Source: an uncultured Gammaproteobacteria bacterium (lineage in GTDB: Bacteria; Patescibacteriota; Patescibacteriia; VMEV01; CAYQCH01). Taken from it: a stretch of 64,000 nucleotides of DNA. A program made the translations under genes and the position numbers. The stretch is taken from positions 316,210 to 380,209 of the forward strand of contig CAZDCG010000001.1 in assembly GCA_964503955.1 (NCBI GenBank). The letters are read 5' to 3'. Position 1 is the stretch's first letter; each line of letters begins with the position of its first letter. The notes beneath the pieces are model-generated. The model was given only the letters and a program-made list of their open reading frames with translations, was not told the DNA's origin and ran no database searches. Below are positions 1 through 64,000 of the stretch, one piece after another.

Positions 1-105
1 TACAACGCTCGCGCCACCGGCAAAACCACCCGCCGCAAGCGCACCGACATCACCATGTCAAAGCGCAATGAGAAAGCCCTCAACCAGGCACTTCCATACG
101 CTTAA
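1..105 (+). CDS. rpmI: 50S ribosomal protein L35, C-terminal part (gene starts upstream of the window)
   Basis: Frame 1 reads ...TRRKRTDITMSKRNEKALNQALPYA*, the characteristic L35 C-terminus (-LPYA). It sits immediately upstream of rplT, as in the conserved infC-rpmI-rplT arrangement. Confidence 0.7.
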   Translation, partial: YNARATGKTTRRKRTDITMSKRNEKALNQALPYA

Positions 106-221
106 AGGGGGCTACTGTTCTTAGATTGAATTGATTTATCTAGAGTTTATAGGTTTTAGTTTATAGGTTTTAGCCAAGGGTTGAAACTGAAAACTACAAC
201 CTAAAAACTACAACCTAACCT
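106..221 (+). promoter_or_regulatory. rpmI-rplT intergenic leader with two short tandem duplications (tttataggttttag x2; aaaactacaacctaa x2) and no SD before rplT
   Basis: Direct reading of the sequence. The last 13 nt, aacctaacctATG, are shared with the trpS upstream region. Confidence 0.3.
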
Positions 222-566
222 ATGCCACGAGTAAAACGAGGAACAATGCACGTCAAACGTCGCCGCAATATCCTCAAGCAAACCAAAGGCTACTACAGCG
301 GACGCAAGAACCTCATCAAGCTCGCTCAGACAGCCATCCTGAAAGCCGGCCAGCATGCTCTGCGCGACCGCCGCGACAAGAAATCAAATCAGCGCAAACT
401 GTGGAATATCCAGATCAACGCGGCTGCCCGCCTGAATGGAACGAAGTACAGCAAGCTGATTGACGGCCTGAAGAAGAAGAATATCGAGCTTGACCGCAAA
501 GTCCTTGCCCAGCTCGCGAATGAGAACCCGGAAGTCTTCAGCAAAGTCGTAGAAGCAACAAAATAA
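222..566 (+). CDS. rplT: 50S ribosomal protein L20
   Basis: 114 aa; MPRVKRG...KRRRNILKQTKGYYG...NQRKLWNIQINAAAR is canonical L20. Confidence 0.95.
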   Translation: MPRVKRGTMHVKRRRNILKQTKGYYSGRKNLIKLAQTAILKAGQHALRDRRDKKSNQRKLWNIQINAAARLNGTKYSKLIDGLKKKNIELDRKVLAQLANENPEVFSKVVEATK

Positions 567-571
567 GAAAA

Positions 572-598
572 GCCCCTCATGCCGAGGGGTTTTTTCTT
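572..598. terminator. Bidirectional rho-independent terminator (cccctcatgccgagggg + T-run)
   Basis: Perfect GC-rich hairpin followed by TTTTTT after rplT; the reverse complement is also followed by T-rich sequence for the convergent ORF 611..943. Confidence 0.7.
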
Positions 599-610
599 GT
601 TCGAAGCGAG

Positions 611-943
611 CTATTGCTGCTGTCCGCCTCTTGCCTCTTGAATGAATTCATCAAGTTTCTGCGCATGATCATGCAATTTCTGTACGTATTCTTCATCATC
701 CGAGGTGATGATCACTTGAAATCCATTTTTGAGTTCGACGATTTCAAATTCGATCGCGTCGCTTTTATACATTTCAAGTTCACGCTGCAATTCTTCATGC
801 ATGTCTTTATCCTGCCGATACCGGTCCCGCTCATAGCGTGCTTGAACCGGGTCCAGGGCGAAGGCAAAAGCTCCAACGAGAAGAGAGCCAAGCACCAACG
901 AAGACGCTGTTGTCTTCCAATTGAACCTGTCTTTTTGCTCCAT
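611..943 (-). CDS. hypothetical protein with N-terminal membrane anchor
   Basis: 110-aa ORF with a hydrophobic N-terminal segment (SSLVLGSLLVGAFAFA) and a charged coiled region; no recognisable family. Confidence 0.4.
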   Translation of the reverse strand: MEQKDRFNWKTTASSLVLGSLLVGAFAFALDPVQARYERDRYRQDKDMHEELQRELEMYKSDAIEFEIVELKNGFQVIITSDDEEYVQKLHDHAQKLDEFIQEARGGQQQ

Positions 944-1070
944 AGATAATGATTAACGGTAAGTGCCAAATAATACATCGGCACTGCCGGCGTCTTTCGC
1001 GCAAGGCAAAGACATTTCTCTGATCTATGGAAATATGTTCAAAGATTTCTGCCTAAAAGCATCTGAACAG

Positions 1071-1415
1071 CTACGTTGAATGCTTTCTTGCAATCAAAGA
1101 AGAAACAAAAAATCCTGCCATGCCGATGATTAAATCCCAGATCATGTCGATCGCAGGTTCAGGGCGGAAGACCAAATCGCCAAGCGCGCCCTCAACGGTC
1201 TCATAACCGATCACCGTGATAAGTGCAAGCCAGAACGCATTGCGCAAGCGGAATTTGCGCAAGAGAACACCAAGCGCCAAGCCGCTTGTAAAATGCACGA
1301 ATGTCCAGCGGTCAAAGTAGAATAGTTCCGATCTATACATGGTGGTCGCCAGCCAGTCTTCAATCGGATTAGGTGGAATAAGACGTTTCATGCCGTCATT
1401 ATAGCGAATTCGCAA
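1071..1415 (-). CDS. hypothetical small membrane protein
   Basis: 114-aa ORF with 3 predicted TM segments. Confidence 0.4.
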   Translation of the reverse strand: MRIRYNDGMKRLIPPNPIEDWLATTMYRSELFYFDRWTFVHFTSGLALGVLLRKFRLRNAFWLALITVIGYETVEGALGDLVFRPEPAIDMIWDLIIGMAGFFVSSLIARKHST

Positions 1416-1424
1416 AAAACCGCA

Positions 1425-2672
1425 TTAGAGCTGTTTAGCAATGCTCTTACCAGCCAACATCCCGGCCGCCCAGGAAGCCTGCAAATTAAATCCGCCGGTT
1501 ACTCCGTCTACATCCATTACTTCTCCGGCAAAATACAAACCGGCTGCTAACCGTGACTCCATGGTCTGCGAATTGATTTCATCCGTTTCAACGCCGCCGG
1601 CAGTCACAAATTCATCCCCTGGCCGTCGCTGGATAAGCGTTAATGCAAGCTCACCGGAAAACAGATGGCTGAGTTTCTTTCGCTGATCTTTTGACAGCTC
1701 AAAAAATTTTGTTTCTTCAGGAATACCCGCAAGGTGAAGCAGCAAGGCTGCGAAACGTTTTGGAATAAATTCATGCAAAAGTGTTTTGACCTGTTTCTTG
1801 CCTTGCTCTGAAATAGCGTTCAGGAAAAGCTCTTCCCAATCTTCAAATGTCCGGCCGGCGCGCGGAATAAGCAGGATCTTCAGCGGCGATTTGGGAGAAA
1901 TCGTTTCATACGGAATATGCGAAGAAAGACTGAACACAACCGGTCCTGAAATACCAAAATGCGTAAAAAGCAATGGCCCGGTCACGGCTGTTTTTTTGTA
2001 TTTCAGTATGGCTTTTTCAAGGCTGAGGCCTGACAAGGTTTTTGGCCATTCTTCCGCCAGCACAAAACTGTTCAGCGACGGTCCAACCGGCGTAATCGTA
2101 TGTCCTAATGACGCGGCAAAGGCATAGCCGTCGCCGGTTGAGCCGGTCTGGCGGTATGCATTCCCGCCCGTGGTGATGACAACAAAATCGGCCTCATGAC
2201 GGCCTTTATTTGTTTCAAGCAAAAATCTGCTGCCGGCTCGTTCAATGCCTTTCACGGAAGTGAGCAAATGCTGTTCAATGTTTGCTGCTGAAAAAAGCCG
2301 CTCAAAAACACCGACCACGTCATGACCGTCATTGGAAACGGGAAAAACGCGGAGATCTTCTTCGATTTTAAGCGCCACACCATGCGTTTCAAACCATTCC
2401 ATGACTTTGTCCGGCGGAAATTTTGAAATTGCGGCCTTGAGAAACTCACCGCCGCGCGTGTATTTTTTCAGCAGCTCCTGACGGTTCGTAATCCCTGTCG
2501 TGACATTGCAGCGTCCTCCCCCGCTGATAAGCACCTTTGTGCCAAGCCGTTTATTTTTCTCAAAGAGCAAAATCCGGCAGGGCTTGCCGGACTCAATCAG
2601 CGCGGCAGCGGCCATCATGCCTGCCGCTCCGCCTCCGATAATGGCGATGGTTTTGAGATTCCCTTTATTCAT
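1425..2672 (-). CDS. FAD-dependent flavoprotein, HI0933/BaiN (YhiN) family
   Basis: N-terminal Rossmann motif IAIIGGGAAGMMAA, GGGRCNVT and C-terminal GGxxxDxxTGGFNLQ, all typical of the HI0933-like aminoacetone-oxidase family. Confidence 0.8.
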   Translation of the reverse strand: MNKGNLKTIAIIGGGAAGMMAAAALIESGKPCRILLFEKNKRLGTKVLISGGGRCNVTTGITNRQELLKKYTRGGEFLKAAISKFPPDKVMEWFETHGVALKIEEDLRVFPVSNDGHDVVGVFERLFSAANIEQHLLTSVKGIERAGSRFLLETNKGRHEADFVVITTGGNAYRQTGSTGDGYAFAASLGHTITPVGPSLNSFVLAEEWPKTLSGLSLEKAILKYKKTAVTGPLLFTHFGISGPVVFSLSSHIPYETISPKSPLKILLIPRAGRTFEDWEELFLNAISEQGKKQVKTLLHEFIPKRFAALLLHLAGIPEETKFFELSKDQRKKLSHLFSGELALTLIQRRPGDEFVTAGGVETDEINSQTMESRLAAGLYFAGEVMDVDGVTGGFNLQASWAAGMLAGKSIAKQL

Positions 2673-3538
2673 AAAGAAGCCTGGGCTTCCTCTTTGATAA
2701 AACTTCCAACACGCAATTCATAGGCTGCCTCTTCAAGCTCTTCTTGCGTATTCATCACAATCGGACCGTACCAGGCAACCGGTTCGCCAAGCGGCTTGCC
2801 AGACATCAGCAGAAAACGCGCGCCGCTTACACCCGCTTTCAGATAAACCGTATCGCCCTCTCGGGAAAAGAGCAAGATCTGGTTTTTGGTATAACCGATT
2901 TGATCCAGCTTTGACGCGCCGACCGCGCCTTCAATCACATATAAGCAGGTATTGTACTCAGGCGGAATCGGCAGGGCGAACTCTTTGCCCGCGTCAACGC
3001 GCACGTCAAGATAAAACGGCATGGCCACCAACTCCTGAACAGGACCGGCAACATCATTGACGCTACCGGCGATGACTTTAACCACCACGCCGTTGCCATG
3101 CGAAATTTCCGGAATATCTTTGGCCAGAACATCCTGATACCTCGGCTTGGTCATCTTGTCTTTTTGCGGCAAGTTTACCCAGAGCTGAAATCCCTGCAAC
3201 CCAGGTATCGCTTTTGGCATTTCCTCATGTAAAATCCCGCTGCCGGCTGTCATCCATTGCACGTCTCCTTTGCCGATGCGGCCGGAATGGCCAAGCGAAT
3301 CATGATGCAGCACCTCGCCGTTTAACAAATAGGTCACGGTTTCAATCCCGCGATGCGGATGCCAGGGAAATCCAAGCCTGTAATCAGCCGGGTCTTCTCC
3401 GCTGAAATCATCAAACAGCAAAAAGGGATCGTAACGGGGCACCTCTGCTTGCGAAAATCCACGCTGCAGACGCACGCCGGCCCCTTCAAGAGTTTCCCTG
3501 GTTGAGCGGACATCGACGATGGTTTTGTGCTTTGGCAT
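2669..3538 (-). CDS. pirin family protein (cupin)
   Basis: HPHRGIETVTYLLNGEVLHHDSLG and MTAGSGILHEE motifs of pirin; overlaps the upstream gene by 4 nt (operon). Confidence 0.85.
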   Translation of the reverse strand: MPKHKTIVDVRSTRETLEGAGVRLQRGFSQAEVPRYDPFLLFDDFSGEDPADYRLGFPWHPHRGIETVTYLLNGEVLHHDSLGHSGRIGKGDVQWMTAGSGILHEEMPKAIPGLQGFQLWVNLPQKDKMTKPRYQDVLAKDIPEISHGNGVVVKVIAGSVNDVAGPVQELVAMPFYLDVRVDAGKEFALPIPPEYNTCLYVIEGAVGASKLDQIGYTKNQILLFSREGDTVYLKAGVSGARFLLMSGKPLGEPVAWYGPIVMNTQEELEEAAYELRVGSFIKEEAQASL

Positions 3539-3644
3539 AGGTAGTTATGATGCCTGAGGGAAAAAGGATTGGCAATGTCTTCTAAAAGATGAAGAGCCGG
3601 TTTGTGTGAAACAAACCGGCTCCATATGATGGCGCGAACCAGCA

Positions 3645-3965
3645 TTAGGTCTTGCGCCTCTTCGCTGTCGCCTGCCGGACGATGGCGTCAAAATTCTCCT
3701 TTTCGGCTTCCACGCACCGGATCAGATCGATCTGCTCCCCAAGAATCTTGGGAAGCGTCTGTGGATTCACCTCGATCATCTCCCGAGACTTCGCACCCTC
3801 AAGCAGCAAGCCCACTGGTGCCCAGCCCGTCCACTGGAGCCGCCCCATGACGTTCCAGTCTTCTCCGGGAAGACGGGCGAAGCTCAGCCGGATGGCAAGC
3901 ACCCGCGGATGCGGGCCAGACTTGTCCAGCCGGCGTTGAATGAGCAAATAATCAGCCACGCACAC
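3645..3965 (-). CDS. hypothetical protein in a GC-rich patch (possibly a small DNA-binding/antitoxin-like protein; true start may be internal)
   Basis: 106-aa ORF in a locally GC-rich segment; the C-terminal half (REMIEVNPQTLPKILGEQIDLIRCVEAEKENFD) weakly resembles the AbrB/SpoVT swapped-hairpin fold; divergent to a small membrane-peptide gene. Confidence 0.3.
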   Translation of the reverse strand: MCVADYLLIQRRLDKSGPHPRVLAIRLSFARLPGEDWNVMGRLQWTGWAPVGLLLEGAKSREMIEVNPQTLPKILGEQIDLIRCVEAEKENFDAIVRQATAKRRKT

Positions 3966-4152
3966 CCCTCATGTCTTTGCGCTGAACCGGTTCAGAATGC
4001 CCGCGCTGTAGCACAGGTTCGTCATTTCAGCAAAAATACCCGGTATTGTCAACCATGCGCGAAGGAGCTCGCAGCAAGGCTGGACTATTGCCCTGATTTT
4101 ATGCTACGATCCTTTGTCATGAGCACTTGCTCATGCGCAAGGGGGATTTTCC

Positions 4153-4314
4153 GTGTATCTTAACGCGCCTGTTCCTGACCGAACAACCGTGATCGCGCTT
4201 TGCTTCTTCGTGCTGATTCTGCTGCTTGCCCCGCGCAAGCGCGGCAGCATCGAGATCAAGGCCGCCGGCGATCACACGAACGCGATTCCTACCCCGGGGA
4301 TGCGGCCGCGCTAA
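4153..4314 (+). CDS. small hydrophobic peptide (53 aa), not in the ORF track (<60 aa)
   Basis: GTG start 7 nt after an AAGGGGGA SD; VYLNAPVPDRTTVIALCFFVLILLLAPRKRGS... has a single TM helix. Preceded by an 18-bp near-perfect palindrome catgagcacttgctcatg and followed by a terminator. Confidence 0.3.
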   Translation: MYLNAPVPDRTTVIALCFFVLILLLAPRKRGSIEIKAAGDHTNAIPTPGMRPR

Positions 4315-4325
4315 CCCCGAAGCGA

Positions 4326-4373
4326 TGACCCTGCCGTGGAGACTCCTCTCCGCGGCAGGGTCGCTATGTTTTT
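4326..4373. terminator. rho-independent terminator (gaccctgccg...cggcagggtc + TGTTTTT), bidirectional
   Basis: 10-bp GC stem followed by a T-run; lies between convergent small ORFs. Confidence 0.6.
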
Positions 4374-4566
4374 AAAGAGAATTCTGCGCTTCCTGCATAG
4401 CAGGAATATCCGGCATAGATTCCTCCTGCTTATTTGAAAAAGATTCCCGCGAGAAAAAGACGAACAAAACGAAGACCACAAGAATTATTCCAAGAATCAG
4501 CCAGCTGGTTTTATCCATGGTGGTGAGCATAGAAATGGTATTGAGAGGTCTACCCAACGGTAGCAT
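4372..4566 (-). CDS. small membrane protein, hypothetical
   Basis: ORF with a strong TM helix (WLILGIILVVFVLFVFF); the start is probably the internal MDKTS. Confidence 0.35.
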   Translation of the reverse strand: MLPLGRPLNTISMLTTMDKTSWLILGIILVVFVLFVFFSRESFSNKQEESMPDIPAMQEAQNSL

Positions 4567-4618
4567 GAAAACGAACGGACAAAAATAGGCTATACTTAAG
4601 CCACTCTAATGAATATCT

Positions 4619-5125
4619 ATGAAAAAGCTCGCCCTGCTCGTGGTTTTAGTCGCCATTATCACCATCGTTCTTTTTGCCATGCCACAGAAAAATACTCCAA
4701 CCGCTGTCGATGAGAAGAACACGGCCTATACCATCGATGGACGAAGCGTGCCCCTGATAAACGGAGCCAGCGAACAAGAGCATTCCACAGTTCGCTACTT
4801 TGGCAATGAAATCCGCAAAGACCTAAACGGCGACGGGAAAGAAGATATCGCCTTTCTCCTCACCGAAGACAGCGAAGGCTCAGGAACGTATTTCTACCTC
4901 GTAGCCGCAATCGCTTCAGACAACGGCTATGTCGGATCAAACGCTTACCTGCTTGGAGACCGCATCGCCCCGCATTCGACCGAATCCGGCCCTGGCCTGG
5001 CCGTTATCGTCAACTATGCCGACCGCCTGCCTGACGAATCTTTTACCGCCCAGCCCTCGGTTGGAATGTCCGCGCAGCTGGTGCTTGATCCGGAGAGTTT
5101 GACTTGGAGTAATGAGAACGGGTAA
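4619..5125 (+). CDS. secreted hypothetical protein (signal peptide)
   Basis: MKKLALLVVLVAIITIVLFA signal-like N-terminus; a terminator hairpin (gacccacc...gcgggtc + T-run) lies ~100 nt downstream. Confidence 0.5.
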   Translation: MKKLALLVVLVAIITIVLFAMPQKNTPTAVDEKNTAYTIDGRSVPLINGASEQEHSTVRYFGNEIRKDLNGDGKEDIAFLLTEDSEGSGTYFYLVAAIASDNGYVGSNAYLLGDRIAPHSTESGPGLAVIVNYADRLPDESFTAQPSVGMSAQLVLDPESLTWSNENG

Positions 5126-5371
5126 AGCTGATTTTCAGACAAAAGAGCGCAGGAGATTCTCGACTAGACAAGGCCCGCAAATCCTGCTAATTTATGGATG
5201 ACCCACCACTTTGAGGCGGGTCTTTCTTTCTAAAAACTCGACTTATTTTACTGCTAGTTCAGATGCAGAACGAGGAAGAAATGAGTACCGGACCGAAGCG
5301 ATCGTGAGTGATCGCAGAGGGAAGCACGGAATTTCTGACGAAGTGCTGCGCTGAAATCGCAGTAAAAGCAT

Positions 5372-5447
5372 GGACCGGTGGTGTAGCGGTTAACATGCCT
5401 CCCTGTCACGGAGGAGATCGCGGGTTCGATTCCCGTCCGGTCCGCCA
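5372..5447 (+). tRNA. tRNA-Asp (anticodon GTC)
   Basis: GGACCGGTGGTGTAGCGGTTAACATGCCTCCCTGTCACGGAGGAGATCGCGGGTTCGATTCCCGTCCGGTCCGCCA. The cloverleaf, CTGTCAC anticodon loop, GTTCGATTC T-loop and encoded CCA are very close to E. coli tRNA-Asp. Confidence 0.9.
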
Positions 5448-6628
5448 CGAAGAGCCCCGTATTCACGGGGTTTTTCGTTTTGGGGCGCGGGCGTGTTGCC
5501 CACGGGTTGCCCAAGGATTGCTGAAGTCGGCGCCAGTGTCGGCGTGAGCGGCCCCAACTGGAAGACGAAGGACGATACCTCTCGCGCCGGCGAGAGCGGC
5601 CGACGGTCAAGCCGATCGACGAACTCCTTGAGGCGAGAGGGCTCGAGGTGGCTGTAGCGCATGGTGACCCGAATGTCACTATGGCCCAGCAGTTCCTGCA
5701 CGACCTTGAGGTGAGCGCCCGTTGCCACGAGGTGCGAGGCGAAGGTGTGGCGCAGTACATGCCACCCGACTTTGCGGAGGCCGGCAGCGGCGCACGCTTG
5801 CTTGAGCACGCGCGCCATGGCGTCTTGGTCCGAGTGCTTGCGGCCCGCGTCTTGCCCGAAGACAAAGCCCCTGCGGTGCGGCCATGCCCTCAGTGCTTCC
5901 TTCACGTCCTCGCTGAGCGGCACGTGGCGGATCTTGTTGCTCTTGGGAGGGCCGAGGCGGCGTCTCACCAGTGCCCGCCTCACCGTCAGCAGGCTCCCCT
6001 CGAGGTCGACGTCGGACCAGTCCAGCGCCAGCAGCTCTCCCAGGCGGAGCCCGGTGCGCATGGCGACGAGCACGACTCCACGCCAGAACGTGTCCTTCAT
6101 GCTCCGCAAGAGACGTTCGCTCTCCTCCAGCGTGAGGAAGTCGAACGCCTGAGGTGGAACGGGAAGAAGCCGGATCTTCGGGCGGCGGTCGAGCTCGCCC
6201 CACTCCTCGGCAATGCTAAGAGCCCGGCCGAGGGCGGCCAGGTAGTTGTTGACGGTCTTGGGCGCATAACCCTCTGCGCGCCTCGCCGCCTTGAAGCTCT
6301 CGATCAGCTTGGGGGAGATCTCATCGAGCCCGCACTCCCCGAAGAAGGGCAAGAGCTGACGGTCCAGAATAGACCGCTTCGTGCGCTGCTCGGAGTGGCG
6401 GTTGTTGGGCACGACGTACTCTCGGTACCACCGCTCGGCGAACTCCGCGAAAGTGGTGGCCTTGACGACAGGTGCGTCTGGATCAAAGCCGAGCGCGAGC
6501 TGGCGGCGGAAGTAGGTTTCGTACGCGGCAGCGCCCGCCCGGCTGCTTTCCGGGCTCTTGCGGCGATAGCGGATGCCAGCGTGGCGGAAGTCAATCCACC
6601 AGCGGTTGCGGATCTTGCGAGCGCTCAT
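5390..6628 (-). CDS. int: tyrosine-type site-specific integrase (phage-integrase family)
   Basis: Core-binding and catalytic domains with R...HVLRHTFASHLV (HxxR)...RVTMRYSHL (catalytic Tyr). The ORF runs with no stop through the att core and into the tRNA on the opposite strand, so the last ~60 codons are probably not authentic or reflect the recombinant junction. Confidence 0.9.
   Translation of the reverse strand: MSARKIRNRWWIDFRHAGIRYRRKSPESSRAGAAAYETYFRRQLALGFDPDAPVVKATTFAEFAERWYREYVVPNNRHSEQRTKRSILDRQLLPFFGECGLDEISPKLIESFKAARRAEGYAPKTVNNYLAALGRALSIAEEWGELDRRPKIRLLPVPPQAFDFLTLEESERLLRSMKDTFWRGVVLVAMRTGLRLGELLALDWSDVDLEGSLLTVRRALVRRRLGPPKSNKIRHVPLSEDVKEALRAWPHRRGFVFGQDAGRKHSDQDAMARVLKQACAAAGLRKVGWHVLRHTFASHLVATGAHLKVVQELLGHSDIRVTMRYSHLEPSRLKEFVDRLDRRPLSPAREVSSFVFQLGPLTPTLAPTSAILGQPVGNTPAPQNEKPREYGALRGGPDGNRTRDLLRDREAC
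5424..5448 (+). repeat. attL core (within tRNA-Asp 3' end)
   Basis: Exact 25-nt match to 9326-9350. Confidence 0.85.
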
Positions 6629-6894
6629 GGGGTGTTGTCGTCAACGGAGCCCACGCGGTGCTTGGCCAAGTAGGCCGCCAGGTCCTCCCGCGAGAAGCGC
6701 AGACTGCGGAGTACGCGGTGGAAGGGCAGCCGGCGCTGCTCCACAAGTCTGTAGACGCTGGCCCTGGAGATACCCAGCTGGCGGGCGACCTGGTCTGGCG
6801 TGAGGAGAAGGGGCGGCAAGGCGTGGTCCGGACGATGATGCCGTGGTTGGGCCGAATTGCGCAAATCCGGACTGTGGATAAGATCGTTGAGCAT
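6625..6894 (-). CDS. xis: excisionase/AlpA-like helix-turn-helix DNA-binding protein
   Basis: LLTPDQVARQLGISRASVYRLVEQRRLPFHRV is the HTH_17/Xis signature; overlaps the int start by 4 nt (xis-int operon). Confidence 0.7.
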   Translation of the reverse strand: MLNDLIHSPDLRNSAQPRHHRPDHALPPLLLTPDQVARQLGISRASVYRLVEQRRLPFHRVLRSLRFSREDLAAYLAKHRVGSVDDNTP

Positions 6895-7074
6895 GTTTTA
6901 TGTGGCTAAGGCTAGCGGAGAATCTATGTCCTCCCGCCCGGCAGGGACACGAACCTCGGTCGGTGTCCCTGCCAGGGTGACGGCGGCGCGAGGTGCGGCC
7001 GCACAGGCGCGAGGGCGCCCGGGAGGTGGCCAGCGGTGAGCTGGCCACGCCCGTGCCCGGGCGCTTCCGACCGG

Positions 7075-7635
7075 TCACGAGCTTGGCCTTCTCGTAGGCG
7101 GGAGAATCTTCTGCTCAATCAGATATGCCGCACCCACGGCTGCAGCGTCGAACATGTTGAGCCAGAAGGTCTCCTTCCACGCGTGGGTCTGGATCTTGTA
7201 AATCGCTAGTTCGGGGTAACGACGAATGATCTCGGTGGCGACAGTGGGCTTCTTGGCGTTTCCGTTCAGGCAGAGAATCGCTCGCGCTGAGCGCGGGGCA
7301 TACTCGACGACCAAGCCGTCGACGACGACGACCCGCTGCTCTCCGCTAGTGCGGACCGTCACCCGGTCGTTCACGACGACGGCGTCGCCGCTTCCGGGCT
7401 CGAGATCGAAGAACGTCTGCTGCTCGTCTTGGCTCACCCGGCAATCGTGCCTTACGGCCTCGTTGCCGCAAGGCAATAACGGGACACGTTCTGGTCCGCG
7501 CAATTGCCCGAGCGCTCCCGGGCCAAGCCCGCCTGTAGCGGCATCAGCAGGCGCTACGAGCCGCCGGCGGAGTCGAAAGGCGGACACATTGCGGTCCGCA
7601 GCTACCCGGCTGCCAGCCCTGCTACGACAGGGCAT
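7075..7635 (-). CDS. island cargo, hypothetical protein (start uncertain; the N-terminal ~60 codons may be non-coding)
   Basis: Only non-low-complexity frame in GC-rich DNA; the C-terminal ~110 aa (VVVNDRVTVRTSGEQRVVVVDGLVVEYAPRSARAILCLNGNAKKPT...IYKIQTHAWKETFWLNMFDAAAVGAAYLIEQK) is globular-looking; no family recognised by eye. Confidence 0.35.
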   Translation of the reverse strand: MPCRSRAGSRVAADRNVSAFRLRRRLVAPADAATGGLGPGALGQLRGPERVPLLPCGNEAVRHDCRVSQDEQQTFFDLEPGSGDAVVVNDRVTVRTSGEQRVVVVDGLVVEYAPRSARAILCLNGNAKKPTVATEIIRRYPELAIYKIQTHAWKETFWLNMFDAAAVGAAYLIEQKILPPTRRPSS

Positions 7636-7975
7636 GTCAGGAGGTCTGGAGTCTGGAGGAGGTGCGCGCCCACTTCCGGCGCCGCCTCGACGCCTACGTC
7701 TGCGAGGTCATGACCGAGCGCGCGTCCGCGCGCGCGGCGCTGGCCCCCAGGAAGGCCGACGATCGCAGCGCGACACTCCCCTACGGCTGCGGGACCTACT
7801 GGCTGGTCCGCTTCCACGGCGCGTCATGCGAGCACGCCCCGCCGGCCTGAGCGGCGAGCCGGGCCGCCGCGACGCGAGGCGCCCGGCGCGAGCGAGCTCG
7901 ATTGCGCGGCGCGCAGGCCGAGCGTGGATCGACGGAGCGCTGGAGCTCGCGGACGGCGCGGCAGTACCTGCCCAC

Positions 7976-8611
7976 TCACTGACCAGGACGAGGCGGAGCA
8001 TGCGCGAGAGCACTGAACTCGCCTACGTTCTGCATGGCATAATCAATAAGGCAATCATAAACGCGATCGCACTCGCCCTCAAAATTTAGAAACACCCTAC
8101 CCACAACGGTATCCTCCAAGCGCCCGTCGTATGCCCCGATACTCTCCAAGAACTCTCGACGTGCGTCGAGGTCTAGATGGGGATTTGGCCCTGGGAATGC
8201 GGCTACCGCCTCCGCCAAGTAACGAGCGGCATCGCGTGCCCCTATCTCCTCCAATGCCTGCACAAAAACAGAATACGACGGATTCCCGCCCCCGGCGAGA
8301 AGGTAGCAGTAGGCGTCGAGCAGAAACGGCTTGGCCTGGTCGAAGTCGAGCCAGATCAGGGCGTCAGCAATTTGACACCGCTCGCCAAAGTCGGCAAAAT
8401 CAAGAACGCTCACGTGGGGTGTTTCCTCGTGGGCCAGGATCCAGTTTACGCTGGACCTGGGGTAGCAGGTGGCTCCACCGCCTGCTGCCCGAACCCAGCA
8501 CTTGATCCCCCTGGCAGCCCTGGCGCAGTCAGGGGGTTTTCGTTGCAGGAGGGCGTGATCGATAGGCCGAGGGTGCTGCACCCGGCAAAAACAACGGACA
8601 GCATGGCACAA
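7976..8611 (-). CDS. island cargo, hypothetical protein (likely starts at the internal GTG near VSVLDFADF; ~145 aa)
   Basis: Conserved-looking region ...LDFADFGERCQIADALIWLDFDQAKPFLLDAYCYLLAGGGNPSYSVFVQALEEIG...; the N-terminal part of the long ORF is Cys/Arg-rich junk typical of wrong-frame GC-rich DNA. Confidence 0.4.
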   Translation of the reverse strand: MCHAVRCFCRVQHPRPIDHALLQRKPPDCARAARGIKCWVRAAGGGATCYPRSSVNWILAHEETPHVSVLDFADFGERCQIADALIWLDFDQAKPFLLDAYCYLLAGGGNPSYSVFVQALEEIGARDAARYLAEAVAAFPGPNPHLDLDARREFLESIGAYDGRLEDTVVGRVFLNFEGECDRVYDCLIDYAMQNVGEFSALAHAPPRPGQ

Positions 8612-8727
8612 ATAACGGCGATGACGGCTACTTTGCTAGTCGAGCCACCACTCTCGCGGCCAGTGGTCTGTGCATAGCCCTTGACAGTTAAGGAATTATG
8701 AACCAATCTCTGCCTAGAGTCGCTCAC
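8446..8727 (-). CDS. possible small lipoprotein (signal peptide + FAGC lipobox), island cargo
   Basis: Alternative frame overlapping the 5' end of the previous ORF: ...KVAVIAVICAMLSVVFAGCSTLGLSITPSCNENP... has a classic n-h-c lipoprotein signal; ends just before the probable GTG start of the downstream gene. Confidence 0.25.
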   Translation of the reverse strand: MSDSRQRLVHNSLTVKGYAQTTGRESGGSTSKVAVIAVICAMLSVVFAGCSTLGLSITPSCNENPLTAPGLPGGSSAGFGQQAVEPPATPGPA

Positions 8728-9325
8728 CTTTGTCCTCCCGTGGAAGGGTGCGCGATCCGCTGCTCCGGGAGCACCAGATCCGCCACCTGTGGCCTTGCTC
8801 CAGGTGCGTCAACACCCGGGGCTCGCGGCTCAGCGGCCCCCGAGGTCTACAGCTTCGGGGGTCTTCTCGCGCGAAAACCGATCTGACGATTCCGTGTGTC
8901 GGGCCCAGAGTCAACTGATTTCCCAACGACAGAATGAAAACCTCTCCACACCTTCTCAACGTCCGAGGCAGGGGCGCGTAACGCGCTGTTCTGTCAGGCC
9001 TTGCTCTTCGCGCGCGGTGGAGAGCAGGGCGAGAGTGACCAGGGCACAGACGGACAGGAGTCGCCTCCCTCGCTCCCGCTGCGAGATCGTCTTGTGGGAC
9101 GAGAGAGCAGTCGGACGAGATCCCACCGAGTCAGCGACTTGGCACCTGTGGCCGGTCTGGTCGTCCATGAGCTCCGGCGTTGACCGTTGCCCACCGATTG
9201 CCCAGGAAGTGCGGATTCAGCGGGGAAACAGCGCTGAACTGACCTGAGCTGAGAATCTCGATTCTGAGCTAAGGTTAGAGGAATTCCGCTAGAGCTAGCG
9301 ACGCTTCCGCTTTCGCCTCCTGCGC

Positions 9326-9350
9326 GTTCGATTCCCGTCCGGTCCGCCAC
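9326..9350 (+). repeat. attR core (duplicated tRNA-Asp 3' end)
   Basis: Exact 25-nt match to 5424-5448 with no tRNA body upstream of it. Confidence 0.85.
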
Positions 9351-9413
9351 AGAGCCACTCAGCAATAGCTGGGTGGTTTTGTTATACTGCACAGGGCTTT
9401 CTTATTTAGCCTC

Positions 9414-10421
9414 TTGTTTATGGCTTTAGCGTCTCTCTTCTTGCTGCTTTCCTTCCTGAGTTTTCTGGCCTTAGTCATCGGGCTTGTTGACCCTCAGGTG
9501 ATCAGCAATATCACGCGGCAAACGTTATCAAGAAAAGAAATCACTCTCCGTTTTAGTTTGGTCATGATGGCAAGTTTTATTCTCACCGTTGTATTCACTC
9601 CAATCGACCAGGATTATGAGCAAGCCGTAAAATTAGCTGATGAGCCTCGTATAGAAGAATCTGCAAGTTCAATAGCTTTTACGGGCAGCGAGGAGGAACT
9701 CGCAAAGATAACCGATGCTGAGGAGGCTGAGAATTCTACCGAGCAAATAACGCAACAAGCATTGGCCGTCGATGAAGAGGAAGCGGATTACGCCACAAAT
9801 ATCTATCCCGTAAAACAGATCATCGACGGGGATACGATTGACATTGAAGTTAATGGAAACATCACTCGTATTCGTATGATCGGCCTGGATTCTCCTGAAA
9901 AAGACCAATGTTATTTTCAAGATGCAAAAAATAAAATCGCAAGTTTGCTGTCAGGCACATCGGTGACTCTTGAGTATGATCCAAGCCAGGGAGAAAAAGA
10001 CCGATATGGACGCACCCTGGCTTATGTTTTTTTGAAAGACGGAACAAATGTTCAGCAAATCTTGATTCGAGAGGGTTTTGCAAAAGAATACACCTACAAT
10101 ACGGCTTACAAATATCAGACGCTCTTTAAAGAAGCCCAAGAAGAAGCAAAATCAAAAGGTCTGGGCATCTGGAGTTCAGCCTGTGCCGCCCCGGCGCAGC
10201 CGGTCGCAGTAATTCCAGAAGAAAAAGAAACAGCAACAACGCCTCCCCCAGCAGCGCCCGATCTTGTGACATACAATTGCTCTGCCAATGTCTACAACTG
10301 CGCCGACTTCTCCTCTCATCAAGAAGCGCAGGAACTTTACGAATACTGTCTGAAGCAAAGAGGATATGATGTTCACGCTCTCGACCGAGACAAAGACGGG
10401 CTGGCTTGCGAATCTCTCTAA
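9414..10421 (+). CDS. membrane-anchored thermonuclease (SNase-like) with C-terminal Excalibur Ca-binding domain
   Basis: N-terminal TM helix, SNase core (IIDGDTIDIEVNG...RIRMIGLDSPE...RYGRTLAYVF) and C-terminal DRDKDGLACE Excalibur motif. Confidence 0.85.
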   Translation: MFMALASLFLLLSFLSFLALVIGLVDPQVISNITRQTLSRKEITLRFSLVMMASFILTVVFTPIDQDYEQAVKLADEPRIEESASSIAFTGSEEELAKITDAEEAENSTEQITQQALAVDEEEADYATNIYPVKQIIDGDTIDIEVNGNITRIRMIGLDSPEKDQCYFQDAKNKIASLLSGTSVTLEYDPSQGEKDRYGRTLAYVFLKDGTNVQQILIREGFAKEYTYNTAYKYQTLFKEAQEEAKSKGLGIWSSACAAPAQPVAVIPEEKETATTPPPAAPDLVTYNCSANVYNCADFSSHQEAQELYEYCLKQRGYDVHALDRDKDGLACESL

Positions 10422-10910
10422 GATTTTTTACCAAAATAGCTGCGCACAGCCTATCTACTCCAGATTCAATATCGGCGTTCTGTCTTATCCTTCGATACCC
10501 CTCAACGAGAAAAGGGAAATTGCCACCCAAAACGAACAGTGCTCCCCTCGACCGTGACTGATCGAGAGAAGCACCGATGATCATGGACTGCGAGAGCTTG
10601 CGGCCGCGCGGACCGCTCTGGCCGCCGCCAGCGTTGTCGCCCTTGCAGCAGATATGGCTTTCGTGCATCTCGCTTGTGGACAGCAACTGCGGTTGAGTCC
10701 CTTCAGGGTGGACATACGGCACCAAACCATCCCGCAACCATCTATTAGGCGCAGGACATCAAAGAATAGAACCTCTTAAGAAACTCGTCAAGGAATAAAG
10801 CCAGTCTCATTGCTTACCTTGACAATCCCCTTATTTTTGCCTACTCTCGTTGAACACCTCCTTTCTGAAAAGCGATGTCTGTCTCATCTTTTTTCAGAGA
10901 GGAGGTCTTT

Positions 10911-11123
10911 ATGACCGCGAGATACCAGGACACTCCGATGATCGAAGACGGGTCGACGACCGAGGCCTACACCGAGGACGACCGCGTGCACATGATCTGC
11001 TGCATCGAGCGCGGCCGGCGAGCGGGCAGCTGCTTCCGCCCCCGGCTGAGCACCAAGAAGCAGACTGACCGTACTTCGCGCCGCCTCAACGCCGAGCGCT
11101 CCCCGGCGCTCACCACCATCTAG
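10911..11123 (+). CDS. small GC-rich protein (70 aa) with consensus promoter and SD-sequestering leader
   Basis: TTGACA-17-TACTCT promoter at ~10819-10848; the leader cctcctttctgaaaa...ttttcagagaggagg can pair to occlude the GAGAGGAGG SD; ATG 7 nt after the SD; peptide carries an HMICC motif. Confidence 0.4.
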   Translation: MTARYQDTPMIEDGSTTEAYTEDDRVHMICCIERGRRAGSCFRPRLSTKKQTDRTSRRLNAERSPALTTI

Positions 11124-11276
11124 CCGGCAGACTTCGTTCTGCCCGGCCACGCTCGCGCCTACAGATGCTGTCTGTGGGCGCGCTTTCGTTTATGCAAAAG
11201 ATACATAGATGGGGAGCTGCTTACACACCAACAGAGTCATTGCCCGCCGCATCCTTCTGCGGTACGCTTTTGGCAT

Positions 11277-13334
11277 ATGACTATTACATTTCCTTCACGA
11301 CAAGTTTATACGACAAGCATCGTCCTTGGTGCATTCCTGCTCTTTCTTATCCAACCCATGATCAGCAAATTTATCCTGCCGTGGTTTGGCGGCGGGCCGG
11401 GAGTTTGGACCATGGCGCTTGTCTTTTTCCAATGCGCGCTGCTGCTTGGCTATCTCTATGCGCATCTGCTTGGCAGGCTGTCCCTGAAAAAACAGGGATT
11501 TATTCATGGGACATTATTGCTGCTCAGCTTGATCTTTCTGCCCATTATTCCCGATCTCGCGCATGTGCCCGAATGGCCGCAGCCGGGTTTTCGCATTCTC
11601 TTTCTGCTGAGCGCGACAATCGGCTTGCCCTATTTGCTTTTGGCGTCGACTTCGCCTCTTATGCAGCATTGGCTGGCCAAAACTGAGCAGACAGAAAGCA
11701 AGACATACCGTCTCTACGCGCTGTCAAACGCGGCCTCGCTTTTAGGACTTGGCATGTATCCGTTCATTCTTGAACCGCTGTTTGGACTGCGCGCGCAAGC
11801 CTGGATCTGGTCAATTTTCTTTCTGCTCTTTGCCGCTTCAAGCGGATACTGCGCCTGGAAACTGCGAAAAGAAAAAGATGACCAGCTGCAACATGAGGCG
11901 GGCTCAGCTCCTCTCTCGCCTTTGAGAAAAAGCGTCTGGTTCTTTCTGCCAGCCATAGGCGTGGTTCTATTGCTTTCCGTTACCAATCAGCTGACAATCG
12001 ATATCGCGCCAACGCCTTTTCTCTGGGTGCTGCCCTTAAGCGTGTATTTGATCAGCTTTATTCTGTCATTCGGGCAATCCCGTTGGTATGAACGGCGCTG
12101 GTATTTTCCTCTCTTCCTGATTTCAGTCATGTCCATTCTCTGGCTTTTGCTTCAACGCCCTCATCTGCCAACGCATCAGACCATCCTTATTTTTATCACG
12201 CTGCTTTTTGCGGGCACCATGATTTGCCATGGCGAACTCGCGCGCCAAAAACCGGCAACTGAATATTTGACGGAATTCTATTTGCTTCTTTCCGCCGGCG
12301 GCGCGGGCGGAGGTTTGTTTGTAGGACTACTCGCGCCGATTCTCTTTAACGGCTATTGGGAATTCCCGCTCTCCATCGGCATCCTCGTCGTCATGGTCTG
12401 CACCATTGCTTTTTCACATTCCAGGTCTCCTCTGCATTACAGGCGCTCGCTGCTGCGCACCGTCGCATTCGCGCATTTTGGCGTGATCATGCTCGCCGGC
12501 TTCTTTTTTTACGCGCGCGACTTTGGTTCAGACGCGGTGTTCATGGACCGGAATTTTTATGGCATCCTCCGTGTCAGAGACCGCGCGCAGGACGATCCTG
12601 AATTCGCATTCAGAGAATTGCTCAATGGAACAACCTTGCACGGTAGCCAGCTGCTGGCGCAAGACAAGCGCGGCCTGGCAACGACCTACTATGGAGAAAC
12701 AAGCGGGCTTGAACTTGCTTTTCTCTCAAGACGAACAGAAACGCCTTTGCGCGCGGGCGTGATCGGGCTTGGAGCCGGAACAACTGCCGCCTATGGACGC
12801 CCGCAGGATCACTTTCGCTTTTACGAAATCGATCCGGATGTGGAGGATGCCGCGCGCGAATACTTCACCTTTCTTTCGGATTTTCCCGGGCAGGCTGAAG
12901 TGATAACTGGAGACGCGCGGCTCTCGCTTGAAGAGGAAGAAAACCAGGAATTTGACGTTCTGGCTATCGACGCGTTCAGCAGCGACGCGATTCCCTTTCA
13001 TCTGCTGACCAAAGAAGCCTTTGACATTTACCTGCGTCATCTCAAACAGGACGGCATCATTGCCGTGCATATTTCCAATCGCTATCTTCGGCTTGAACCG
13101 GTCGTACTCGCCTTGCGCGACGCGTTCAATCTGGAAGCGAGAATCGTGGAGAGCGCAGACCGCGTGCCAAATTACGTTTCATCAAGCACCTGGATTCTGC
13201 TCAGTCCTGAGCCTATGGTATTCGCGGATGCGCTCTTTGCCGACACGCAACAGGAAGATGAAAGCGGCATTGCCCCTATCCTCTGGACCGATGACAAAAA
13301 TAGTCTATTTGATATCGTAAAACTGTCTTTTTGA
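11277..13334 (+). CDS. polytopic membrane protein fused to a spermidine-synthase-like (aminopropyltransferase/methyltransferase fold) domain
   Basis: ~12 TM N-terminal region; C-terminal GVIGLGAGTTAAY...FDVLAIDAFSSD...DGIIAVHISN matches the SpeE-like fold. Confidence 0.75.
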   Translation: MTITFPSRQVYTTSIVLGAFLLFLIQPMISKFILPWFGGGPGVWTMALVFFQCALLLGYLYAHLLGRLSLKKQGFIHGTLLLLSLIFLPIIPDLAHVPEWPQPGFRILFLLSATIGLPYLLLASTSPLMQHWLAKTEQTESKTYRLYALSNAASLLGLGMYPFILEPLFGLRAQAWIWSIFFLLFAASSGYCAWKLRKEKDDQLQHEAGSAPLSPLRKSVWFFLPAIGVVLLLSVTNQLTIDIAPTPFLWVLPLSVYLISFILSFGQSRWYERRWYFPLFLISVMSILWLLLQRPHLPTHQTILIFITLLFAGTMICHGELARQKPATEYLTEFYLLLSAGGAGGGLFVGLLAPILFNGYWEFPLSIGILVVMVCTIAFSHSRSPLHYRRSLLRTVAFAHFGVIMLAGFFFYARDFGSDAVFMDRNFYGILRVRDRAQDDPEFAFRELLNGTTLHGSQLLAQDKRGLATTYYGETSGLELAFLSRRTETPLRAGVIGLGAGTTAAYGRPQDHFRFYEIDPDVEDAAREYFTFLSDFPGQAEVITGDARLSLEEEENQEFDVLAIDAFSSDAIPFHLLTKEAFDIYLRHLKQDGIIAVHISNRYLRLEPVVLALRDAFNLEARIVESADRVPNYVSSSTWILLSPEPMVFADALFADTQQEDESGIAPILWTDDKNSLFDIVKLSF

Positions 13335-13344
13335 TCAAGAGCGT

Positions 13345-14067
13345 ATGAAAAAAGCTTCTCTGATTATTTGCCTGTTCTTTCTGGCCGGCTGCGCGGTGAA
13401 TCAACCGACAGTTCTTACCGAACAATCGCCGGCTCCCGAAACGGAAAATGAAAATCTGTCCATGCAAATAACGGAGGACCTCGAAGCTTCGGTTAAAAGC
13501 AGCACCATGCCGATTCAGCAAGTGCGTGAACCTGAAGAGTTTCTTGCCTTGCCGTCTTCCACGCCGAAATTCGTTTATCCCATGCAGGGCTATGCCAGCC
13601 GTGTCACCTTCAAGCGGTTCGGCCAGGCAGTCAACGACCGCTTCTGCTGTTTTCATGTGGCTGATGATCTGGAAATCAGTACGGAAGAATACGATATTGA
13701 AATCCCGGTCTATGCCATGGCGGATGGAACCGTCGTCGCCGTGCGGCGCGCTTCAGGATATGGAGGGGTGATCGTCTTGCAGCATGAAATCAACGGCAAA
13801 AGCGTGCAAAGTTTATACGGGCATGTGGATTTATCGCAGACAACAATCAAGCCGGGAGATTCCGTTTCAGCCGGCATGATCATCAGCTACCTTGGTGATC
13901 ATGAGAGCAGCGAAACAGACGGAGAGCGCAAGCACTTGCATTTCAGTGTTTATGAAGGTTCAAACGTGAAGCTAGCGGGATATGTGCAGCGGCGCGACCA
14001 AATTTCAGGCTGGATCAATCCAACAGAATTTTTAGCAAACCTAAGCGCGAGCGAACCGGCAGCGTAA
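13345..14067 (+). CDS. M23 family metallopeptidase lipoprotein
   Basis: Lipoprotein signal (LFFLAGC); YGHVD...GDSVSAGMIISYLG...KHLHFSV motifs (HxH) of LytM/M23. Confidence 0.65.
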   Translation: MKKASLIICLFFLAGCAVNQPTVLTEQSPAPETENENLSMQITEDLEASVKSSTMPIQQVREPEEFLALPSSTPKFVYPMQGYASRVTFKRFGQAVNDRFCCFHVADDLEISTEEYDIEIPVYAMADGTVVAVRRASGYGGVIVLQHEINGKSVQSLYGHVDLSQTTIKPGDSVSAGMIISYLGDHESSETDGERKHLHFSVYEGSNVKLAGYVQRRDQISGWINPTEFLANLSASEPAA

Positions 14068-14120
14068 AAACGACACTTACGAAAGCAGCCCCTCGCCGTT
14101 TCCGGCAAGGGGCTTTGCGT

Positions 14121-14522
14121 TTAGGCGACCTGGGAATCGCCATTCTCGTGCGTGCCGAGAGCACCCGCGAACAACTCGCTGACCACGAACTCCCATTCGT
14201 TGCCATGCCCGTGCAATGCTCCGCAAATGGTCAGCTTCTGCGTGGCAACAAGCTGCTCTCCCTGCTTCTTCCATCCGACAGGCTTCTCATGATGAATCAC
14301 AATTTCAGAGAACGATTCACCCTGCACGATCATTTCCCGGATCGCCTGCAGGAACTTGTGCCGAACCGCTTGGTCGCGGAAGACATCGTAGGGCCGCTTA
14401 TAGCAGGTAAATGTACCTGCCTTTTCCCGGCCGCTAAAGCGGCAGCGAAGCGAGAGTTCGCGCTCTGGTTTGATCACCACCTGCAGCGGACGCTCCGTGT
14501 CGATTTTCATGTGAAACAGCAT
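14121..14522 (-). CDS. hypothetical protein, paralog A of a tandem pair (133 aa)
   Basis: Strong SD (AGAGGGGGA); shares MLFx...F.CYKRPYDVFRDQ...EKPVGWKKQGEQ...TICG...EWEF with the neighbouring ORF. Confidence 0.5.
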   Translation of the reverse strand: MLFHMKIDTERPLQVVIKPERELSLRCRFSGREKAGTFTCYKRPYDVFRDQAVRHKFLQAIREMIVQGESFSEIVIHHEKPVGWKKQGEQLVATQKLTICGALHGHGNEWEFVVSELFAGALGTHENGDSQVA

Positions 14523-14729
14523 TGATCCCCCTCTTGAGCTGAGTAAAGATCATAGGCGCGATTATAGCTTTCGTCAAGGGGTGTTCAGCCCTAAAAAGAG
14601 AGCATGGCGGACTTTGCATGAGCGCTGGTGATTTTTAGGGCCGATTGATCCGGCACCGGCTGGTAAAACATTCCGAAATGTCTAAAATATGAAACCCTCC
14701 GCTATCCGTCTAGACAGCGGAGGGAGGGA

Positions 14730-15128
14730 TCAGGCGGCGGACATGGCGGGAACAGCGTTTTGCTCCACGCAGCCTGCAGCCAGATCTTCCAGAGTGATAA
14801 CCCACTCCTGTTCTCCGGGCTCGATCCGCCCGGCGATGGTGATGGTGTTGGAGGGCTTGCCGTCCTGCCCCCAGCCGACTGGCTCCTGGTCGTAAAGCTC
14901 GCAACGGAATGCGCTCTGCTCGGGCAGAAGCTTGCGCACATGCTCGACCAGCTGGCGGCGCAGAGGCTGGCGCTTCAGCACGTCGACGTAACGCCGAAAC
15001 GCGAAGAAACTGCCGGGAACCGGCTTGGCATCCACCAGGCATAGCTTGCGCCGCAACTTGCCGATGCGGCTGGAACAGAGGCAGAAGAGAAATCGGGTTT
15101 CCGGATCGGGACGCGTATAGAAGAGCAT
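14730..15128 (-). CDS. hypothetical protein, paralog B of the tandem pair (132 aa)
   Basis: SD AAAGGGG; MLFx...FFAFRRYVDVLKRQ...QEPVGWGQDGKP...TIAG...EWVI aligns with paralog A over the full length. Confidence 0.5.
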   Translation of the reverse strand: MLFYTRPDPETRFLFCLCSSRIGKLRRKLCLVDAKPVPGSFFAFRRYVDVLKRQPLRRQLVEHVRKLLPEQSAFRCELYDQEPVGWGQDGKPSNTITIAGRIEPGEQEWVITLEDLAAGCVEQNAVPAMSAA

Positions 15129-15739
15129 GACGGCCCCTTTCTTATTTTTGCCGAATCAACCATCATGCGGATGCAAACGATAAACGTCAACGAAACAGGG
15201 CCTTGTTTTTGACAAAATGTGATGACGAAAGCCCGTGGGGGGGCCAGGTTTCTAAAACAAACGAACTTTTCAGACTCATAGAAAATGACTATCTTCACAT
15301 CGTCACCCCCGCGGAGAAAGTTACTCTTTGCGAAGCAAAGTCTAAACATCGCCAGCGGGGGTCTCATTCTTTAAGAGGCATCGAACAGCCCCCCTCACTC
15401 AGTTGATCTCTTTCGATGCTTGATCCCGTCCCCCCTAAACAGGGGGAAGAGTAGGTGGAGGTATACGGAGAAGCGGAGGGATTATAAAGCCTATTCGGGC
15501 GCGGGGCTCCCTCCTTCGCTAAAGGCTTCGGCGGGCACGCTGTCTCCGCCCGGCACTATTACGTGAAATGGTAAAAATGCTTCACTGTATTGAGCTCCCA
15601 AAGGAAAGATCTGAAACCTGAATTCTGAATTCCGGATCTCTATCTGAGGCGGCTCAGAGTCAGAATTCCGATCCAGATTTCAGAATCCAGAGAGAATCTT
15701 CATTCTGACTGCCAAACGATTCCCTAAGAAAGCACGAAC

Positions 15740-15785
15740 CCCGGCCGCTCCTTGAGAGAGCAACCGGGGTCGTTTGTTGCACTTG
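15740..15785 (-). terminator. rho-independent terminator of the lipoprotein gene (ccccgg...ccgggg + U-rich)
   Basis: On the minus strand, the hairpin gaccccggttgctctctcaaggagcggccggggt is followed by tcgtgctttctt. Confidence 0.5.
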
Positions 15786-15788
15786 GTG

Positions 15789-16874
15789 CTAGGGCTTGAA
15801 CTCCCAGACCTCGTGCTTGTCAGCATCGTAGAAGTAGGTCACGCCGTTATGCGGCTGGCCATCGTCCGAGACGCGGAAGTAGCTGTCGACGACGAACGGA
15901 GCGTCTGCCCCGCTCTGGCGCGTGAAGCTGTTGTCTGCCAGGTCGTAGACGTGCACCCGGTAGCCGGACGGCTGCGCGTCGTCCCTGAGCAGGAAGATCC
16001 TGCCGTTTCCGGCGAAGAGCACATCGCCGCTGATGCCGTCCGGGTGCGTGGCCCCCAGCGTCACCATCGGCTTGGACATGGCCAGCGTGGCGGGCAGGTC
16101 AATGCTCACGACGCGGCGGTTCTCGTTGACCTGCGCCTGTGACAGGTAGTACCCGCCGCCGAGGATGACGAAGGTGTCACCCACCACCGTGCCCAGGCCG
16201 CGGTGCGGGATGGCATCGAGGTCCTGCGTGGTGATCACGTCCCAGGTGTCGGTGCTCTCGTTGAACACATCCAGGCTGGCCTGCCGTTCGAGCTCGAAGC
16301 GGCTGATGTAGCCGTGGCCGGCCAGCAGGCGGTACATCCGCCCGTTGTAGACGAAGTAGTAGCCCTGCTCGTGGGCCGAAGCCGACAGCTTGACCCAGCC
16401 GTTCTGGCCGAGCCGCAGCATGGCCCCAACCGGCGCGGGACTGGGCGGCCACGCCAGCGAGGGCTGGATGGCGTAGAGCGCCTGCGCGGTTCTGAGCAGG
16501 GTCGCGCCGCTGTTCTCCAGGACATTGGGCACGACCATGCCGCCGAGCGGCGAGGAGGCGCCGTTCAGGTTGAACTTGGCGGCCTTGCTCGACACGTCCT
16601 CACCGACGGGGTTGGACGGGTCGTTCACGATCCCGCCCATGATGTGGACCTCCCGCAGCACCGGGTCGAAGTTGAACCCGGGCCCGGTCCAACCGATCTT
16701 GGCCGAACCGGCGACGAGCGAGGAGTCGAGCGTGGCCACCTTGGTCCAGGTGGCGTTGATGACGTTGGCCGTCGTGACGGCCGAAGTGCCGGGCGAAGTC
16801 GAACGGCTGGTATTGCAGCCGGCCAGGACGATCAGCAGCCCGCAGAGAGCCGCGGAAGCGAAAACGTGTCGCAT
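15789..16874 (-). CDS. GC-rich lipoprotein, hypothetical (possibly beta-propeller-like)
   Basis: Lipoprotein signal MRHVFASAALCGLLIVLAGC; TTGACA-17-TATTTT promoter and GGAGAGGGG SD upstream; GC content clearly above neighbours. Confidence 0.6.
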   Translation of the reverse strand: MRHVFASAALCGLLIVLAGCNTSRSTSPGTSAVTTANVINATWTKVATLDSSLVAGSAKIGWTGPGFNFDPVLREVHIMGGIVNDPSNPVGEDVSSKAAKFNLNGASSPLGGMVVPNVLENSGATLLRTAQALYAIQPSLAWPPSPAPVGAMLRLGQNGWVKLSASAHEQGYYFVYNGRMYRLLAGHGYISRFELERQASLDVFNESTDTWDVITTQDLDAIPHRGLGTVVGDTFVILGGGYYLSQAQVNENRRVVSIDLPATLAMSKPMVTLGATHPDGISGDVLFAGNGRIFLLRDDAQPSGYRVHVYDLADNSFTRQSGADAPFVVDSYFRVSDDGQPHNGVTYFYDADKHEVWEFKP

Positions 16875-17060
16875 TGATCAAATTCCCCTCTCCGTTGATC
16901 ACCCCTGAATGAAGTGATCAGCGAAAATAGCATGATTTTGCTCATTTGTCAAATATCTAACGCTTGATCCCAATCCGTCAGAGAGGAGGATAAGAAGGAG
17001 AAGGAAGAATCATTCGCGCCCCTGGCAACTTATGAGAGCGTCTGCTATCATAGCTCCACT

Positions 17061-17975
17061 ATGAATCACGCAATCAAGCTTGAGAACCTTCAAAAAACCT
17101 ATCAATCAAAACGAGGTCCGGTAGAAGCACTGAAAAGCATCTCATTTTCCATTCAAGAAGGTGAGATTTTTGGTTTGCTCGGTCCAAACGGCGCAGGCAA
17201 AAGCACGCTGATCAATATTCTTGCCGGCGTTGTCGAAAAAACGTCCGGAACAGCTTCGGTGCTTGGAATCGATATTGATAAAGATCATGCGGCCGCAAAA
17301 AAGCTTTTAGGAATCGTGCCGCAGGAAATTTCATTTGATGCGTTCCTCTTTATTGAAGAAGCGCTTCGTTTTGAATTTGGCTACTATGGCCAGAAAGTGG
17401 ATGAAAAATACTTAACGGAAATCCTGCAAAAACTGACGCTTGACGATAAACGCCGCCAGGAACCGCGCGCGCTCTCAGGAGGCATGAAACGGCGCTTAAT
17501 GATCGCTCGCGCCTTGATGCACCGGCCAAAGGTTTTGATCTTGGACGAACCGACCGCCGGCGTTGATGTAGAGCTCCGCCATGAAATGTATGATCTTATT
17601 CGCAAACTGAACAGAGAAGGAGTAACGATCATCTTAACAACCCATTACCTGGAGGAAGTTGAGCTGCTCTGCGATCGCGTGGCCATTATCAATAAAGGAG
17701 AACTGGTCGCGCTTGATAAGAAGAATGATCTGAAAAACCGTTTCCAATCAAAACGTCAATTCTCCATCGCGCTCACGGATAACATCGCGGTTCCAACCGC
17801 CTTGCAGCGCTTCGAGCCGCAGTTCATGGATCATGAATTGCGTCTGTCGTTTGAAGAACATGAATACGCGGATGTGCTCAAAGCCGTTTCAGAAGCTAAA
17901 CTTCCTCTCTCGCATTTCTCCGTGATCGAACCAAGCATTGAAGATGTCTTCGTTAGTCTCACGGCCAAAAAATAA
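17061..17975 (+). CDS. ABC transporter ATP-binding protein
   Basis: Walker A GPNGAGKST, signature LSGGMKRRL, Walker B ILDEPTAGVD. Confidence 0.9.
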   Translation: MNHAIKLENLQKTYQSKRGPVEALKSISFSIQEGEIFGLLGPNGAGKSTLINILAGVVEKTSGTASVLGIDIDKDHAAAKKLLGIVPQEISFDAFLFIEEALRFEFGYYGQKVDEKYLTEILQKLTLDDKRRQEPRALSGGMKRRLMIARALMHRPKVLILDEPTAGVDVELRHEMYDLIRKLNREGVTIILTTHYLEEVELLCDRVAIINKGELVALDKKNDLKNRFQSKRQFSIALTDNIAVPTALQRFEPQFMDHELRLSFEEHEYADVLKAVSEAKLPLSHFSVIEPSIEDVFVSLTAKK

Positions 17976-18043
17976 CCGATGAACCGTTGCGAGCCGGTAT
18001 TGCGGATGAACCCGCACCCTGAAACTCGTAACCCGTATCCCCT

Positions 18044-18805
18044 ATGAATAAACGAGGTCTTTACACGCTATTCCGCAAAGAGGTCGCCCGTGTAACGGGC
18101 ATCTGGAGGCAAACCGTTATCGCACCTGTTATCACCAATATCCTTTTTCTGGTGATTTTTGGCGTGGCTCTCTCCGAGCAGGCTTCTTCCTTTGGCGAGT
18201 ATGGATACCTGGCTGTTCTCATCCCCGGTTTGATCGCCATGGGCATCATGACCAATGCCCTGCAAAATCCCATGGGTTCATTGATCATCGCCAAATACAG
18301 CAACAATATTTACGATATACTCATGCTCCCTCTGCATGGTTATGAGCTTGCGCTGGCTTATATCAGCGCGGGGCTGGTACGCGGCGTTATGGTAGGAGCG
18401 GCCACTTTGGTCGCGGGCATGTTCTTTGTTTCCGTTCCGTTCTCCCATCCATTCATCATCCTGATCTTTACGATTCTGCTTGGCATCATTTTCGCTTCCA
18501 TTGGATTGATCATTGGCATCGTCAATGATGATTTTGACAAAGCCAGCGTCATCCCTACCTTTGTGATCACTCCGCTCATTTATCTTGGCGGGGTATTCTA
18601 TTCCGTCAGCACGCTGCCGGGCATCTTTGGAACCATCTCAAAATTCAATCCGATTCTCTACTTTGTCGATGGCTTTCGCTATGGATTCCTGGGCGTGGGC
18701 GATGCACCCGTCTGGCTGTCGCTCCTTGTGACCGCTTCCATCGCCGCGCTCACATTCTCCATCGCCGCCTGGATGTTTCATACCGGGTATAAGTTGAAAT
18801 CGTGA
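18044..18805 (+). CDS. ABC-2 type transporter permease
   Basis: 6-TM permease immediately downstream of the ATPase. Confidence 0.8.
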   Translation: MNKRGLYTLFRKEVARVTGIWRQTVIAPVITNILFLVIFGVALSEQASSFGEYGYLAVLIPGLIAMGIMTNALQNPMGSLIIAKYSNNIYDILMLPLHGYELALAYISAGLVRGVMVGAATLVAGMFFVSVPFSHPFIILIFTILLGIIFASIGLIIGIVNDDFDKASVIPTFVITPLIYLGGVFYSVSTLPGIFGTISKFNPILYFVDGFRYGFLGVGDAPVWLSLLVTASIAALTFSIAAWMFHTGYKLKS

Positions 18806-18916
18806 TTTGATCCATTGCCATCCAAGGCGATTGGCCATGCTAAACCTATGTCTGCGTTTATAGATTAACGAGTGTACGCTAGAGAAATCCTCCGATTCCG
18901 TTTATACTATACTCAT

Positions 18917-19255
18917 ATGGCAAAATGGATCTCATTTCTAAGTCTTCTTCTGTTCAGCGGCGCGAGTTGCTCCATGGTTTCGGCTCCGCAGAAATTTGCC
19001 TGCGGGTATAATGGCCAGCGCTATGAAGTAGGCGCGCAATTCCCATCCACGGACGGATGCAATACCTGCACCTGCGGAGAGAATGGCCAGATCGCCTGCA
19101 CGCAAACAGCCTGCGCGAATGAGATTCTTGGGCAGACCTGTCAAACTGCAGCAGATTGCGCGAATTCAGGAATCGACACATCATTCTGTGCAAGCGGTGC
19201 GTGGACATGCCAGAATGCCCAGTGCGAATTCGCATGTGAAGAAGTCGCTTTGTAA
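18917..19255 (+). CDS. small secreted cysteine-rich protein (12 Cys), protease-inhibitor-like Cys spacing
   Basis: Signal peptide MAKWISFLSLLLFSGASC; core C-N-T-C-T-C-x3-G-x3-C-T-x3-C spacing resembles the pacifastin/VWC-type disulfide-knot pattern. Confidence 0.5.
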   Translation: MAKWISFLSLLLFSGASCSMVSAPQKFACGYNGQRYEVGAQFPSTDGCNTCTCGENGQIACTQTACANEILGQTCQTAADCANSGIDTSFCASGAWTCQNAQCEFACEEVAL

Positions 19256-19263
19256 ACACCCGC

Positions 19264-19734
19264 ATGCCGGCCAAGCAAGTCGAATTTGTTTTTGTCCTTG
19301 TCAGCCTTCGATCCCTCTATAATGTGGGATCGATTTTTCGTACAGCCGATGCCGTGGCAGCAAAAAAAGTCTATCTCACCGGCTTTACCGGCACGCCTAA
19401 ACAGAGCAAGGTTGCAAAAACCGCCCTTGGCGCGGAACAAAGCGTGCTTTGGGAGAAAGTACGCAGCACAAGCGAGCTCATCAAACGCCTGAAAAAAGAG
19501 GGATATGCTATCATTGGATTGGAACGGACAAACGACAGCCTTTCTGCGTTTGCCTGGACGCCCCCAGGGAAAATCGCCGTACTTTTAGGGAATGAAGAAC
19601 GCGGCCTTTCGCCAAGAATCCTCAAACTTTGCGACAACGTCGTACACCTGCCTATGCAGGGCATGAAAGAAAGCCTGAACGTATCGGTAGCTGCCGGCGC
19701 GATCGCCTATCTCATCCGCTCCAAAGAAGAGTAA
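19264..19734 (+). CDS. SpoU/TrmH-family RNA 2'-O-methyltransferase (TrmL-like size)
   Basis: SPOUT motifs LYNVGSIFRTADA, GNEERGLS, NVSVAAGAIAY. Confidence 0.8.
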   Translation: MPAKQVEFVFVLVSLRSLYNVGSIFRTADAVAAKKVYLTGFTGTPKQSKVAKTALGAEQSVLWEKVRSTSELIKRLKKEGYAIIGLERTNDSLSAFAWTPPGKIAVLLGNEERGLSPRILKLCDNVVHLPMQGMKESLNVSVAAGAIAYLIRSKEE

Positions 19735-19839
19735 TCTGCAATTATTATGGATATTCGCATTAAGATCGTGATGATCATCTCCGCGGCTGCGCTGCTTTTG
19801 CTTTCGATCGCCTGGATGGTCACGACCGCATCCTAACGT

Positions 19840-22179
19840 ATGAAACGTTTTTTTTGCCTCGCGCTATTTTTCTTCTTATTTGTTTTCATCCCGCAGGCAA
19901 ACGCGCAGCAGGAGGGGCAGCTGATTAAAGGTTCTTCTGCCACGGTATACTATCTTGCCGGCAATAAACGCTACGTTTTTCCAAATAGCCGCATCTATTT
20001 CAGCTGGTTTTCAAGCTTCTCTTCCGTGCAAACAATTTCAGACCAACAACTCCAGCAATATCCGCTTGGAGGCAATATCCATTACCGCCCCGGAACGCGC
20101 CTTGTAAAAATCACCAGCGATCCAAGAGTCTACGCGGTCGGTTTTGACGGAGACCTGTACCCGATCGCAAGCGAACAAGCGGCCATCGCGCTGTACGGTT
20201 CTGACTGGTCCAAACGCGTTGACGACCTGTCCGATGCTTTTTTCTCCGGGTATGAAATCAAGCCGAGCTTAGACGGAACAACTTATCCTCCTGGAACGGT
20301 CATTCGCAATACAGGGACCAAGCAGATGTATCTGCTGCTTGAAGAAAACGGACAAACCGTTTATCGAACCGTTTCAAGATCACTGGAAGACGATTTAGCA
20401 ATCTCCCCCGCGTATATTCATGAAGTGAACAGTTTGCCATATCAGCCCAGCCAAAGCACGCAAGATCTCTTATCATTCACCCGCCCTGTCCGCCTGACGA
20501 CAGCACAGCCGGGAACGGATCCCGCAGACGAACCGGTGATCAATCCCCCGTCTCAGCCATTGCCAGAAAAAGCAACCCTTTCTGTTTCCCGGCGGGGAGC
20601 ATCCGGGCTAAGGAAAATCATCAAAACTGCACCGCAGGCAGTCGCTTTCGAATTCACGCTCAAAGGCGATGCGGCTCATACCATGAACATCAGCGAAATC
20701 CCTCTGCGTTTTTATGTCGATGCCAATGACCAGGATAGCGACTTTCAACCGGGAATCGATACGGACGGCAATACGACCCGCTCCATTGACCAGTTGATCA
20801 AGAATATCCGCCTCGTTAACACGACGACAGGAGAACAGATCGCACAAATCCAGCAAGCATCCAATACGACTCTCAAAATACCAGTGAATATTTCATTGTC
20901 CCCGCAAAGCGAAGTACCGATTCAAGTGATCGTGTCCACGGTGAGCGTGCCTACTCCTGTCCCGCGTTTCTCCGTTGACGTTCTGACAAGCGAGATCGTT
21001 TTGAGCGTTCCAAGCGCGCAAACTGTTTCTATCAGCGGCGAATCTCCCCTGAATGGAGGAGTATCGCCAAAAACCTATGCCACCTTCACGGATCGCGGAA
21101 CATTCTCTATAGACGACGCCAACCGTCTCGCAAACGGCGTTCATTTCTTTGGAGAAACGATCACGCCGTTCACCTTAAAGCTCACCGCAACGGATGAAGG
21201 CGTGGAAGTGCGTACGCTCTCAATCGAATTAGCCGATGGCACCGATGATCCCCTGCTGGTCGAAGATCTGGATCTTATCTACGAACAGGACGGACAGACC
21301 ATCCGCGCGGAATACGACCGCTTTGAAAATAATTCGCTCTATGTCTTCACCAATCTTGATCTCTTCATCGAAGCGGGACAGACCATTGACGTAGCGATTG
21401 AAGCGCGTTTCGCGCCGTATACAAGAACGTTAAGCGATAAGCGCGTGCAATTCGCCTTCGCCAGAGATTATTTCTTCGCGACTGCCGAACATAGCCGATT
21501 CTTCTTCAGCTCAACGTCCTTTGGCAGCGCCGCCACGGACCGCACAGCGGCGGGACCGGTACATCGTTTGCGTAATAGCCTGCCGGTCTTTGACCGCGGC
21601 ACGGAAACGCCAAGCGGATCAAAAAACCGGTTTTCGTCAACACATTTGCTGACATTTTCCGCCCAGGCAATGCATAATCCTGTTTGGATCCATAAACTCT
21701 CCTTCCGGGTGGACACAAATAATGCCGGCACAGCAGGGCCCGACAATGATTTGCTTGAAAAATTGGCCAAATTGCAGCCATTTCAGGCCTCAAAACTCTA
21801 TCTGCAGAACGAGAATGCAGACGGGGGCCGCGTCCAAAGAACGGCAGAAGGCGTGACATTTGGGGTATTCCGCCCCTCTGTAGGGCTTATCACCGACTTG
21901 AGCGGATATGAAAGCAAAGTTGGTGATTACGGAATTTTTGTCTATAATTTTGGCACGGCTCCTTTTCAGCTAAGTACAGTTCAAAAATCGGTTTTCGAGT
22001 TTGAAATGGATACGTCCATTATTCCCGGCGATGTCGCGGCAAATGTCCGAGTCACGGTAATGGGCGCTTCCGATTTCTCCTGGGATGACGGCTCAAGAAT
22101 TCTGGCCAACGGATCCATCGTTCCCACATTGCCGTATGCGGGAGCAAATATATCGTTCAGCCGCCTCTTTTTACCTTAA
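19840..22179 (+). CDS. large secreted/surface protein, hypothetical
   Basis: 779 aa; signal peptide ending ...IPQANAQ; no recognised domain. Confidence 0.55.
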   Translation: MKRFFCLALFFFLFVFIPQANAQQEGQLIKGSSATVYYLAGNKRYVFPNSRIYFSWFSSFSSVQTISDQQLQQYPLGGNIHYRPGTRLVKITSDPRVYAVGFDGDLYPIASEQAAIALYGSDWSKRVDDLSDAFFSGYEIKPSLDGTTYPPGTVIRNTGTKQMYLLLEENGQTVYRTVSRSLEDDLAISPAYIHEVNSLPYQPSQSTQDLLSFTRPVRLTTAQPGTDPADEPVINPPSQPLPEKATLSVSRRGASGLRKIIKTAPQAVAFEFTLKGDAAHTMNISEIPLRFYVDANDQDSDFQPGIDTDGNTTRSIDQLIKNIRLVNTTTGEQIAQIQQASNTTLKIPVNISLSPQSEVPIQVIVSTVSVPTPVPRFSVDVLTSEIVLSVPSAQTVSISGESPLNGGVSPKTYATFTDRGTFSIDDANRLANGVHFFGETITPFTLKLTATDEGVEVRTLSIELADGTDDPLLVEDLDLIYEQDGQTIRAEYDRFENNSLYVFTNLDLFIEAGQTIDVAIEARFAPYTRTLSDKRVQFAFARDYFFATAEHSRFFFSSTSFGSAATDRTAAGPVHRLRNSLPVFDRGTETPSGSKNRFSSTHLLTFSAQAMHNPVWIHKLSFRVDTNNAGTAGPDNDLLEKLAKLQPFQASKLYLQNENADGGRVQRTAEGVTFGVFRPSVGLITDLSGYESKVGDYGIFVYNFGTAPFQLSTVQKSVFEFEMDTSIIPGDVAANVRVTVMGASDFSWDDGSRILANGSIVPTLPYAGANISFSRLFLP

Positions 22180-22187
22180 TTCATTCA

Positions 22188-22895
22188 TTGTTAACCTTCT
22201 TGTCTATGGAACCGAACTATCTTGGAGCGTTCGCCGCGACCGTGGTCGAATCGTTCCTGACCGTTTGGGAGGGTCTCCTACGGCTTCTTCCAAATATTCT
22301 GGCAGCGCTTGTCGTGCTCATTCTGGGCTGGCTGGCCGCCTCGGTGCTTGGAAAAATTGTGCGCCGTGCCGTTGAATTCACCAAAGTCGACGAAGTCATC
22401 GACAAAGCCGGTCTTGATAAAAGCATGGCTGATGCCGGGCTAGACTTTAATCTGGCCAGACTGATTGGCTGGCTCGTGAAATGGTTTGTCATTGTGGTGG
22501 TTCTCATCGCCGTGGCGGAAATCCTGCGTCTCAGCCAGATTACGCAGTTTCTTGAAACGATTGCCTACTATATTCCAAATATCATCATCGCCGTCGTGAT
22601 TCTGCTCGTCGGTCTGGTGCTTGGAAACTTCGTGCACAAAGTCGTCCTTAAATCCGTTCAGGCCAGCCAGATCGGCACAGCCGCCGGATTTTTGGCAACA
22701 TTGGCGAAATGGTCCATTTTCGTCTTCGCGCTTTTAGCAGCACTCACGCACCTGAAAATCGCGCAGGAATTGATCAATACCCTCTTTATGGGGCTTGTGG
22801 GCATGCTCGCTTTAGCCGGCGGTTTGGCGTTTGGTCTTGGTGGAAAAGATGCCGCGCGGGAATTTATTGACAAGATGAAACGGGAGATCAAGTAG
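22188..22895 (+). CDS. membrane protein with conserved TM-helix repeats (MscS-associated TM_helix family)
   Basis: Repeated ~25-aa amphipathic/TM units (LVVLILGWLAASVLGKIVRRAV... / VILLVGLVLGNFVHKVVLKSV...), as in YnaI N-terminal repeats. Confidence 0.55.
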   Translation: MLTFLSMEPNYLGAFAATVVESFLTVWEGLLRLLPNILAALVVLILGWLAASVLGKIVRRAVEFTKVDEVIDKAGLDKSMADAGLDFNLARLIGWLVKWFVIVVVLIAVAEILRLSQITQFLETIAYYIPNIIIAVVILLVGLVLGNFVHKVVLKSVQASQIGTAAGFLATLAKWSIFVFALLAALTHLKIAQELINTLFMGLVGMLALAGGLAFGLGGKDAAREFIDKMKREIK

Positions 22896-22929
22896 TTTCA
22901 TCGCAATAAGCAACTCACTCCAAAACGAA

Positions 22930-22972
22930 TCTAGACTAGCTAGATTCTCCAGACCCGGGCATGAGGCTCGGG
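22930..22972 (+). terminator. rho-independent terminator (agacccg...cgggtct + TTTGTTT)
   Basis: Hairpin plus T-run ~40 nt after the 22188..22895 gene. Confidence 0.5.
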
Positions 22973-23157
22973 TCTTTGTTTATGAAAGATAGGTGGTAAT
23001 TGGCCCCAGCCTGGCCCATCTGGCGCCTATCGTCTAAATCGAGACTAAGCAGCTCGATGTGCAGATATGATCGCTGCGATCTAAACATGTCCCTACTAAG
23101 CCGATTTTTCCCGGCTTTGTAAAGTTCCGCACTGTAAATAGCTCTGTTACAATGACC

Positions 23158-23697
23158 CTACGCGCGGATTTCCGCGTCTTTGAAAATACGGCTGCCAACG
23201 GTCTTTTCCTGGCCCTGATATTTGCCGCGATACGGTTCCAGGGCCGGCTTGTCCATTTTGCAGAAAACGAGCTGGCAGATACGGCGGCCGGATTGTAGCT
23301 TGATTGGCAATGAGCTTGCATTGTACAGCTCAAGCGTAATGCGTCCTTCAAAACCCGCGTCCACCCAGCCGGCATTCTCAATGAAAAGTCCCATGCGGCC
23401 GATAGAGCTGCGGCCTTCCACAAAGGCGGTCACGTCATCTGGCAGCTTGATATATTCCATGGTTGTGGCCAGCAGAAATGACTTTGGCGGAATGGTAATG
23501 GAGTCGGCTTCGATCTCGCGGTACGTGATTTCGGTGTCGAGCGTGATGATTTCCATCCCCTTGTCTTCCACGTCAAGAAAATGCGTGCCGAGCCGGCAGT
23601 CAATCGAACTGCATTGAATCGATTCGGGCGTAAGCGGATCAACCACGAGTTTCTTTTCCTCCATCAGCTGTTTAAGTGTTCCATCTGAGAGCACCAT
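23158..23697 (-). CDS. dcd: dCTP deaminase
   Basis: ...VEGRSSIGRMGLFIENAGWVDAGFEGRITLELYN... is canonical Dcd; start chosen at the internal MVLSDGT. Confidence 0.85.
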   Translation of the reverse strand: MVLSDGTLKQLMEEKKLVVDPLTPESIQCSSIDCRLGTHFLDVEDKGMEIITLDTEITYREIEADSITIPPKSFLLATTMEYIKLPDDVTAFVEGRSSIGRMGLFIENAGWVDAGFEGRITLELYNASSLPIKLQSGRRICQLVFCKMDKPALEPYRGKYQGQEKTVGSRIFKDAEIRA

Positions 23698-23773
23698 ATG
23701 TTGTAGTCTCAATTTCAAGTCTAGAAAGATAGTACTCAATAAGTTTCGTTTGAGCAACTAACCCAAGCATAGT

Positions 23774-24703
23774 ATGCGACAATATCTCGATTTGCTCCAG
23801 CATATTCTCGACCACGGCACGGAAAAAGACGATCGCACCAAAACAGGCACAAAAAGCCTTTTCGGCTATCAAATGCGCTTTAATCTTGAAGACGGCTTCC
23901 CCTTGGTGACGACGAAAAAAACCTATCTGAAAGCCATCATCCATGAACTCTTATGGTTCCTTCAAGGCGAAACGAATATCCAGTACCTCGTAAAGAATGA
24001 CGTGAAAATCTGGAACGAATGGGCGTATCAAATTTATTTGGAAGAAAACAATCTGCTTGAACAGTATCCTCGTTATTCCGATGCCTGGAAAGCGCACCAG
24101 GAAGAATGGGTGGAACGCATGAAAACCGACGCTGCTTTTGCCAAGCAATGGGGCGAGCTTGGGCCCATTTACGGAAAACAGTGGACGCGCTGGGAAAACA
24201 GCAAAGGAGAAGAAATCAATCAGATTCAGAATGTAATTGATCTCATTAAGAATGATCCCACCTCGCGCCGCATTATTGTCAGCGGCTGGAATGTGGGTGA
24301 AATTCAGGAGCTGATCAGAAACCATCATCATGCTCCGCCTCCATGCCATACCCTTTTCCATTTCATGGTGATCAACGGCAAGCTTTCCTGCCAGCTCTAC
24401 CAACGCAGCGCGGACGTTTTTCTGGGCGTGCCGTTTAATATCGCTTCCTACGCGCTGCTTACCATGATGATCGCCCAGGTAACCGGGCTGAAACCCGGCG
24501 AATTCGTGCATACGTTTGGCGATGTCCATATCTACAAGAATCACATGGACCAGGTCAAAGAACAGCTCAGCCGCGAACCGCGCCCGCTGCCAAAAATGAT
24601 CATCAATCCGGAGGTAAAGGACATTTTCGGTTTCACGTACGAAGACTTCAAGCTTGAAGGATACGATCCGCATCCGCCGATTAAAGCGCCTATCGCCGTT
24701 TAG
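23774..24703 (+). CDS. thyA: thymidylate synthase
   Basis: [39 protein letters not shown] active-site region of ThyA. Confidence 0.95.
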
Positions 24704-25232
24704 TATGAAACCCAAAGTCACCTTAATCATGGCCATGACGGCGGACGGCTTTATCACCAAGCATGAAGACGGCCTCGTGAACTGGACCTCCAAAGAAGAT
24801 AAAAAACATTTCTCCGAGCATACCAAACGCATCGGAGCCATGATCTATGGCAACGCGACGTTTAAAACGTTTAATAAGCCGCTGCCGGGCCGGCTGAACA
24901 TAGTCATGACAAGAACACCGGAGAAGTTTACGCCTATCCCGGGCCAGCTTGAATTCAACAATGCCGCGCCGGCCGAGCTTGTCAAAGAGCTTGGCGAACG
25001 CGGCTACAAAGAAATCGCGCTTACCGGCGGAAGCGACATCAACGCGCTTTTTCTCAAAGAAGATCTGGTCGACGAAATTATCCTCACGATTGAGCCTCTG
25101 CTTTTTGGCAGCGGCAAATGTTTATTTGCTCCCCTCAAAACCGAGAAACAGCTTGAGCTGGCTGCCATTGATAAACTCAATGCGAATACCATCGCTCTTC
25201 ACTACAAAGTAAAACGCCAGCATGCAAGTTAA
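24704..25232 (+). CDS. folA: dihydrofolate reductase
   Basis: KVTLIMAMTADGFI...GRLNIVMTR... DHFR motifs; ATG overlaps the thyA stop (classic thyA-folA coupling). Confidence 0.8.
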
Positions 25233-25653
25233 TATCCACCGCATTGATAAATCTTTGCCCTTGCCCGAGTACCATTCAGCGGGAGCAGCCGCATTTGACC
25301 TCTATAGCCGGATTGACATTGTCTGCCCGCCGCAGGCAATCACGCGGATTCCAACCAATCTGATCATTGAAACGCCGGAGGAATACGCGCTCATTGTCGC
25401 GCTGCGCTCAAGCAGCCCCAAACGCAAAGGATTGCTGCACCCGGCCGGCCCAGGCATTGTTGATTCCGATTACCGCGGCCCTGAAGACGAAGTGCATGTG
25501 CAGGTTTACAACTTTACCGATCAGGAAGTCACGATTGAAAAAGGCGAGCGCTTCGCCCAGGCCATGTTTACCCCCGTTCCTAAAGTAACCTTTAACGAAA
25601 TCGACCAGGTCTCTTCGCAATCACGCGGCGGCTTTGGATCAACCGGAGTATGA
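25222..25653 (+). CDS. dut: dUTP diphosphatase
   Basis: AGAAAFDLY, GIVDSDYRG, RFAQ motifs of trimeric dUTPase. Confidence 0.9.
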   Translation: MQVNIHRIDKSLPLPEYHSAGAAAFDLYSRIDIVCPPQAITRIPTNLIIETPEEYALIVALRSSSPKRKGLLHPAGPGIVDSDYRGPEDEVHVQVYNFTDQEVTIEKGERFAQAMFTPVPKVTFNEIDQVSSQSRGGFGSTGV

Positions 25654-25709
25654 AATTAGGTCTGTAGCCTTTGCCTACAGCCTACGACCTACTGCCTATC
25701 ACCTGATTT

Positions 25710-26855
25710 ATGGCTTCAGACGATCTCCTCTCCCGCTTTGACGCTTTGCTCGCGCCCTATGCCGTGCACAATGCAGGCGACCATCACCGCGCGTACAAAG
25801 AAGACGCACATCCCGACAAACTGCCGTTCGCGCGCGACCGGGATCGTATCGTGCATTCCAAGGCATTTCGCAGACTCAAACATAAAACCCAGGTAATCGT
25901 CAGCCCAAAAGACGATCATATCCGCGACCGCTTAACTCATAGCCTTGAAGGGGCCCAGATCGCGCGCAGCCTTTGCCGTTCCCTGCGGCTCAACGAAGAT
26001 CTAGCGGAAGCGGCCATCCTTGCCCATGATCTTGGCCATCCCCCGTTCGGCCATGAAGGCGAATACGCGCTGCATGAAATGCTTGAGCCGCTCGGATTTG
26101 CTTTTGATCATAATGCTCATGGCGAGCGCATCGTTACCTTGCTTGAGAAACAATATCCGGATTTTCCCGGATTGAACCTGACGCGTGAAACGCTGGCGGC
26201 TATTCGCAAACATCACGTACCGTGGGAAGATCCAAAAGCCACGCTGCCGCACCAGGCAAGCATTGAAGCGCAAATCGTCAATCTCGCGGATGAAATCGCC
26301 TACTACTCGCATGATATCGACGACGGGCTGCGCGCGCATTTGCTGAGAATCGAAGACCTGCTTGAATTGCAGATCGGCCGGGCCGTGCACAAAGTGATTG
26401 AAAAGCGCTATCCAAACCTTACGACCCATGACCGGCTCTATCGGCCGCAATTCGTCCGTTTCGTGATCCACCTGCTGATTGCTGACATTGTCAAAACAAC
26501 GGAACGGAATGTGCGCGACAAACAAATCTCTTCTCTGGCTGATGTCTACGCGCTTGATCATCCGGTCGCATCCTACAGCAAGCAGATGGATGACATGACC
26601 CAGGAACTGAGAAACTACCTGTATAAAACGTTCTATAGCTCTGAACCCGTTCGACGTTTCACGCAAGAAGGCCGCGAGCTTTTGCAGGAATTGTTTACGC
26701 AGCTCTATCAACGCCCGGAACATCTTCCCCAGCATATCCGCGAGCAGATCGACACCCTTGAACCGCGAGCCATTGTGGTCAAAGACTATATCGCGGGCAT
26801 GACCGACCATTTTGCCAAGGAGATGGTGTATAAGTTGAGAGGAAGCTTGGTATGA
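25710..26855 (+). CDS. dgt: dGTPase-like HD-domain triphosphohydrolase
   Basis: HSLEGAQIARSL...HDLGHPPFGHEGE HD motif of the dGTP triphosphohydrolase family. Confidence 0.85.
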   Translation: MASDDLLSRFDALLAPYAVHNAGDHHRAYKEDAHPDKLPFARDRDRIVHSKAFRRLKHKTQVIVSPKDDHIRDRLTHSLEGAQIARSLCRSLRLNEDLAEAAILAHDLGHPPFGHEGEYALHEMLEPLGFAFDHNAHGERIVTLLEKQYPDFPGLNLTRETLAAIRKHHVPWEDPKATLPHQASIEAQIVNLADEIAYYSHDIDDGLRAHLLRIEDLLELQIGRAVHKVIEKRYPNLTTHDRLYRPQFVRFVIHLLIADIVKTTERNVRDKQISSLADVYALDHPVASYSKQMDDMTQELRNYLYKTFYSSEPVRRFTQEGRELLQELFTQLYQRPEHLPQHIREQIDTLEPRAIVVKDYIAGMTDHFAKEMVYKLRGSLV

Positions 26856-27280
26856 CGGGTACAAATCACCAATCGGATACAAATTTACAAATATCCGGCG
26901 GGAAAGTCATTCACAAAGAACTAAGTTATACGATCGTAGGAATCCTGTTTGATGTTTACAATGAGCTTGGATATGGGCATAAAGAGAAGTATTATGAAAA
27001 CGCAATTGCCGTTGCTTTTGATACGAGGGGGATTAGTTATGAAAGACAAAAAAGAACGCCACTTTTCTTTCAAAATGCAAAAATAGGTGATTATTATTTA
27101 GATTTTCTCGTAGAAGAGAAAATTGTTTTAGAATTAAAGCGGGGAAATCGTTTCCCAAAATCACACATTGATCAAGTTATGGGTTATCTGAAACAGACGG
27201 GACTTCAACTGGCCATTCTCGCGACATTTTCTGTTGACGGTGTTAAGTTTCTAAGAGTTCTAAATGGAGTTAAAGAGTAG
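26852..27280 (+). CDS. GxxExxY family protein (PD-(D/E)XK-like; rRNA-IVS-associated family)
   Basis: ...ELSYTIVGILFDVYNELGYGHKEKYYENA...YYLDFLVEEKIVLELK... matches the GxxExxY family; the gene is bounded by ~36-bp terminal inverted repeats. Confidence 0.8.
   Translation: MTGTNHQSDTNLQISGGKVIHKELSYTIVGILFDVYNELGYGHKEKYYENAIAVAFDTRGISYERQKRTPLFFQNAKIGDYYLDFLVEEKIVLELKRGNRFPKSHIDQVMGYLKQTGLQLAILATFSVDGVKFLRVLNGVKE
26858..26895 (+). repeat. Left terminal inverted repeat of the GxxExxY cassette (gggtacaaatcaccaatcggatacaaatttacaaat)
   Basis: Reverse complement of 27280-27315 with 3-4 mismatches; near-identical copy at 48427-48460. Confidence 0.8.
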
Positions 27281-27315
27281 ATTTGTAAATTTGTAATGTA
27301 TTTGTGATTTGTACC
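27280..27315 (+). repeat. Right terminal inverted repeat of the GxxExxY cassette (atttgtaaatttgtaatgtatttgtgatttgtaccc)
   Basis: See the left repeat at 26858-26895. Confidence 0.8.
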
Positions 27316-27329
27316 CTTAATCATCCGCT

Positions 27330-28010
27330 ATGAAAGGAAAATTGATCGTCATCGACGGTATAGACGGTTCAGGAAAAGGCACGCAATTTGAGCTGCTGCT
27401 TGAAAAGATGGACCAGCTTGATATCCCCGTACAAACAAAAGACTTTCCGCAATACGGCAAAAAATCCGCCGGCGCGGTGGAAGAATATCTGAATGGCAAA
27501 TACGGCGACGCAAAGGAAGTGGGACCGTATCGGGCTTCCGTTTTATTCGCGGTTGACCGCTACGACGCAAGCCACGAGATGAAAAAGTGGCTGGCAGATG
27601 GAAGCCATGTCATCTGCAACCGGTATGTCACAGCCAATATGGGGCATCAGGGCGGAAAGATCCGCGACAAAGAAGAACGGATGCGCTATTTTGAATGGCT
27701 CAAGGAATTAGAATTCGGAATCTTTGATATCCCAAAACCCGACTTGAACATTTTTTTGCATGTTCCTCCTGAAACAGCCATTGAGTTGATCGAACAAAAA
27801 GGTTTTCGCGAATATATCGGAGGCGAAGGGAAAGATTTGCATGAAGGTGATTTACAGCATCTCAAAGAAACCGAGGAAGTATTTCTCCAGCTCGCTGATA
27901 TCATGCCAAATGCGCATATTATCTACTGCGCGCCGGAAGGCAAACTCCTCTCCCGCGAAGAGATTCATGAGAAGATTTGGGAAGTGGTGAGGAGGGAAAT
28001 TAACGTATAG
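27330..28010 (+). CDS. tmk: thymidylate (dTMP) kinase family protein
   Basis: P-loop VIDGIDGSGKGTQ, FAVDRY (DRY/H motif) and lid-region features of Tmk. Confidence 0.75.
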   Translation: MKGKLIVIDGIDGSGKGTQFELLLEKMDQLDIPVQTKDFPQYGKKSAGAVEEYLNGKYGDAKEVGPYRASVLFAVDRYDASHEMKKWLADGSHVICNRYVTANMGHQGGKIRDKEERMRYFEWLKELEFGIFDIPKPDLNIFLHVPPETAIELIEQKGFREYIGGEGKDLHEGDLQHLKETEEVFLQLADIMPNAHIIYCAPEGKLLSREEIHEKIWEVVRREINV

Positions 28011-28014
28011 TTTT

Positions 28015-28635
28015 ATGAAATGGAAAATTTCAACAGGTATTCTCTTGCTCATTACTCTTGCAGTCATCGGTTATTCATGGAAACAAAATCAGCCGCTAGA
28101 GAAAAACCAGGACACCCCCTCTGCTGAGCAGGAACTCGCTTATCGCGTCTATCAAAATGACGAGTACGGGTATCGCTTCCATTATCCTTCTTATTTTGAT
28201 GTTGACGGACAAAATGGAAGCGAAGTCTTTTTTCGAAACAATACGTGTTATCCCAATGAAGGACTCTGCATTCCAGGTATTGATACCATGATCATTCAGG
28301 TCTCAGAAGAACCATATTACAAAACAATGGATGAACTGGTTGCACTGGGTTCCGGGCGAGAAATCATTTCGATAAACCCACTTCCTGCACGTTTTGACCC
28401 TGAACAATTTCTCAAAGCTGTTCGTCATGAATTTCCAGGCGTCCCCAAGCAGGTGAAGGGTGGTTATACTTATGAGCTTTTCCATGACGGAAAGCTTTTC
28501 ACAATCTCATTTTCTCAGGGCGACTCATCTGTCTCAGCCTATAAGGACGATCAGTTCGTGAGTCTTACTAAGGACGACTATGATCCACTTGGAGATGAAA
28601 TAATGCGAACGTTCGAGTTCGTTGAAACTAATTAG
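28015..28635 (+). CDS. secreted hypothetical protein
   Basis: N-terminal signal/TM (ILLLITLAVIGYSW); no known domain. Confidence 0.5.
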   Translation: MKWKISTGILLLITLAVIGYSWKQNQPLEKNQDTPSAEQELAYRVYQNDEYGYRFHYPSYFDVDGQNGSEVFFRNNTCYPNEGLCIPGIDTMIIQVSEEPYYKTMDELVALGSGREIISINPLPARFDPEQFLKAVRHEFPGVPKQVKGGYTYELFHDGKLFTISFSQGDSSVSAYKDDQFVSLTKDDYDPLGDEIMRTFEFVETN

Positions 28636-28957
28636 CCTCTTCTTCTCGTCATTCCGGCGGATGAAGAATTCCTTGCAAAACAAGGCTTGCACCGGACAAG
28701 GCGAGAATCTCGAACTTCATCATCGTAGAGATTATTTATCGTTATAGATACCACCCCCAGCCCCTCCTTAAAGGAGGGGTGTTTGCTTTATTAATACTAA
28801 GTGGAATATATAGCCCCAAGAGCGACCCCACCTTATAGGAGGGGGCGCGACAAAGAAATTTTGTTAACAATCATCCCGCTGGTGGGGCGGTACTCGAAAA
28901 AAGAAAGCTCCATAAACGACTCGACCCCGCACAGTGCGTGAAAGCACCGTACGGGGT

Positions 28958-29950
28958 CTATATTGTGAGCCAGAGCTGCGCGCCGTGAAGCGCGAACCCC
29001 GAACTCAGGATGAGCCAGAAATTATCAGCCGGAGAGAGCATATCCCCCGGCCTTGGCTCTTTTGGCCACTGCGGAATCAGCTCCGCCAAAGCCGTTGCCA
29101 CGCCTACGAAAAGCGCGCAGACAATCACCCTGGCATCCGGGCCATAGAACCAATGCAGGACAGTAAACGAAATTACGGCCGCGATCGCAAAGCAGGTCAG
29201 CGACCCTTCGACCGTTTTGCTACCAAACGGCCACTTCACTTTGCCATAGCGTTTGCCGATCACGCGGGCGAATGGATCCGCCCAGGCTGTGATAAAACAG
29301 GCTGACGCCAGCACCCAGAGCGGGCACAGCACCCAGATAATGCCAAGCCCGGCCAGGAAGTCGAGCGACGAAGACCGGGTTCCGATCTCATGCGGCCGGA
29401 CCTTGATCCGATTGGCCGTCCAGACCATCCAGCGCGTGAGCGGCCAGAAGATCCAGGAACGCATGAACGCTTTCAACCTTGGCCGGCAGCGCAAAAGCTC
29501 ATACCAGGCAAAGAGCGCGAGCGATCCAGCCAGCAGCCATCCGCTCAGCTGATGGGCCGAATAGCTCAAGCCAAGTTCCGGGCTGACCGGCCAGGGGATC
29601 TGCCGGGACGCCAGCACCGAAATGACTGAGGTAAAAGCGAGCAGCAATGACACGCCGAGCAGCTGCTTTGCGTCCAACCAGGGCCTACTGGGCTTGAAGA
29701 AGCGGCCGATGACGACAGCGCAGCCAACCCAGAGAGCAAATGCCCCAAGAGCAACCAAGACATGACGGACCGGCAACACAACTTCGCCGGAAACGGTATT
29801 CGGTAGAAGGGCGGCAAGCGCCCCGCAAACCGAGATCGCGATTCCATGGAACCAAAAGCGCACCCACTCCTTGATGAATGGCTGCGGCACTGAAGGCGGG
29901 GCAGGCGCATCCGCCGCCTGATCCGGGAACATCCGCGGTGGCATGCGCAC
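28958..29950 (-). CDS. polytopic membrane protein of the CTP-dependent polyprenol/lipid kinase (dolichol kinase/CdsA-like) superfamily
   Basis: C-terminal GKRYGKVKWPFGSKTVEGS resembles the KR..G..K...KT.EG motif of DolK/phytol-kinase-like enzymes; ~8 TM segments. Confidence 0.4.
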   Translation of the reverse strand: MRMPPRMFPDQAADAPAPPSVPQPFIKEWVRFWFHGIAISVCGALAALLPNTVSGEVVLPVRHVLVALGAFALWVGCAVVIGRFFKPSRPWLDAKQLLGVSLLLAFTSVISVLASRQIPWPVSPELGLSYSAHQLSGWLLAGSLALFAWYELLRCRPRLKAFMRSWIFWPLTRWMVWTANRIKVRPHEIGTRSSSLDFLAGLGIIWVLCPLWVLASACFITAWADPFARVIGKRYGKVKWPFGSKTVEGSLTCFAIAAVISFTVLHWFYGPDARVIVCALFVGVATALAELIPQWPKEPRPGDMLSPADNFWLILSSGFALHGAQLWLTI

Positions 29951-30138
29951 CTCCCTTTCACCGCGAGTTTAACAAAGATCGCCAAATGTGGCCACAATGG
30001 ATTGTTTTTTAGGCGTTTTTCTGATAAGCTCGCTGGGAACAAGACCCGCAGACGCAACAGACTCCTTAGACTTACAGACAAGGAAAATGCGATGTCTGTG
30101 AGTCTTAAAGATCTGTGAATCTGTTATGTCTCACGTTT

Positions 30139-31662
30139 ATGCTAAAATACGAACCCGTGATCGGACTTGAAGTCCATGTTCAGCTCAAAACCAAGAGCAA
30201 GATGTTCTGCGCCTGCGATAATACCGGCGAGCATCAGGCTCCAAATACCACCGTGTGCCCCATCTGCCTTGGGCATCCAGGCACGCTGCCCGTGCCAAAC
30301 CGCCAGGCAATAGACTGGTCCGTTATGACGTCCATCGCTCTGAATTGCGATGTGCCGCAGATTTCAAAATTCGACCGCAAGCACTATTTTTACCCCGATC
30401 TTCCAAAAGGCTATCAGATTTCTCAATATGATCAGCCTTTCGGCAGCAATGGAAAAATCCTGATCACGCTTGAAGACGGCACGCAAAAAGAAATCCGCAT
30501 TAACCGCCTTCATCTGGAAGAAGACGCGGCCAAACTCACCCACTCCGACCAGGGTTCATTTGTCGACTACAACCGCGCCGGCACGCCGCTCATGGAAATT
30601 GTCACTGAACCGGATATCCGAACCCCGGAAGAAGCAAAAGCGTATCTGCAGGAATTGCGCGCTATTGTCCGCTATCTGGGCGTTTCCGATGCCGACATGG
30701 AAAAGGGACATTTGCGCTGCGACGCGAATATCTCCCTGCGCCCGCTTTCCGATGACGAACCATTCCTCTATCCAAAAACGGAAATCAAGAACGTGAACTC
30801 ATTCCGAGCGGTGGAACGCGCTTTGCAGTATGAAATCAAGCGCCAGACCGAACTCTGGGAAGAAGGCAATCCGCCAAAAGTCACAACCACGCGCGGCTGG
30901 AATGACACCGAACAGCGAACAGAAGAACAGCGCACAAAAGAAGAAGCCGCCGATTACCGCTATTTCCCTGAACCGGATATCCCCCCTTTCCATTTCGGCT
31001 ACAATCTTTCTGAAGAAGACGCGGCCAAAGGCATAATCGATATCCGCGGCCTTGAAACGGAAATTCCGGAACTCCCGGCGCAGAAACGTGAACGCTTCAT
31101 CAAAGAATACGGGCTCGATGCGCGCGGTGCTCATACCGTGATCTATGACCAGGATTTATCCGGCTACCTTGAACAGGTGATCAGCGAGCTTGAAAACTGG
31201 ACCAAGCATCATGACGATCTCTCCTGGGAAAAACATGGCCGGGAATTAGTGCGTTCTTCCGCCGGCTGGCTGACAAGCAAGTTCAGCAAGCTTTTGATCG
31301 ACACGGAAAGCACGATCAAAACGACCAAGGTCACGGCTGAAAATTTTGCGGAAATGATGATTATGCTGCAGAAAGGTGAAATCAACAGCACGACCGCGCA
31401 GAAAGTACTTGTGATCATGCATGAAACCGGCGGAGACCCGTCAAATATCGTCCAGACTCAGGGTTGGGCGCAGATGAATGATACCAACGCGCTTGAAGGT
31501 ATAATCAAAGAAGTGATTGCCGCGAATGAAAAAGTCGTTAACGACTATAAAGGAGGCCAGGAAAACGCGGTCCAGTTTTTGCTCGGCCAGGTCATGAAGG
31601 CCAGCAAAGGCAGCGCCAATCCGCAGGTTGCCATGGAACTTCTTAAGAAACTTCTCTCTTAA
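30139..31662 (+). CDS. gatB: aspartyl/glutamyl-tRNA(Asn/Gln) amidotransferase subunit B
   Basis: YEPVIGLEVHVQL...CPICLGHPGTLP... canonical GatB; start set at MLKYEPVIG (the track ORF starts 24 nt earlier at GTG). Confidence 0.95.
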   Translation: MLKYEPVIGLEVHVQLKTKSKMFCACDNTGEHQAPNTTVCPICLGHPGTLPVPNRQAIDWSVMTSIALNCDVPQISKFDRKHYFYPDLPKGYQISQYDQPFGSNGKILITLEDGTQKEIRINRLHLEEDAAKLTHSDQGSFVDYNRAGTPLMEIVTEPDIRTPEEAKAYLQELRAIVRYLGVSDADMEKGHLRCDANISLRPLSDDEPFLYPKTEIKNVNSFRAVERALQYEIKRQTELWEEGNPPKVTTTRGWNDTEQRTEEQRTKEEAADYRYFPEPDIPPFHFGYNLSEEDAAKGIIDIRGLETEIPELPAQKRERFIKEYGLDARGAHTVIYDQDLSGYLEQVISELENWTKHHDDLSWEKHGRELVRSSAGWLTSKFSKLLIDTESTIKTTKVTAENFAEMMIMLQKGEINSTTAQKVLVIMHETGGDPSNIVQTQGWAQMNDTNALEGIIKEVIAANEKVVNDYKGGQENAVQFLLGQVMKASKGSANPQVAMELLKKLLS

Positions 31663-31672
31663 ACATACTTGT

Positions 31673-32164
31673 ATGTCACAAACCGTTGCCGATGCCATGA
31701 ACGAGCGCGTCCACGGCAATACCATCCAGGATAAAATCGACGAAGATTACAAAGCGGCCTTCAAAGCCAAGGACGAACCGAGATTCAAGGCGCTACGCCC
31801 CGTGCTTGCCAAGCTGAAACAGGAAACCATTGACCGCCGCCATGAATTATCCGATGAAGAAATCCAGCAGGTATTGCGCACGGAAATCAAAAGCCGCAAA
31901 GACGCGACTGAACAGTTTAAACAAGGCGGCCGCGAAGATCTCGTTGAGCAGGCGGCCTATGAAATTTCCTTGATTGAAAGCTATCTGCCGGCCCAGATGC
32001 CAGACGAACATCTTGAAGCGATTGTCCGCGAAACCCTGGCTGCGATTGGCGCCTCCTCTCCTGCCGATATGGGCAAAGCCATGGGAGCTGTCATGGCCAA
32101 AGTGAAAGGCCAGGCTGATGGAGGAAGAGTAAAGGCTATGGTGGAGAAAGTGCTTAATGGATAA
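31673..32164 (+). CDS. yqeY: GatB/YqeY domain protein
   Basis: ...RFKALRPVLAKLKQETIDRRHELSDEEIQQVLRTEIKSRKDA...GKAMGAVMAKVKGQADG typical of YqeY; start at MSQTVAD. Confidence 0.8.
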   Translation: MSQTVADAMNERVHGNTIQDKIDEDYKAAFKAKDEPRFKALRPVLAKLKQETIDRRHELSDEEIQQVLRTEIKSRKDATEQFKQGGREDLVEQAAYEISLIESYLPAQMPDEHLEAIVRETLAAIGASSPADMGKAMGAVMAKVKGQADGGRVKAMVEKVLNG

Positions 32165-32165
32165 A

Positions 32166-32203
32166 GCTAAAAAGCTGAAAAACTCAAAAGCTTAAAAAGG
32201 CGC
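32166..32203 (+). repeat. Left inverted repeat flanking the four-helix-bundle gene (aaagctaaaaagctgaaaaactcaaaagcttaaaaagg)
   Basis: Reverse complement of 32655-32705 (gtctttatttttttagtttttcagctttttagcttttcagttttttg) matches with a few mismatches. Confidence 0.65.
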
Positions 32204-32276
32204 GGATGGTCCGGGCCTTTTTTGTGAATACGTGCTATAATTAATGCAAATTTAATTCTCTCTGCCCACACCTTTA

Positions 32277-32654
32277 ATGAATCATTTTATGAGTGGCGGA
32301 GCCTATAAGCAATTAGAAGACCGGACGACCATGTTTGCGATACAGGTTATCCGGTTTTGTCGTTCTGTAGGAGAAAAGCACTTATCAACAAGCATTGTTA
32401 ATCAAATAATACGCTCCGCGAGCTCTGTAGGGGCCAATTACAGAGAAGCAAACGAAGCCAAATCTCACAAAGAAAAGCTATACTTTCTTTATATCGTCAA
32501 AAGAGAGCTGAAAGAAACACAGTATTGGCTAGACGTGCTTGAGGAATTCGAAAATCCAACCATCGATTCTCAACGTAAAAACTTGCGAAAAGAGGTTACA
32601 GAATTACTAAATATTTTTATGAGTATCATTTTTTCCTTCCAAAAGAAAAAGTAA
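32277..32654 (+). CDS. four-helix-bundle protein (23S rRNA intervening-sequence protein family)
   Basis: ...IRSASSVGANYREANEAKSHKEKLYFLYIVKRELKETQYWLDVL... is the characteristic family signature. Confidence 0.8.
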   Translation: MNHFMSGGAYKQLEDRTTMFAIQVIRFCRSVGEKHLSTSIVNQIIRSASSVGANYREANEAKSHKEKLYFLYIVKRELKETQYWLDVLEEFENPTIDSQRKNLRKEVTELLNIFMSIIFSFQKKK

Positions 32655-32705
32655 GTCTTTATTTTTTTAGTTTTTCAGCTTTTTAGCTTTTCAGTTTTTT
32701 GAACT
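32655..32705 (+). repeat. Right inverted repeat flanking the four-helix-bundle gene
   Basis: See 32166-32203. Confidence 0.65.
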
Positions 32706-33694
32706 AATACCCCCACCAAAGTCTTTGCCTCCTCCACATCCCGCACCCACTTCACATCTCCATGCTTGCGCCACCAGGTCAATTGGCGCTTGGCATAGTT
32801 GCGCGTGACTTTTTTTGATTCTTCAATAGCCTGATCAAGCGTCCAGTTGCCTTGCAGATAGAATCCGATTTGCTGGTATGCATGCCCGGTCATGGCGACC
32901 ATATCGTACCCGTATTTCTCTCCGACGGCACGGACTTCTTCAACCAAACCGGCTTCAATCATTTTGTCGACACGGCCATTGATCCTCTCATAAACTTCTT
33001 CGCGGTCAACAACAGGCGCTAGATACAGCGCGTCAAATTTTGCCTCCAGCTTGCTTGGCGACTTAATCATTCTCCCCTGCTCAGCGATTTCAATCGCGCG
33101 GATAACACGTCGCCTATTCTGCACATCCACACGCCTTGACGCTGAGCGATCAACCGCCTCAAGACGCGCGATCAATTCAATATCAGACAGATCTTCAAGC
33201 TCTCTGCGCAGATTCGGATTGGGTTTTGCGTCAGGAATCTGCCAGTTTTCTAAAATCGCGGATGTATAAAGCGATGTCCCGCCGACAAGAATCGGCAATT
33301 TTCCGCGCGCAATAATTTCATTGATGATGCCAAAAGCCAGCAATTGAAAATGAGAAAGTGTCAGCAGTTGATCAGGGCGCACAACGCCGATCATATAGTG
33401 GGTGATTCCTTGCACGTCATAGACATTGATCAGTGCATCCTCAAGGCTGATTGGCGAATTTGTTTCTTCAAGTTTCTGTTCAATATCAAAAAAAGCTTTG
33501 TCTTTTGTGATCTCACGTGTGTCCGTCTGATGCCGCCCAGGTTCCTTATTGGTGCCAATATCCATTTCCTTATAAATCTGGCGTGAATCAACCGAAATAA
33601 TCTCTCCATCAAATTCCTTGGCCAAGGCCAAAGCCAGGTCAGATTTTCCTGACGCGGTCGTCCCGACAACAGCAATGACTTTCGGTTTATGCAT
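32675..33694 (-). CDS. miaA: tRNA dimethylallyltransferase
   Basis: P-loop VIAVVGTTASGKSDLA and ISVDSRQIYKEMDIGT motifs of MiaA. Confidence 0.9.
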   Translation of the reverse strand: MHKPKVIAVVGTTASGKSDLALALAKEFDGEIISVDSRQIYKEMDIGTNKEPGRHQTDTREITKDKAFFDIEQKLEETNSPISLEDALINVYDVQGITHYMIGVVRPDQLLTLSHFQLLAFGIINEIIARGKLPILVGGTSLYTSAILENWQIPDAKPNPNLRRELEDLSDIELIARLEAVDRSASRRVDVQNRRRVIRAIEIAEQGRMIKSPSKLEAKFDALYLAPVVDREEVYERINGRVDKMIEAGLVEEVRAVGEKYGYDMVAMTGHAYQQIGFYLQGNWTLDQAIEESKKVTRNYAKRQLTWWRKHGDVKWVRDVEEAKTLVGVLVQKTEKLKS

Positions 33695-33973
33695 AGTTGC
33701 CTGGATTATGAGGACTTGCCCGCGAACCTGTCAAACAGTAAACAGCCCGCCTATGCCTCGTGAAAAGCATAAGCGGGCCAAGAGGCGGGACAGGTCGGGT
33801 TGTATGGTCGACGATTGCGCCTCCCGCCTCTTTGCACTAATACCCGGAACGTGCGGGATGATTTCAGATTCCTCACGAGAAACCTTCATAACCTTCTATG
33901 ACGAGGATCCTTCCTGCTTATCTTGACAATTTTCATAAAATATGTTATTTTATAAGTTATAAAGGGGTGTTTT

Positions 33974-34288
33974 ATGAAGAAAAACAAGGACGAGAGCGGC
34001 CACCGCAGCGGTAGCCGAAAGAAGATCAGCAAAAAACACACAACATCCATCAAGGAAGCAGGCGCACTCGTTGATGCCGCGCTGAGGCTTCCCAAAGTGA
34101 AAATCTCCCTCGGGGAGATTAGACCGATCCCGGGAGGCCGGCCGCGCCTCAAGTTCGCGCCGGTGCATGGCGGGCACAAGGTCACGGTCCGTGGCCGCAC
34201 AGCCATCCAGTACGTCATGGTCTACTCGCCCCAGCCAGAGCAGACCAAGGCCGCCCTCGAGGCGCTCTTCAACGAGAAGTTCGGCTGA
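33974..34288 (+). CDS. hypothetical basic protein (104 aa) in a GC-rich patch
   Basis: TTGACA-type promoter and AAAGGGG SD; no recognisable family. Confidence 0.4.
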   Translation: MKKNKDESGHRSGSRKKISKKHTTSIKEAGALVDAALRLPKVKISLGEIRPIPGGRPRLKFAPVHGGHKVTVRGRTAIQYVMVYSPQPEQTKAALEALFNEKFG

Positions 34289-34954
34289 GAAGAACTCGAC
34301 CGGCGGATGCCATTCACGGTGTCCGCCGGCGCGAATGTCAAATTGCCCAAAGGGGCTTTTTTTATTTTGAAATAAACAGCGCCCCCAGCTTGTCAAAGCC
34401 GGAGGCGCGGGCTCTCTCAGGCGCAACCTTGACCAGGGGTGTCATGGTTTGGCGAAGAAAGACTGATGGGAATTGCTTCTGTGCAAGGCGTTCTTGCGCC
34501 GTCTGTCTGCGCGGAATCAAGTTCGATCTCGCACGCGCATACCAATCCCGCAAATGGATCGTATGTTTCGACCAATCTGCAGTCAGGAATACATTGGCGG
34601 GCAAATGCCGTCAGAAGCTCACAAAGCAGGTTGGCAAGACGGTGCCGCCAGGCGATATCGCTGACTCCCGACCGCCCCAGATACAGGAAACCAACAAGCC
34701 CTTCCCCAAATCCCATGGACAGCCGCTCCACGGGAAAGAGGGTGCAAATAAGCTCCGGGGCGAGCTGTCCCTCTTACACCCCGGCTAAACCGGCTCGGAT
34801 CTCTTTCTGCAGCCGCAGGAGGTCTGATTGAGACACTTGTGAAGGGATCCCGTACACAATAACGAAAGGCATCCGCGTTTCTCCTGTTTTGGGTACGTAT
34901 ATTTACGCCCCGGCCGTGGCTGGCCGAGGCGCATGCAGTTGATTTCCCTCCTTC

Positions 34955-35269
34955 TTACTTGATCTTCTGGCCGATGATCCTCGACAGGTCGTGAACGAAT
35001 GCCTGCCTGAGCCGCGCGCCGCCGCTGCGGCTGCGGCGGATGAAGATGTTCATGGACAGCATGATGCGCCCATCCATCGCCTTGATCTGCTTGAGATCAG
35101 CGACATTGAACAGGCACTGGTCCTCGCTGACGGAAGCGTTGATGTCGTTGCCGAGCTCGAGCAGCTCGCCGGCCACGGTCGGGGAGAAGTTTCCCCAGAC
35201 CCTGATCCGGACATCGTCGGCATCGATCCTGGTGCAAAGTTCGTTTTCCGTGTGAGTGATCGTTTCCAT
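34955..35269 (-). CDS. hypothetical protein (104 aa) in a GC-rich patch
   Basis: Strong AGGAGG SD 7 nt upstream of ATG; no recognisable family. Confidence 0.4.
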   Translation of the reverse strand: METITHTENELCTRIDADDVRIRVWGNFSPTVAGELLELGNDINASVSEDQCLFNVADLKQIKAMDGRIMLSMNIFIRRSRSGGARLRQAFVHDLSRIIGQKIK

Positions 35270-35317
35270 CCCTTTCCTCCTTATCAGGGTGCCGGCACTA
35301 TAACGAAATTGCCCAGC

Positions 35318-36667
35318 CTAGACAAGCTCGCCGAATAAACCGAAAGGCCGAGCCTCGGTCACAAGGACATCCACAAATTGCCCTGTATAGTCACGGGCGG
35401 CAAAAAACTGCGTTGTTTTAAACAGGTCGGATTTTCCGGAATTTTTAAACAGGCCGTCTTCCTGCTGCTCGGCTTCATCAACAAGCACACGGATGGTTTT
35501 GCCAATCAACTTATCATGCTGCTCCTGTGCGGTTGTTTTCAAAATTTCATTGAGTACTTTTTCACGGCGGCGCTTTTCTTCCCATGGCACATCGTCGATA
35601 AACTTGCGCTCGGAAACAGCACCGGGCCGCGGAGAATATTTGTTGATATACGCCAAATCGTATTTCACCTCTTTCATAAGCTCGGCGGTTTGTTCGAATA
35701 ATGCTTCCGTTTCACCGCAAAATCCCACGATAATATCGGTTGAAATAGCAACCGGATCAAGCAGCTCACGGATTTTTGCCAAACGTCCTTTATAATGTTC
35801 AACCGTATAATGGCGGTTCATTTTTTTCAGAATTTCATCAGACCCGGCCTGCACGGGCAAATTGATATAGTTCACGATTTTATCGTGCTTTGCCATAGTT
35901 TCAATCAGCTTGTCGGACATGTCATACGGATGCGAAGTGATGTAACGGATCCAAAAGTCGCCTGGAATCTGGGCGACCATTTCAAGCAGATCTGGAAAAT
36001 CTACTGCAACAACCTGCGAGCCGCCCGCTTGCTGTGCTTTGCGATTTATCACAAGCAGGCCGCGCTTTTCCTGCGGCTTATCATATTGCCCCGCATAACT
36101 ATTCACGTTTTGGCCAAGCAGCGTGATTTCCTTATAACCTTTTGCCACAAGCTGACGGCATTCGTCTAAAATGTCATTGACGGGGCGGGAGATTTCTCGG
36201 CCGCGAGTATACGGGACCGCGCAATAGGTACAGAATTTATCGCAGCCCGTCATGATCGGAACATATGCCTTGAAGTCTGATTGATGCTTGGGCGGAACAG
36301 CAAAGTAATCAGCCAGATCAAGCGCTTCTCCTTCGCCGATGATTTCCGGAATTTTTGGGATATCCTCAAGATTAACAACATGGTCGAATTCCTTGCCCAG
36401 GCGCTCGCGGTCATGCTGCAAAATGCAGCCTGTCAGAATGGTCGTCAGCTCCCCTTTTTCCTGGCGAGGCCGCCAATGGCGCAGCTTGCCATAAATACGG
36501 TCCATGGAAGTCTGGCGCACCGCGCAGGAATTCACCACAACCACATCCGCCTCAGCTTCAGAGGGACTTTCAACGTAATTGAGATGCTTAAAAACCGATG
36601 CGACTCGTTCCGAATCAGACCGGTTTTGCTGGCAGCCCAAGGTTAAAATATGGTATTTCTTGGCCAT
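35318..36667 (-). CDS. miaB: tRNA-i6A37 methylthiotransferase (radical SAM)
   Basis: N-terminal MTTase domain (HILTLGCQQNRSDSE), radical-SAM CxxxCxxC (CDKFCTYC), C-terminal TRAM domain. Confidence 0.9.
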   Translation of the reverse strand: MAKKYHILTLGCQQNRSDSERVASVFKHLNYVESPSEAEADVVVVNSCAVRQTSMDRIYGKLRHWRPRQEKGELTTILTGCILQHDRERLGKEFDHVVNLEDIPKIPEIIGEGEALDLADYFAVPPKHQSDFKAYVPIMTGCDKFCTYCAVPYTRGREISRPVNDILDECRQLVAKGYKEITLLGQNVNSYAGQYDKPQEKRGLLVINRKAQQAGGSQVVAVDFPDLLEMVAQIPGDFWIRYITSHPYDMSDKLIETMAKHDKIVNYINLPVQAGSDEILKKMNRHYTVEHYKGRLAKIRELLDPVAISTDIIVGFCGETEALFEQTAELMKEVKYDLAYINKYSPRPGAVSERKFIDDVPWEEKRRREKVLNEILKTTAQEQHDKLIGKTIRVLVDEAEQQEDGLFKNSGKSDLFKTTQFFAARDYTGQFVDVLVTEARPFGLFGELV

Positions 36668-36812
36668 AGAGTAGAGGGCATCTTAGAGGAAATCGGGTTT
36701 GAATTCAAGCGGGAAGACGCACAGACATAACAGACTCTACAGACGCACAGACTGTTTTTGGAAAATGTGATTTGTCTGTGAGTCTAAAACGTCTGTGAAT
36801 CTGTGCGTCTGC

Positions 36813-38009
36813 TTACAGCGTGTCGTCCATCGTCAGCGGGACAAGAGTTGCCGCAAACATCACGAGGGCCAAAAAGACAAATACCCCGTTTAAAGAAACT
36901 CCGGCCGCGAGCAGCAAAGAAGCAGCTACCGGCCCGATAACATACGCAAGCGGCCCTGTGCCACGGAAAAGATTGATCAAATCAAGATCGTCCGCGTCCA
37001 CTTTTTTGTAAAAATATGTATCGCGCATGATTTCAACCAAGGCGGCTCCCACGCGCGAACAGAAAAGAATGACCATCAATGCGGCAAAACTGGAAAAGAA
37101 AATCATCGCCAGACCGCAAATCCCCATCAAGGCGAATCCGACGGCGAGCATTTCCGTTTCGCCAAGGTATTTATCTGCCAGCCAGCCGGCCGGGTACTGG
37201 ATTAAAGCAAACGGAATAAGCATGACGGTAAAAATTTGGCCGATTTTCTCCCATGATAATCCCAAATCCAGCAGATAAATCGGCGTATAAATCACCATGA
37301 ATGAATAGAAAAAGGAAAGCAGCAGCGCCACAAGATAAATCCCTCGCAGATTTTTATCTGCAAGAATTTCTTTGAGCGCTGCTTTCAATTTAATCTGCCT
37401 TCGATATTTTTCATGTCCGTTATTTCTGTACGTAGCAAAAATCATTCCCCAAACGGGAATAAGCACAAGCGCGGCCAGAAAATAGGTTTGTGAAAATCCA
37501 TACCGCTCAACAAGAACACCGGTTATCGTCGGCGCAACCACAAAAGCAAGATTCACGCAGGTCCAAAACAAACCTCGAATACGGCCGGTTTCACTGTTTC
37601 TGGTAACAAATTCCAACAGAACATCGAAATTGATGACAATCACCGCATTCGCGCAAATCCAAACAAGAAAAGCGGCCAGGGACAGAGCTGGGTGCAGATT
37701 CACGGATAGCAAAAGAAGGGCACATACCTGCACAATCAACACGGTGAGAAAGACAACATGATTCTTGAATTTTTCAATGAAGCGGCCGTAGTATTGAATC
37801 AACAAAAAGGCGAGCGCATACCCCAACGCGAAAAATGACCCGACCACGGATTTGGGAATAAGCGTTTCAAGAAAGGACGAATTGATATACGCCACCAGCG
37901 CGCCTGAGGCACTTGCAAAAAAACCGCATGAGAGGATGACCTGGATAAGACTGCGATTTTGTTTGCGCGTAGCTTGAATGATTTCTGGCATATGAAAATA
38001 TTGTAACAT
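36813..38009 (-). CDS. MFS transporter
   Basis: 12-TM profile in two 6-TM halves. Confidence 0.8.
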   Translation of the reverse strand: MLQYFHMPEIIQATRKQNRSLIQVILSCGFFASASGALVAYINSSFLETLIPKSVVGSFFALGYALAFLLIQYYGRFIEKFKNHVVFLTVLIVQVCALLLLSVNLHPALSLAAFLVWICANAVIVINFDVLLEFVTRNSETGRIRGLFWTCVNLAFVVAPTITGVLVERYGFSQTYFLAALVLIPVWGMIFATYRNNGHEKYRRQIKLKAALKEILADKNLRGIYLVALLLSFFYSFMVIYTPIYLLDLGLSWEKIGQIFTVMLIPFALIQYPAGWLADKYLGETEMLAVGFALMGICGLAMIFFSSFAALMVILFCSRVGAALVEIMRDTYFYKKVDADDLDLINLFRGTGPLAYVIGPVAASLLLAAGVSLNGVFVFLALVMFAATLVPLTMDDTL

Positions 38010-38189
38010 ATCTACCTTGAAGGATCTCCCCCTCCATATCTATTTTTTTAGTCACTATATTTCTGCCCCTCTTCAAAAGAGGGGGAACATTTTTGTTCTC
38101 TTCTTCCCCCTTTTGAAGGGAGATTGGGATCAAGATGGAAAGGGGAGCAACTAACTGAGGGGGATCCTCAAATCAAAAAACCCACTCCG

Positions 38190-38226
38190 CGACATCGGTG
38201 TGGGCTTTTTGTAACTTCATTATAGC
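38190..38226 (-). terminator. thrS terminator (cccacaccgatgtcgcggagtggg + TTTTTT on the minus strand)
   Basis: Hairpin plus T-run immediately after the thrS stop. Confidence 0.6.
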
Positions 38227-38228
38227 AG

Positions 38229-39995
38229 CTACGATCTCTCCTCAATCTCTTTTCTGACTTTCTCAATAAATTCTGCCTTCTCCATTTCCTCCGTTTGCTG
38301 CTGCCCCCTTCGGCGGATGGCAAGCTTGCCGCCGTCTTGTTCCTTATCGCCGATCACAAGAATATACGGCACCTTCATTTTCTCTGCTTCACGGATTTTC
38401 TTGCCGACCGTATTGTCAGACACATCCACAGCCGCACGGATACCTGCTGCAATAAACTCCTGCTGCAGGGTTTTAACAAAGTCCACATGCCGCTCGCTTA
38501 CAGCCAATAAACGCACCTGTTCTGGCGCAAGCCAGACGGGAAATGCGCCCGCATAATGCTCGATCAACAATGACAGGAAGCGTTCAACCGAACCGGTAAT
38601 CGCCCGATGCAGCATCACGACGCGCTCCTCTTCTCCCTTTTCATTCGTATAGGTCAGATTGAAGCGCTCAGGCAGGTTGAAATCAAGCTGAATAGTGGCC
38701 AGCTGCCAGTCGCGGCCAAGAGCGTCTTTAGCGATAAAGTCGATTTTCGGCCCGTAAAACGCCGCTTCGCCTGTTCCATCAATAAATTCCAGACCTTGGT
38801 CCTGAAGAATCCCTTTTAGCAACCCTTCCGCCCGTTCCCAGACCTCGGTATCGCCCAGATATTTCTCAGGCGCTTTTGGATCATGCGTTGAGAGGCGCGG
38901 CGTGAGCGGCATGCCAAGATTGGCATAGAGCTTACTGATGATATCGTACATTTTCAACGCTTCCTCCTTGATCTGATCCATGCGGCAGAAGACATGCGCG
39001 TCATCCTGGGTAATCGAGCGAACGCGCGAGAGTCCTTGTAATTGGCCGGTATTTTCGTCACGGTAGACGGTTGTCACTTCACTGTAACGCAGTGGAAGAT
39101 CACGATAACTGCGCGGCTGAGAGGCGTAAATCTGCGTATGATGCGGACAATTCATCGGCTTCATGATGAATTCGTCTTCGGTCATTTTCGATTTGATATG
39201 GAAAATATCATCCGCGAATTTCTGATAATGGCCGGAGGTTTTATACAAATCGGCTTTGGCCATATGCGGGATATTCACGCGCTGGTATCCATGCGGTTTC
39301 ATCAGTTCCCAGACAAAATCCGTGACAGCTTCACGCATGATAGTTCCGCGCGGAGTAAAGAGCGGCAGCCCCTGGCCGACCAGATCGGAAAAAGCGAAGA
39401 GATCAAGCTCTTTGCCAAGTTTTCGATGATCGCGCTTTTTTGCTTCTTCGCGCATGGCCAAAAACGCGTCGAGCTCCTCCTGCGTTGGAAAGGCCAAAGC
39501 GTAAACACGTTGCAGCATTTGATTGCGTTCATCGCCGCGCCAGTACGCGCCGGCAACACGATCAAGCTTGAATACGCCGGCTTCGCCGGTTTTCTGCGTA
39601 TGTCCGCCTTTGCAAAGATCGGTAAAATCGCCATGCGAATAGAAGGTGATTTTGCCGTCTTCAAGTTCATGGAGAATTTCTACTTTGTATGGCTGATTGC
39701 GTTCTTGAAAATACGCAATCGCTTCTTCCTTGCTCACCTCTCGTCCTTCAAACGGCAAATCCTTGTTAATGATTTTGCGCATTTCCTTTTCGATTTTTTT
39801 GAAATCGTCTGGAGTGAAGGTGTGGTCGGACTCAACATCGTAATAAAATCCGTCTTCAACCGCCGGCCCGATGGCCAGTTTGGTATTTGGGTACAGTTTC
39901 ATGATGGCATCAGCCATGATATGCGCCAAAGAGTGACGCATCTTTTCAATCTCGCTCATGTCTGCTGCTTTTTTTTCTCCAAAGGCTTTTGACAT
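38229..39995 (-). CDS. thrS: threonyl-tRNA synthetase (N2 editing + catalytic + anticodon-binding domains; no N-terminal TGS domain)
   Basis: HSLAHIMA editing motif, class II motifs, and the ...RDHRKLG... region; start set at MSKAFGEKK. Confidence 0.95.
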   Translation of the reverse strand: MSKAFGEKKAADMSEIEKMRHSLAHIMADAIMKLYPNTKLAIGPAVEDGFYYDVESDHTFTPDDFKKIEKEMRKIINKDLPFEGREVSKEEAIAYFQERNQPYKVEILHELEDGKITFYSHGDFTDLCKGGHTQKTGEAGVFKLDRVAGAYWRGDERNQMLQRVYALAFPTQEELDAFLAMREEAKKRDHRKLGKELDLFAFSDLVGQGLPLFTPRGTIMREAVTDFVWELMKPHGYQRVNIPHMAKADLYKTSGHYQKFADDIFHIKSKMTEDEFIMKPMNCPHHTQIYASQPRSYRDLPLRYSEVTTVYRDENTGQLQGLSRVRSITQDDAHVFCRMDQIKEEALKMYDIISKLYANLGMPLTPRLSTHDPKAPEKYLGDTEVWERAEGLLKGILQDQGLEFIDGTGEAAFYGPKIDFIAKDALGRDWQLATIQLDFNLPERFNLTYTNEKGEEERVVMLHRAITGSVERFLSLLIEHYAGAFPVWLAPEQVRLLAVSERHVDFVKTLQQEFIAAGIRAAVDVSDNTVGKKIREAEKMKVPYILVIGDKEQDGGKLAIRRRGQQQTEEMEKAEFIEKVRKEIEERS

Positions 39996-40099
39996 AGTTG
40001 CTTTTTCGTCATTCCCGCGCAGGCGGGAATCTAGAGGATTAATCTTCTTGGTGCTATGAATCGTGCTTATAAGTGTGATTTTCCATTCACGATTCCATA

Positions 40100-40335
40100 G
40101 ATTGCAAGGAATGAATAAAAAAACTCGTCTCACGATTAATCAATGATCAATCATGGGACGAGCTTTCTTGCCCGCGGTTCCACCCATATTTGCATCAGGG
40201 ATGCACGCTCATTACACCTTTTTTCTCCAAGAGTGGTATTTTCAGAGACCGAAGAGGGGGTTTGCAGCCGCGACCCACCTTCTCTAAACAACGGCTATTT
40301 CTGAAAACATGTCTCTTTTCAACGACAAAAGGTGC
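40100..40335 (-). promoter_or_regulatory. T-box riboswitch leader of thrS (candidate Thr ACC specifier; terminator/antiterminator)
   Basis: On the minus strand there is a T-box consensus ATGGGTGGAACCGCGGG (rc of 40171-40186) and a terminator ctcgtccc...gagacgag + TTTTTTT (rc of 40116-40163). Upstream there is a stem-I-like region with AGAGA and ...gaaaatACCActc... (rc of 40232-40246), a plausible specifier loop. Confidence 0.55.
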
Positions 40336-40418
40336 AATCATTGTAGAAAATCCCCTCAAAAAGGTCAATGTATAACAGAAGGCGGCCGGAATGCGGAAAG
40401 CACTCAGCGGCCGCCCTT

Positions 40419-41114
40419 TCATGGCTCCCCCATTCTGCGGATGACGCGATTGGTGATCGCACAAAACAGGGTCTGAGCAGCTATGAAAATCAAAAGAGAG
40501 ACTGCCACTCCATGACTGAGCGTATCACAGTCAATCGTAATAATCCCCGTATCAGAGAGCACAGCGCAGACCCAAACAAAAAGAGCAAGCGCTGCGACAA
40601 CCGCACATACAATCAACGGAGTAATGTTCATCAAATAACGCAACCGATTTCGCTGATCTCCTCGCGCGCGCCACCCCGCCAAGCATGGACAGAGCTCCAA
40701 GCTGCCGGAGCGATAACAGTCAATGCATCCCCATTTCCCGCATTCCAGACAACCGCTGGTCACGGTGGGAACACGCTTGCAGCCAGGACAGATATTGCTG
40801 GCATGACCAAGGCCGCTCAGGCAGCCGTACGTCGCGCAGCCGTATTCCACCAGGCAGTCGGAATGATGCATGGTACGGCATGTGCAGCAAGCCGTTTGGG
40901 AATCATCTTGCAAAGTACCGTGACAATACGGGCACCGGCCTTCTCCAGATTGAACCTCTCTCAACTTCAATCGACACCTCGTCTCACAGAACTCGTTGCC
41001 CGATACAAATCCGGCAATCAGAACTGCCGCCGTCTGATGTTTGTGAAACAAGACGGCGAAGCTGTTCAGAAGAATGATAGTACTCTGAACCCCTCCTTTG
41101 CGAAAAAGCCCCAT
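40419..41114 (-). CDS. Cys-rich multi-zinc-finger membrane protein (C-terminal 2 TM); in frame with the upstream ORF across a TGA
   Basis: Repeated C-x2-C...C-x2-C...H...C...GC modules followed by two TM helices; separated from ORF 41118..41354 only by an in-frame TGA + Glu codon. Confidence 0.45.
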   Translation of the reverse strand: MGLFRKGGVQSTIILLNSFAVLFHKHQTAAVLIAGFVSGNEFCETRCRLKLREVQSGEGRCPYCHGTLQDDSQTACCTCRTMHHSDCLVEYGCATYGCLSGLGHASNICPGCKRVPTVTSGCLECGKWGCIDCYRSGSLELCPCLAGWRARGDQRNRLRYLMNITPLIVCAVVAALALFVWVCAVLSDTGIITIDCDTLSHGVAVSLLIFIAAQTLFCAITNRVIRRMGEP

Positions 41115-41117
41115 CTC

Positions 41118-41354
41118 TCAGAACGGCCGCTCGAACCTGGCCGTTTCAGAGCTGCGAGCGACCCAGCGCGTCTCGCAGCCTGTGGTGGTACAGTGTTGAT
41201 CACGGACACAGGTGCGATGATACATCTGCTCGCAGCCAAGACAGCGAACGAAAAGGCCTTTGATCTCAGTGCCGCAGGCCTTGCAAAGCAGGGAAACTCC
41301 CTGCGTGTTTTCATACTCCAAATGCCACCTCCTAACGCCGCAGGAGTTTAGCAA
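41118..41354 (-). CDS. Cys-rich zinc-ribbon protein (possible N-terminal part of the downstream ORF, or tandem paralog)
   Basis: LCKACGTEIKGLFVRCLGCEQMYHRTCVRDQHCTTTGC is the same module type as in 40419..41114. Confidence 0.4.
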   Translation of the reverse strand: MLNSCGVRRWHLEYENTQGVSLLCKACGTEIKGLFVRCLGCEQMYHRTCVRDQHCTTTGCETRWVARSSETARFERPF

Positions 41355-41820
41355 AAAATTTCCCGACCGGCCAGTGCCGCCTCATGGGATGAAGATGAGC
41401 AGCAAGACCGAATGCCAGAGCGATGATAACAAGATTCTTGATAATATATTGTCCCTCCAGCGTAGGGACGAATGCTCGTTGCCAGGAAATATGCGGCAGC
41501 AGAATAAGCGGCAAAAACGTTGCAATCATATGAGGGATCAGCAGAGCAATGGCAAGTCGTTCAAAACGAGGGAAAAGAAAGGCGACGCCGATCAGCATCT
41601 CGACCATGCCCAAAATAAACTTGAAACTTTCAAACGACCAAAATGGCAGAATCATTGCGAGCTGAGCAGCCACCAGGGCGTTTGCCGGGCTTAATCCTAA
41701 AAGCTTTAGCATGCCAAACCAGAAAAATACGATAAAAAGAGCCACTCTGGCGAGTGGCATGTGAATCTCTTTTAGTTTTTGAAGAATGTATCTGTCAAAG
41801 GCATGAATGAACGCGGACAT
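41332..41820 (-). CDS. DoxX-like small membrane protein
   Basis: 4 TM segments, ~160 aa, composition typical of the DoxX family. Confidence 0.4.
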   Translation of the reverse strand: MSAFIHAFDRYILQKLKEIHMPLARVALFIVFFWFGMLKLLGLSPANALVAAQLAMILPFWSFESFKFILGMVEMLIGVAFLFPRFERLAIALLIPHMIATFLPLILLPHISWQRAFVPTLEGQYIIKNLVIIALAFGLAAHLHPMRRHWPVGKFFAKLLRR

Positions 41821-41822
41821 AA

Positions 41823-42983
41823 TCAGGAAGCGAATTGGATATAGATATGATCAACCAGGCGTGGAATACGGCGCAGCCAGAACGGACGCAATTCAATGCT
41901 GACTTCTTCAATTCCCGCGTCTTCTTCCAATTGGCGCTTCACATCAGCCGGTTTTTCTCCAACAAAATTTGACGCGTCTAAAAGCGGATGTGCCGAACTG
42001 ATGCGGCGTTCGCCGTGGAGAACAATATGCAGCTGGGCAATGCCTTCTTCAACATCAAGCGTGCTGAGTTCATAAGTGAACGATCCGTCATCGCTTGAAG
42101 AAAGCTCGTATCCAAGCGTGGTGGTGGCATACAATTGCGCCTGCGCTAATTCAAGCAGATCTTCCTCAAATGCCTGCACAAGTGCTACCTGAGCCTTGGT
42201 GGCAACAGTAAACTGCTGCGCATTTTCTCCAACAGCCGGTTCCACGGTCTGCTCGCTGATCTCAACACTTGCGGCATTTGGCAAAATCAAATCCGGATTG
42301 ATCCCTTGCGCTTCCAACTGCTCCATGGCGCGCTGAATCAATTCATCTTTGGCTTGTTCCATGACAAGATCAACCGCGGACCGGGTCACCTGATAGGTCG
42401 CCTTCGTGCCGCCGGTCATTGCCTGGTCGCTGACGGCATAAACCTCCTGCTGGCGCGCCTGATTCAAACCTGGAATCGTAAAACGGGTCGGCGCGATTTC
42501 CCCCTTCTTTCCTGGCTGATCCGCGTAGACTTCGGCCTGCACTTCACCGTTGGCCGGAACATTCACAGCAGACCGCAAACGGAAGAGCACGCCTTCTTCT
42601 GAAAGCAGGCGCGTTGTCGCGACCAGGGGTTGGGCTTGGCTTGAATTATTGACGAGCCGAACGGTTCCCGTTGCCTGCTGCGGTTCGCCATCAGCCAGCA
42701 ATTCCGCTTCTCCTGTGCGCTGCGCATCAAGCTCCACAATATGCAGCCGGGCGGTGATTCCCTCATTTGTGATTTCGCTGTCTTCTCTCACCAATACGTG
42801 AAAATCAGCATTCACATTCTCCGGCGCAGGCGTGACAAGAATTACCGCCTGGGAAAGCGAAAAATACACCAAACCAAGCAGGACAACAATGGCTGCACCG
42901 ATGAAGGTAAAGGCGATTTGACGGTAAAAATGAATCTTATGCTGGCGAATCGTCTGCGGAGTTTCAGTCGTTTGATTTTTCAT
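41823..42983 (-). CDS. hypothetical membrane-anchored protein
   Basis: N-terminal TM helix then a ~350-aa extracytoplasmic region; TTGACT-18-TATAAT promoter upstream (rc of ~43030-43060). Confidence 0.5.
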   Translation of the reverse strand: MKNQTTETPQTIRQHKIHFYRQIAFTFIGAAIVVLLGLVYFSLSQAVILVTPAPENVNADFHVLVREDSEITNEGITARLHIVELDAQRTGEAELLADGEPQQATGTVRLVNNSSQAQPLVATTRLLSEEGVLFRLRSAVNVPANGEVQAEVYADQPGKKGEIAPTRFTIPGLNQARQQEVYAVSDQAMTGGTKATYQVTRSAVDLVMEQAKDELIQRAMEQLEAQGINPDLILPNAASVEISEQTVEPAVGENAQQFTVATKAQVALVQAFEEDLLELAQAQLYATTTLGYELSSSDDGSFTYELSTLDVEEGIAQLHIVLHGERRISSAHPLLDASNFVGEKPADVKRQLEEDAGIEEVSIELRPFWLRRIPRLVDHIYIQFAS

Positions 42984-43157
42984 AGTTGGGGACGGCTTTG
43001 TTGTTTGTCTGATGGTCTATATTATACGAGAAACAAGCGAGTATAGTCAAAATCAAGATATCTAAATTCTGAGCGCTGGATCAGAATTCTTTCTCAGAGC
43101 CGACTCAGGTCCAGAGAAAGAGTCCAGAACTCAGGATTCAGCGATGCACTGCTATAC

Positions 43158-46100
43158 CTAACTTACCACCCGCAAACTTCCAGGGCCGGTGATCTTTTGA
43201 ATCTGATAGCGCGATTCTTCATTGATGGCGATGCGATAGCTCGTCTTAATGGTGCGGTGTTCGGTTTGGCCCACCTTTAAATACACCGGCACATTGCCTT
43301 TGTAACGTTCAAATAAATGTTTCAGCTGATCGGTTCGGAAAGGGTCCGGCAGAGCCGGAAGATGAAAATACACCCCGGACGGCTCTTTCTGCGAGCCGAT
43401 CGTTTGCGATGGATCGGTTGGCAATCGTCCTTGGGAAAGAATTTTTTTCAATTCAGGCAAATTCTCGTCCGTAATCACCCAGGCAGTATCGCAAATCAGT
43501 TTGGCCTGCCCGTCGCGCGTAGAGACTTTGGCACGCACAAGCACCGACTGGTCATTCATCCAGATATTTGGAGCCTGCGCAAAAGTGCGCGGGAAGATAA
43601 TCAATTCTTTGCTGCTTGAATCGTCTTCGATCTGGCAAAACGACATCAAATCGCCTTTTTTGGTCGTGATCGTTTTCGCATCCGTAATCATGGCAGCCAC
43701 GCAGACAAGATGATTATCCGGACAGTCATCGATGCGTTCCAGCTTAGATACCTTGCCGTCAAAGGCTTTGGCGATCTTTTTGAATGGATGGCTGCTTAGA
43801 TATACGCCAAGGAGCTCTTTTTCCCACATCAGCTGTTCTTTGGCCGAAGCGGGATCGACCGGCTGCAAGTAGAGACTGGCCTGCTCCTTTTGCATGGAAG
43901 AAAAGAGCATGCTTTGCCCCGAACTTTTCACCTGCTGCTGAATTTTGGCAAAGCTGAGGATCTGCTCCATATTCATAAGCACCGTATTGCGTTCCGCCAA
44001 TGAATCAAGCGCGCCGGCTTTGGCTAAATTTTCCAGTGTTTTCTTGTTGAGATTACGGTCCTCAACGCGCGTCATCAAATCAGCAAGGTCTTTGAACGGA
44101 CCGTTTTTCTTTCGCTCTTCAATAATGACATCAATAATTCCCTGCCCCACGTTTTTAATCGCCAATAGACCAAAGCGGATCGTCTTGCTGTCCATGACCG
44201 TGAAGTTAGACAGGCTTTCATTGATATCAGGGGCAAGAACGCGGATACCAAGGCGCTGGCATTCGCGGATCGCGTCGGCGATTTTTCCCAAATCATGATA
44301 TTCCGCCGTCATCAGCGCGGCCATATACTCCACCGGGAAATTGGCCTTCATATAGGCGGTCTGATACGCGACCAGCCCATACGAAGCCGCATGCGCCTTG
44401 TTAAATCCGTACGCGGCAAACGGTTCAATCAGTTTGAATAAGTCCTGCGCCTGCTTCTTGGTCAGACCGCCATGCGACTGGGCCCCGTCAATAAACTTTT
44501 CTTTCTGCGCGGCCATCTCGGCTGGAATCTTTTTTCCCATGGCTTTGCGCAGCTTATCGGCCTCAAGCCAGTCGTATCCAGCAATAGTAATAGCCGTAAG
44601 CAAAACGTCGTCCTGATAGGTCATGATCCCGTATGATTTTTCAAGCACGGTTTCAAGACGCGGATCAGGATAGGTGACTTTAGAAGGATCCTTTTTGCGC
44701 GCGATATATTCAGGAATCGATTCCATCGGACCGGGGCGGAACAGCGCGACCATGGCCATGATGTCATGGATGGTGGTTGGCTGCAGCTCCATTAAGTAGC
44801 GCGTCATGCCGCGGCCGCCCAGCTGGAAAACACCAAAGGTCTGTCCTTTAGAAAGCATGTCAAAGGTTTTGGGATCGTCTAGCGGAATATTGAGAATATC
44901 AATTTCCTTGCCTCGTGTGCGTTTGATAATTTCAATCGCGCGTCCAAGGATGGACAAGTTGCGGATCCCAAGAAAATCCATTTTTACAAGCCCGGCTTCC
45001 TCAATGGATTTCATTTCATACTGCGTCACGTTGCCGCCGGTATCAGGATCAACCTGCACGGCGGTAAAGTCCGTCAGCGGGCCGGGCGCGATGACCACAC
45101 CCGCCGCGTGAATCGAACTATGCCGCGCGCAGCCTTCCACTTTCTTGGCATAATCAAGCAGTCGGCGGGTATTCGGTTCAGTCTGATACGCTTTTTTGAG
45201 TTCGGGATTTTCCTCGAGCGCGCGTTCAATGGTCATAGGAAATCCCTGCGCGCCCATGGGAATCATTTTGCTGATGCGGTCCACATCCCCGTAGCGCATG
45301 CCAAGCGCGCGGCCCACATCGCGCACGGCCCCGCGCGCCGCCATGGTTCCAAAGGTGATGATATGCGCAACCTTGTCCTCGCCGTATGTATCAATCACGT
45401 ACTGCACCACCTCATGGCGGCGATCATCCTGGATATCGAAATCGATATCAGGGGCAGACGGACGGAGCGGGTTTAAGAAACGTTCAAATGGCAGATTATA
45501 ATCAAGCGGGTTAACATCAAGAATTTCCATCGAATATGAAACAAGCGAACCCGCGGCCGATCCACGCGTCGTGCTCATAATCCCCTGCTTTTTTGTCCAT
45601 TTACAGAAATCCGAATAAATCAAAAAGTACTCAGGATATTTTTTCACTTTGATGATTTCAAGCTCATAGCGAAGCCGTTCAATCACGAAAGCATCATCCT
45701 GATCGAATCGTTCTTTGATTTGTTCAATGGTCGCGGCTTCGGCTTCCTCAGCGTTCATATAGCCGTAACGGACCGCCAATCCGCGATGCGCGCGGTCATA
45801 CAGCCACTCATCGGCCGTATAGCCTTGCGGGATTTCATAGAGCGGAAAATGAAATTCTCCCAGCGGAATTTCAAGCTCGATTTTTTCTGCCACGCGGACC
45901 GTTTCATCCACTGCTTCAGGATGATCCGCAAAGCCGGAGCGGATCTGCTCTTCGGACTTCATGGATAAATCCACCTCGCGCATGTCCAGGCGATTGGTAT
46001 CGCTCACTTCCTTGCCGGTGCCGATACACACGAGCAAATCCTGCGCTTCCGAATCCTCTTTATGTAAATAATGGCAGTCGCAGGTTGCGACCGTTTTGAT

Positions 46101-46691
46101 CCCAAGCTCCTCGCTGAAACGGAAAAGCGTTTGGTTGACCAGCTGCTGTTTTTCTAAACCAGGATGATGCTGCACCTCAAAGTAAAAATCATTACCTAAG
46201 AGTTCTTTAAACCGCAGGGCGATTTCTTTGGCTTTTTCTTCCTGCCCGGCAATAATCGCCTGCGAAACCGGTCCGCGCAAACAGCCCGAGAGGCAAATCA
46301 ATCCATCCGCGTGCTTGGCCAGCACTTCCATGTCAATACGCGGTTTATAGTAAAAGCCTTCTTTATTGGCAATCGTTGTCAGCTTCAACAGATTGCGATA
46401 TCCGGTGAGATTTTTTGCCAGGACAATGAGATGATTGTATTTGTCGTCGATGCGGGGACGTTTTTGTGAAAGACTATGCGGCGCAAGGTACATTTCCTGC
46501 CCGATAATCGGTTTGATCTCGTTTTCTTTGCAGGCTTTGTAAAATTCAATGGCGCCGTATACATTGCCGTGATCTGTTAATGCCAGCGCCTCAAATCCCA
46601 GTTCTTTTGCCCGTTTCACCATGGGCTTGATCTTTGGCAAACCGTCTAAAAGCGAATAGTGGGAATGGTTATGAAGGTGGACAAAAGCCAT
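43158..46691 (-). CDS. dnaE: DNA polymerase III alpha subunit
   Basis: PHP domain (AFVHLHNHSHYSLLDG), polymerase core and OB domain; 1177 aa. Confidence 0.97.
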   Translation of the reverse strand: MAFVHLHNHSHYSLLDGLPKIKPMVKRAKELGFEALALTDHGNVYGAIEFYKACKENEIKPIIGQEMYLAPHSLSQKRPRIDDKYNHLIVLAKNLTGYRNLLKLTTIANKEGFYYKPRIDMEVLAKHADGLICLSGCLRGPVSQAIIAGQEEKAKEIALRFKELLGNDFYFEVQHHPGLEKQQLVNQTLFRFSEELGIKTVATCDCHYLHKEDSEAQDLLVCIGTGKEVSDTNRLDMREVDLSMKSEEQIRSGFADHPEAVDETVRVAEKIELEIPLGEFHFPLYEIPQGYTADEWLYDRAHRGLAVRYGYMNAEEAEAATIEQIKERFDQDDAFVIERLRYELEIIKVKKYPEYFLIYSDFCKWTKKQGIMSTTRGSAAGSLVSYSMEILDVNPLDYNLPFERFLNPLRPSAPDIDFDIQDDRRHEVVQYVIDTYGEDKVAHIITFGTMAARGAVRDVGRALGMRYGDVDRISKMIPMGAQGFPMTIERALEENPELKKAYQTEPNTRRLLDYAKKVEGCARHSSIHAAGVVIAPGPLTDFTAVQVDPDTGGNVTQYEMKSIEEAGLVKMDFLGIRNLSILGRAIEIIKRTRGKEIDILNIPLDDPKTFDMLSKGQTFGVFQLGGRGMTRYLMELQPTTIHDIMAMVALFRPGPMESIPEYIARKKDPSKVTYPDPRLETVLEKSYGIMTYQDDVLLTAITIAGYDWLEADKLRKAMGKKIPAEMAAQKEKFIDGAQSHGGLTKKQAQDLFKLIEPFAAYGFNKAHAASYGLVAYQTAYMKANFPVEYMAALMTAEYHDLGKIADAIRECQRLGIRVLAPDINESLSNFTVMDSKTIRFGLLAIKNVGQGIIDVIIEERKKNGPFKDLADLMTRVEDRNLNKKTLENLAKAGALDSLAERNTVLMNMEQILSFAKIQQQVKSSGQSMLFSSMQKEQASLYLQPVDPASAKEQLMWEKELLGVYLSSHPFKKIAKAFDGKVSKLERIDDCPDNHLVCVAAMITDAKTITTKKGDLMSFCQIEDDSSSKELIIFPRTFAQAPNIWMNDQSVLVRAKVSTRDGQAKLICDTAWVITDENLPELKKILSQGRLPTDPSQTIGSQKEPSGVYFHLPALPDPFRTDQLKHLFERYKGNVPVYLKVGQTEHRTIKTSYRIAINEESRYQIQKITGPGSLRVVS

Positions 46692-46947
46692 AAAAAACGA
46701 CGTTTGGAGTGGATACTAGATTAGCATAGATGGAATAGACGTACCAGACGTTTTCAATTTATTGCTCTTGTATCTTAATACTGGATATCTAGAACTCCGG
46801 ATCTCTGAATACCTTATTGAAAAATGTAAGGCTTCAGATGCAAGATACAAGATTCCAGAAATCAGACGCTAGATTGAAAGCAAAAATCCTTCCCCGCGCC
46901 TCCTCGCGGGAAAGGATATTGCCTCCTAAAAATTGTGTTGTTGCCCG

Positions 46948-47841
46948 TTACGACTGCGTGCCGGCGGGTACATCTTCAAGCGCGCTGCGGAATCCGAATT
47001 CGCGCAGGCACCAGCGCTCAACCGATCCCCCTTTCCGCACCGGATTATCCGCCTCCTGCGGATCAGCATCCTGAGGCCAGACAGCGTCCGGCGTGAAGTT
47101 GGTGAACCAGACAAGACTTACCTTGGTCCAGCTCGCCTTGGGCACGCCATGCTCCACGGCGGACGAGCGGTTGCCACAGAGCCAGAGCGAAAGCGACTTC
47201 CCGAAATTGTGGACGATAAGAGGCCCCGGGCCTTCCACCTCCACATCAAAGAGCACTCCGTTCCGGCGGATCTGAAACGGCTTTTGAAAAACCAATCCAG
47301 CGACCGCGCTGGTATCAAGGTGCATCTTGGAAAAGCCGGTCTTGGCCTGGTACCGATTGATCCGTCCGGCCGAAAAGACTCCATGCGCGCTCAGAGCTTC
47401 GCGCAGCTCCTGCACGTCCCGTCCGTAGAAGCGGGCGGCGGCGCTGGCCGCTGCCACATTGGAACGATGCAGCAGCATGCTCACCCTGAGCAGACGGTCG
47501 GTAGACGCGCGCAGGGTCTCGGGAAATCCTCCCTCCATTTGGAAACTGTAGTAGTCCTTGTTCTCCGGCTCTTGCTCGCCCTCCTGAGTCTCCCTGCCGG
47601 TAGCCGTGGGACCTCGCATGCCATGATGCGTGCGCGGACATTGCCGGAGAATCTCATTCCACTCCTCAAAGAGGCGGTAGCAGAACTCCATGGTGCGGGA
47701 GAAGTCTGTTCCCCGAAACGGCAGGTGGGAGACAGCCGTTACCCCCCATTCGTGAAGCTCTGCGCCGGCTTGGGCGGCCTCAGTGCTGTTCACGTCTTCA
47801 AGCAGCGGAAACGGTCTGGCCTTGAGCATGAGTCGAGGCAT
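46948..47841 (-). CDS. hypothetical protein in a GC-rich patch (start at MPRLMLK after an AGGAGGG SD)
   Basis: Clean ORF in a GC-rich region with an SD; no family recognised. Confidence 0.45.
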   Translation of the reverse strand: MPRLMLKARPFPLLEDVNSTEAAQAGAELHEWGVTAVSHLPFRGTDFSRTMEFCYRLFEEWNEILRQCPRTHHGMRGPTATGRETQEGEQEPENKDYYSFQMEGGFPETLRASTDRLLRVSMLLHRSNVAAASAAARFYGRDVQELREALSAHGVFSAGRINRYQAKTGFSKMHLDTSAVAGLVFQKPFQIRRNGVLFDVEVEGPGPLIVHNFGKSLSLWLCGNRSSAVEHGVPKASWTKVSLVWFTNFTPDAVWPQDADPQEADNPVRKGGSVERWCLREFGFRSALEDVPAGTQS

Positions 47842-47998
47842 CAAGCCCTCCTTTTCGAGAGGAGAATAGCATGCTCGAACAGACCTTGTCATTAGTTGCG
47901 AGCTGCGGGTTACAAGTTGAAGGGCAAGCAATGGATGAATCTCTCATAAACAAATCCAGGGATTTTGCCCTGGATTTTCCGGTTTTTTCTAACAATCC

Positions 47999-48295
47999 CT
48001 ATTTCCTCCTCACCGTTCTTTTCCTGGTCGTCTTTTTTTCACCGAAGTACTCAATCGCGCTTTGAATGGCATTGGCTGCCACGCCGATATAGGTTCCGGT
48101 TGAATGCAGCTTGTCTTTGGCCATATCAAGCACCTCATCCGCTTTCTGCATCACTGTGGTGACTTTCTCTACCATATACACTGCGTTTCGCAGCATGCGC
48201 ACAACATAGTAAATCGCCCAGGCGAGAAAGACCGTCAGCAAAGCAACAGCGCCGGCGAGAGTAAGATACAAAATATCGAGAGTGGTGTTGACCAT
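47999..48295 (-). CDS. small membrane protein, hypothetical
   Basis: N-terminal TM helix and a helical C-terminus. Confidence 0.4.
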   Translation of the reverse strand: MVNTTLDILYLTLAGAVALLTVFLAWAIYYVVRMLRNAVYMVEKVTTVMQKADEVLDMAKDKLHSTGTYIGVAANAIQSAIEYFGEKKTTRKRTVRRK

Positions 48296-48426
48296 ATGTA
48301 TTTGTTTTTGTCTAAAGGTAGTATATCAATGTTGCTTATTTCTGTCAGGGGTACAGATCACGAATGCATTACAAATAGACAAAGCCTGTCAAAGCTGACG
48401 ACAAACCGTTTGTGAGATGCAGCCCA

Positions 48427-48460
48427 TTTGTAAATTTGTATCCGATTTGTGATCTGCCCC
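48427..48460 (+). repeat. Solo copy of the GxxExxY-cassette inverted repeat (atttgtaaatttgtatccgatttgtgatctgccc)
   Basis: Near-identical to the rc of 26858-26895 and to 27280-27315; lies just downstream of pheT. Confidence 0.7.
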
Positions 48461-48475
48461 CTCCATCATGCTCGT

Positions 48476-50866
48476 TTATCTCAACCGAGCCCCCAGTTCA
48501 TTCTCCAGCTTCTCCACAATGCGCTTATGCAATGTCTCAGCCTCGCTCATTTCAAGGGTTTTTTCATCGGAACGGAATTCAAGATGAAAGCCAAAACTCT
48601 TTTTGCCGTCTCCATGATGATACACATCAAAAAGCTCAATGTTTCGCAGCAGGTCGGTTCCGGCCTGCAAAACGGTTTGCTCCACCTTGCCCCAGGCCAT
48701 GTCTTCAGCCACCGTTACGGAGAGATCCAGCTGAATCGGCGGAAATTTTGGAATAGGGGTATAGGTGAGCGCATGCTTTGAGCGCGCGACAAGCTCCCTG
48801 AAACGAAGCTCAAAGGCCACGGCCGGACGCTTGAGCCCGACGGACTTCGCTGTTTCATTGCTCACAACGCCAACAGAAACCAAAGGCTCACCATCAATCA
48901 GATAGGCGAAACTGTTTGACGCCTGCAGCAAAGAAGCATCCGATCCAGTCGTGAAATCCGCTCGTTTCTGCAAACCAAGTTTCTGCAGAATAGCCAGAAC
49001 AATTCCCTTGGCTTCTCGAAGCGACCGCTCAAGATCATCCGTGATCACCACGCCGGCCATTTCCGGGTATTCGTCGGGCAAACCTCCCTTTTTCTTTGGA
49101 AGATAGACATGGCTGATCTCAAAAAGACGCTGCACAGGCGCGACTCCCTGGTTAAGGGCCGCCACTTCAAGCAGGCTTGGCAGCAAACGCGTGCGCATGG
49201 CCACATGCTCCTCATCAAGCGGGTTGAGCAGACGGATCGCTTCGCTTGTCTGACGTTTTGATAAAGCAAGCAGCGGCTCGGAGACCATGGAATAGGTGTA
49301 CAGCTCGGTATAGCCGGCTCCTTTCATAAGAGTCTTTACTTTGTCTTCCGCTTCAAGCTGCTTGTCAAAAACCGGCATGGGCATTTCTCCGCTTGGCAGG
49401 GCGCTTGGAATATGGTGATAGCCGTATAGACGGGCTACTTCTTCAATCAAATCTTCTTCAATGCTGACATCCGTCTGCCGCCAATGCGGAACCTGGCAGA
49501 CAAGTTTGTCTTTGGCTGCTTTCATGGAAAAGCCAAGCGCCTTGAGTTGGTGAGCGACCTGCTTCTTGTTGAGCTTGGCGCCAATAACCTGCTCCGCGCG
49601 CGCAAAGCTCATGCTCACCTTTGCCGGTTTATAGGTTTGATACCCTGCCTCAACAAGATCGCTTGCAACATGCGCGCCGGTGATTTTCACAAGCAATTCA
49701 ACCGCGCGCAGCATGGCTTCTTTGCTCATCTGAGGAGACACATTGCGAGTATAATACGCGCTTGCGTCTGAAAATTTATCCAAAGCCATGGCGGTTTTTC
49801 GCACGGCCTTGCTGCTCCAGTCAGCCGCTTCAAGCAAAACAGTTGTCGTTGACTCGCTCACGCCGCTTTCAAGCCCGCCTTTGACTCCGCCAAGCGCGAG
49901 CGCCTTCTCTTCATCGGCCACAACCGGCATAAATGATTTGAGCGCATGCTCCATGCCATCAAGCGTTACAAGCTTCTCCCCGTCTTTGGCCGCGCGGATA
50001 ACAAGCTTGCCATCTTTAACGTTGTCATAATCAAACGCATGCAAAGGATGCCCATACTCGCGCATCACATAATTGGTGATATCAACCACATTGTTGATGG
50101 GCGTATGTCCGGCCGCGCGCAGACGGCGCTGCAACCATTCGGGCGAAGGCGCAACTTTTACATTGCTTAAAACCAGCGCGCGAAAACCAAGACATTTTTC
50201 CTTGTCTTTGATAACCACGCCAAGAGGCTTCTTCTCTTTCGTTTTTGATCCTTTTAGTGCGAGTTTTGGCAGGCGCAGTGTTCCGCCCGTAATGGCCGCT
50301 GTTTCGCGCGCCATGCCGACCACGCTGGCCGCGTCAATGCGATTGGTCGTAATTTCAATATCAAAAACCGTGTCATCGAGTCCAAGCGCCTTGGCCATGG
50401 GCGTGCCTGGCTTGGCTTTGAGATGCGAGTAATCGGTTACGCCGTTTGGATTTGGCGATTTGGCAAGACCAATCTCGCTGTCATCGCAGATCATGCCAAA
50501 ACTTTCTTCTCCGCGAATTTTTGCCGGCTGAAGTTCAACCGGATCACCCTCGCCATGCCAGCGCACCATCGCGCCAAGACCGGCAAAGGCGATCTTCATG
50601 CCCGCTTTGATATTTGGAGCGCCGCAAACGACTTTGTGTTTGTCTTTGCCGGTGGACACAACCGCCAGCTGCAGCTTGTCGGCATTGGGGTGCTTGCTGA
50701 TTTCAAGAATCTCTCCAAGCACAATTTTGTCCGAAAGCAATTCAACTTCCGGCAAAATCCGCTCCACGCTCATGGAGTGCAATGATAAGAGTTTTGCCAA
50801 TTCTTTCGCCGGCGTTTTCGTTTTGACGTATTCGTTCAGCCAATTGAGACTAAGTAAGATATTCAT
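48476..50866 (-). CDS. pheT: phenylalanyl-tRNA synthetase beta subunit
   Basis: 796 aa; tRNA-binding, B3/B4, B5, catalytic-like and FDX-ACB domains in the PheT order. Confidence 0.95.
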   Translation of the reverse strand: MNILLSLNWLNEYVKTKTPAKELAKLLSLHSMSVERILPEVELLSDKIVLGEILEISKHPNADKLQLAVVSTGKDKHKVVCGAPNIKAGMKIAFAGLGAMVRWHGEGDPVELQPAKIRGEESFGMICDDSEIGLAKSPNPNGVTDYSHLKAKPGTPMAKALGLDDTVFDIEITTNRIDAASVVGMARETAAITGGTLRLPKLALKGSKTKEKKPLGVVIKDKEKCLGFRALVLSNVKVAPSPEWLQRRLRAAGHTPINNVVDITNYVMREYGHPLHAFDYDNVKDGKLVIRAAKDGEKLVTLDGMEHALKSFMPVVADEEKALALGGVKGGLESGVSESTTTVLLEAADWSSKAVRKTAMALDKFSDASAYYTRNVSPQMSKEAMLRAVELLVKITGAHVASDLVEAGYQTYKPAKVSMSFARAEQVIGAKLNKKQVAHQLKALGFSMKAAKDKLVCQVPHWRQTDVSIEEDLIEEVARLYGYHHIPSALPSGEMPMPVFDKQLEAEDKVKTLMKGAGYTELYTYSMVSEPLLALSKRQTSEAIRLLNPLDEEHVAMRTRLLPSLLEVAALNQGVAPVQRLFEISHVYLPKKKGGLPDEYPEMAGVVITDDLERSLREAKGIVLAILQKLGLQKRADFTTGSDASLLQASNSFAYLIDGEPLVSVGVVSNETAKSVGLKRPAVAFELRFRELVARSKHALTYTPIPKFPPIQLDLSVTVAEDMAWGKVEQTVLQAGTDLLRNIELFDVYHHGDGKKSFGFHLEFRSDEKTLEMSEAETLHKRIVEKLENELGARLR

Positions 50867-50883
50867 ACATGCTAATATTGCTC

Positions 50884-51278
50884 TTCACTACAAATTACAA
50901 ATTTTACGACGAATCTACAAATCGAGATTCAATACACGCATAAACTTACACCGGAACTAGTGAAGTTTGCCAGAATCGCCAATTGTGTTTTTGTCGTTTT
51001 TAAATAATCCTTGACCTGTTGGATATTTTTTCGAGAAAAATGATTACCTTGCTTTAACTCAAGGATAATTTTTCCTTCGACCAAAAAATCAAGATAGAAT
51101 GTCCCTATTTTCTTTTCTTTAAAGAACAAACGAGCGTGTAACTGACGTTCATATTCCATTCCCTTTTCATCAAGTTATAGACTTCAAAGAGAATTTCTAC
51201 AATCTGATAACTCAATTCACTGTAAATTACCTTCTGTTCTGACACTTGTAGATTTGAAGCCAATTTGTAATTCGTAGT
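50884..51278. mobile_element. Degenerate GxxExxY cassette (inverted-repeat bounded) inserted between pheS and pheT
   Basis: Inverted repeats cactacaaattacaaatt...aatctacaaatc (50884-50925) and cttgtagatttg...caatttgtaattcgtagtgg (51245-51278) flank a truncated GxxExxY ORF. Confidence 0.65.
50929..51159 (-). pseudogene. truncated GxxExxY-family gene (C-terminal half only)
   Basis: MEYERQ...FYLDFLVEGKIILELKQGNHF...QVKDYLKTTKTQLAILANF aligns to the C-terminal half of 26852..27280; the N-terminal GxxExxY region is missing. Confidence 0.6.
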
Positions 51279-51285
51279 GGAGAAA

Positions 51286-52347
51286 TCAAAATTGCTCCAA
51301 AAATCTCAAATCATTTCGATACAGTTCGCGCAAGTCAGGAATCGAAAGCCCTTCGCGCATTAACGCGACGCGCTCAACCCCCCAGCCGAAAGCGAATCCA
51401 TTGTACTTCTTCGTGTCAATCTTTCCCGCTTTGAGTACATTTGGATGCACCATGCCGGATCCTCCAAGCTCAAGCCATCCTTCCTTACAGAATTTGCAGC
51501 CTTCACCTTTGCAAAGTCCGCAGGTGATATCGATTTCAAAGCTCGGCTCCGTAAACTTGAAATGAAATGGCCGGAACCGGATTTCACGATCCTGCCCGAA
51601 AAAGGATTTGGCAAAATATTCCATCACGCCTTTCAGATGGCTGATACTTACGCCCTCATCGATGTACAAACCCTCAAACTGATGAAACATTTGCGTATGC
51701 GTCACGTCGGCCTGGCGGCGATAGCATTTGGCAATATTGATCATGCGGATGGGCAGCTCTCCTTTTTCCATTTCACGCACCTGCGCATTAGACGTATGCG
51801 GCGTAAGGATGACGCGTTCTCCTTTGGCATCCGGTTCGGTGACAAAGAAGGTTTCCCAGTCATCGCGCGCGGGATGATCCTGCGGCATATTCAGCCCTTC
51901 AAACGCGTAGTAATCTGATTCCACTTCAGGATAGCGGACGCGCGCAAACCCAATGCGTTTGAAAATGTCGGTGATTTCACGGATCGTTTGAGTGACCAAA
52001 TGCAAATGGCCTTGCGCGGGAGCAAGCGGCGGCAAGGTCAAATCAACCGCCAGCGAAGCCTCTTCCGCTTCCTTCTTTTTTCCCTCGTAAGCGGCTTCAA
52101 GCGCTTTTTTCAGCTCATTCGCCAATGGACCGATTTCACGTTTTTCTTCCACCGGCAGCCCGCCAAGCGACTTCATAATTTCCGTGAGCTTTCCCTGTTT
52201 GCGGCCGAGATATTGAATATGCCACGCGTCAAGCGCTTTGAGATCTGTCACTTGTTTAAGCGCATCAAGCGCCTCTTTTCGAAGTTGGTCTAACTTGTCT
52301 TTCATAATGATTTGGTAACATCTGGAAACGTATGGTACGTCTGGCAT
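51286..52347 (-). CDS. pheS: phenylalanyl-tRNA synthetase alpha subunit
   Basis: Class II motifs; ends ...LRFLEQF followed by a TGA stop, which shows TGA is a stop in this genome. Confidence 0.95.
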   Translation of the reverse strand: MPDVPYVSRCYQIIMKDKLDQLRKEALDALKQVTDLKALDAWHIQYLGRKQGKLTEIMKSLGGLPVEEKREIGPLANELKKALEAAYEGKKKEAEEASLAVDLTLPPLAPAQGHLHLVTQTIREITDIFKRIGFARVRYPEVESDYYAFEGLNMPQDHPARDDWETFFVTEPDAKGERVILTPHTSNAQVREMEKGELPIRMINIAKCYRRQADVTHTQMFHQFEGLYIDEGVSISHLKGVMEYFAKSFFGQDREIRFRPFHFKFTEPSFEIDITCGLCKGEGCKFCKEGWLELGGSGMVHPNVLKAGKIDTKKYNGFAFGWGVERVALMREGLSIPDLRELYRNDLRFLEQF

Positions 52348-52411
52348 TATTTAATGATTATACGCTATCAAACAAGCAACATTTTGACAAAATGCCATCA
52401 ACTCGTCATAG

Positions 52412-52975
52412 ATGATGCCAAAGGAGGAAGAAGTGCTGTGCAAAAACCAATGCGGAAAACCGGAATACCTTGAAGATCTCTGCGAGGATTGCCATAAAGA
52501 GGCAAGACTCAAGGCCATCGAGGAACGAATTCGCCGGGAGGAAAGCGAACTCACGCCGGCAGAAGACAGGAAGCGTGCCGACCTTGCTCTAAAAGAGCTT
52601 GTAAACAATCAGCCTCTTTCAGAGCCGCCGAAGAAAGCCGCGCGGCCAAAAAAGAAGAAGCGGTCAGCGGCAAAATCGGCACAAGCTGCTGCGGTAAAAA
52701 CGAACGAGAAGCAGCCTCGATCCGCGCTAAAGCAGAAGCGAACCAAGCCGACCACGGTTGAATCAACACCCGCCAAGGCAACCTGCCTGGTGCCGGATTG
52801 CAGTGAAGCGCCGGACCGCGACGGTCTTTGCGTCTGCTGCCGCTCCATGCTGATCCTGTGGCGAAATGAGCGCGATCGTCTGGACAAATGCCCCATCCTG
52901 ATTTCGGGCAGCCAGGTGGAGACCTTCAAGCGGCACTTCCCGGATCGCGCTGCCGAAATGGATCCCGGTGCCTGA
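52412..52975 (+). CDS. Cys-module protein with a Lys/Ala-rich linker (probable start at GTG 52433 after AAGGAGG)
   Basis: Two C-x3-C-x7-8-LC-x-x-C-H/R modules (CKNQCGKPEYLEDLCEDCH; CLVPDCSEAPDRDGLCVCCR) of the same type as the downstream gene. Confidence 0.45.
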   Translation: MMPKEEEVLCKNQCGKPEYLEDLCEDCHKEARLKAIEERIRREESELTPAEDRKRADLALKELVNNQPLSEPPKKAARPKKKKRSAAKSAQAAAVKTNEKQPRSALKQKRTKPTTVESTPAKATCLVPDCSEAPDRDGLCVCCRSMLILWRNERDRLDKCPILISGSQVETFKRHFPDRAAEMDPGA

Positions 52976-53067
52976 CAGGTGCCGGGATCTCTTCATTTCA
53001 AAAACCGTTGACAAAAACAATTTTTTGCCGTTCAATAATCTACCGCCTGAAGAGAAAGGAGTGTGAA

Positions 53068-54129
53068 ATGGATTCTGTGTTATCCAGCAGTCACAAGCCC
53101 CTTCCTCAAGGGCGCGACAGGAAACCACGCTGGGAGGTCTGCCGAAACGGCTGCGCCGAAATTGTATTCGCAAACGGTATCTGCATTGACTGTTTTCTTG
53201 GCGGAGTCCACGCTCTTGTTAAGAAACCCGTTTTACAGCCACCAGCACCAGCAAAACCTGAACCACCACTACCGCCGCCCCCACAAGCCTTTTCATGGAT
53301 TTGCGCTCACTGCACAGATCCGGTTTACCGCGGAATTTACTGCAAAGGGCACTGGACTTTGCTTACCCCGTCCTTTTGTGCAAGAGAGGGGTGCCGCAAG
53401 CTCATCGCCGCAGGAGATTACTGCAAAGAGCACTATGAGGAGTGGTGGAAGGAAAGGACCAGAAAGCGCGGGCAAAGCGGCTGTCTAGCGGCTGAAGTCA
53501 AATGCAATCGATCGCATAAGTCTCATGGGTTGTGCGAAAGACATTACAGCCAATTTCGAAAGCACGGCGATACATCCTACCTGCTGCCCCGGCTGCGATT
53601 GAAATGCCGCTTTCCGGATTGCGGCCGGTATCGCGGCTCAGGAGGCTATTGTTCAACGCACGCCGCTCAACTGCGCGCAACCGGAAAAACACGAGCAATC
53701 AGGCCTTCGAAAATGGCCGAATACTGTTCCATGCCGAGATGCGGACAACCCCATCACGCCAAAGGATATTGTCACGAGCACTATGGCAAATTCCTGAGAC
53801 GTAAGGGGAGAACACCCCACCCCGTCTGCGCGCATCCAGGCTGTGAACGGCGCACAACAGAGAAGTATTGCAAAACACATCGCAGACAGTTCCTCAAGCA
53901 TGGCCGCACCACTGACATACGGACAGGCCCCGTACTCTGCGAGATCCCCCAATGCGGAGGCATTCACCGCAACACCGGACTCTGCCGTAGACATACGCGA
54001 GTGCTTGAGCGTCTTGTGCGCCGCATGACGGAAGATTTCCACTGGCCAACCCCCGAGGAGCGCCAGGTTCACGCGATTGCCTTGAGTCATGGATCTCAGG
54101 TTGCAAAACGTGTCATTCTCGTCGCCTAA
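53068..54129 (+). CDS. protein with ~8 tandem C-x2-4-C-x6-9-C-x2-H zinc-finger-like modules
   Basis: Repeats such as CRNGCAEIVFANGICIDCF, CAREGCRKLIAAGDYCKEHY, CRFPDCGRYRGSGGYCSTHA, CSMPRCGQPHHAKGYCHEHY, CAHPGCERRTTEKYCKTHR, CEIPQCGGIHRNTGLCRRHT; AAAGGAG SD. Confidence 0.55.
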   Translation: MDSVLSSSHKPLPQGRDRKPRWEVCRNGCAEIVFANGICIDCFLGGVHALVKKPVLQPPAPAKPEPPLPPPPQAFSWICAHCTDPVYRGIYCKGHWTLLTPSFCAREGCRKLIAAGDYCKEHYEEWWKERTRKRGQSGCLAAEVKCNRSHKSHGLCERHYSQFRKHGDTSYLLPRLRLKCRFPDCGRYRGSGGYCSTHAAQLRATGKTRAIRPSKMAEYCSMPRCGQPHHAKGYCHEHYGKFLRRKGRTPHPVCAHPGCERRTTEKYCKTHRRQFLKHGRTTDIRTGPVLCEIPQCGGIHRNTGLCRRHTRVLERLVRRMTEDFHWPTPEERQVHAIALSHGSQVAKRVILVA

Positions 54130-54134
54130 TACAC

Positions 54135-54175
54135 CCCGCAAGCAAGGAGGAGCTCGCGGGGTGCTTCTTTTTTCT
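54135..54175 (+). terminator. rho-independent terminator (caccccgc...gcggggtg + TTCTTTTTT)
   Basis: Hairpin plus T-run after the zinc-finger gene. Confidence 0.6.
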
Positions 54176-54177
54176 CC

Positions 54178-54212
54178 CTTGACATTCCGCTTTTTATCCC
54201 GTATTCTCAATC
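54178..54212 (+). promoter_or_regulatory. sigma70-like promoter TTGACA-17-TATTCT for the small-peptide gene
   Basis: cTTGACAttccgctttttatcccgTATTCT; the same architecture as the promoter of the 10911 small gene. Confidence 0.5.
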
Positions 54213-54288
54213 ATTATTCTCCTCTCCGGTTCTCTGCTTTGCTGCCGGCAGAGAACTGGAAAATCATTTCCAGTAGAGGAGGCTGTGT

Positions 54289-54468
54289 ATGTTCAAGCCC
54301 AGCAACGCCGCTACCAAGCCCGAGTGCGTGGCCCCCTGCAAGGAGGTGAGCGATCCGTTCGCGTCCTCCGAACAGGAGGTGCGCCGCGACGGCAACGGTG
54401 CAGCGCAGCTGGACGATGGTCCCTGCGAGGATCTGTACGACGACAACTTCTACGCCGGCGCCGACTAG
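54289..54468 (+). CDS. small acidic Cys-containing peptide (59 aa), not in the ORF track
   Basis: AGAGGAGG SD; the leader ttctcctctcc can pair with the SD; MFKPSNAATKPECVAPCKEVSD...DDGPCEDLYDDNFYAGAD; followed by an 11-bp perfect hairpin terminator (gaccccgattc...gaatcggggtc). Confidence 0.4.
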   Translation: MFKPSNAATKPECVAPCKEVSDPFASSEQEVRRDGNGAAQLDDGPCEDLYDDNFYAGAD

Positions 54469-54756
54469 CGCCCGCCGCCACCGTCGCAAGACACCAAGAC
54501 CCCGATTCGTCATCCGTGACACAAGAATCGGGGTCTTCTACGTTTCTCCCTCGTCACCTTATCCTTAATCTTCCCCTTAAACGAAAAGGAGGAGAACCTG
54601 AAGGATAAGAAAAACAAGCAACCCGCGAACTCGCTAACCCGTTAACTCGTCAACACGTTAACGCTTTTGACAAATCCCCCACCCAAACCTACGCTGTAGT
54701 TACATCCTATCAGCGGTTTTCCTACAGCCTACCTCCTACCGCCTTGAACCTAACCT

Positions 54757-55746
54757 ATGAAACAACGCATTCTTTCGGGCGTGCAGCCCTCAGGCGACCT
54801 TCATATCGGCAACTATATCGGCGCGCTCAAACAATGGGTGAATCTTCAGGACAAGTATGAAAATTACTTCTGCGTGGTGGATCACCATGCTATAACCGTT
54901 CCCCAAGATCCGCAGGATTTACGCCGCCGAACGGTTGAAATTGCCAAATGGTATCTTGCCTGCGGTATTGATCCTGATCGGTCAACAATTTTTATCCAGT
55001 CGCATGTTCCGGCACATACCGAGCTAGCCTGGATTCTTTCTTCCCTGACAAAAATCCCCGAAATGGAACGCATGACACAGTTCAAGGACAAATCCGCCAA
55101 GTCGCCAAAGAACGTGAATGCCGGTTTATTCACCTATCCTATTTTGATGGCAGCGGATATCCTGCTCTATCAAGCAAACCTCGTGCCTGTTGGAGATGAC
55201 CAGACTCAGCATCTGGAATTTACGCGCGTGATCGCTCGACGATTCAACCAGCACTATCAGCAGGAAATTTTTACTGAGCCGGAACAATTCACCCCGCCCC
55301 AGGGAGCGCGCGTCATGTCTTTAAGCGAGCCGGAGAAGAAAATGAGCAAAAGCGACCGTTCGCAAAACTCGCTCATTTATTTGATTGACGATGAAGAAAC
55401 GATCAAGAAGAAAATCAAAAAGGCAGTCACCGATTCCGGCGATGAAATCGAATACAGCGACAATAAACCGGCGCTGAAAAACCTGCTGACAATTTATAGC
55501 GCGTTTTCCGGCGAACCGATCCCGCAAATTGTGAAACATTATAACGGCATGGGATATAAACTCTTCAAAGAAGGCTTGTCAAAAACGATTATCGAGGGTC
55601 TCCGACCGATTCAGGAAACCTACGCCAAGCTTGAGAAAGATCCTTCCTATGTCCATGCGATTCTTGCAAACGGCGCGGAGAAAGCAAATCAGCTCGCGCA
55701 ATCAACTCTGCGTAATATCAAAAACGCCGTGGGATATTATTCATAA
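54757..55746 (+). CDS. trpS: tryptophanyl-tRNA synthetase
   Basis: SGVQPSGDLHIGNY (HIGH) and KMSKS motifs; 329 aa. Confidence 0.95.
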   Translation: MKQRILSGVQPSGDLHIGNYIGALKQWVNLQDKYENYFCVVDHHAITVPQDPQDLRRRTVEIAKWYLACGIDPDRSTIFIQSHVPAHTELAWILSSLTKIPEMERMTQFKDKSAKSPKNVNAGLFTYPILMAADILLYQANLVPVGDDQTQHLEFTRVIARRFNQHYQQEIFTEPEQFTPPQGARVMSLSEPEKKMSKSDRSQNSLIYLIDDEETIKKKIKKAVTDSGDEIEYSDNKPALKNLLTIYSAFSGEPIPQIVKHYNGMGYKLFKEGLSKTIIEGLRPIQETYAKLEKDPSYVHAILANGAEKANQLAQSTLRNIKNAVGYYS

Positions 55747-55929
55747 AATCTGGCGTCTATTTTCTAGATCTACCAAGCTTTCAATCAATAACGTCGTTCA
55801 GACGTAGGTTCCAGATGCTAGACGTCAGACGGAAGATTTTCACCCACAAGATTCCATCTATACGAGAAAAGGTCCGGAACCCTCACAGGTCCGGACCTTT
55901 TCCCTCCTATCGCCCCTTGTCGTTCCCGG

Positions 55930-56088
55930 CTATGCCGCGTCGGACTTGTTCGATTCCTCCTCGACCTGCTGCTCCGCCACGACAGGCAGCCTGTCGCTGA
56001 GACTGGTCAGGTACTCGGCCTCCCGGTCGAGCACCTTCCTGTCCACGCCGGGATCGTTCTCGTGCTCGTCATCGATCATGTGAAACAT
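55930..56088 (-). CDS. small acidic protein (52 aa) in a GC-rich patch, not in the ORF track
   Basis: GGTGGGGGG SD 4 nt before ATG; MFHMIDDEHENDPGVDRKVLDREAEYLTSLSDRLPVVAEQQVEEESNKSDAA; a bidirectional hairpin terminator (aaaggtccgg...ccggaccttt) is shared with trpS. Confidence 0.3.
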   Translation of the reverse strand: MFHMIDDEHENDPGVDRKVLDREAEYLTSLSDRLPVVAEQQVEEESNKSDAA

Positions 56089-56118
56089 GCTACCCCCCAC
56101 CGCTTGATGGATGATTGA

Positions 56119-56943
56119 CTACATAAGCCGCACCTGCCTCGCTTTGACCGGCGCTCCAAAGAACTGGCTGGCCAGTCCATCAAAGCGACGGTCAAGATCG
56201 GTCGTGAGAAAATCGAGTTGCCCGTTCTTGCTCAGATCTTTGTCGATTTCAGGATGACGCTGCAAGTAATCTGCCAGCGACTCCGCGACAATCGTCGGGA
56301 TATCAAGCACAAGAACGCGACGACCCATAATAGCTGAAATCGTGCTTTCCAGCAACTGGTAATGCGTGCACCCGTTGATCAGCACGTCAATTCGGGCCTT
56401 TTTGAGAGGTCGGAGGTAATACTTCAAAATCCGTTTTGTTTCCGGCCTCTTGTGAAAACCCTCCTCTACAAGCGGTACAAGCAGCGGACAAGCCTGCTCA
56501 AGAATATCGGCTTTCTGCGCAAGCTGCTGCTCGATCTCCTTACTGTAGACTCCTGACTGAATTGTCGCGCGCGTACCAATGACCCCGATTTTTTTTCCGG
56601 GAGCGACTTTGGCCACGGCCTCGGCAATGGGACGGATCACCCCAAGCACGCGTCGATCAGGATAATGCGAGGGCAACCATTCCTGCTGCAGCTGGCGCAG
56701 AGCCTGAGCCGACGCCGTATTGCAGGCAAGAATCACCAGCCTGCAGTCCTGCTCAAACAGATACTGCACGGCCTCTATCACATACGAGTAGATAATTTCA
56801 TGCGAATGGTTGCCATAAGGCGCCCTGGCCGAGTCGCCAAGGTAGAGAAAATCGTAGTCAGGCAAAGCCTGCCGGATTGCTTTAAAAACAGAGAGCCCGC
56901 CAAAACCGCTGTCAAAAACGCCTATTTTCATAAGAGTGCTCAC
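56119..56943 (-). CDS. murI: glutamate racemase
   Basis: IGVFDSGFGGLSV, ACNTASA and GCTHY motifs. Confidence 0.9.
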   Translation of the reverse strand: MSTLMKIGVFDSGFGGLSVFKAIRQALPDYDFLYLGDSARAPYGNHSHEIIYSYVIEAVQYLFEQDCRLVILACNTASAQALRQLQQEWLPSHYPDRRVLGVIRPIAEAVAKVAPGKKIGVIGTRATIQSGVYSKEIEQQLAQKADILEQACPLLVPLVEEGFHKRPETKRILKYYLRPLKKARIDVLINGCTHYQLLESTISAIMGRRVLVLDIPTIVAESLADYLQRHPEIDKDLSKNGQLDFLTTDLDRRFDGLASQFFGAPVKARQVRLM

Positions 56944-56987
56944 AAGTTAACCTTGTGAGCATAATCAGAATTGCCCAGACAAGCAAA

Positions 56988-57809
56988 TTAGGATTTTTGC
57001 AGAATCGCGGCCCAGTACTGTCCAATTGCCGTGACGACGGAGAACAGAATGAGAACAAGCCCCGCGGCAATGCTCAGCGAGATTTTTCGCAAAGCAGACA
57101 CGCGTGCCCGCGCGAAAGGATTTGCCTGCTTGATCGCGGCAAGCTGCTGATACACCAATCCGAAATAGAAAATCCAAACCGGCGTAAGCAGCAGAGACAA
57201 CAAGGTTGCGGCCAGAGCGCCGGAATATGGAATAACCAGAAGGAGGCTTACCAATGAAAAGAGAAAGACAAAAAAGATGAGGTAGCCAAGCAGCGGCCAG
57301 GCAAACCCTTTGGCCAGCTGCCTGCTGCGCGTAAAAGCCTGCCGGACGGTCGTATCTTCAATCACGAGAACATAGGCTCCAAGCATCCACCAGATTAACA
57401 GAATCAGGCCGGGAATGATCAACAAAAAGCTCCCCACAGATACGGCAATACCATTGAGAATCAGAAATGCGCCAAGTGTGAGCATCTTACGCCAAGCATA
57501 TTCATCAAAAGAGGAAAAAAAGGTTTTACCCGTTTTGATCATTGAACGCATGAACACAACCATGAACAGCGCATTGTACAAAAAGACCAGGGAGACAAAG
57601 AAGAGATTGACGCCAAACGTAAGTGCGGAAGATACCTCAAAAGCCTGATACAGTTCACCGACCGCGCTCCATAAGAGGAAAAGCAGGAACTGCACGCCCA
57701 CATAAAAAGCGGTGAGCGATCCAACCTGGAGCGTGCGCTTGATTGATTCAGAAAAGAGCTTGGCCGGAGACGAAAGCTCCGGAATCATTTGTTTTTGTTC
57801 TTCTGGCAT
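56988..57809 (-). CDS. polytopic membrane protein, hypothetical
   Basis: ~7 TM segments; no family recognised. Confidence 0.5.
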   Translation of the reverse strand: MPEEQKQMIPELSSPAKLFSESIKRTLQVGSLTAFYVGVQFLLFLLWSAVGELYQAFEVSSALTFGVNLFFVSLVFLYNALFMVVFMRSMIKTGKTFFSSFDEYAWRKMLTLGAFLILNGIAVSVGSFLLIIPGLILLIWWMLGAYVLVIEDTTVRQAFTRSRQLAKGFAWPLLGYLIFFVFLFSLVSLLLVIPYSGALAATLLSLLLTPVWIFYFGLVYQQLAAIKQANPFARARVSALRKISLSIAAGLVLILFSVVTAIGQYWAAILQKS

Positions 57810-57811
57810 AG

Positions 57812-59197
57812 TTAGTGCGAGCGGATTATCGATAAAACCTCTTTGGTTCTTTCTTCCATAAGAGCCTGGCTGTTTGCCTCAAGATTCAGACGGATCACCG
57901 GATCATTGGCCGATGGACGGACATTGCAGCGCCAGTCGGGATATTCAATGGACACGCCGTCCAGCTCAAGCAGCTTGGCATCGGCATACCGTTCTTTCAA
58001 GAAAGCCATGGCCGCCTGCTGATCGCGCACCGAAGAATTGATTTCTCCTGAGACATGATATTCGCCAAGATCGGTAATGAACTGCGAGAGCGGTTTTCCG
58101 GAAGTCGAAAGCAATTCAAGAATCATCAGCGGCGGAAGAAAACCATTGTCCATGTACTGGTTATCGGCAAAATAGTAATGACCGCTGACTTCCCCGCCAA
58201 AGACCGCCTGCTCGGCACGCATGCGCTGCTTAATATGCGCATGCCCCACGCGTTCCATATGCGGTACCCCGCCGTGCTTTCGTATTGTATCAGGAACCAC
58301 GTTTGACGCGCGAAGATCATAGACAATTCCCGCTCCCGGATGCTTTTGCAGGAATTGAATCGCCAAAAGTGCGGTGGCAAAATCTCCATGAATGAAGTCT
58401 CCTTTTTCACTGATGAAATAAGCTCGGTCCGCATCCGCATCCCAGGCAATGCCAAGGTCAGCGCCGACTTCCTTCACTTTTGCTTCGATATGAACACGGT
58501 TTTCCGGGATGATCGGATTCGCTTCATGATTTGGAAATCCCGCATCAGGCGTAAAGCATAATTCAGTGATGTCTAATCCAAGACCTGCAAAAATCTTTCT
58601 CGCGATTGGACCGGCCACCCCATTGCCGGCATCCATCACGACTTTTAGCGGCTTGATCTTGCTTTTATCGACAAAGGACCATAGGAATGCTTCGTAATCA
58701 GGGAAAACGTCTTTAGAGATCACCGTACCTGGAACAGCGGATGCCAGCATTTGACCGGAAGCAATCTCTGATGCAAACGCGTAAAGCTCCTCCATTCCGC
58801 TGCCCTTGCCGATCGGTTTAAGGTCTTTGGTGATAAATTTGAACCCGTTAAATTGCGCCGGCATATGCGACGCGGTAATCATCACGGCCCCCTGAATCTG
58901 ATCAGGGCCGTCGCCAACATACTTCCAGGAAGCAAAATAGGTCATGTCGGTTGTGACCTGGCCGATATCCCAAACGTCCACGCCCGCATCGGTCAATCCC
59001 CGCACCAACGCTTCTTTCAGCTCAGGGGTTGAATCGCGGTGATCATAGCCAACGACCACGCGCTTGGCCGGATTATATTTGACGAATGCCTGGGCAATGG
59101 CATACGCCGTGCTCGCATCGATTTCAGAAGGGACCTCTCCCCTCACGTCATAACTTCGAAAATTTCCCTCCCGTACATTGAATGTTGCAAACGGCAT
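57812..59197 (-). CDS. phosphoglucomutase/phosphomannomutase family protein
   Basis: Active-site TASHMP (TASHNP variant), four-domain alpha-D-phosphohexomutase layout. Confidence 0.85.
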   Translation of the reverse strand: MPFATFNVREGNFRSYDVRGEVPSEIDASTAYAIAQAFVKYNPAKRVVVGYDHRDSTPELKEALVRGLTDAGVDVWDIGQVTTDMTYFASWKYVGDGPDQIQGAVMITASHMPAQFNGFKFITKDLKPIGKGSGMEELYAFASEIASGQMLASAVPGTVISKDVFPDYEAFLWSFVDKSKIKPLKVVMDAGNGVAGPIARKIFAGLGLDITELCFTPDAGFPNHEANPIIPENRVHIEAKVKEVGADLGIAWDADADRAYFISEKGDFIHGDFATALLAIQFLQKHPGAGIVYDLRASNVVPDTIRKHGGVPHMERVGHAHIKQRMRAEQAVFGGEVSGHYYFADNQYMDNGFLPPLMILELLSTSGKPLSQFITDLGEYHVSGEINSSVRDQQAAMAFLKERYADAKLLELDGVSIEYPDWRCNVRPSANDPVIRLNLEANSQALMEERTKEVLSIIRSH

Positions 59198-59213
59198 AGG
59201 CTGTCAGAAATGC

Positions 59214-60362
59214 TTATTGCAGTCGTTTTAGCACGCCTGTGCCGGCTGTCAAAAAAGCGCCAAGACCGGCCATGGCGGCAAGGAAAATCAGCAAACCTCC
59301 AACAAATGGCACAGCGGATATGATGCCCAGAACGAGCAAACCGGCAAGCAGCGACCATCGGGGTGAAACATGTTTCCAACGACGGCCGGAAACCTTCTTC
59401 ACGAGCGGCTCGCCTAGCACCATGGCAATGACGACACCTCCGCTAAGCACGGCAATCATCAAAATAGAACCAAACAAAACGGCCAATGGCATGCCGATAA
59501 CGGTCAAGGCCAGAATGACGCAGAGAACAGGCACCAAAACAAAGGCGGCGATTCCTTTCCCGATATTGAGCCAGAGAGCGGCGCGCAAAGCCTGCTCCGC
59601 CTGCGCAAGCAAACGCGGAACAGCCCAGAGCAGGAACCAGCCTAAACAGAAGAACGCGATCAGTTTCAGCAAAAGGAATGCCAACCATAATACAACGGCG
59701 GCCGCAACCGCGCCCTCTCTCGCCTGTCGATGTTTTTCAATGGGAGTGAAATTTACTTCTCCACCCACAACGGCTCCGGAAAGCACTTGCGCGGCGCGCG
59801 GAGACGCGTAAAACAGGTCGCCGCCGATTCTTGCCTGCGGGCTTAATTGCAAGCTCCCGACTTTGGCCCACATATTTTCCTTCACTTGACCAAGAACACG
59901 CACGGTTCCCGCACTGACCCGAATATCTTTGCTGACGGTGCCAGCCAGATCCATATTGCCTCCCAGCAGCAGAAGCCCCCAGCCGACCGCGCTTGTATTG
60001 CTCAGGTAGATATCGCCCGCGATCAGACTCGCATTTTTGCCAACCACTCCGTCAAGCAAGACATTGCCGGCAATCGCCCGCACATTGCCCTGTACGGGAC
60101 CTGAAACATGCACATCGCCTCCAAGTGCTATAACATCGCCAGCAACAGCGCCGGTCACAACCACGCTGCCTCCCGCGACAATGACATCGCCTTCCACCTT
60201 TCCTTCCACAAGGATTTGATCGCCGGCCGCGAGAAAATTGCCGTCAATCACCTCATCCGGCGCGACATGCACCACCCTTGGCGCATTCATGCCCGCAAAA
60301 ACCGAAAGCGGGAAGAAGAGAAACGTAATGAGAAAAACCAATTTGAGCTTGCGCATAAACAA
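59214..60362 (-). CDS. bactofilin-like (polymer-forming cytoskeletal, DUF583) repeat protein with signal peptide and C-terminal multi-TM region
   Basis: Repeated GDV/GNV beta-helix units (VEGDVIVAGGSVVVTGAVAGDVIALGGDVHVSGPVQGNVRAIAGNV...), then ~5 TM helices. Confidence 0.55.
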   Translation of the reverse strand: MFMRKLKLVFLITFLFFPLSVFAGMNAPRVVHVAPDEVIDGNFLAAGDQILVEGKVEGDVIVAGGSVVVTGAVAGDVIALGGDVHVSGPVQGNVRAIAGNVLLDGVVGKNASLIAGDIYLSNTSAVGWGLLLLGGNMDLAGTVSKDIRVSAGTVRVLGQVKENMWAKVGSLQLSPQARIGGDLFYASPRAAQVLSGAVVGGEVNFTPIEKHRQAREGAVAAAVVLWLAFLLLKLIAFFCLGWFLLWAVPRLLAQAEQALRAALWLNIGKGIAAFVLVPVLCVILALTVIGMPLAVLFGSILMIAVLSGGVVIAMVLGEPLVKKVSGRRWKHVSPRWSLLAGLLVLGIISAVPFVGGLLIFLAAMAGLGAFLTAGTGVLKRLQ

Positions 60363-60377
60363 AAAAGCTATTTTCTT

Positions 60378-61112
60378 TCAGTATAGCTTTTTTGTCCCTC
60401 TTAAAACAAGATTCTTGCCGGCAATCGCGCGGGCTTTGCGGCCGTCTTTTCTGTAGGAAAGTTCCTCAATCGCCAGTTCGGGCGGCAGAAGCGCGCGCAA
60501 TTCACGCTTGGTAAAGGCGTGATAGTATCGATAGACCGGTTCGCGCACACCCCATTGCCAGATATGCGCCGTATCCTTAAAAGAAAGCTGCGCGCGCAAT
60601 GCAGGCGGAAATGCGCGCTTTGCCTGATCAGACCAGAAAAATCGTTTCCAATAGTGCGGCCGCCAAAGCCCCATTACCGTGATCAGCAGCTTGCCGCCCG
60701 GTTTCAGCACGCGTGCCGCCTCCCGCAAAGCCCGCGCGCGTTCCTCCTTTGTGAGCAAATGATGCAAAGCGGCAATATGCAGGACCGCGTCAAAGCTATT
60801 GTCTGGAAATGGAAGTTCAAGCATGCTGCCGGTGAAAAATTTCCCTTGCGGACAGGCTTTACGCGCCTGGTTGATTTGCTCCTCGCTTATATCAATCCCC
60901 GTATAGTGAACCCCTTCCTTTGCAAGCTGCGCGCAGACCCGACCCGTTCCACAGCCCACATCTAAGACGCTCTCTCCCGCTTTAAGCTCTTCGAGAAATT
61001 CACTCACTTCAGGCCATTTCATGCCCCGCCGGGACGCGGCAAAAGCGCCGGCAATCCGGTCATAATCGGCTTGTGTTTTGCGCTCTATGGGGGTATAATG
61101 TTCGTTCAACAT
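60378..61112 (-). CDS. class I SAM-dependent methyltransferase
   Basis: Motif I VLDVGCGTGRV and post-I acidic residue. Confidence 0.8.
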   Translation of the reverse strand: MLNEHYTPIERKTQADYDRIAGAFAASRRGMKWPEVSEFLEELKAGESVLDVGCGTGRVCAQLAKEGVHYTGIDISEEQINQARKACPQGKFFTGSMLELPFPDNSFDAVLHIAALHHLLTKEERARALREAARVLKPGGKLLITVMGLWRPHYWKRFFWSDQAKRAFPPALRAQLSFKDTAHIWQWGVREPVYRYYHAFTKRELRALLPPELAIEELSYRKDGRKARAIAGKNLVLRGTKKLY

Positions 61113-61190
61113 TGTTCACGTGTTAATGAGTTAACGTGTTAACGGGTTTGCCTTGAACGCGTTAACTCATGAACATGCTAACCCGTTAAC

Positions 61191-62900
61191 ATGTCCTACA
61201 ACGAACTTATCAAACAAATCGTCGCGCAACAACCGTCATCCAGAAACGAGATGCAGACGATCATTCGTACACATATCAAATCACGCGGAGCATCCTTTCC
61301 GCGTTTTTCGCATTTGCTTGAAGCCTATCGATCCTTGGTGGCCGGCAAGGAGCTTGAAGCGCAGCCCTGGCTTGAGCCGCTGCTTATCAAACGCGCGATC
61401 CGCACGCTTTCGGGCGTAGCGCCTGTCCATGTCATGACGGCACCGCTTGGATGTCCGGCCAATTGCCTGTACTGCCCGAATGAGCCGGGCATGCCCAAAA
61501 GCTATCTTTCCAATCAGCCGGGTTCCATGCGCGCGATTCTCAATGACTTTGACCCGTACAAACAAGTCACCATGCGGCTGCGCGCGCTCTATCAGAACGG
61601 ACACCATCCCGAAAAAATCGAATTGGTTGAAAATGGCGGAACATGGACCGCGCTGCCACGTCGTTACCGCACCTGGTTTATCACCCGCTGCTATCAAGCT
61701 GCCAATGATTTTGATCCTCAAGACTTTGTCAAAACAACGGACTTCATTCCGTCTAATAATTCCCGTTTGACGATTTTAAACCGGCTCAAAGAACAGCCTG
61801 ATCATCTGCTGAAAGCATCGCTGCGCTTGCATGACGAAGACGACGAGGATTTGCTTACCGAACTTTTTGCCGCGCAAAAGATGAATGAAACAGCCCGCTA
61901 TCGCATCATCGGCATCACGCTTGAAACCCGCCCTGACTGGCTGGCTGATGATGAAATCCATCACCTGCGTCTCATGGGCTGCACCAAGCTTGAGATCGGC
62001 GTACAAAGCATCAATGAAGAAGTATTGAAATGGAATAATCGCGGACATGGCGTAGAGGCAGTTATTAACGCGACGCAAGCCTTGCGCGACGCGGGCTTTA
62101 AAGTCGGCTACCATATGATGCCGGGGATGTTTAAGTCCACACCGGAATCAGACAAACAAATGTTTGTGGAGCTCTTCGCCAACCCCGCGTTTAAGCCGGA
62201 CTTTCTCAAAGTTTATCCTTGCGTTGTCGTGCAAGAAGCTCCTCTGTATAAACTCTGGGAGCGCGGTGAGTATAAACCCTATGAAGGAGACGAACTCATC
62301 GACGTACTGATTACCATTTCACAGACCTTCCCCCGCTATTGCCGCGTCGCGCGCCTCATTCGCGATATTCCTTCAGAAAGTATTTCGGGCGGGAATAAAA
62401 TCACCAATCTCAGAGAAGTCGTTGAGCAAAACATGCGCCAGCTTGGAATTGCTTCGCAAGATATCCGCGCTCGCGAAGTCATGGGCAATGTGCAGAATGA
62501 AGAACTGGCGCACAATGATCTCGTGTATGAAACCATCAACGGCGAAGAGCATTTCCTCAGCTTTGACGGGCAGGATTCCGACAAGCTCTACGCATTCCTG
62601 CGCTTGCGGCTCCCGCAAAGCAATTCCCATTTGATCAAAACAACCTTTCCCGAGCTGATGAATGCCGCGCTGATCCGCGAAGTGCATACCTATGGCAAGC
62701 TCGCGCGTATTGGAAATGACGATGAGACAAAGCAGGCGCAACACAAAGGACTTGGCAAACAGCTGATGGAAAAAGCCGAAGAGCTTGCGCGCAATCGTGG
62801 TTATAAAAAAATCGCCGTCATCGCCGGCGTGGGAACGCGCGAATATTATCGAAAATTCGGCTACGAGCTTGAGGGGACATATATGGTGAAACCGCTCTAA
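61191..62900 (+). CDS. Elp3-like radical SAM + GNAT acetyltransferase (tRNA U34 modification family)
   Basis: Radical-SAM Cys cluster (GCPANCLYCPN), a large radical-SAM core, and a C-terminal GNAT fold (...[41 protein letters not shown]). Confidence 0.8.
   Translation: MSYNELIKQIVAQQPSSRNEMQTIIRTHIKSRGASFPRFSHLLEAYRSLVAGKELEAQPWLEPLLIKRAIRTLSGVAPVHVMTAPLGCPANCLYCPNEPGMPKSYLSNQPGSMRAILNDFDPYKQVTMRLRALYQNGHHPEKIELVENGGTWTALPRRYRTWFITRCYQAANDFDPQDFVKTTDFIPSNNSRLTILNRLKEQPDHLLKASLRLHDEDDEDLLTELFAAQKMNETARYRIIGITLETRPDWLADDEIHHLRLMGCTKLEIGVQSINEEVLKWNNRGHGVEAVINATQALRDAGFKVGYHMMPGMFKSTPESDKQMFVELFANPAFKPDFLKVYPCVVVQEAPLYKLWERGEYKPYEGDELIDVLITISQTFPRYCRVARLIRDIPSESISGGNKITNLREVVEQNMRQLGIASQDIRAREVMGNVQNEELAHNDLVYETINGEEHFLSFDGQDSDKLYAFLRLRLPQSNSHLIKTTFPELMNAALIREVHTYGKLARIGNDDETKQAQHKGLGKQLMEKAEELARNRGYKKIAVIAGVGTREYYRKFGYELEGTYMVKPL
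62798..62900 (+). repeat. elp3 3' end, copy 1 of a ~92-bp direct repeat
   Basis: ttataaaaaaatcgccgtcatcgccggcgtgggaacgcgcgaatattatcgaaaattcggctacgagcttgaggggacatatatggtgaa is repeated at 63638-63730 with ~6 mismatches and one 1-nt deletion. Confidence 0.8.
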
Positions 62901-62951
62901 ATAAATCATCCCCGCAGAATAGGAGCATCCTGCGGGGAATAGGTAGCGGTC

Positions 62952-63548
62952 TCAAACCGCGATATCACCACCCTCTCTTTTGTCCCAACCCCCGTCACGC
63001 AGGTACGTGAAGCCTGTTCCGTTATCGAATCTGAACTGGCCGAATCGATGGAGAGACAACAGCAGTGGAGGGACAGCAAGCTCTGCAAGATCCCAATCAG
63101 CTATCTGAGCGGCCTCTACTGCATCGATGCACTTCAGGCCGGCGTCACGTGCGAGCTCTCGGTCACCGCCTCCGCAAAAGACAAGGTCAACTAAGCAGAC
63201 ATCAGTATGTGGCAGCTCAGGAATCTCAAACTCCAAAATAGAGTGCATCACAGGAAGAGGCAGGTCGTTAAACATGCCACTATTCTCTAGGGCTTTGAGG
63301 CACTCTAGTTCGGCCACATTAACCTGATGACAGGCTAGCGACTCCCGAAGATCCCATTCCCTCAAGACCCTTACCGCACTACCCATTTCTGAGCCTAGGT
63401 GCTTGGTACTCTCATCAATGTCTCGCATGCGTTGAACACAAGCAGCGCTCCAGAGATCGCGCAGCTTCAGAAACGGCTGCACGTCGTAGCCGGATGAGGC
63501 CTCATGCAGCGGCACTGAGAACGAAGCGTTTGTCAGAAAAAAATACAC
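62952..63548 (-). CDS. hypothetical protein carried on the 740-bp insert between the elp3 3'-end repeats
   Basis: 198-aa ORF; no recognisable family. Confidence 0.4.
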   Translation of the reverse strand: MYFFLTNASFSVPLHEASSGYDVQPFLKLRDLWSAACVQRMRDIDESTKHLGSEMGSAVRVLREWDLRESLACHQVNVAELECLKALENSGMFNDLPLPVMHSILEFEIPELPHTDVCLVDLVFCGGGDRELARDAGLKCIDAVEAAQIADWDLAELAVPPLLLSLHRFGQFRFDNGTGFTYLRDGGWDKREGGDIAV

Positions 63549-63637
63549 CAGCTCTCCTTTGAAGTCGCTAATGTAGCGACGTTACACGATACCCTTTTCC
63601 TTCGAAATCGTCAATATCGCTGAGCTAAAAGCAAGCG

Positions 63638-63730
63638 CAGTTATAAAAAATCGCCGTGATCGCCGGCGTGGGAACGCGCGAATACTATCGAAAATTCGGC
63701 TACGAGCTGAAAGGGACATATATGGTGAAG
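63638..63730 (+). repeat. degenerate duplicate of the elp3 3' end (copy 2)
   Basis: See 62798-62900; frameshifted relative to elp3, so non-coding. Confidence 0.8.
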
Positions 63731-63789
63731 AGACTGGATCACGAGATCACCAGAACATGAAATCAAAGAGCAATGATCAAGGAGCAATG

Positions 63790-64000
63790 TTATTCTTTGA
63801 GACGCACAACTTTGCCCTTATTCTTCTTCGCGAATTGCTCCAATTGCTTATCAAATGTCACAAGCTTATAACCGTACTGATTACTCATATATGCAAGCGT
63901 GTAATCAGTGAAAGACATTTTTGTCTTGAAATGAAGAAAGAAAAAGAGCTCCTGCTCATAACCATTCTCAACCAGCCGAGCAGATTGACTGTTAATCAGT
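63790..64000 (-). CDS. PIN-domain (VapC-like) protein, C-terminal part (runs off the window end)
   Basis: ...YGYKLVTFDKQLEQFAKKN... resembles the C-terminal LVTxDxxF motif of PIN nucleases. Confidence 0.3.
   Translation of the reverse strand, partial: LINSQSARLVENGYEQELFFFLHFKTKMSFTDYTLAYMSNQYGYKLVTFDKQLEQFAKKNKGKVVRLKE

What the first reader, a model, noticed from the sequence alone, without database searches (positions are those of the whole stretch)
52412..54520. GC-rich locus: two proteins built from a repeated Cys4/Cys3His module plus a tightly regulated 59-aa acidic Cys peptide
Gene 53068..54129 contains ~8 tandem C-x2-4-C-x6-9-(G/Y)-x-C-x2-H modules. Gene 52412..52975 contains two modules of the same type split by a Lys/Ala-rich linker. 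Immediately downstream is a self-contained unit: a TTGACA-17-TATTCT promoter, a leader whose ttctcctctcc can pair with the AGAGGAGG SD, a 59-aa peptide ending ...DDGPCEDLYDDNFYAGAD, then an 11-bp perfect hairpin terminator. All three genes carry strong SDs in a genome whose core genes lack them, and the region is GC-richer than its surroundings, so it looks horizontally acquired. A multi-zinc-finger scaffold next to a small acidic Cys peptide could be a metal/redox chaperone system, a peptide-modification or RiPP-like system lacking an obvious enzyme, or a novel nucleic-acid-binding module. No known operon type matches.
Basis: partly seen in the sequence, partly recalled or inferred. Interest (0 to 1): 0.62.

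Follow-up and report, generated by a model that had tools for sequence, protein, structure and literature searches.

The report
Nuclease-free zinc-finger array protein locus
Between two tRNA-synthetase genes of an uncultured Patescibacteria (CPR) bacterium sits a protein made of eight copies of the zinc-finger module that phage homing endonucleases normally carry next to their nuclease, here with no nuclease, beside a small two-finger protein and an unrelated orphan mini-gene; it is an unusual member of a catalogued but unstudied family, not a new three-gene system.

Summary
Gene B (53068-54129) has eight Cys-rich modules. Six are significant matches to the C-x4-C-x9-C-x2-H repeat found in over 2,700 protein clusters. 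Most of those proteins carry a C-terminal nuclease (HNH, endonuclease VII, GIY-YIG, LAGLIDADG); phage relatives are annotated 'HNH endonuclease'. B has no nuclease domain and none is detectable downstream. About 14% of its relatives, some in phages, are also module-only.

Gene A (likely start GTG 52433) has two Cys4 variants of the module; this assignment is only weakly supported.

A, B and the 59-aa ORF C are three separate promoter-SD-ORF-hairpin cassettes, not an operon. They are not conserved together. One sister genome has only a 16-module B-like gene at the same pheS-trpS site. Another has only an A-like gene. C has no homologue anywhere searched, and its GC3 of 0.87 is foreign to this genome.

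Most likely B, and perhaps A, are DNA-binding proteins derived from the non-catalytic part of homing endonucleases, and C is an unrelated orphan. The RiPP and metallochaperone readings have no support. Verdict: a new member of a known kind, of modest interest.

The parts
52384..52389 (+). -35-like TTGACA upstream of gene A (17 nt, then CATAGA)
   Evidence: Read from the sequence and listed. The first 16 nt (TTGACAAAATGsCATC) are shared with the region upstream of the A-like gene in L006.
52433..52975 (+). pI 9.1. Two Cys4 modules at 52439-52495 and 52784-52840, a Lys/Ala/Pro-rich linker, and a C-terminal motif CRS-x4-WR-x8-CP.
   Evidence: The SD AAGGAGG at 52421-52427 is 5 nt before the GTG. 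An A-like protein is present in L006.
52960..52990 (+). Hairpin with a 14-bp stem straddling the stop codon of A; terminator-like.
   Evidence: Folding gives -27.9 kcal/mol, z -5.8.
53008..53013 (+). -35-like TTGACA upstream of gene B. The SD AAAGGAG lies at 53055-53061.
53068..54129 (+). Gene B, 353 aa, pI 9.75: an array of eight zinc-finger-like modules with no nuclease domain.
53140..53352 (+). B modules 1 (Cys4, 53140-53193) and 2 (53302-53352), with a Pro-rich linker between them. They are non-canonical but are shared with the L005 B-like protein.
53377..53994 (+). B modules 3-8, the canonical C-x4-C-x9-C-x2-H type followed by a helical HY-x-[RQK]-x4-G tail.
   Evidence: Module HMM i-E 6e-10 to 3e-3. 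PHROG 5351 matches at 3e-31 over aa 217-315. The two-module AF2 model has pLDDT 76.
54132..54175 (+). Intrinsic-terminator-like hairpin (CACCCCGC...GCGGGGTG) plus a T-run after gene B.
   Evidence: -21.4 kcal/mol, z -3.0.
54179..54207 (+). Promoter-like TTGACA-17-TATTCT of ORF C.
54217..54282 (+). Leader of C: a 14-bp hairpin (54225-54260) enclosed by pairing between UCUCCUC and the SD AGAGGAGG (54275-54282).
54289..54468 (+). ORF C: 59 aa, pI 4.1, 3 Cys, GC3 0.87. An orphan.
54496..54537 (+). Hairpin with 13-bp perfect arms after ORF C; the T-run is weak.
54667..54672 (+). -35-like TTGACA of trpS. It marks the end of the islet.

Best explanation
The 2.4-kb stretch between pheS and trpS is a variable islet holding three independent single-gene cassettes. 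It is not an operon or a system.

Gene B encodes a basic protein made of eight tandem zinc-binding modules. Each module has a Cys knuckle, a short beta-hairpin, and a helix that carries the C-x2-H ligands. Six of the modules belong to the C-x4-C-x9-C-x2-H repeat family. In most other members this family forms the non-catalytic part of phage and bacterial homing-type endonucleases, usually N-terminal to the nuclease.

B has lost, or never had, the nuclease. I infer that it binds double-stranded DNA along an extended site, with each module and its basic helical tail contacting a few base pairs. It would then act only by occupancy, as a repressor or site-protecting factor, or it may be a still-folded leftover of a mobile gene.

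Gene A is a lineage-specific two-finger relative with a basic linker, and probably also binds nucleic acid.

ORF C is an unrelated, strain-specific small gene with the codon usage of a high-GC donor. It is probably translatable, but it has no demonstrable link to A or B.

Shown here: family membership of the modules, absence of a nuclease, cassette structure, lack of co-conservation, and C's orphan status and foreign composition. Inferred: zinc binding, DNA binding, and any regulatory role.
For: Family and architecture:
- B hits PHROG 5351, 1271 and 3593 ('HNH endonuclease') at 3e-31, 3e-13 and 1e-4. The match covers only the non-catalytic profile positions 6-111 of 171.
- An exhaustive HMMER search gave 2,704 representative clusters at E<=1e-3. 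All matches are at repeat level and none is full-length.
- 95% of 828 modules have the C-x4-C-x9-C-x2-H spacing, and six B modules score significantly.
- Among 107 top relatives, Pfam finds Zf_WRKY19 (39), HNH (23), DUF5763 (21), HNH_5 (19), HNH_3 (16), Endonuclease_7 (8), GIY-YIG (4) and LAGLIDADG_3 (2), plus Vsr, DUF559, a REase and several HTH domains. Fusion of one module to many unrelated nucleases is the signature of a targeting (DNA-binding) module.
- 111 of 148 relatives have an extra C-terminal domain and 21 of 148 are module-only.
- Module-only relative P0003 sits in a phage-like contig.
- Relatives of P0003 in sequenced phages are annotated HNH endonuclease, endonuclease VII or 'Cys-rich domain protein; may contain zinc fingers'. 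These include two adjacent paralogues in Bacillus phage 0305phi8-36.

No nuclease:
- B has no Pfam or NCBIfam nuclease hit.
- 116 C-terminal domains of relatives find nothing in six frames of 53950-54760.

Physical properties:
- B has pI 9.75 and A has pI 9.1.
- The AF2 two-module model has pLDDT 76, with 82-85 inside the modules.

Cassettes:
- An exact TTGACA lies upstream of each of A, B, C and trpS.
- A stable hairpin follows each of A, B and C.

Comparative evidence:
- L005 (pheS 76% identical) has trpS, a 545-aa 16-module B-like gene, then pheS. Its B-like protein shares the unusual N-terminal 'NGxCIDC' Cys4 module (BLASTP 6e-7). L005 has no A and no C.
- L006 (pheS 72% identical) has an A-like gene only (BLASTP 4e-5, with a shared promoter-region sequence).
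- All zinc-ligand positions are intact in B (32) and in the L005 protein (64), which argues against free decay.

ORF C:
- It has no homologue among 5.8 billion proteins, 1.65 Mb of related CPR loci, or viral contigs.
- Its GC3 is 0.87 against about 0.55 for the host genes.
Against: - No experiment or solved structure exists for this module. A profile search of PDB sequences and fold searches gave nothing significant. Zinc and DNA binding are therefore inferred from ligand spacing, charge and domain associations only.
- B itself does not reach any Pfam model at E<=1.
- Only one B-like and one A-like positional homologue were found, at about 26% identity. Selection therefore cannot be measured, and orthology of A with the L006 protein is weak (phmmer E 0.058).
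- The searches that found no homologue for A and C were word-indexed. They demonstrably missed the distant L005 and L006 relatives.
- The adjacency of A, B and C in this strain could still reflect a functional link that one genome cannot reveal.
Confidence: 0.6

Rival explanations
1. B (and A) are non-functional leftovers of a free-standing homing-endonuclease gene. That gene inserted between two conserved essential genes, spread, and then lost its nuclease. The ORFs persist only because decay is incomplete.
For: - Three quarters of relatives carry a nuclease.
- The islet lies between aminoacyl-tRNA synthetase genes. Its content differs among three sister genomes (A+B+C, B-like only, A-like only), as expected for gain and loss of selfish genes.
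- The genes are autonomous cassettes with SDs in an SD-poor genome.
- The L005 B-like gene is compositionally foreign to its genome.
Against: - All 32 zinc ligands of B and all 64 of the L005 protein are intact, with no frameshifts or stops.
- No trace of a decayed nuclease lies downstream.
- Module-only proteins make up a recurrent 14% of the family and occur in phage genomes.
- In this genome B's GC3 equals the host's, which suggests long residence.
Confidence: 0.25
2. One reading: A, B and peptide C work together. B/A would be a multi-zinc scaffold acting on the acidic Cys peptide, as a metal or redox chaperone or as RiPP-like maturation. Alternatively, C would be an acidic antagonist or DNA mimic of the basic finger proteins.
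For: - The three genes are adjacent and on the same strand in this strain.
- Their charges are opposite: B pI 9.75, A pI 9.1, C pI 4.1.
- C is probably coding and has an SD-occluding leader.
Against: - They are three separate transcription units.
- C is absent from both sister loci, where the gaps to trpS are 110 and 104 bp. It has no homologue anywhere searched.
- C's codon usage differs from that of A and B, so it arrived separately.
- The locus has no modifying enzyme, transporter or protease, and no Pfam, NCBIfam or PADLOC hit.
- Neither A nor B keeps the other as a neighbour in the sister genomes.
Confidence: 0.07
3. The modules bind RNA or protein rather than DNA. B would then be an RNA-binding protein or an assembly scaffold.
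For: - Small treble-clef-like fingers can bind RNA, ubiquitin or proteins. The best local structural fits, none significant, include A20 ZF7 and ribosomal zinc proteins as well as GATA and C2H2 DNA binders.
Against: The consistent fusion partners are DNA endonucleases and HTH domains. That points to DNA as the ligand.
Confidence: 0.08

Closest known systems
Cys3His repeat region of actinophage/bacterial 'HNH endonuclease' proteins (PHROG 5351, 1271, 3593; Pfam Zf_WRKY19 PF24906 and DUF5763 PF19067 hit the relatives)
   Same: It has the same C-x4-C-x9-C-x2-H spacing, the conserved Gly before the third Cys, and the HY-x-[RQK]-x4-G helical tail. The modules are arranged in tandem. HMM matches are significant.
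   Different: B has no nuclease domain, whereas 75% of relatives have an extra C-terminal domain. Its two N-terminal modules are non-canonical. B itself misses the Pfam thresholds. It lies in the chromosome of a CPR bacterium rather than in a phage or actinobacterium.
Module-only 'Cys-rich domain proteins' gp9/gp10 of Bacillus phage 0305phi8-36, and P0003 in a phage-like contig
   Same: These are nuclease-free arrays of the same module. In the Bacillus phage, two paralogues lie side by side, as A and B do here.
   Different: They are phage-borne and have fewer modules. No function is known for them either.
Modular DNA-binding domains of homing endonucleases (NUMOD, AP2, and the zinc finger of I-TevI)
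   Same: The logic is the same: small repeated modules attached to interchangeable nuclease domains, which confer target recognition. This rests on established knowledge (PMC5714182, PMC3943268) and on the domain associations.
   Different: The fold and sequence are different. DNA binding by the present module has not been demonstrated.
Eukaryotic tandem C2H2 zinc-finger arrays (Zif268, WT1, KLF4)
   Same: Both are tandem small zinc modules with a ligand-bearing helix. The number of modules also turns over quickly between relatives, 8 here against 16 in L005.
   Different: The ligand pattern differs: C-x4-C-x9-C-x2-H against C-x2-4-C-x12-H-x3-5-H. The structural matches are not significant (E > 0.5), so this is an analogy only.

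Membership tests
HNH-endonuclease-associated Cys3His repeat family (PHROG 5351/1271; Pfam Zf_WRKY19 / DUF5763 in relatives) | Four ligands with C-x4-C-x9-C-x2-H spacing, present in 95% of 828 modules of relatives | tested here: met
   Modules 3, 5, 6 and 8 have the exact spacing. Module 7 has x8. Module 4 has its first Cys displaced. Modules 1-2 deviate.
HNH-endonuclease-associated Cys3His repeat family (PHROG 5351/1271; Pfam Zf_WRKY19 / DUF5763 in relatives) | Significant profile match to the family | tested here: met
   PHROG 5351 matches at 3e-31. The module HMM gives a sequence E of 8e-37 with six significant domains. phmmer finds 2,704 clusters.
Pfam Zf_WRKY19 (PF24906) / DUF5763 (PF19067) as curated models | Score above the Pfam gathering threshold | tested here: not met
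   B has no hit at E<=1. 39 and 21 of 107 relatives do hit these models. The link is therefore transitive only.
HNH-endonuclease-associated Cys3His repeat family | One zinc ion bound per module | not testable with these tools
   This needs metal analysis of purified protein. The AF2 model places the four ligands together, at only moderate confidence.
His-Me finger (HNH) / other homing endonucleases | A catalytic nuclease domain (beta-beta-alpha-Me, GIY-YIG, LAGLIDADG or endonuclease VII) | tested here: not met
   B has no Pfam or NCBIfam nuclease hit. The PHROG match stops at profile position 111 of 171. No remnant is found downstream.
RiPP biosynthetic locus | A precursor peptide next to a modifying enzyme (YcaO, radical SAM, Lan or similar), conserved together | tested here: not met
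   No enzyme family was detected in A or B. C is not conserved.
Metallochaperone / redox system | A recognised metal-chaperone or thiol-redox domain (HMA, thioredoxin fold or similar) | tested here: not met
   No such Pfam or NCBIfam match.
Known anti-phage defence systems (PADLOC) | A match to any defence-system protein model | tested here: not met
   No hit for A, B, C or the L005 and L006 homologues.
Classical C2H2 zinc fingers | C-x2-4-C-x12-H-x3-5-H ligand pattern and a significant structural or sequence match | tested here: not met
   The spacing is different. The PDB profile search finds only knuckle-level matches at E>2. Foldseek E>0.8.

The most novel reading that the evidence does not exclude
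CPR bacteria keep, at a fixed chromosomal site, a rapidly diversifying nuclease-free poly-zinc-finger protein (8 modules here, 16 in a sister species). It would be derived from the non-catalytic module region of homing endonucleases and now act as a programmable sequence-specific DNA binder. Possible roles are protecting a homing-endonuclease or phage target site (anti-homing immunity) or repressing mobile DNA, a prokaryotic analogue of polydactyl zinc-finger repressors. The acidic peptide C could be its antagonist.
Probability: 0.08. Interest if true: 0.65.

Novelty: new member of a known kind. Interest (0 to 1): 0.3.

Why it matters
The C-x4-C-x9-C-x2-H module is very common: more than 2,700 clusters at 50% identity, attached to at least seven kinds of nuclease. 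I found no solved structure, no described function and no paper about it. A stable nuclease-free eight-finger protein, with a 16-finger counterpart at the same locus in a sister species, would be a convenient subject for two tests. One is whether the module is a modular DNA reader. The other is how its specificity scales with module number, which is of possible interest for homing-endonuclease biology and protein engineering. For genome annotation, the practical message is that such proteins should not be called 'HNH endonuclease' when the catalytic domain is missing. A second message is that the neighbouring small ORF is an orphan, not a partner.

Tried and rejected
- Pfam, NCBIfam and PADLOC scans of A, B and C gave nothing meaningful.
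- Rfam, at gathering threshold and at E<=1 over 52300-54800, found no RNA family, so the leader of C is not a known riboswitch or leader.
- A PDB sequence search with B and with a 100-module profile found nothing.
- tblastn of B against GenBank phages found no match at 1e-5. The canonical relative P0003 did match.
- Word-indexed homologue searches for A and C returned only themselves.
- Viral contigs had no relative of C. The family alignment was too divergent to use for a viral locus scan.
- A metagenome scan with pheS found no relative closer than 62%, so no further syntenic loci are available.
- Four Logan contigs carrying B match the window at 99.98-100% nucleotide identity (one mismatch in total, in L003), so they give no useful polymorphism data.
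- A search for a decayed nuclease downstream of B was negative.
- Tandem Repeats Finder found no recent DNA-level module duplication in B or in the L005 gene.
- The 14-nt direct repeat flanking the C cassette (54171 / 54543) and the 18-nt A/C similarity are within chance expectation for short two-copy repeats.
- The palindrome at the end of A is not convincingly repeated elsewhere.
Full report
**Setting.** The finding lies between pheS (51286-52347, minus strand) and trpS (54757-55746, plus strand). pheT, a glutamate racemase, a membrane protein and a phosphoglucomutase lie further out. The closest pheS relatives in GTDB species genomes are Patescibacteria/CPR MAGs (Levyibacteriota, Uhrbacteria, Microgenomates). 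Some are mislabelled 'uncultured Gammaproteobacteria'. The best three are 76%, 75% and 72% identical. Four Logan contigs carry the locus at 99.98-100% nucleotide identity, with one mismatch in total (L003). They are the same strain and give no useful variation.

**Observation.** Gene B (53068-54129, 353 aa) has 25 Cys, 23 His and pI 9.75. It has eight modules, one Cys4 and seven Cys3His. Gene A has two Cys4 modules separated by a Lys/Ala/Pro-rich linker. Gene callers chose that start on three of the identical contigs.

The 59-aa ORF C, its TTGACA-17-TATTCT box, its SD, its leader and its terminal hairpin are all present. The hairpin arms are 13 bp, not 11. The predicted leader structure pairs UCUCCUC with the SD around a 14-bp hairpin (-31.8 kcal/mol, z -3.8). 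C shows strong codon periodicity (GC1/2/3 = 0.65/0.45/0.87, p 1e-5). This fits the annotated frame better than the overlapping ORFs on either strand.

Strong SDs precede A, B and C, while almost none of about 45 long ORFs in the window has one.

The GC claim needs a qualification. A and B are GC-richer only at codon position 2, which reflects their Cys/Arg/Gly/Ala/Pro content. Their GC3 (0.62 and 0.55) equals that of the neighbours (0.54-0.60). Only C is compositionally foreign.

**What the module is.**
- Pfam and NCBIfam give nothing for A, B or C.
- B matches three PHROG families annotated 'HNH endonuclease'. The best is phrog_5351 at 3e-31, and the match covers only profile positions 6-111 of 171.
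- An exhaustive phmmer search of 1.84 billion cluster representatives found 2,704 proteins at E<=1e-3. Apart from B itself, none aligns over B's full length. The similarity is between repeats.
- In 148 top hits I extracted 828 modules. 95% have the spacing C-x4-C-x9-C-x2-H, with consensus C-x3-G-C-x7-G-x-C-x2-H-Y-x-R-x4-G.
- An HMM of these modules scores B modules 3-8 significantly. It does not score modules 1-2 or the A modules (A module 2: i-E 0.08; hhalign P 5e-4).
- Cys4 variants of otherwise canonical modules exist in the family, so A's C-x4-C-x9-C-x2-C is a plausible variant.
- Pfam on 107 relatives shows Zf_WRKY19 (39), DUF5763 (21) and many nuclease domains: HNH, HNH_3, HNH_5, Endonuclease_7, GIY-YIG, LAGLIDADG_3, Vsr, DUF559 and a REase. 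There are a few HTH domains as well.
- 111 of 148 relatives have an extra C-terminal domain, and 21 of 148 are module-only.
- The canonical module-only relative P0003 lies in a phage-like contig.
- P0003's relatives in sequenced Mycobacterium, Gordonia, Propionibacterium, Arthrobacter and Microbacterium phages are annotated HNH endonuclease or endonuclease VII.
- Bacillus phage 0305phi8-36 has two adjacent paralogues annotated 'Cys-rich domain protein; may contain zinc fingers'.
- I found no paper naming these Pfam entries. Two papers on HNH enzymes mention flanking zinc fingers or modular DNA-binding domains only in general terms (PMC11855218, PMC5714182).

**No nuclease.** B's 44-residue tail after the last module is predicted helical. 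No nuclease family is detected. 116 C-terminal domains of relatives find nothing in the six-frame translation of 53950-54760.

**Organisation.** An exact TTGACA lies 49, 60, 110 and 90 nt upstream of A, B, C and trpS. That is four plus-strand hits in 2.3 kb, where about 0.65 would be expected from the window-wide density. Each of A, B and C is followed by a stable hairpin (-27.9, -21.4 and -24.4 kcal/mol; z -5.8, -3.0 and -4.1). The same layout, a terminator immediately followed by TTGACA, is seen in the sister loci. These are three monocistronic cassettes. C's 'self-contained unit' is simply the local norm.

**Comparative evidence.**
- In L005 (pheS 76%) the order PGM-membrane-murI-trpS ... 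pheS-pheT is conserved. The trpS-pheS gap holds a single gene for a 545-aa protein with 16 modules.
- That protein begins, like B, with a Cys4 'NGxCIDC' module, a Pro/Lys-rich spacer and a 'Y-x-G-I-Y-C-x2-H' module. It ends with three canonical modules that hit the same PHROGs (BLASTP 6e-7).
- L005 has no A-like gene, and only 110 bp separate the B-like gene from trpS.
- In L006 (72%) the gap holds a 232-aa A-like protein next to trpS, with a 104-bp gap. It has the same two Cys modules and the C-terminal motif CRS-x4-WR-x8-CP-x3-S-x2-Q-x3-FK (BLASTP 4e-5). It also shares the promoter-region sequence TTGACAAAATGsCATC.
- L006 additionally has a CitMHS-type transporter and a 230-aa ORF, but no B-like gene. 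L007 resembles L006.
- Across 1.65 Mb of pheS-centred CPR loci, the module HMM hits only L005. C hits nothing.
- C also has no relative among 5.8 billion proteins or in viral contigs.
- The L005 B-like gene has GC3 0.51 in a genome where its neighbours have 0.21-0.29. That suggests later arrival or transfer.
- The islet is thus a gain-and-loss hotspot. A, B and C are not co-inherited.

**Interpretation.** The module's attachment to many unrelated DNA endonucleases and to HTH domains points to DNA targeting. So do the basic charge of A and B and the intact ligand sets in B and its 16-module counterpart. On this basis I read B as a nuclease-free DNA-binding array derived from the non-catalytic module region of homing-type endonucleases. 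A would be a small relative, and C an unrelated orphan of high-GC origin. I give this reading a confidence of 0.6.

The main rival is that B and A are inert relics of a selfish gene (0.25). It shares the same origin story and differs only on present function. An RNA- or protein-binding role gets about 0.08.

**Verdict.** This is a new, nuclease-free, chromosomal CPR member of a known but unstudied repeat family. Interest 0.3.

Noticed in passing
window 5372-9000: tRNA-Asp (5372-5447, +) is directly abutted, and partly overlapped, by a tyrosine integrase gene (5390-6628, -; Phage_integrase 5e-32). An HTH_17 excisionase-like gene follows (6625-6894, -). Both sit in a 60-69% GC island within a genome of about 50% GC. 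This looks like an integrated element at a tRNA gene.
   Followed up: partly
window 50929-51159 (-): A 76-aa PDDEXK_3 gene sits between pheT and pheS. The sister locus L005 has only a 111-bp pheS-pheT gap there. This is another strain-specific small insertion next to the synthetase genes.
   Followed up: partly
whole window: Almost none of about 45 long ORFs has a Shine-Dalgarno sequence. This includes pheS, pheT, trpS and dnaE. A, B, C, the L005 B-like gene and the L006 A-like gene all have one.
   Followed up: partly
L005, L006 versus window: The three sister genomes share 72-76% pheS identity but differ greatly in base composition. The loci are 38% GC (L005), about 50% (window) and 57% (L006). 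pheS GC3 is 0.21, 0.54 and 0.61 respectively.
   Followed up: no
window 15789-16874 (-): A 361-aa ORF that begins like a lipoprotein has GC3 0.91. It is another compositionally foreign gene, with only a marginal Kelch hit.
   Followed up: no
window 52960-52990: A palindrome with a 14-bp stem (GGATCCCGGTGCC TGA CAGGTGCCGGGATCT; the scan counts G-T pairs) straddles the stop codon of gene A, 18 nt before B's TTGACA. It could be a terminator or a protein-binding site.
   Followed up: partly
window 54171-54184 and 54543-54556: A 14-nt direct repeat (TTTCTCCCTTGACA / TTTCTCCCTCGTCA, 372 nt apart) brackets the C cassette just after the terminators of B and of C. It might mark an insertion or duplication, but it is within chance expectation for short two-copy repeats.
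   Followed up: no
window 46933-47931: A 58.6% GC kilobase carries ORFs of 320 and 327 aa on opposite strands. Neither has a Pfam match.
   Followed up: no
L005 6238-7875 (-): In the 16-module protein, six consecutive modules (aa 121-251) are packed with only 3-residue linkers, giving a period of about 23 aa. They lack the helical HY-x-R tail seen in B and in phage relatives. This is a compact array subtype.
   Followed up: no
L166 (Bacillus phage 0305phi8-36, gp9/gp10): Two adjacent paralogous module-only 'Cys-rich domain proteins' lie next to a DNA-repair exonuclease subunit gene in a jumbo phage. This is a precedent for paired nuclease-free arrays.
   Followed up: no

Follow-up and report, generated by a model that had tools for sequence, protein, structure and literature searches.

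At the icd gene of Escherichia coli, the elements e14 and phage 21 lie in the 3' end of the gene and carry their own copy of that end, which leaves the gene intact (PMC13626634, in the part that cites Hill et al. 1989, PMC210168). The same portion of that account describes the original icd end as left on the far side of the element in the form of a C-terminal pseudogene fragment, icdC (PMC13626634, citing PMC210168). It also presents the two icd ends as differing mainly by silent changes together with one or two residues, and recombination between them as restoring a chimeric gene (PMC13626634, citing PMC210168). CIMEs exhibit attL and attR sequences derived from the end of their target gene, possess no integration or transfer genes of their own, and depend on a recombinase supplied in trans (PMC5704250). 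Repeated integration of tycheposon-type islands at a single gene end leaves partial target copies and cargo-only remnants in streamlined genomes (bioRxiv 10.1101/2020.12.28.424599). We searched the literature for reports of integration at elp3 and found none that were relevant.

Here we analyse a 64-kb stretch of DNA (the window) in which the last ~110 nt of elp3 are an occupied target. The gene is followed by an insert of ~740 bp (0.74 kb) and then by a second elp3 end. The features of the locus are the following.

61191..62900, plus strand: elp3, an intact 569-aa gene of the radical-SAM/GNAT Elp3 family (Pfam Radical_SAM, Radical_SAM_C, Acetyltransf_1).
62791..62890, plus strand: repeat copy A (core 62806-62890), the functional elp3 3' coding end, from ...NRGYKK to ...GTYMVK.
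62891..62900, plus strand: tail specific to copy A (..PL and TAA), abutting the T-tract of the ORF198 terminator (from sequence and alignment).
62909..62938, minus strand: terminator hairpin with a 13-bp stem, followed by TGATTTATTT on the minus strand (from terminator scan and inverted repeat).
62952..63548, minus strand: ORF198, a 198-aa acidic ORFan with a GTG start and AAAGGAG upstream.
63586..63614, minus strand: sigma-70-like promoter match TTGACG-17-TATCGT upstream of ORF198 (a consensus match only).
63631..63729, plus strand: repeat copy B (core 63645-63729), a displaced elp3 3' end fragment with a 1-nt deletion in its A-run and a more diverged left 14 nt.
63730..63760, plus strand: tail continuing copy B in frame (..RLDHEITRT and TGA), corresponding to the Elp3 C-terminus of the sister strain P0004 and low in GC like vapBC.
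63790..64000, minus strand: 3' part of vapC (PIN, 131 aa; Pfam PIN), convergent with copy B; the contig L003 extends the window here.

By far the longest direct repeat returned by a repeat search of the window pairs 62806-62890 (copy A) with 63645-63729 (copy B), a core of 85 nt with 94% identity and a spacing of 839 nt. BLAST extends the match to 62791-62890 and 63631-63729 (100 nt, 91%, E=1e-33). The copies differ by five substitutions in the core and by three more in the 14-nt leftward extension, and the A-run is A7 in copy A and A6 in copy B owing to the 1-nt deletion. The initial annotation, made from the sequence, had noticed a repeated elp3 3' end with few substitutions and a frame-breaking 1-nt deletion; this is borne out, with coordinates refined to those of the extended match. 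The repeat stops 10 nt short of the end of elp3, after ...ATGGTGAA. The final three codons and the stop of the gene lie outside it, and the two tails differ (KPL and stop after copy A, ..RLDHEITRT and TGA after copy B). Direct repeats built from the elp3 3' end bracket the insert, as at icd-type elements. Through the insert-proximal copy, elp3 remains a full 569-aa ORF with all its domains, and its C-terminus aligns to the end with those of the homologues; the gene is indeed kept intact by the duplicated end, as had been proposed, being completed by the upstream copy.

No resemblance to elp3 is found left of 63631. Copy B is therefore not part of a larger segmental duplication of elp3, which the initial annotation had named as the observation that would overturn its interpretation. 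The identical arrangement is present in five independently assembled contigs from different runs, and is therefore not an assembly artefact. L003 contains no third elp3 copy beyond vapBC. The novel joint proper is the left edge of copy B (63631-63645). Position 63730, which had been taken as the element end set by the outer repeat, is only the point where conservation between elp3 alleles stops.

ORF198 is the sole gene of the insert and belongs to one compact minus-strand unit made of a promoter-like site, a Shine-Dalgarno sequence, the ORF and a strong terminator, the hairpin of which closes the unit 9 nt beyond the elp3 stop. The insert is one intact unit in which no decay remnants or pseudogenes were found. 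Its GC content is genome-like (0.52), whereas the neighbouring vapBC deviates at 0.39. Searches of 5.8 billion clustered proteins and, by phmmer, of 1.84 billion representatives returned self-matches only for ORF198, and no matches were obtained in Pfam, PHROGs, PADLOC or plasmids (tblastn). One weak match, of residues 172-197 to a repeat within a protein of 5786 aa (E=4e-5), carries no information. An AlphaFold (AF2) single-sequence model of ORF198 exhibits a pLDDT of 40. The RNA fold z of about -1.2 indicates that ORF198 is not a structured RNA, and there is no Rfam match in the window between 62500 and 64000. Two genes residing beside glyA in relatives, ORF190 (in L126) and ORF222 (in L007), are mutually homologous (E=2e-6). 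The comparison of ORF198 with them is non-significant (BLASTP E=0.07-0.16; hhalign E=0.12; HMM score rank 33/2001 shuffles), and gives a hint that ORF198 may be their diverged homologue. If this likeness is real, ORF198 would be a local gene and not mobile cargo. Neither this insert nor that of L126 (below) has terminal inverted repeats. A transposon, MITE or insertion sequence was rejected for this reason and because the repeats are 85-100 nt long and diverged in a coding pattern.

Both the 198-aa opposite-strand ORF and the PIN/VapC-like gene downstream were found as first described. The PIN toxin gene is preceded by a small antitoxin gene, and the two form an operon with a 4-nt overlap (L003 5264-5904), as expected of a type II vapBC. 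The antitoxin gene (phd/yefM-type) and glyA are located past the window end and are seen in L003. The Pfam matches are PIN (E=5e-12) and PhdYeFM_antitox (E=5e-7; 29.7 bits, just below the 29.8-bit cutoff).

The identity of copy B is suggested by P0004, whose Elp3 ends with ...YMVKALDHEITRS (...KALDHEITRS), i.e. with the tail that follows copy B. This Elp3 comes from an independent sample (SRR5690606) and is 97% identical over 172 aa; the unoccupied allele is known from this protein fragment only, without flanking DNA. Pooled over the two genomes with a duplicated elp3 end, 13 of the 15 differences between A and B copies fall at third codon positions (p=3e-5), which indicates that both copies evolved as working gene ends. 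Counted by codon over the same two genomes, 12 differences are synonymous and two non-synonymous. Both of the latter are changes of conserved residues in the fragment copies, here Glu to Lys in copy B. Copy B, from its sequence, is an alternative, formerly functional elp3 end rather than decay debris: a 100-nt remnant of a gene end whose function was lost only recently. Its left edge is more diverged than its core (4/15 versus 5/85, Fisher p=0.027) and also carries the frameshift. Such an edge is expected if the arm entered together with the insert and coding selection never acted on it.

We confirmed 40 homologous elp3 loci by tblastn in genome contigs. The locus L126, whose Elp3 is 67% identical to that of the window, exhibits the same order: elp3 (ending KYFG), an insert of 760 nt, and an 87-nt copy of the gene end (ending KTLR) with 90.8% identity. 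The duplication begins at the same A-run, and the repeat spacing is 860 nt. Comparison of relatives for the same repeat pair around different cargo, recommended by the initial annotation, is positive with this one further instance. The cargo of L126 is unrelated, being a highly structured non-coding unit of ~650 nt. The L126 insert has no credible ORF and no phage match, and the locus has no Rfam match and no tRNA or tmRNA. The left boundaries of the two lineages are ~14 nt apart. The two inserts have no sequence in common outside the elp3 segment and no shared arm sites. The regions left of the A-run exhibit no significant shared sequence in any pairing of copies, in a comparison of low power (true orthologues reach only p=0.05). 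Copies within a genome are 91-94% identical, compared with ~80% between the lineages; the two events are therefore recent and separate.

The two occupied genomes are not sisters: L006 and L007 branch between them, both without the duplication. L006 is the closest relative of L126 (83.5% Elp3 identity). The elp3-glyA interval varies, being empty in L006, where glyA directly follows elp3, and containing an IS200-like gene and ORF222 in L007, and five genes with the RNA unit in L126. In both occupied lineages vapBC adjoins the duplication. No second elp3 end was found in 200 other Elp3 loci (120 genomic or metagenomic and 80 viral), indicating that it is not a general property of elp3.

No recombinase was found in or beside the insert, as had been stated for the integrase, and no integrase remnant in either insert; the integrase carried within icd-type elements has no counterpart here or in L126. 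The only integrase among the 30 window ORFs scanned (5390-6628) is 56 kb away, in a tRNA-Asp island of the classical type (5372-9350) with its own 29-nt att repeat. No isolated elp3 3' fragment was found on IMG/VR phage or plasmid contigs by the exact core pattern or by a profile scan; the latter retained 80 loci, all full-length Elp3 and mostly from giant-virus bins. None of the 200 other Elp3 loci has an element at the elp3 site. As to the empty site, P0004 has no contig on record, the closest genome match (L008, 82%) breaks off inside elp3, P0127 (L127) exhibits an unrelated context, and the JGI metagenome scan gave nothing above 48% identity.

We propose that a close relative was the source of ~0.84 kb of DNA, which entered elp3 by recombination within the final ~100 nt of the gene; the recombination point is probably the A7 run (62805-62811 / 63645-63650) or lies immediately to its left. 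The incoming DNA would have comprised a replacement elp3 end, its stop codon and the ORF198 unit, and would have supplied the last 30 codons, keeping the gene intact. The old end would then have been displaced 839 nt downstream, beside vapBC, where its decay may have begun with the A-run frameshift and the change from Glu to Lys. The same event would have occurred independently at the same point in the L126 lineage, with unrelated cargo. The recombinase may have acted in trans, in the manner of e14 and phage 21 at icd and of CIMEs that lack an integrase; we only infer site-specific recombination itself. To a site-preferring insertion of a replacement elp3 end with the ORF198 unit we assign a probability of roughly 0.45. 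It is favoured because the same point was hit independently at 67% Elp3 identity and with unrelated cargo. Counted against it are the lack of a recombinase, of shared arms, of a free element and of foreign GC, the number of instances (n=2), the ~14-nt offset of the left boundaries, the empty site known from a protein fragment only, and the hint that ORF198 may be a local gene. The initial interpretation, site-specific integration into a gene end, stands as to the replacement end and the recurrence with different cargo; the recombinase, its remnants and conserved arms are absent, and the GC is native. By recombining with each other, the 85-nt repeats would release an 839-bp circle and re-create an elp3 with the B-type tail, as in the sister strain. 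The restored junction would read the A-type GTC..TAT..CTTGAG joined to ...GGTGAAGAGACTGGATCAC, and the circle junction would join 63600-63644 to the A-type core and ACCGCTCTAAATAAATCA. We regard as doubtful, and put forward as a suggestion, that elp3 is a docking site for recombinase-less gene-end cassettes of ~0.85 kb, each made of a replacement end and one transcription unit and entering at a fixed insertion point through a host or trans-acting recombinase or as small circles; the cargo would be an ORFan protein in the window and, in L126, a highly structured RNA of ~650 nt.

The main alternative, a real possibility at well under even odds, requires no dedicated recombinase. The locus would be a hybrid, made by ordinary recombination, of two versions of the elp3-glyA interval, one reading elp3 (KPL)-ORF198-glyA and the other elp3 (LDHEITRT)-vapBC-glyA. 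One joint would be a homologous crossover in elp3 or glyA and the other an illegitimate one at 63631-63645, i.e. homology-facilitated illegitimate recombination, and the incomer from a close relative would be either ORF198 or copy B with vapBC. Such an exchange would account for two copies that resemble functional alleles and differ by just 6-9%, for the native GC of the insert, and for the lack of both a recombinase and conserved element ends. It also agrees with the variability of the interval among relatives (L006, L007, L126) and with the possible descent of ORF198 from the family of the resident ORF190/ORF222 (profile rank 33/2001 shuffles), and the right edge of the repeat, being the end of elp3 conservation, needs no special cause. 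However, two independent illegitimate joints would have to fall within ~14 nt in a 1.7-kb gene, for which we estimate a chance of ~2% assuming uniformly distributed joints. The extra divergence and frameshift confined to the left edge of copy B are unexpected if B is one native piece, and an incoming end with ~100 nt of elp3 homology would normally replace the resident DNA, not duplicate it. Integration of a ~0.84-kb circle carrying an elp3 fragment of ~87-100 nt, by a Campbell-type RecA single crossover that could also loop out again, is unlikely. A single crossover would give exactly this topology, the length of the repeats suffices for RecA recombination, the unit sizes are near-equal (repeat spacing 839 versus 860 nt), and e14, which is lost when icd recombines with icdC, demonstrates that repeats of this kind do undergo recombination (PMC13626634). 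A circle of this kind nevertheless leaves unexplained why two unrelated cargoes are each joined to one and the same elp3 segment, its left edge included, and why the left arm is decayed, and neither such a circle nor a plasmid was found (IMG/VR, plasmid tblastn).

The left boundary near the same A-run and the adjacent vapBC in both lineages would follow from an old duplication in their common ancestor, with gene conversion keeping the copies alike and the DNA between them turned over later. We consider this very improbable: the near-exclusively synonymous differences are unexpected for a neutral fragment (P<=0.002 under in-situ decay, with an assumed non-synonymous fraction of 0.56), the two lineages have nothing in common in the tails and flanks of their B copies, L006 and L007 branch between the occupied genomes without the duplication, and direct repeats with a spacing of 0.8 kb do not remain stable for so long. 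Next to no weight is given to the variable and template repeats (VR/TR) of a diversity-generating retroelement, to a long target-site duplication or to an assembly chimera. Diversity-generating retroelements are common in small-genome uncultured bacteria, and direct repeats of ~90% identity at a gene 3' end resemble a VR/TR pair. However, the putative template (copy B) has A at only 4 of the 15 differences, 13 of the 15 are at third positions and not at the first two of AAY, and no reverse transcriptase gene lies between elp3 and glyA. A target-site duplication would yield copies that are identical at first and then accumulate changes at random positions, and against a chimera stands the joint 63600-63650, a unique sequence found in five separate assemblies.

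Should the site-directed insertion proposed above be correct, gene-end integration would here be reduced to a minimum, one gene with a spare end and without its own recombinase. Its setting would be small-genome uncultured bacteria, about whose ways of acquiring genes little is known. The few protein-coding genes that serve as attachment targets would be joined by elp3, and attention would be drawn to two cargoes so far unexplored, one an ORFan protein and the other a large structured RNA. Should the hybrid of two interval versions be correct instead, the locus would be a clean natural example of how exchange between strains brings new genes to a variable spot, with a dated scar left behind.

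Several known systems share part of these properties. Homology-facilitated illegitimate recombination, a process of naturally transformable bacteria, likewise combines one homologous anchor with one illegitimate joint, involves a close-relative donor and can place foreign DNA beside a conserved gene with no mobile-element machinery. As a rule it removes recipient DNA, whereas 100 nt are duplicated at elp3, and one would not expect its joints to fall repeatedly at one position. In the orphan C-terminal modules of rhs/cdiA, recombination within a conserved segment brings in a new end, and the former end persists downstream as a fragment. Those ends are whole toxin domains with immunity genes, while the variable tails of elp3 are 2-9 residues of a housekeeping tRNA-modification enzyme. 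Tycheposons target tRNA genes and carry tyrosine recombinases, nothing comparable being found at elp3. The elp3 insert resembles a CIME, such as that beside ICESt1/ICESt3 at the fda 3' end in streptococci, in having kept attL/attR-like repeats without integration and transfer genes. CIMEs, however, are recognisably decayed ICEs or IMEs that coexist with intact elements at the same site, whereas the elp3 insert exhibits neither remnants nor an intact partner, and its repeats of 85-100 nt compare with ~27 nt for the CIME att repeat. As for e14, it is an element of ~15 kb with its own integrase and excisionase, whereas the elp3 insert is 0.74 kb long with one ORFan and no recombinase or phage genes; the target genes also differ, elp3 here and icd for e14 and phage 21. 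The elp3 locus nonetheless shares with e14/phage 21 at icd the replacement end, the far-side fragment and the mostly silent differences between the two ends, and in annotation the 100-nt fragment is best called a displaced elp3 C-terminal pseudogene, like icdC.

The window exhibits an intact Elp3-family gene (elp3, 61191-62900) encoding radical-SAM, radical-SAM C-terminal and GNAT domains. As the initial annotation had noticed, the 3' end of this gene is duplicated downstream. A repeat search of the window gave a core in which 80 of 85 bases are identical between the gene-proximal end (copy A, 62806-62890) and the displaced fragment (copy B, 63645-63729). BLAST extends the match to 62791 and 63631, respectively (100 nt, 91% identity, E-value = 1e-33), with one single-base gap in a run of seven adenines (A-run), making this pair the longest direct repeat of the 64-kb window. 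The arrangement recurs base for base in five contigs that stem from separate assemblies of different runs, which rules out an assembly chimera. Left of 63631 no significant similarity to elp3 was detected; copy B is thus a short fragment, and the larger segmental duplication of elp3 that might have explained it is rejected. The repeat ends 10 nt short of the elp3 stop codon, the copies diverging after ...ATGGTGAA. Position 63730, previously taken as the end of an element, is just where conservation between elp3 alleles stops; the novel joint lies at 63631-63645, and any crossover falls inside the repeat or at its left edge. On the minus strand, both copies exhibit a 5-bp GC hairpin followed by a T-run (the A-run), at 62813-62829 and 63652-63668. 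This weak terminator-like site faces the vapBC operon and falls at the repeat's left edge.

The 740 bp separating the copies form one compact minus-strand unit:

63614..63586, minus strand: sigma-70-like match upstream of ORF198
Seven bases ahead of the ORF198 GTG start, minus strand: AAAGGAG
63548..62952, minus strand: ORF198, 198 codons
62938..62909, minus strand: terminator with a 13-bp stem, its T-tract overlapping the elp3 stop codon

The insert was first described as foreign DNA, a view its GC content (0.52, genome 0.517) does not bear out: the composition is native. The accompanying statement that no integrase is present was correct, the insert containing neither a recombinase nor a remnant of one. 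Searches of clustered and representative proteins, Pfam, PHROGs, PADLOC and plasmids detected no relative or family for ORF198, and its single-sequence structure model was unusable. Since predicted RNA folding of this region is unremarkable (z about -1.2 for either strand), it is most sensibly read as a protein-coding gene.

The content of the elp3-glyA interval is variable, differing among four loci: that of the window, extended past its right end by contig L003, and those of three relatives (L006, L007 and L126), each with an Elp3 67-68% identical to that of the window.

Content of the elp3-glyA interval
Window + L003: ORF198, copy B, vapBC; second elp3 end present
L006: nothing, 88-nt spacer; no second elp3 end
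L007: IS200-like Y1 transposase gene, ORF222; no second elp3 end
L126: insert, copy B', DUF6176 gene, UCP032817-like gene, vapC, antitoxin gene, ORF190; second elp3 end present

The Y1 transposase gene of L007 (7814-8377; PF01797, E-value = 4e-8) is located 40 nt past the elp3 stop, with no elp3 duplication there. A second elp3 end was found in none of 120 other genomic or metagenomic Elp3 loci and none of 80 viral ones examined. ORF190 (L126 634-1203, plus strand) and ORF222 (L007 8451-9116, minus strand), both transcribed divergently from glyA and both without family annotation, are mutual homologues (BLASTP E-value = 2e-6). Two collinear short motifs, not significant, are common to them and ORF198, a faint hint that ORF198 might be very distantly related to these resident genes adjoining glyA.

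L126, located via its VapC (58% identical to that of the window), provides the one case in relatives of an equivalent repeat pair enclosing different cargo, a comparison suggested at the outset. In L126 the second elp3 end spans 87 nt, matches the gene's own end at 90.8% identity, lies 860 nt downstream, begins at the A-run common with the window (AAAAAAATCGCC) and stops at the common GGTGAA; the gene terminates in KYFG-stop versus KTLR-stop for the fragment. The DNA between the copies is unrelated to ORF198:

L126 3030-3692, minus strand: non-coding unit of ~650 nt between the two elp3 ends

No credible ORF was found in these ~650 nt. The unit exhibits a near-consensus promoter (TTGACA-17-TGnTATAGT, 11/12 sigma-70 with extended -10), closes with a GC-rich terminator hairpin, and is predicted to fold much more stably than shuffled sequences (z = -10.1). 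Rfam, tmRNA and phage searches of the insert gave no match, and the unit may correspond to an undescribed large structured RNA. Copies are 91-94% identical within each genome versus about 80% in every between-lineage pairing, which indicates that the two events were recent and separate. Inheritance of the duplication from a common ancestor is rejected, and L006, the closest to L126 (83.5% Elp3 identity), is unoccupied.

The elp3 frame read through copy B runs on into RLDHEITRT-stop; the gene's own end (copy A) reads ...YMVKPL-stop. A chimeric query joining the Elp3 C-terminal region to the copy B tail found P0004, an Elp3 fragment of 172 aa that comes from an unrelated sample (SRR5690606), is 97% identical to the query and ends ...GTYMVKALDHEITRS; the copy B tail is thus the genuine C-terminus of Elp3 in a sister strain. 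With the window's genome and L126 pooled, gene and fragment copies differ at 15 nucleotides, 13 of them in third codon positions (binomial p = 3e-5), and the codon differences are 12 synonymous and 2 non-synonymous. The latter (Glu to Lys in the window, Met to Val in L126) affect conserved residues, both in fragment copies. The copies are thus two slightly diverged alleles, 6-9% apart, each having evolved under selection for the Elp3 reading frame. This pattern rejects a fragment merely duplicated and then decaying, and excludes a target-site duplication. A VR/TR pair of a diversity-generating retroelement is likewise excluded, because the putative template has A at just 4 of 15 differences and the elp3-glyA interval contains no reverse transcriptase.

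Past copy B, L003 exhibits a convergent vapC (PIN) beginning 30 nt after the copy B stop codon, a phd/yefM-type antitoxin gene, a 520-nt spacer and glyA. What is foreign in composition at this locus is the vapBC pair (window 63730-64000, L003 5204-5904; GC 0.39 versus 0.52 for the genome). The low-GC DNA adjoining copy B encodes the extended Elp3 tail LDHEITRT, and an earlier vapBC insertion probably replaced the original elp3 stop codon. The spacer before glyA (L003 6080-6400) is filled with TCTGT/CAGA-rich repeats similar to a 32-nt repeat (TGTCTGTGAGTCTTAAAGATCTGTGAATCTGT, 91% identical) found at 30093-30124 and 36773-36804, directly upstream of two opposite-strand gene starts. A motif with 8-nt periodicity (AACNCGTT / GTTAAC-containing) forms arrays with nested inverted repeats in the methyltransferase-elp3 intergenic region (61114-61195) and at 54620-54667, just upstream of the gene at 54757, which belongs to the tryptophanyl/tyrosyl-tRNA synthetase family; the arrays resemble shared operator sites.

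The window also contains a classical small integrative island (5372-9350) with four small ORFs in its interior:

5372-5447: tRNA-Asp, at the start of the island
5390-6628, minus strand: tyrosine integrase, 412 aa, its 3' end overlapping tRNA-Asp
9322-9350: repeat of the tRNA 3' end (28/29, 29 nt), 3.9 kb from tRNA-Asp

No link between this integrase and elp3 was found.

The elp3 locus is a real, recent insertion adjoining a displaced elp3 C-terminal fragment. We tentatively favour, with a probability of about 0.45, a site-directed replacement-end insertion with the recombinase acting in trans: the incoming copy would complete the target gene, with the insert next and the displaced former end last. 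A site-preferring process is favoured by the break point common to both lineages, whose joints fall within ~14 nt (by our estimate a chance of roughly 2% if uniform along the 1.7-kb gene), and by the inserts, both tidy single units of almost equal size. At the A-run, an insert-borne, never-translated arm would be joined to a host-derived, formerly translated one; this fits copy B of the window, where the frameshift lies in the left-edge 15 nt and divergence is higher there than in the other 85 nt (Fisher p = 0.027), again in favour of such a process.

A conventional integrative element is opposed by the native composition of the insert, the possible kinship of ORF198 with ORF190/ORF222, the lack of any recombinase or remnant, common arm sequences or terminal repeats in the two inserts, and the failure to find an attP-bearing element in IMG/VR. 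The main rival, to which we give somewhat less weight, is that two versions of the interval, elp3(KPL*)-ORF198 and elp3(LDHEITRT*)-vapBC, were combined into a hybrid through one homologous and one illegitimate joint once DNA of a close relative had been taken up, either half being possibly the later arrival. Such a hybrid accounts for the native composition as well as for the lack of machinery, but the recurring break point would then be due to chance or some hotspot. Insertion of a small circle by a RecA-dependent Campbell event, by homology only, is distinctly less probable; that the duplication is old and gene conversion has homogenised its copies is very improbable, and minor alternatives share the remaining weight.

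Gene-end integration with a replacement end is known in textbook form from icd, the target of e14 and phage 21, with icdC as the associated pseudogene (PMC13626634 and the work cited there). Unlike that family, the elp3 locus is without the defining recombinase; like e14 at icd, it exhibits the insertion topology with a displaced C-terminal fragment.
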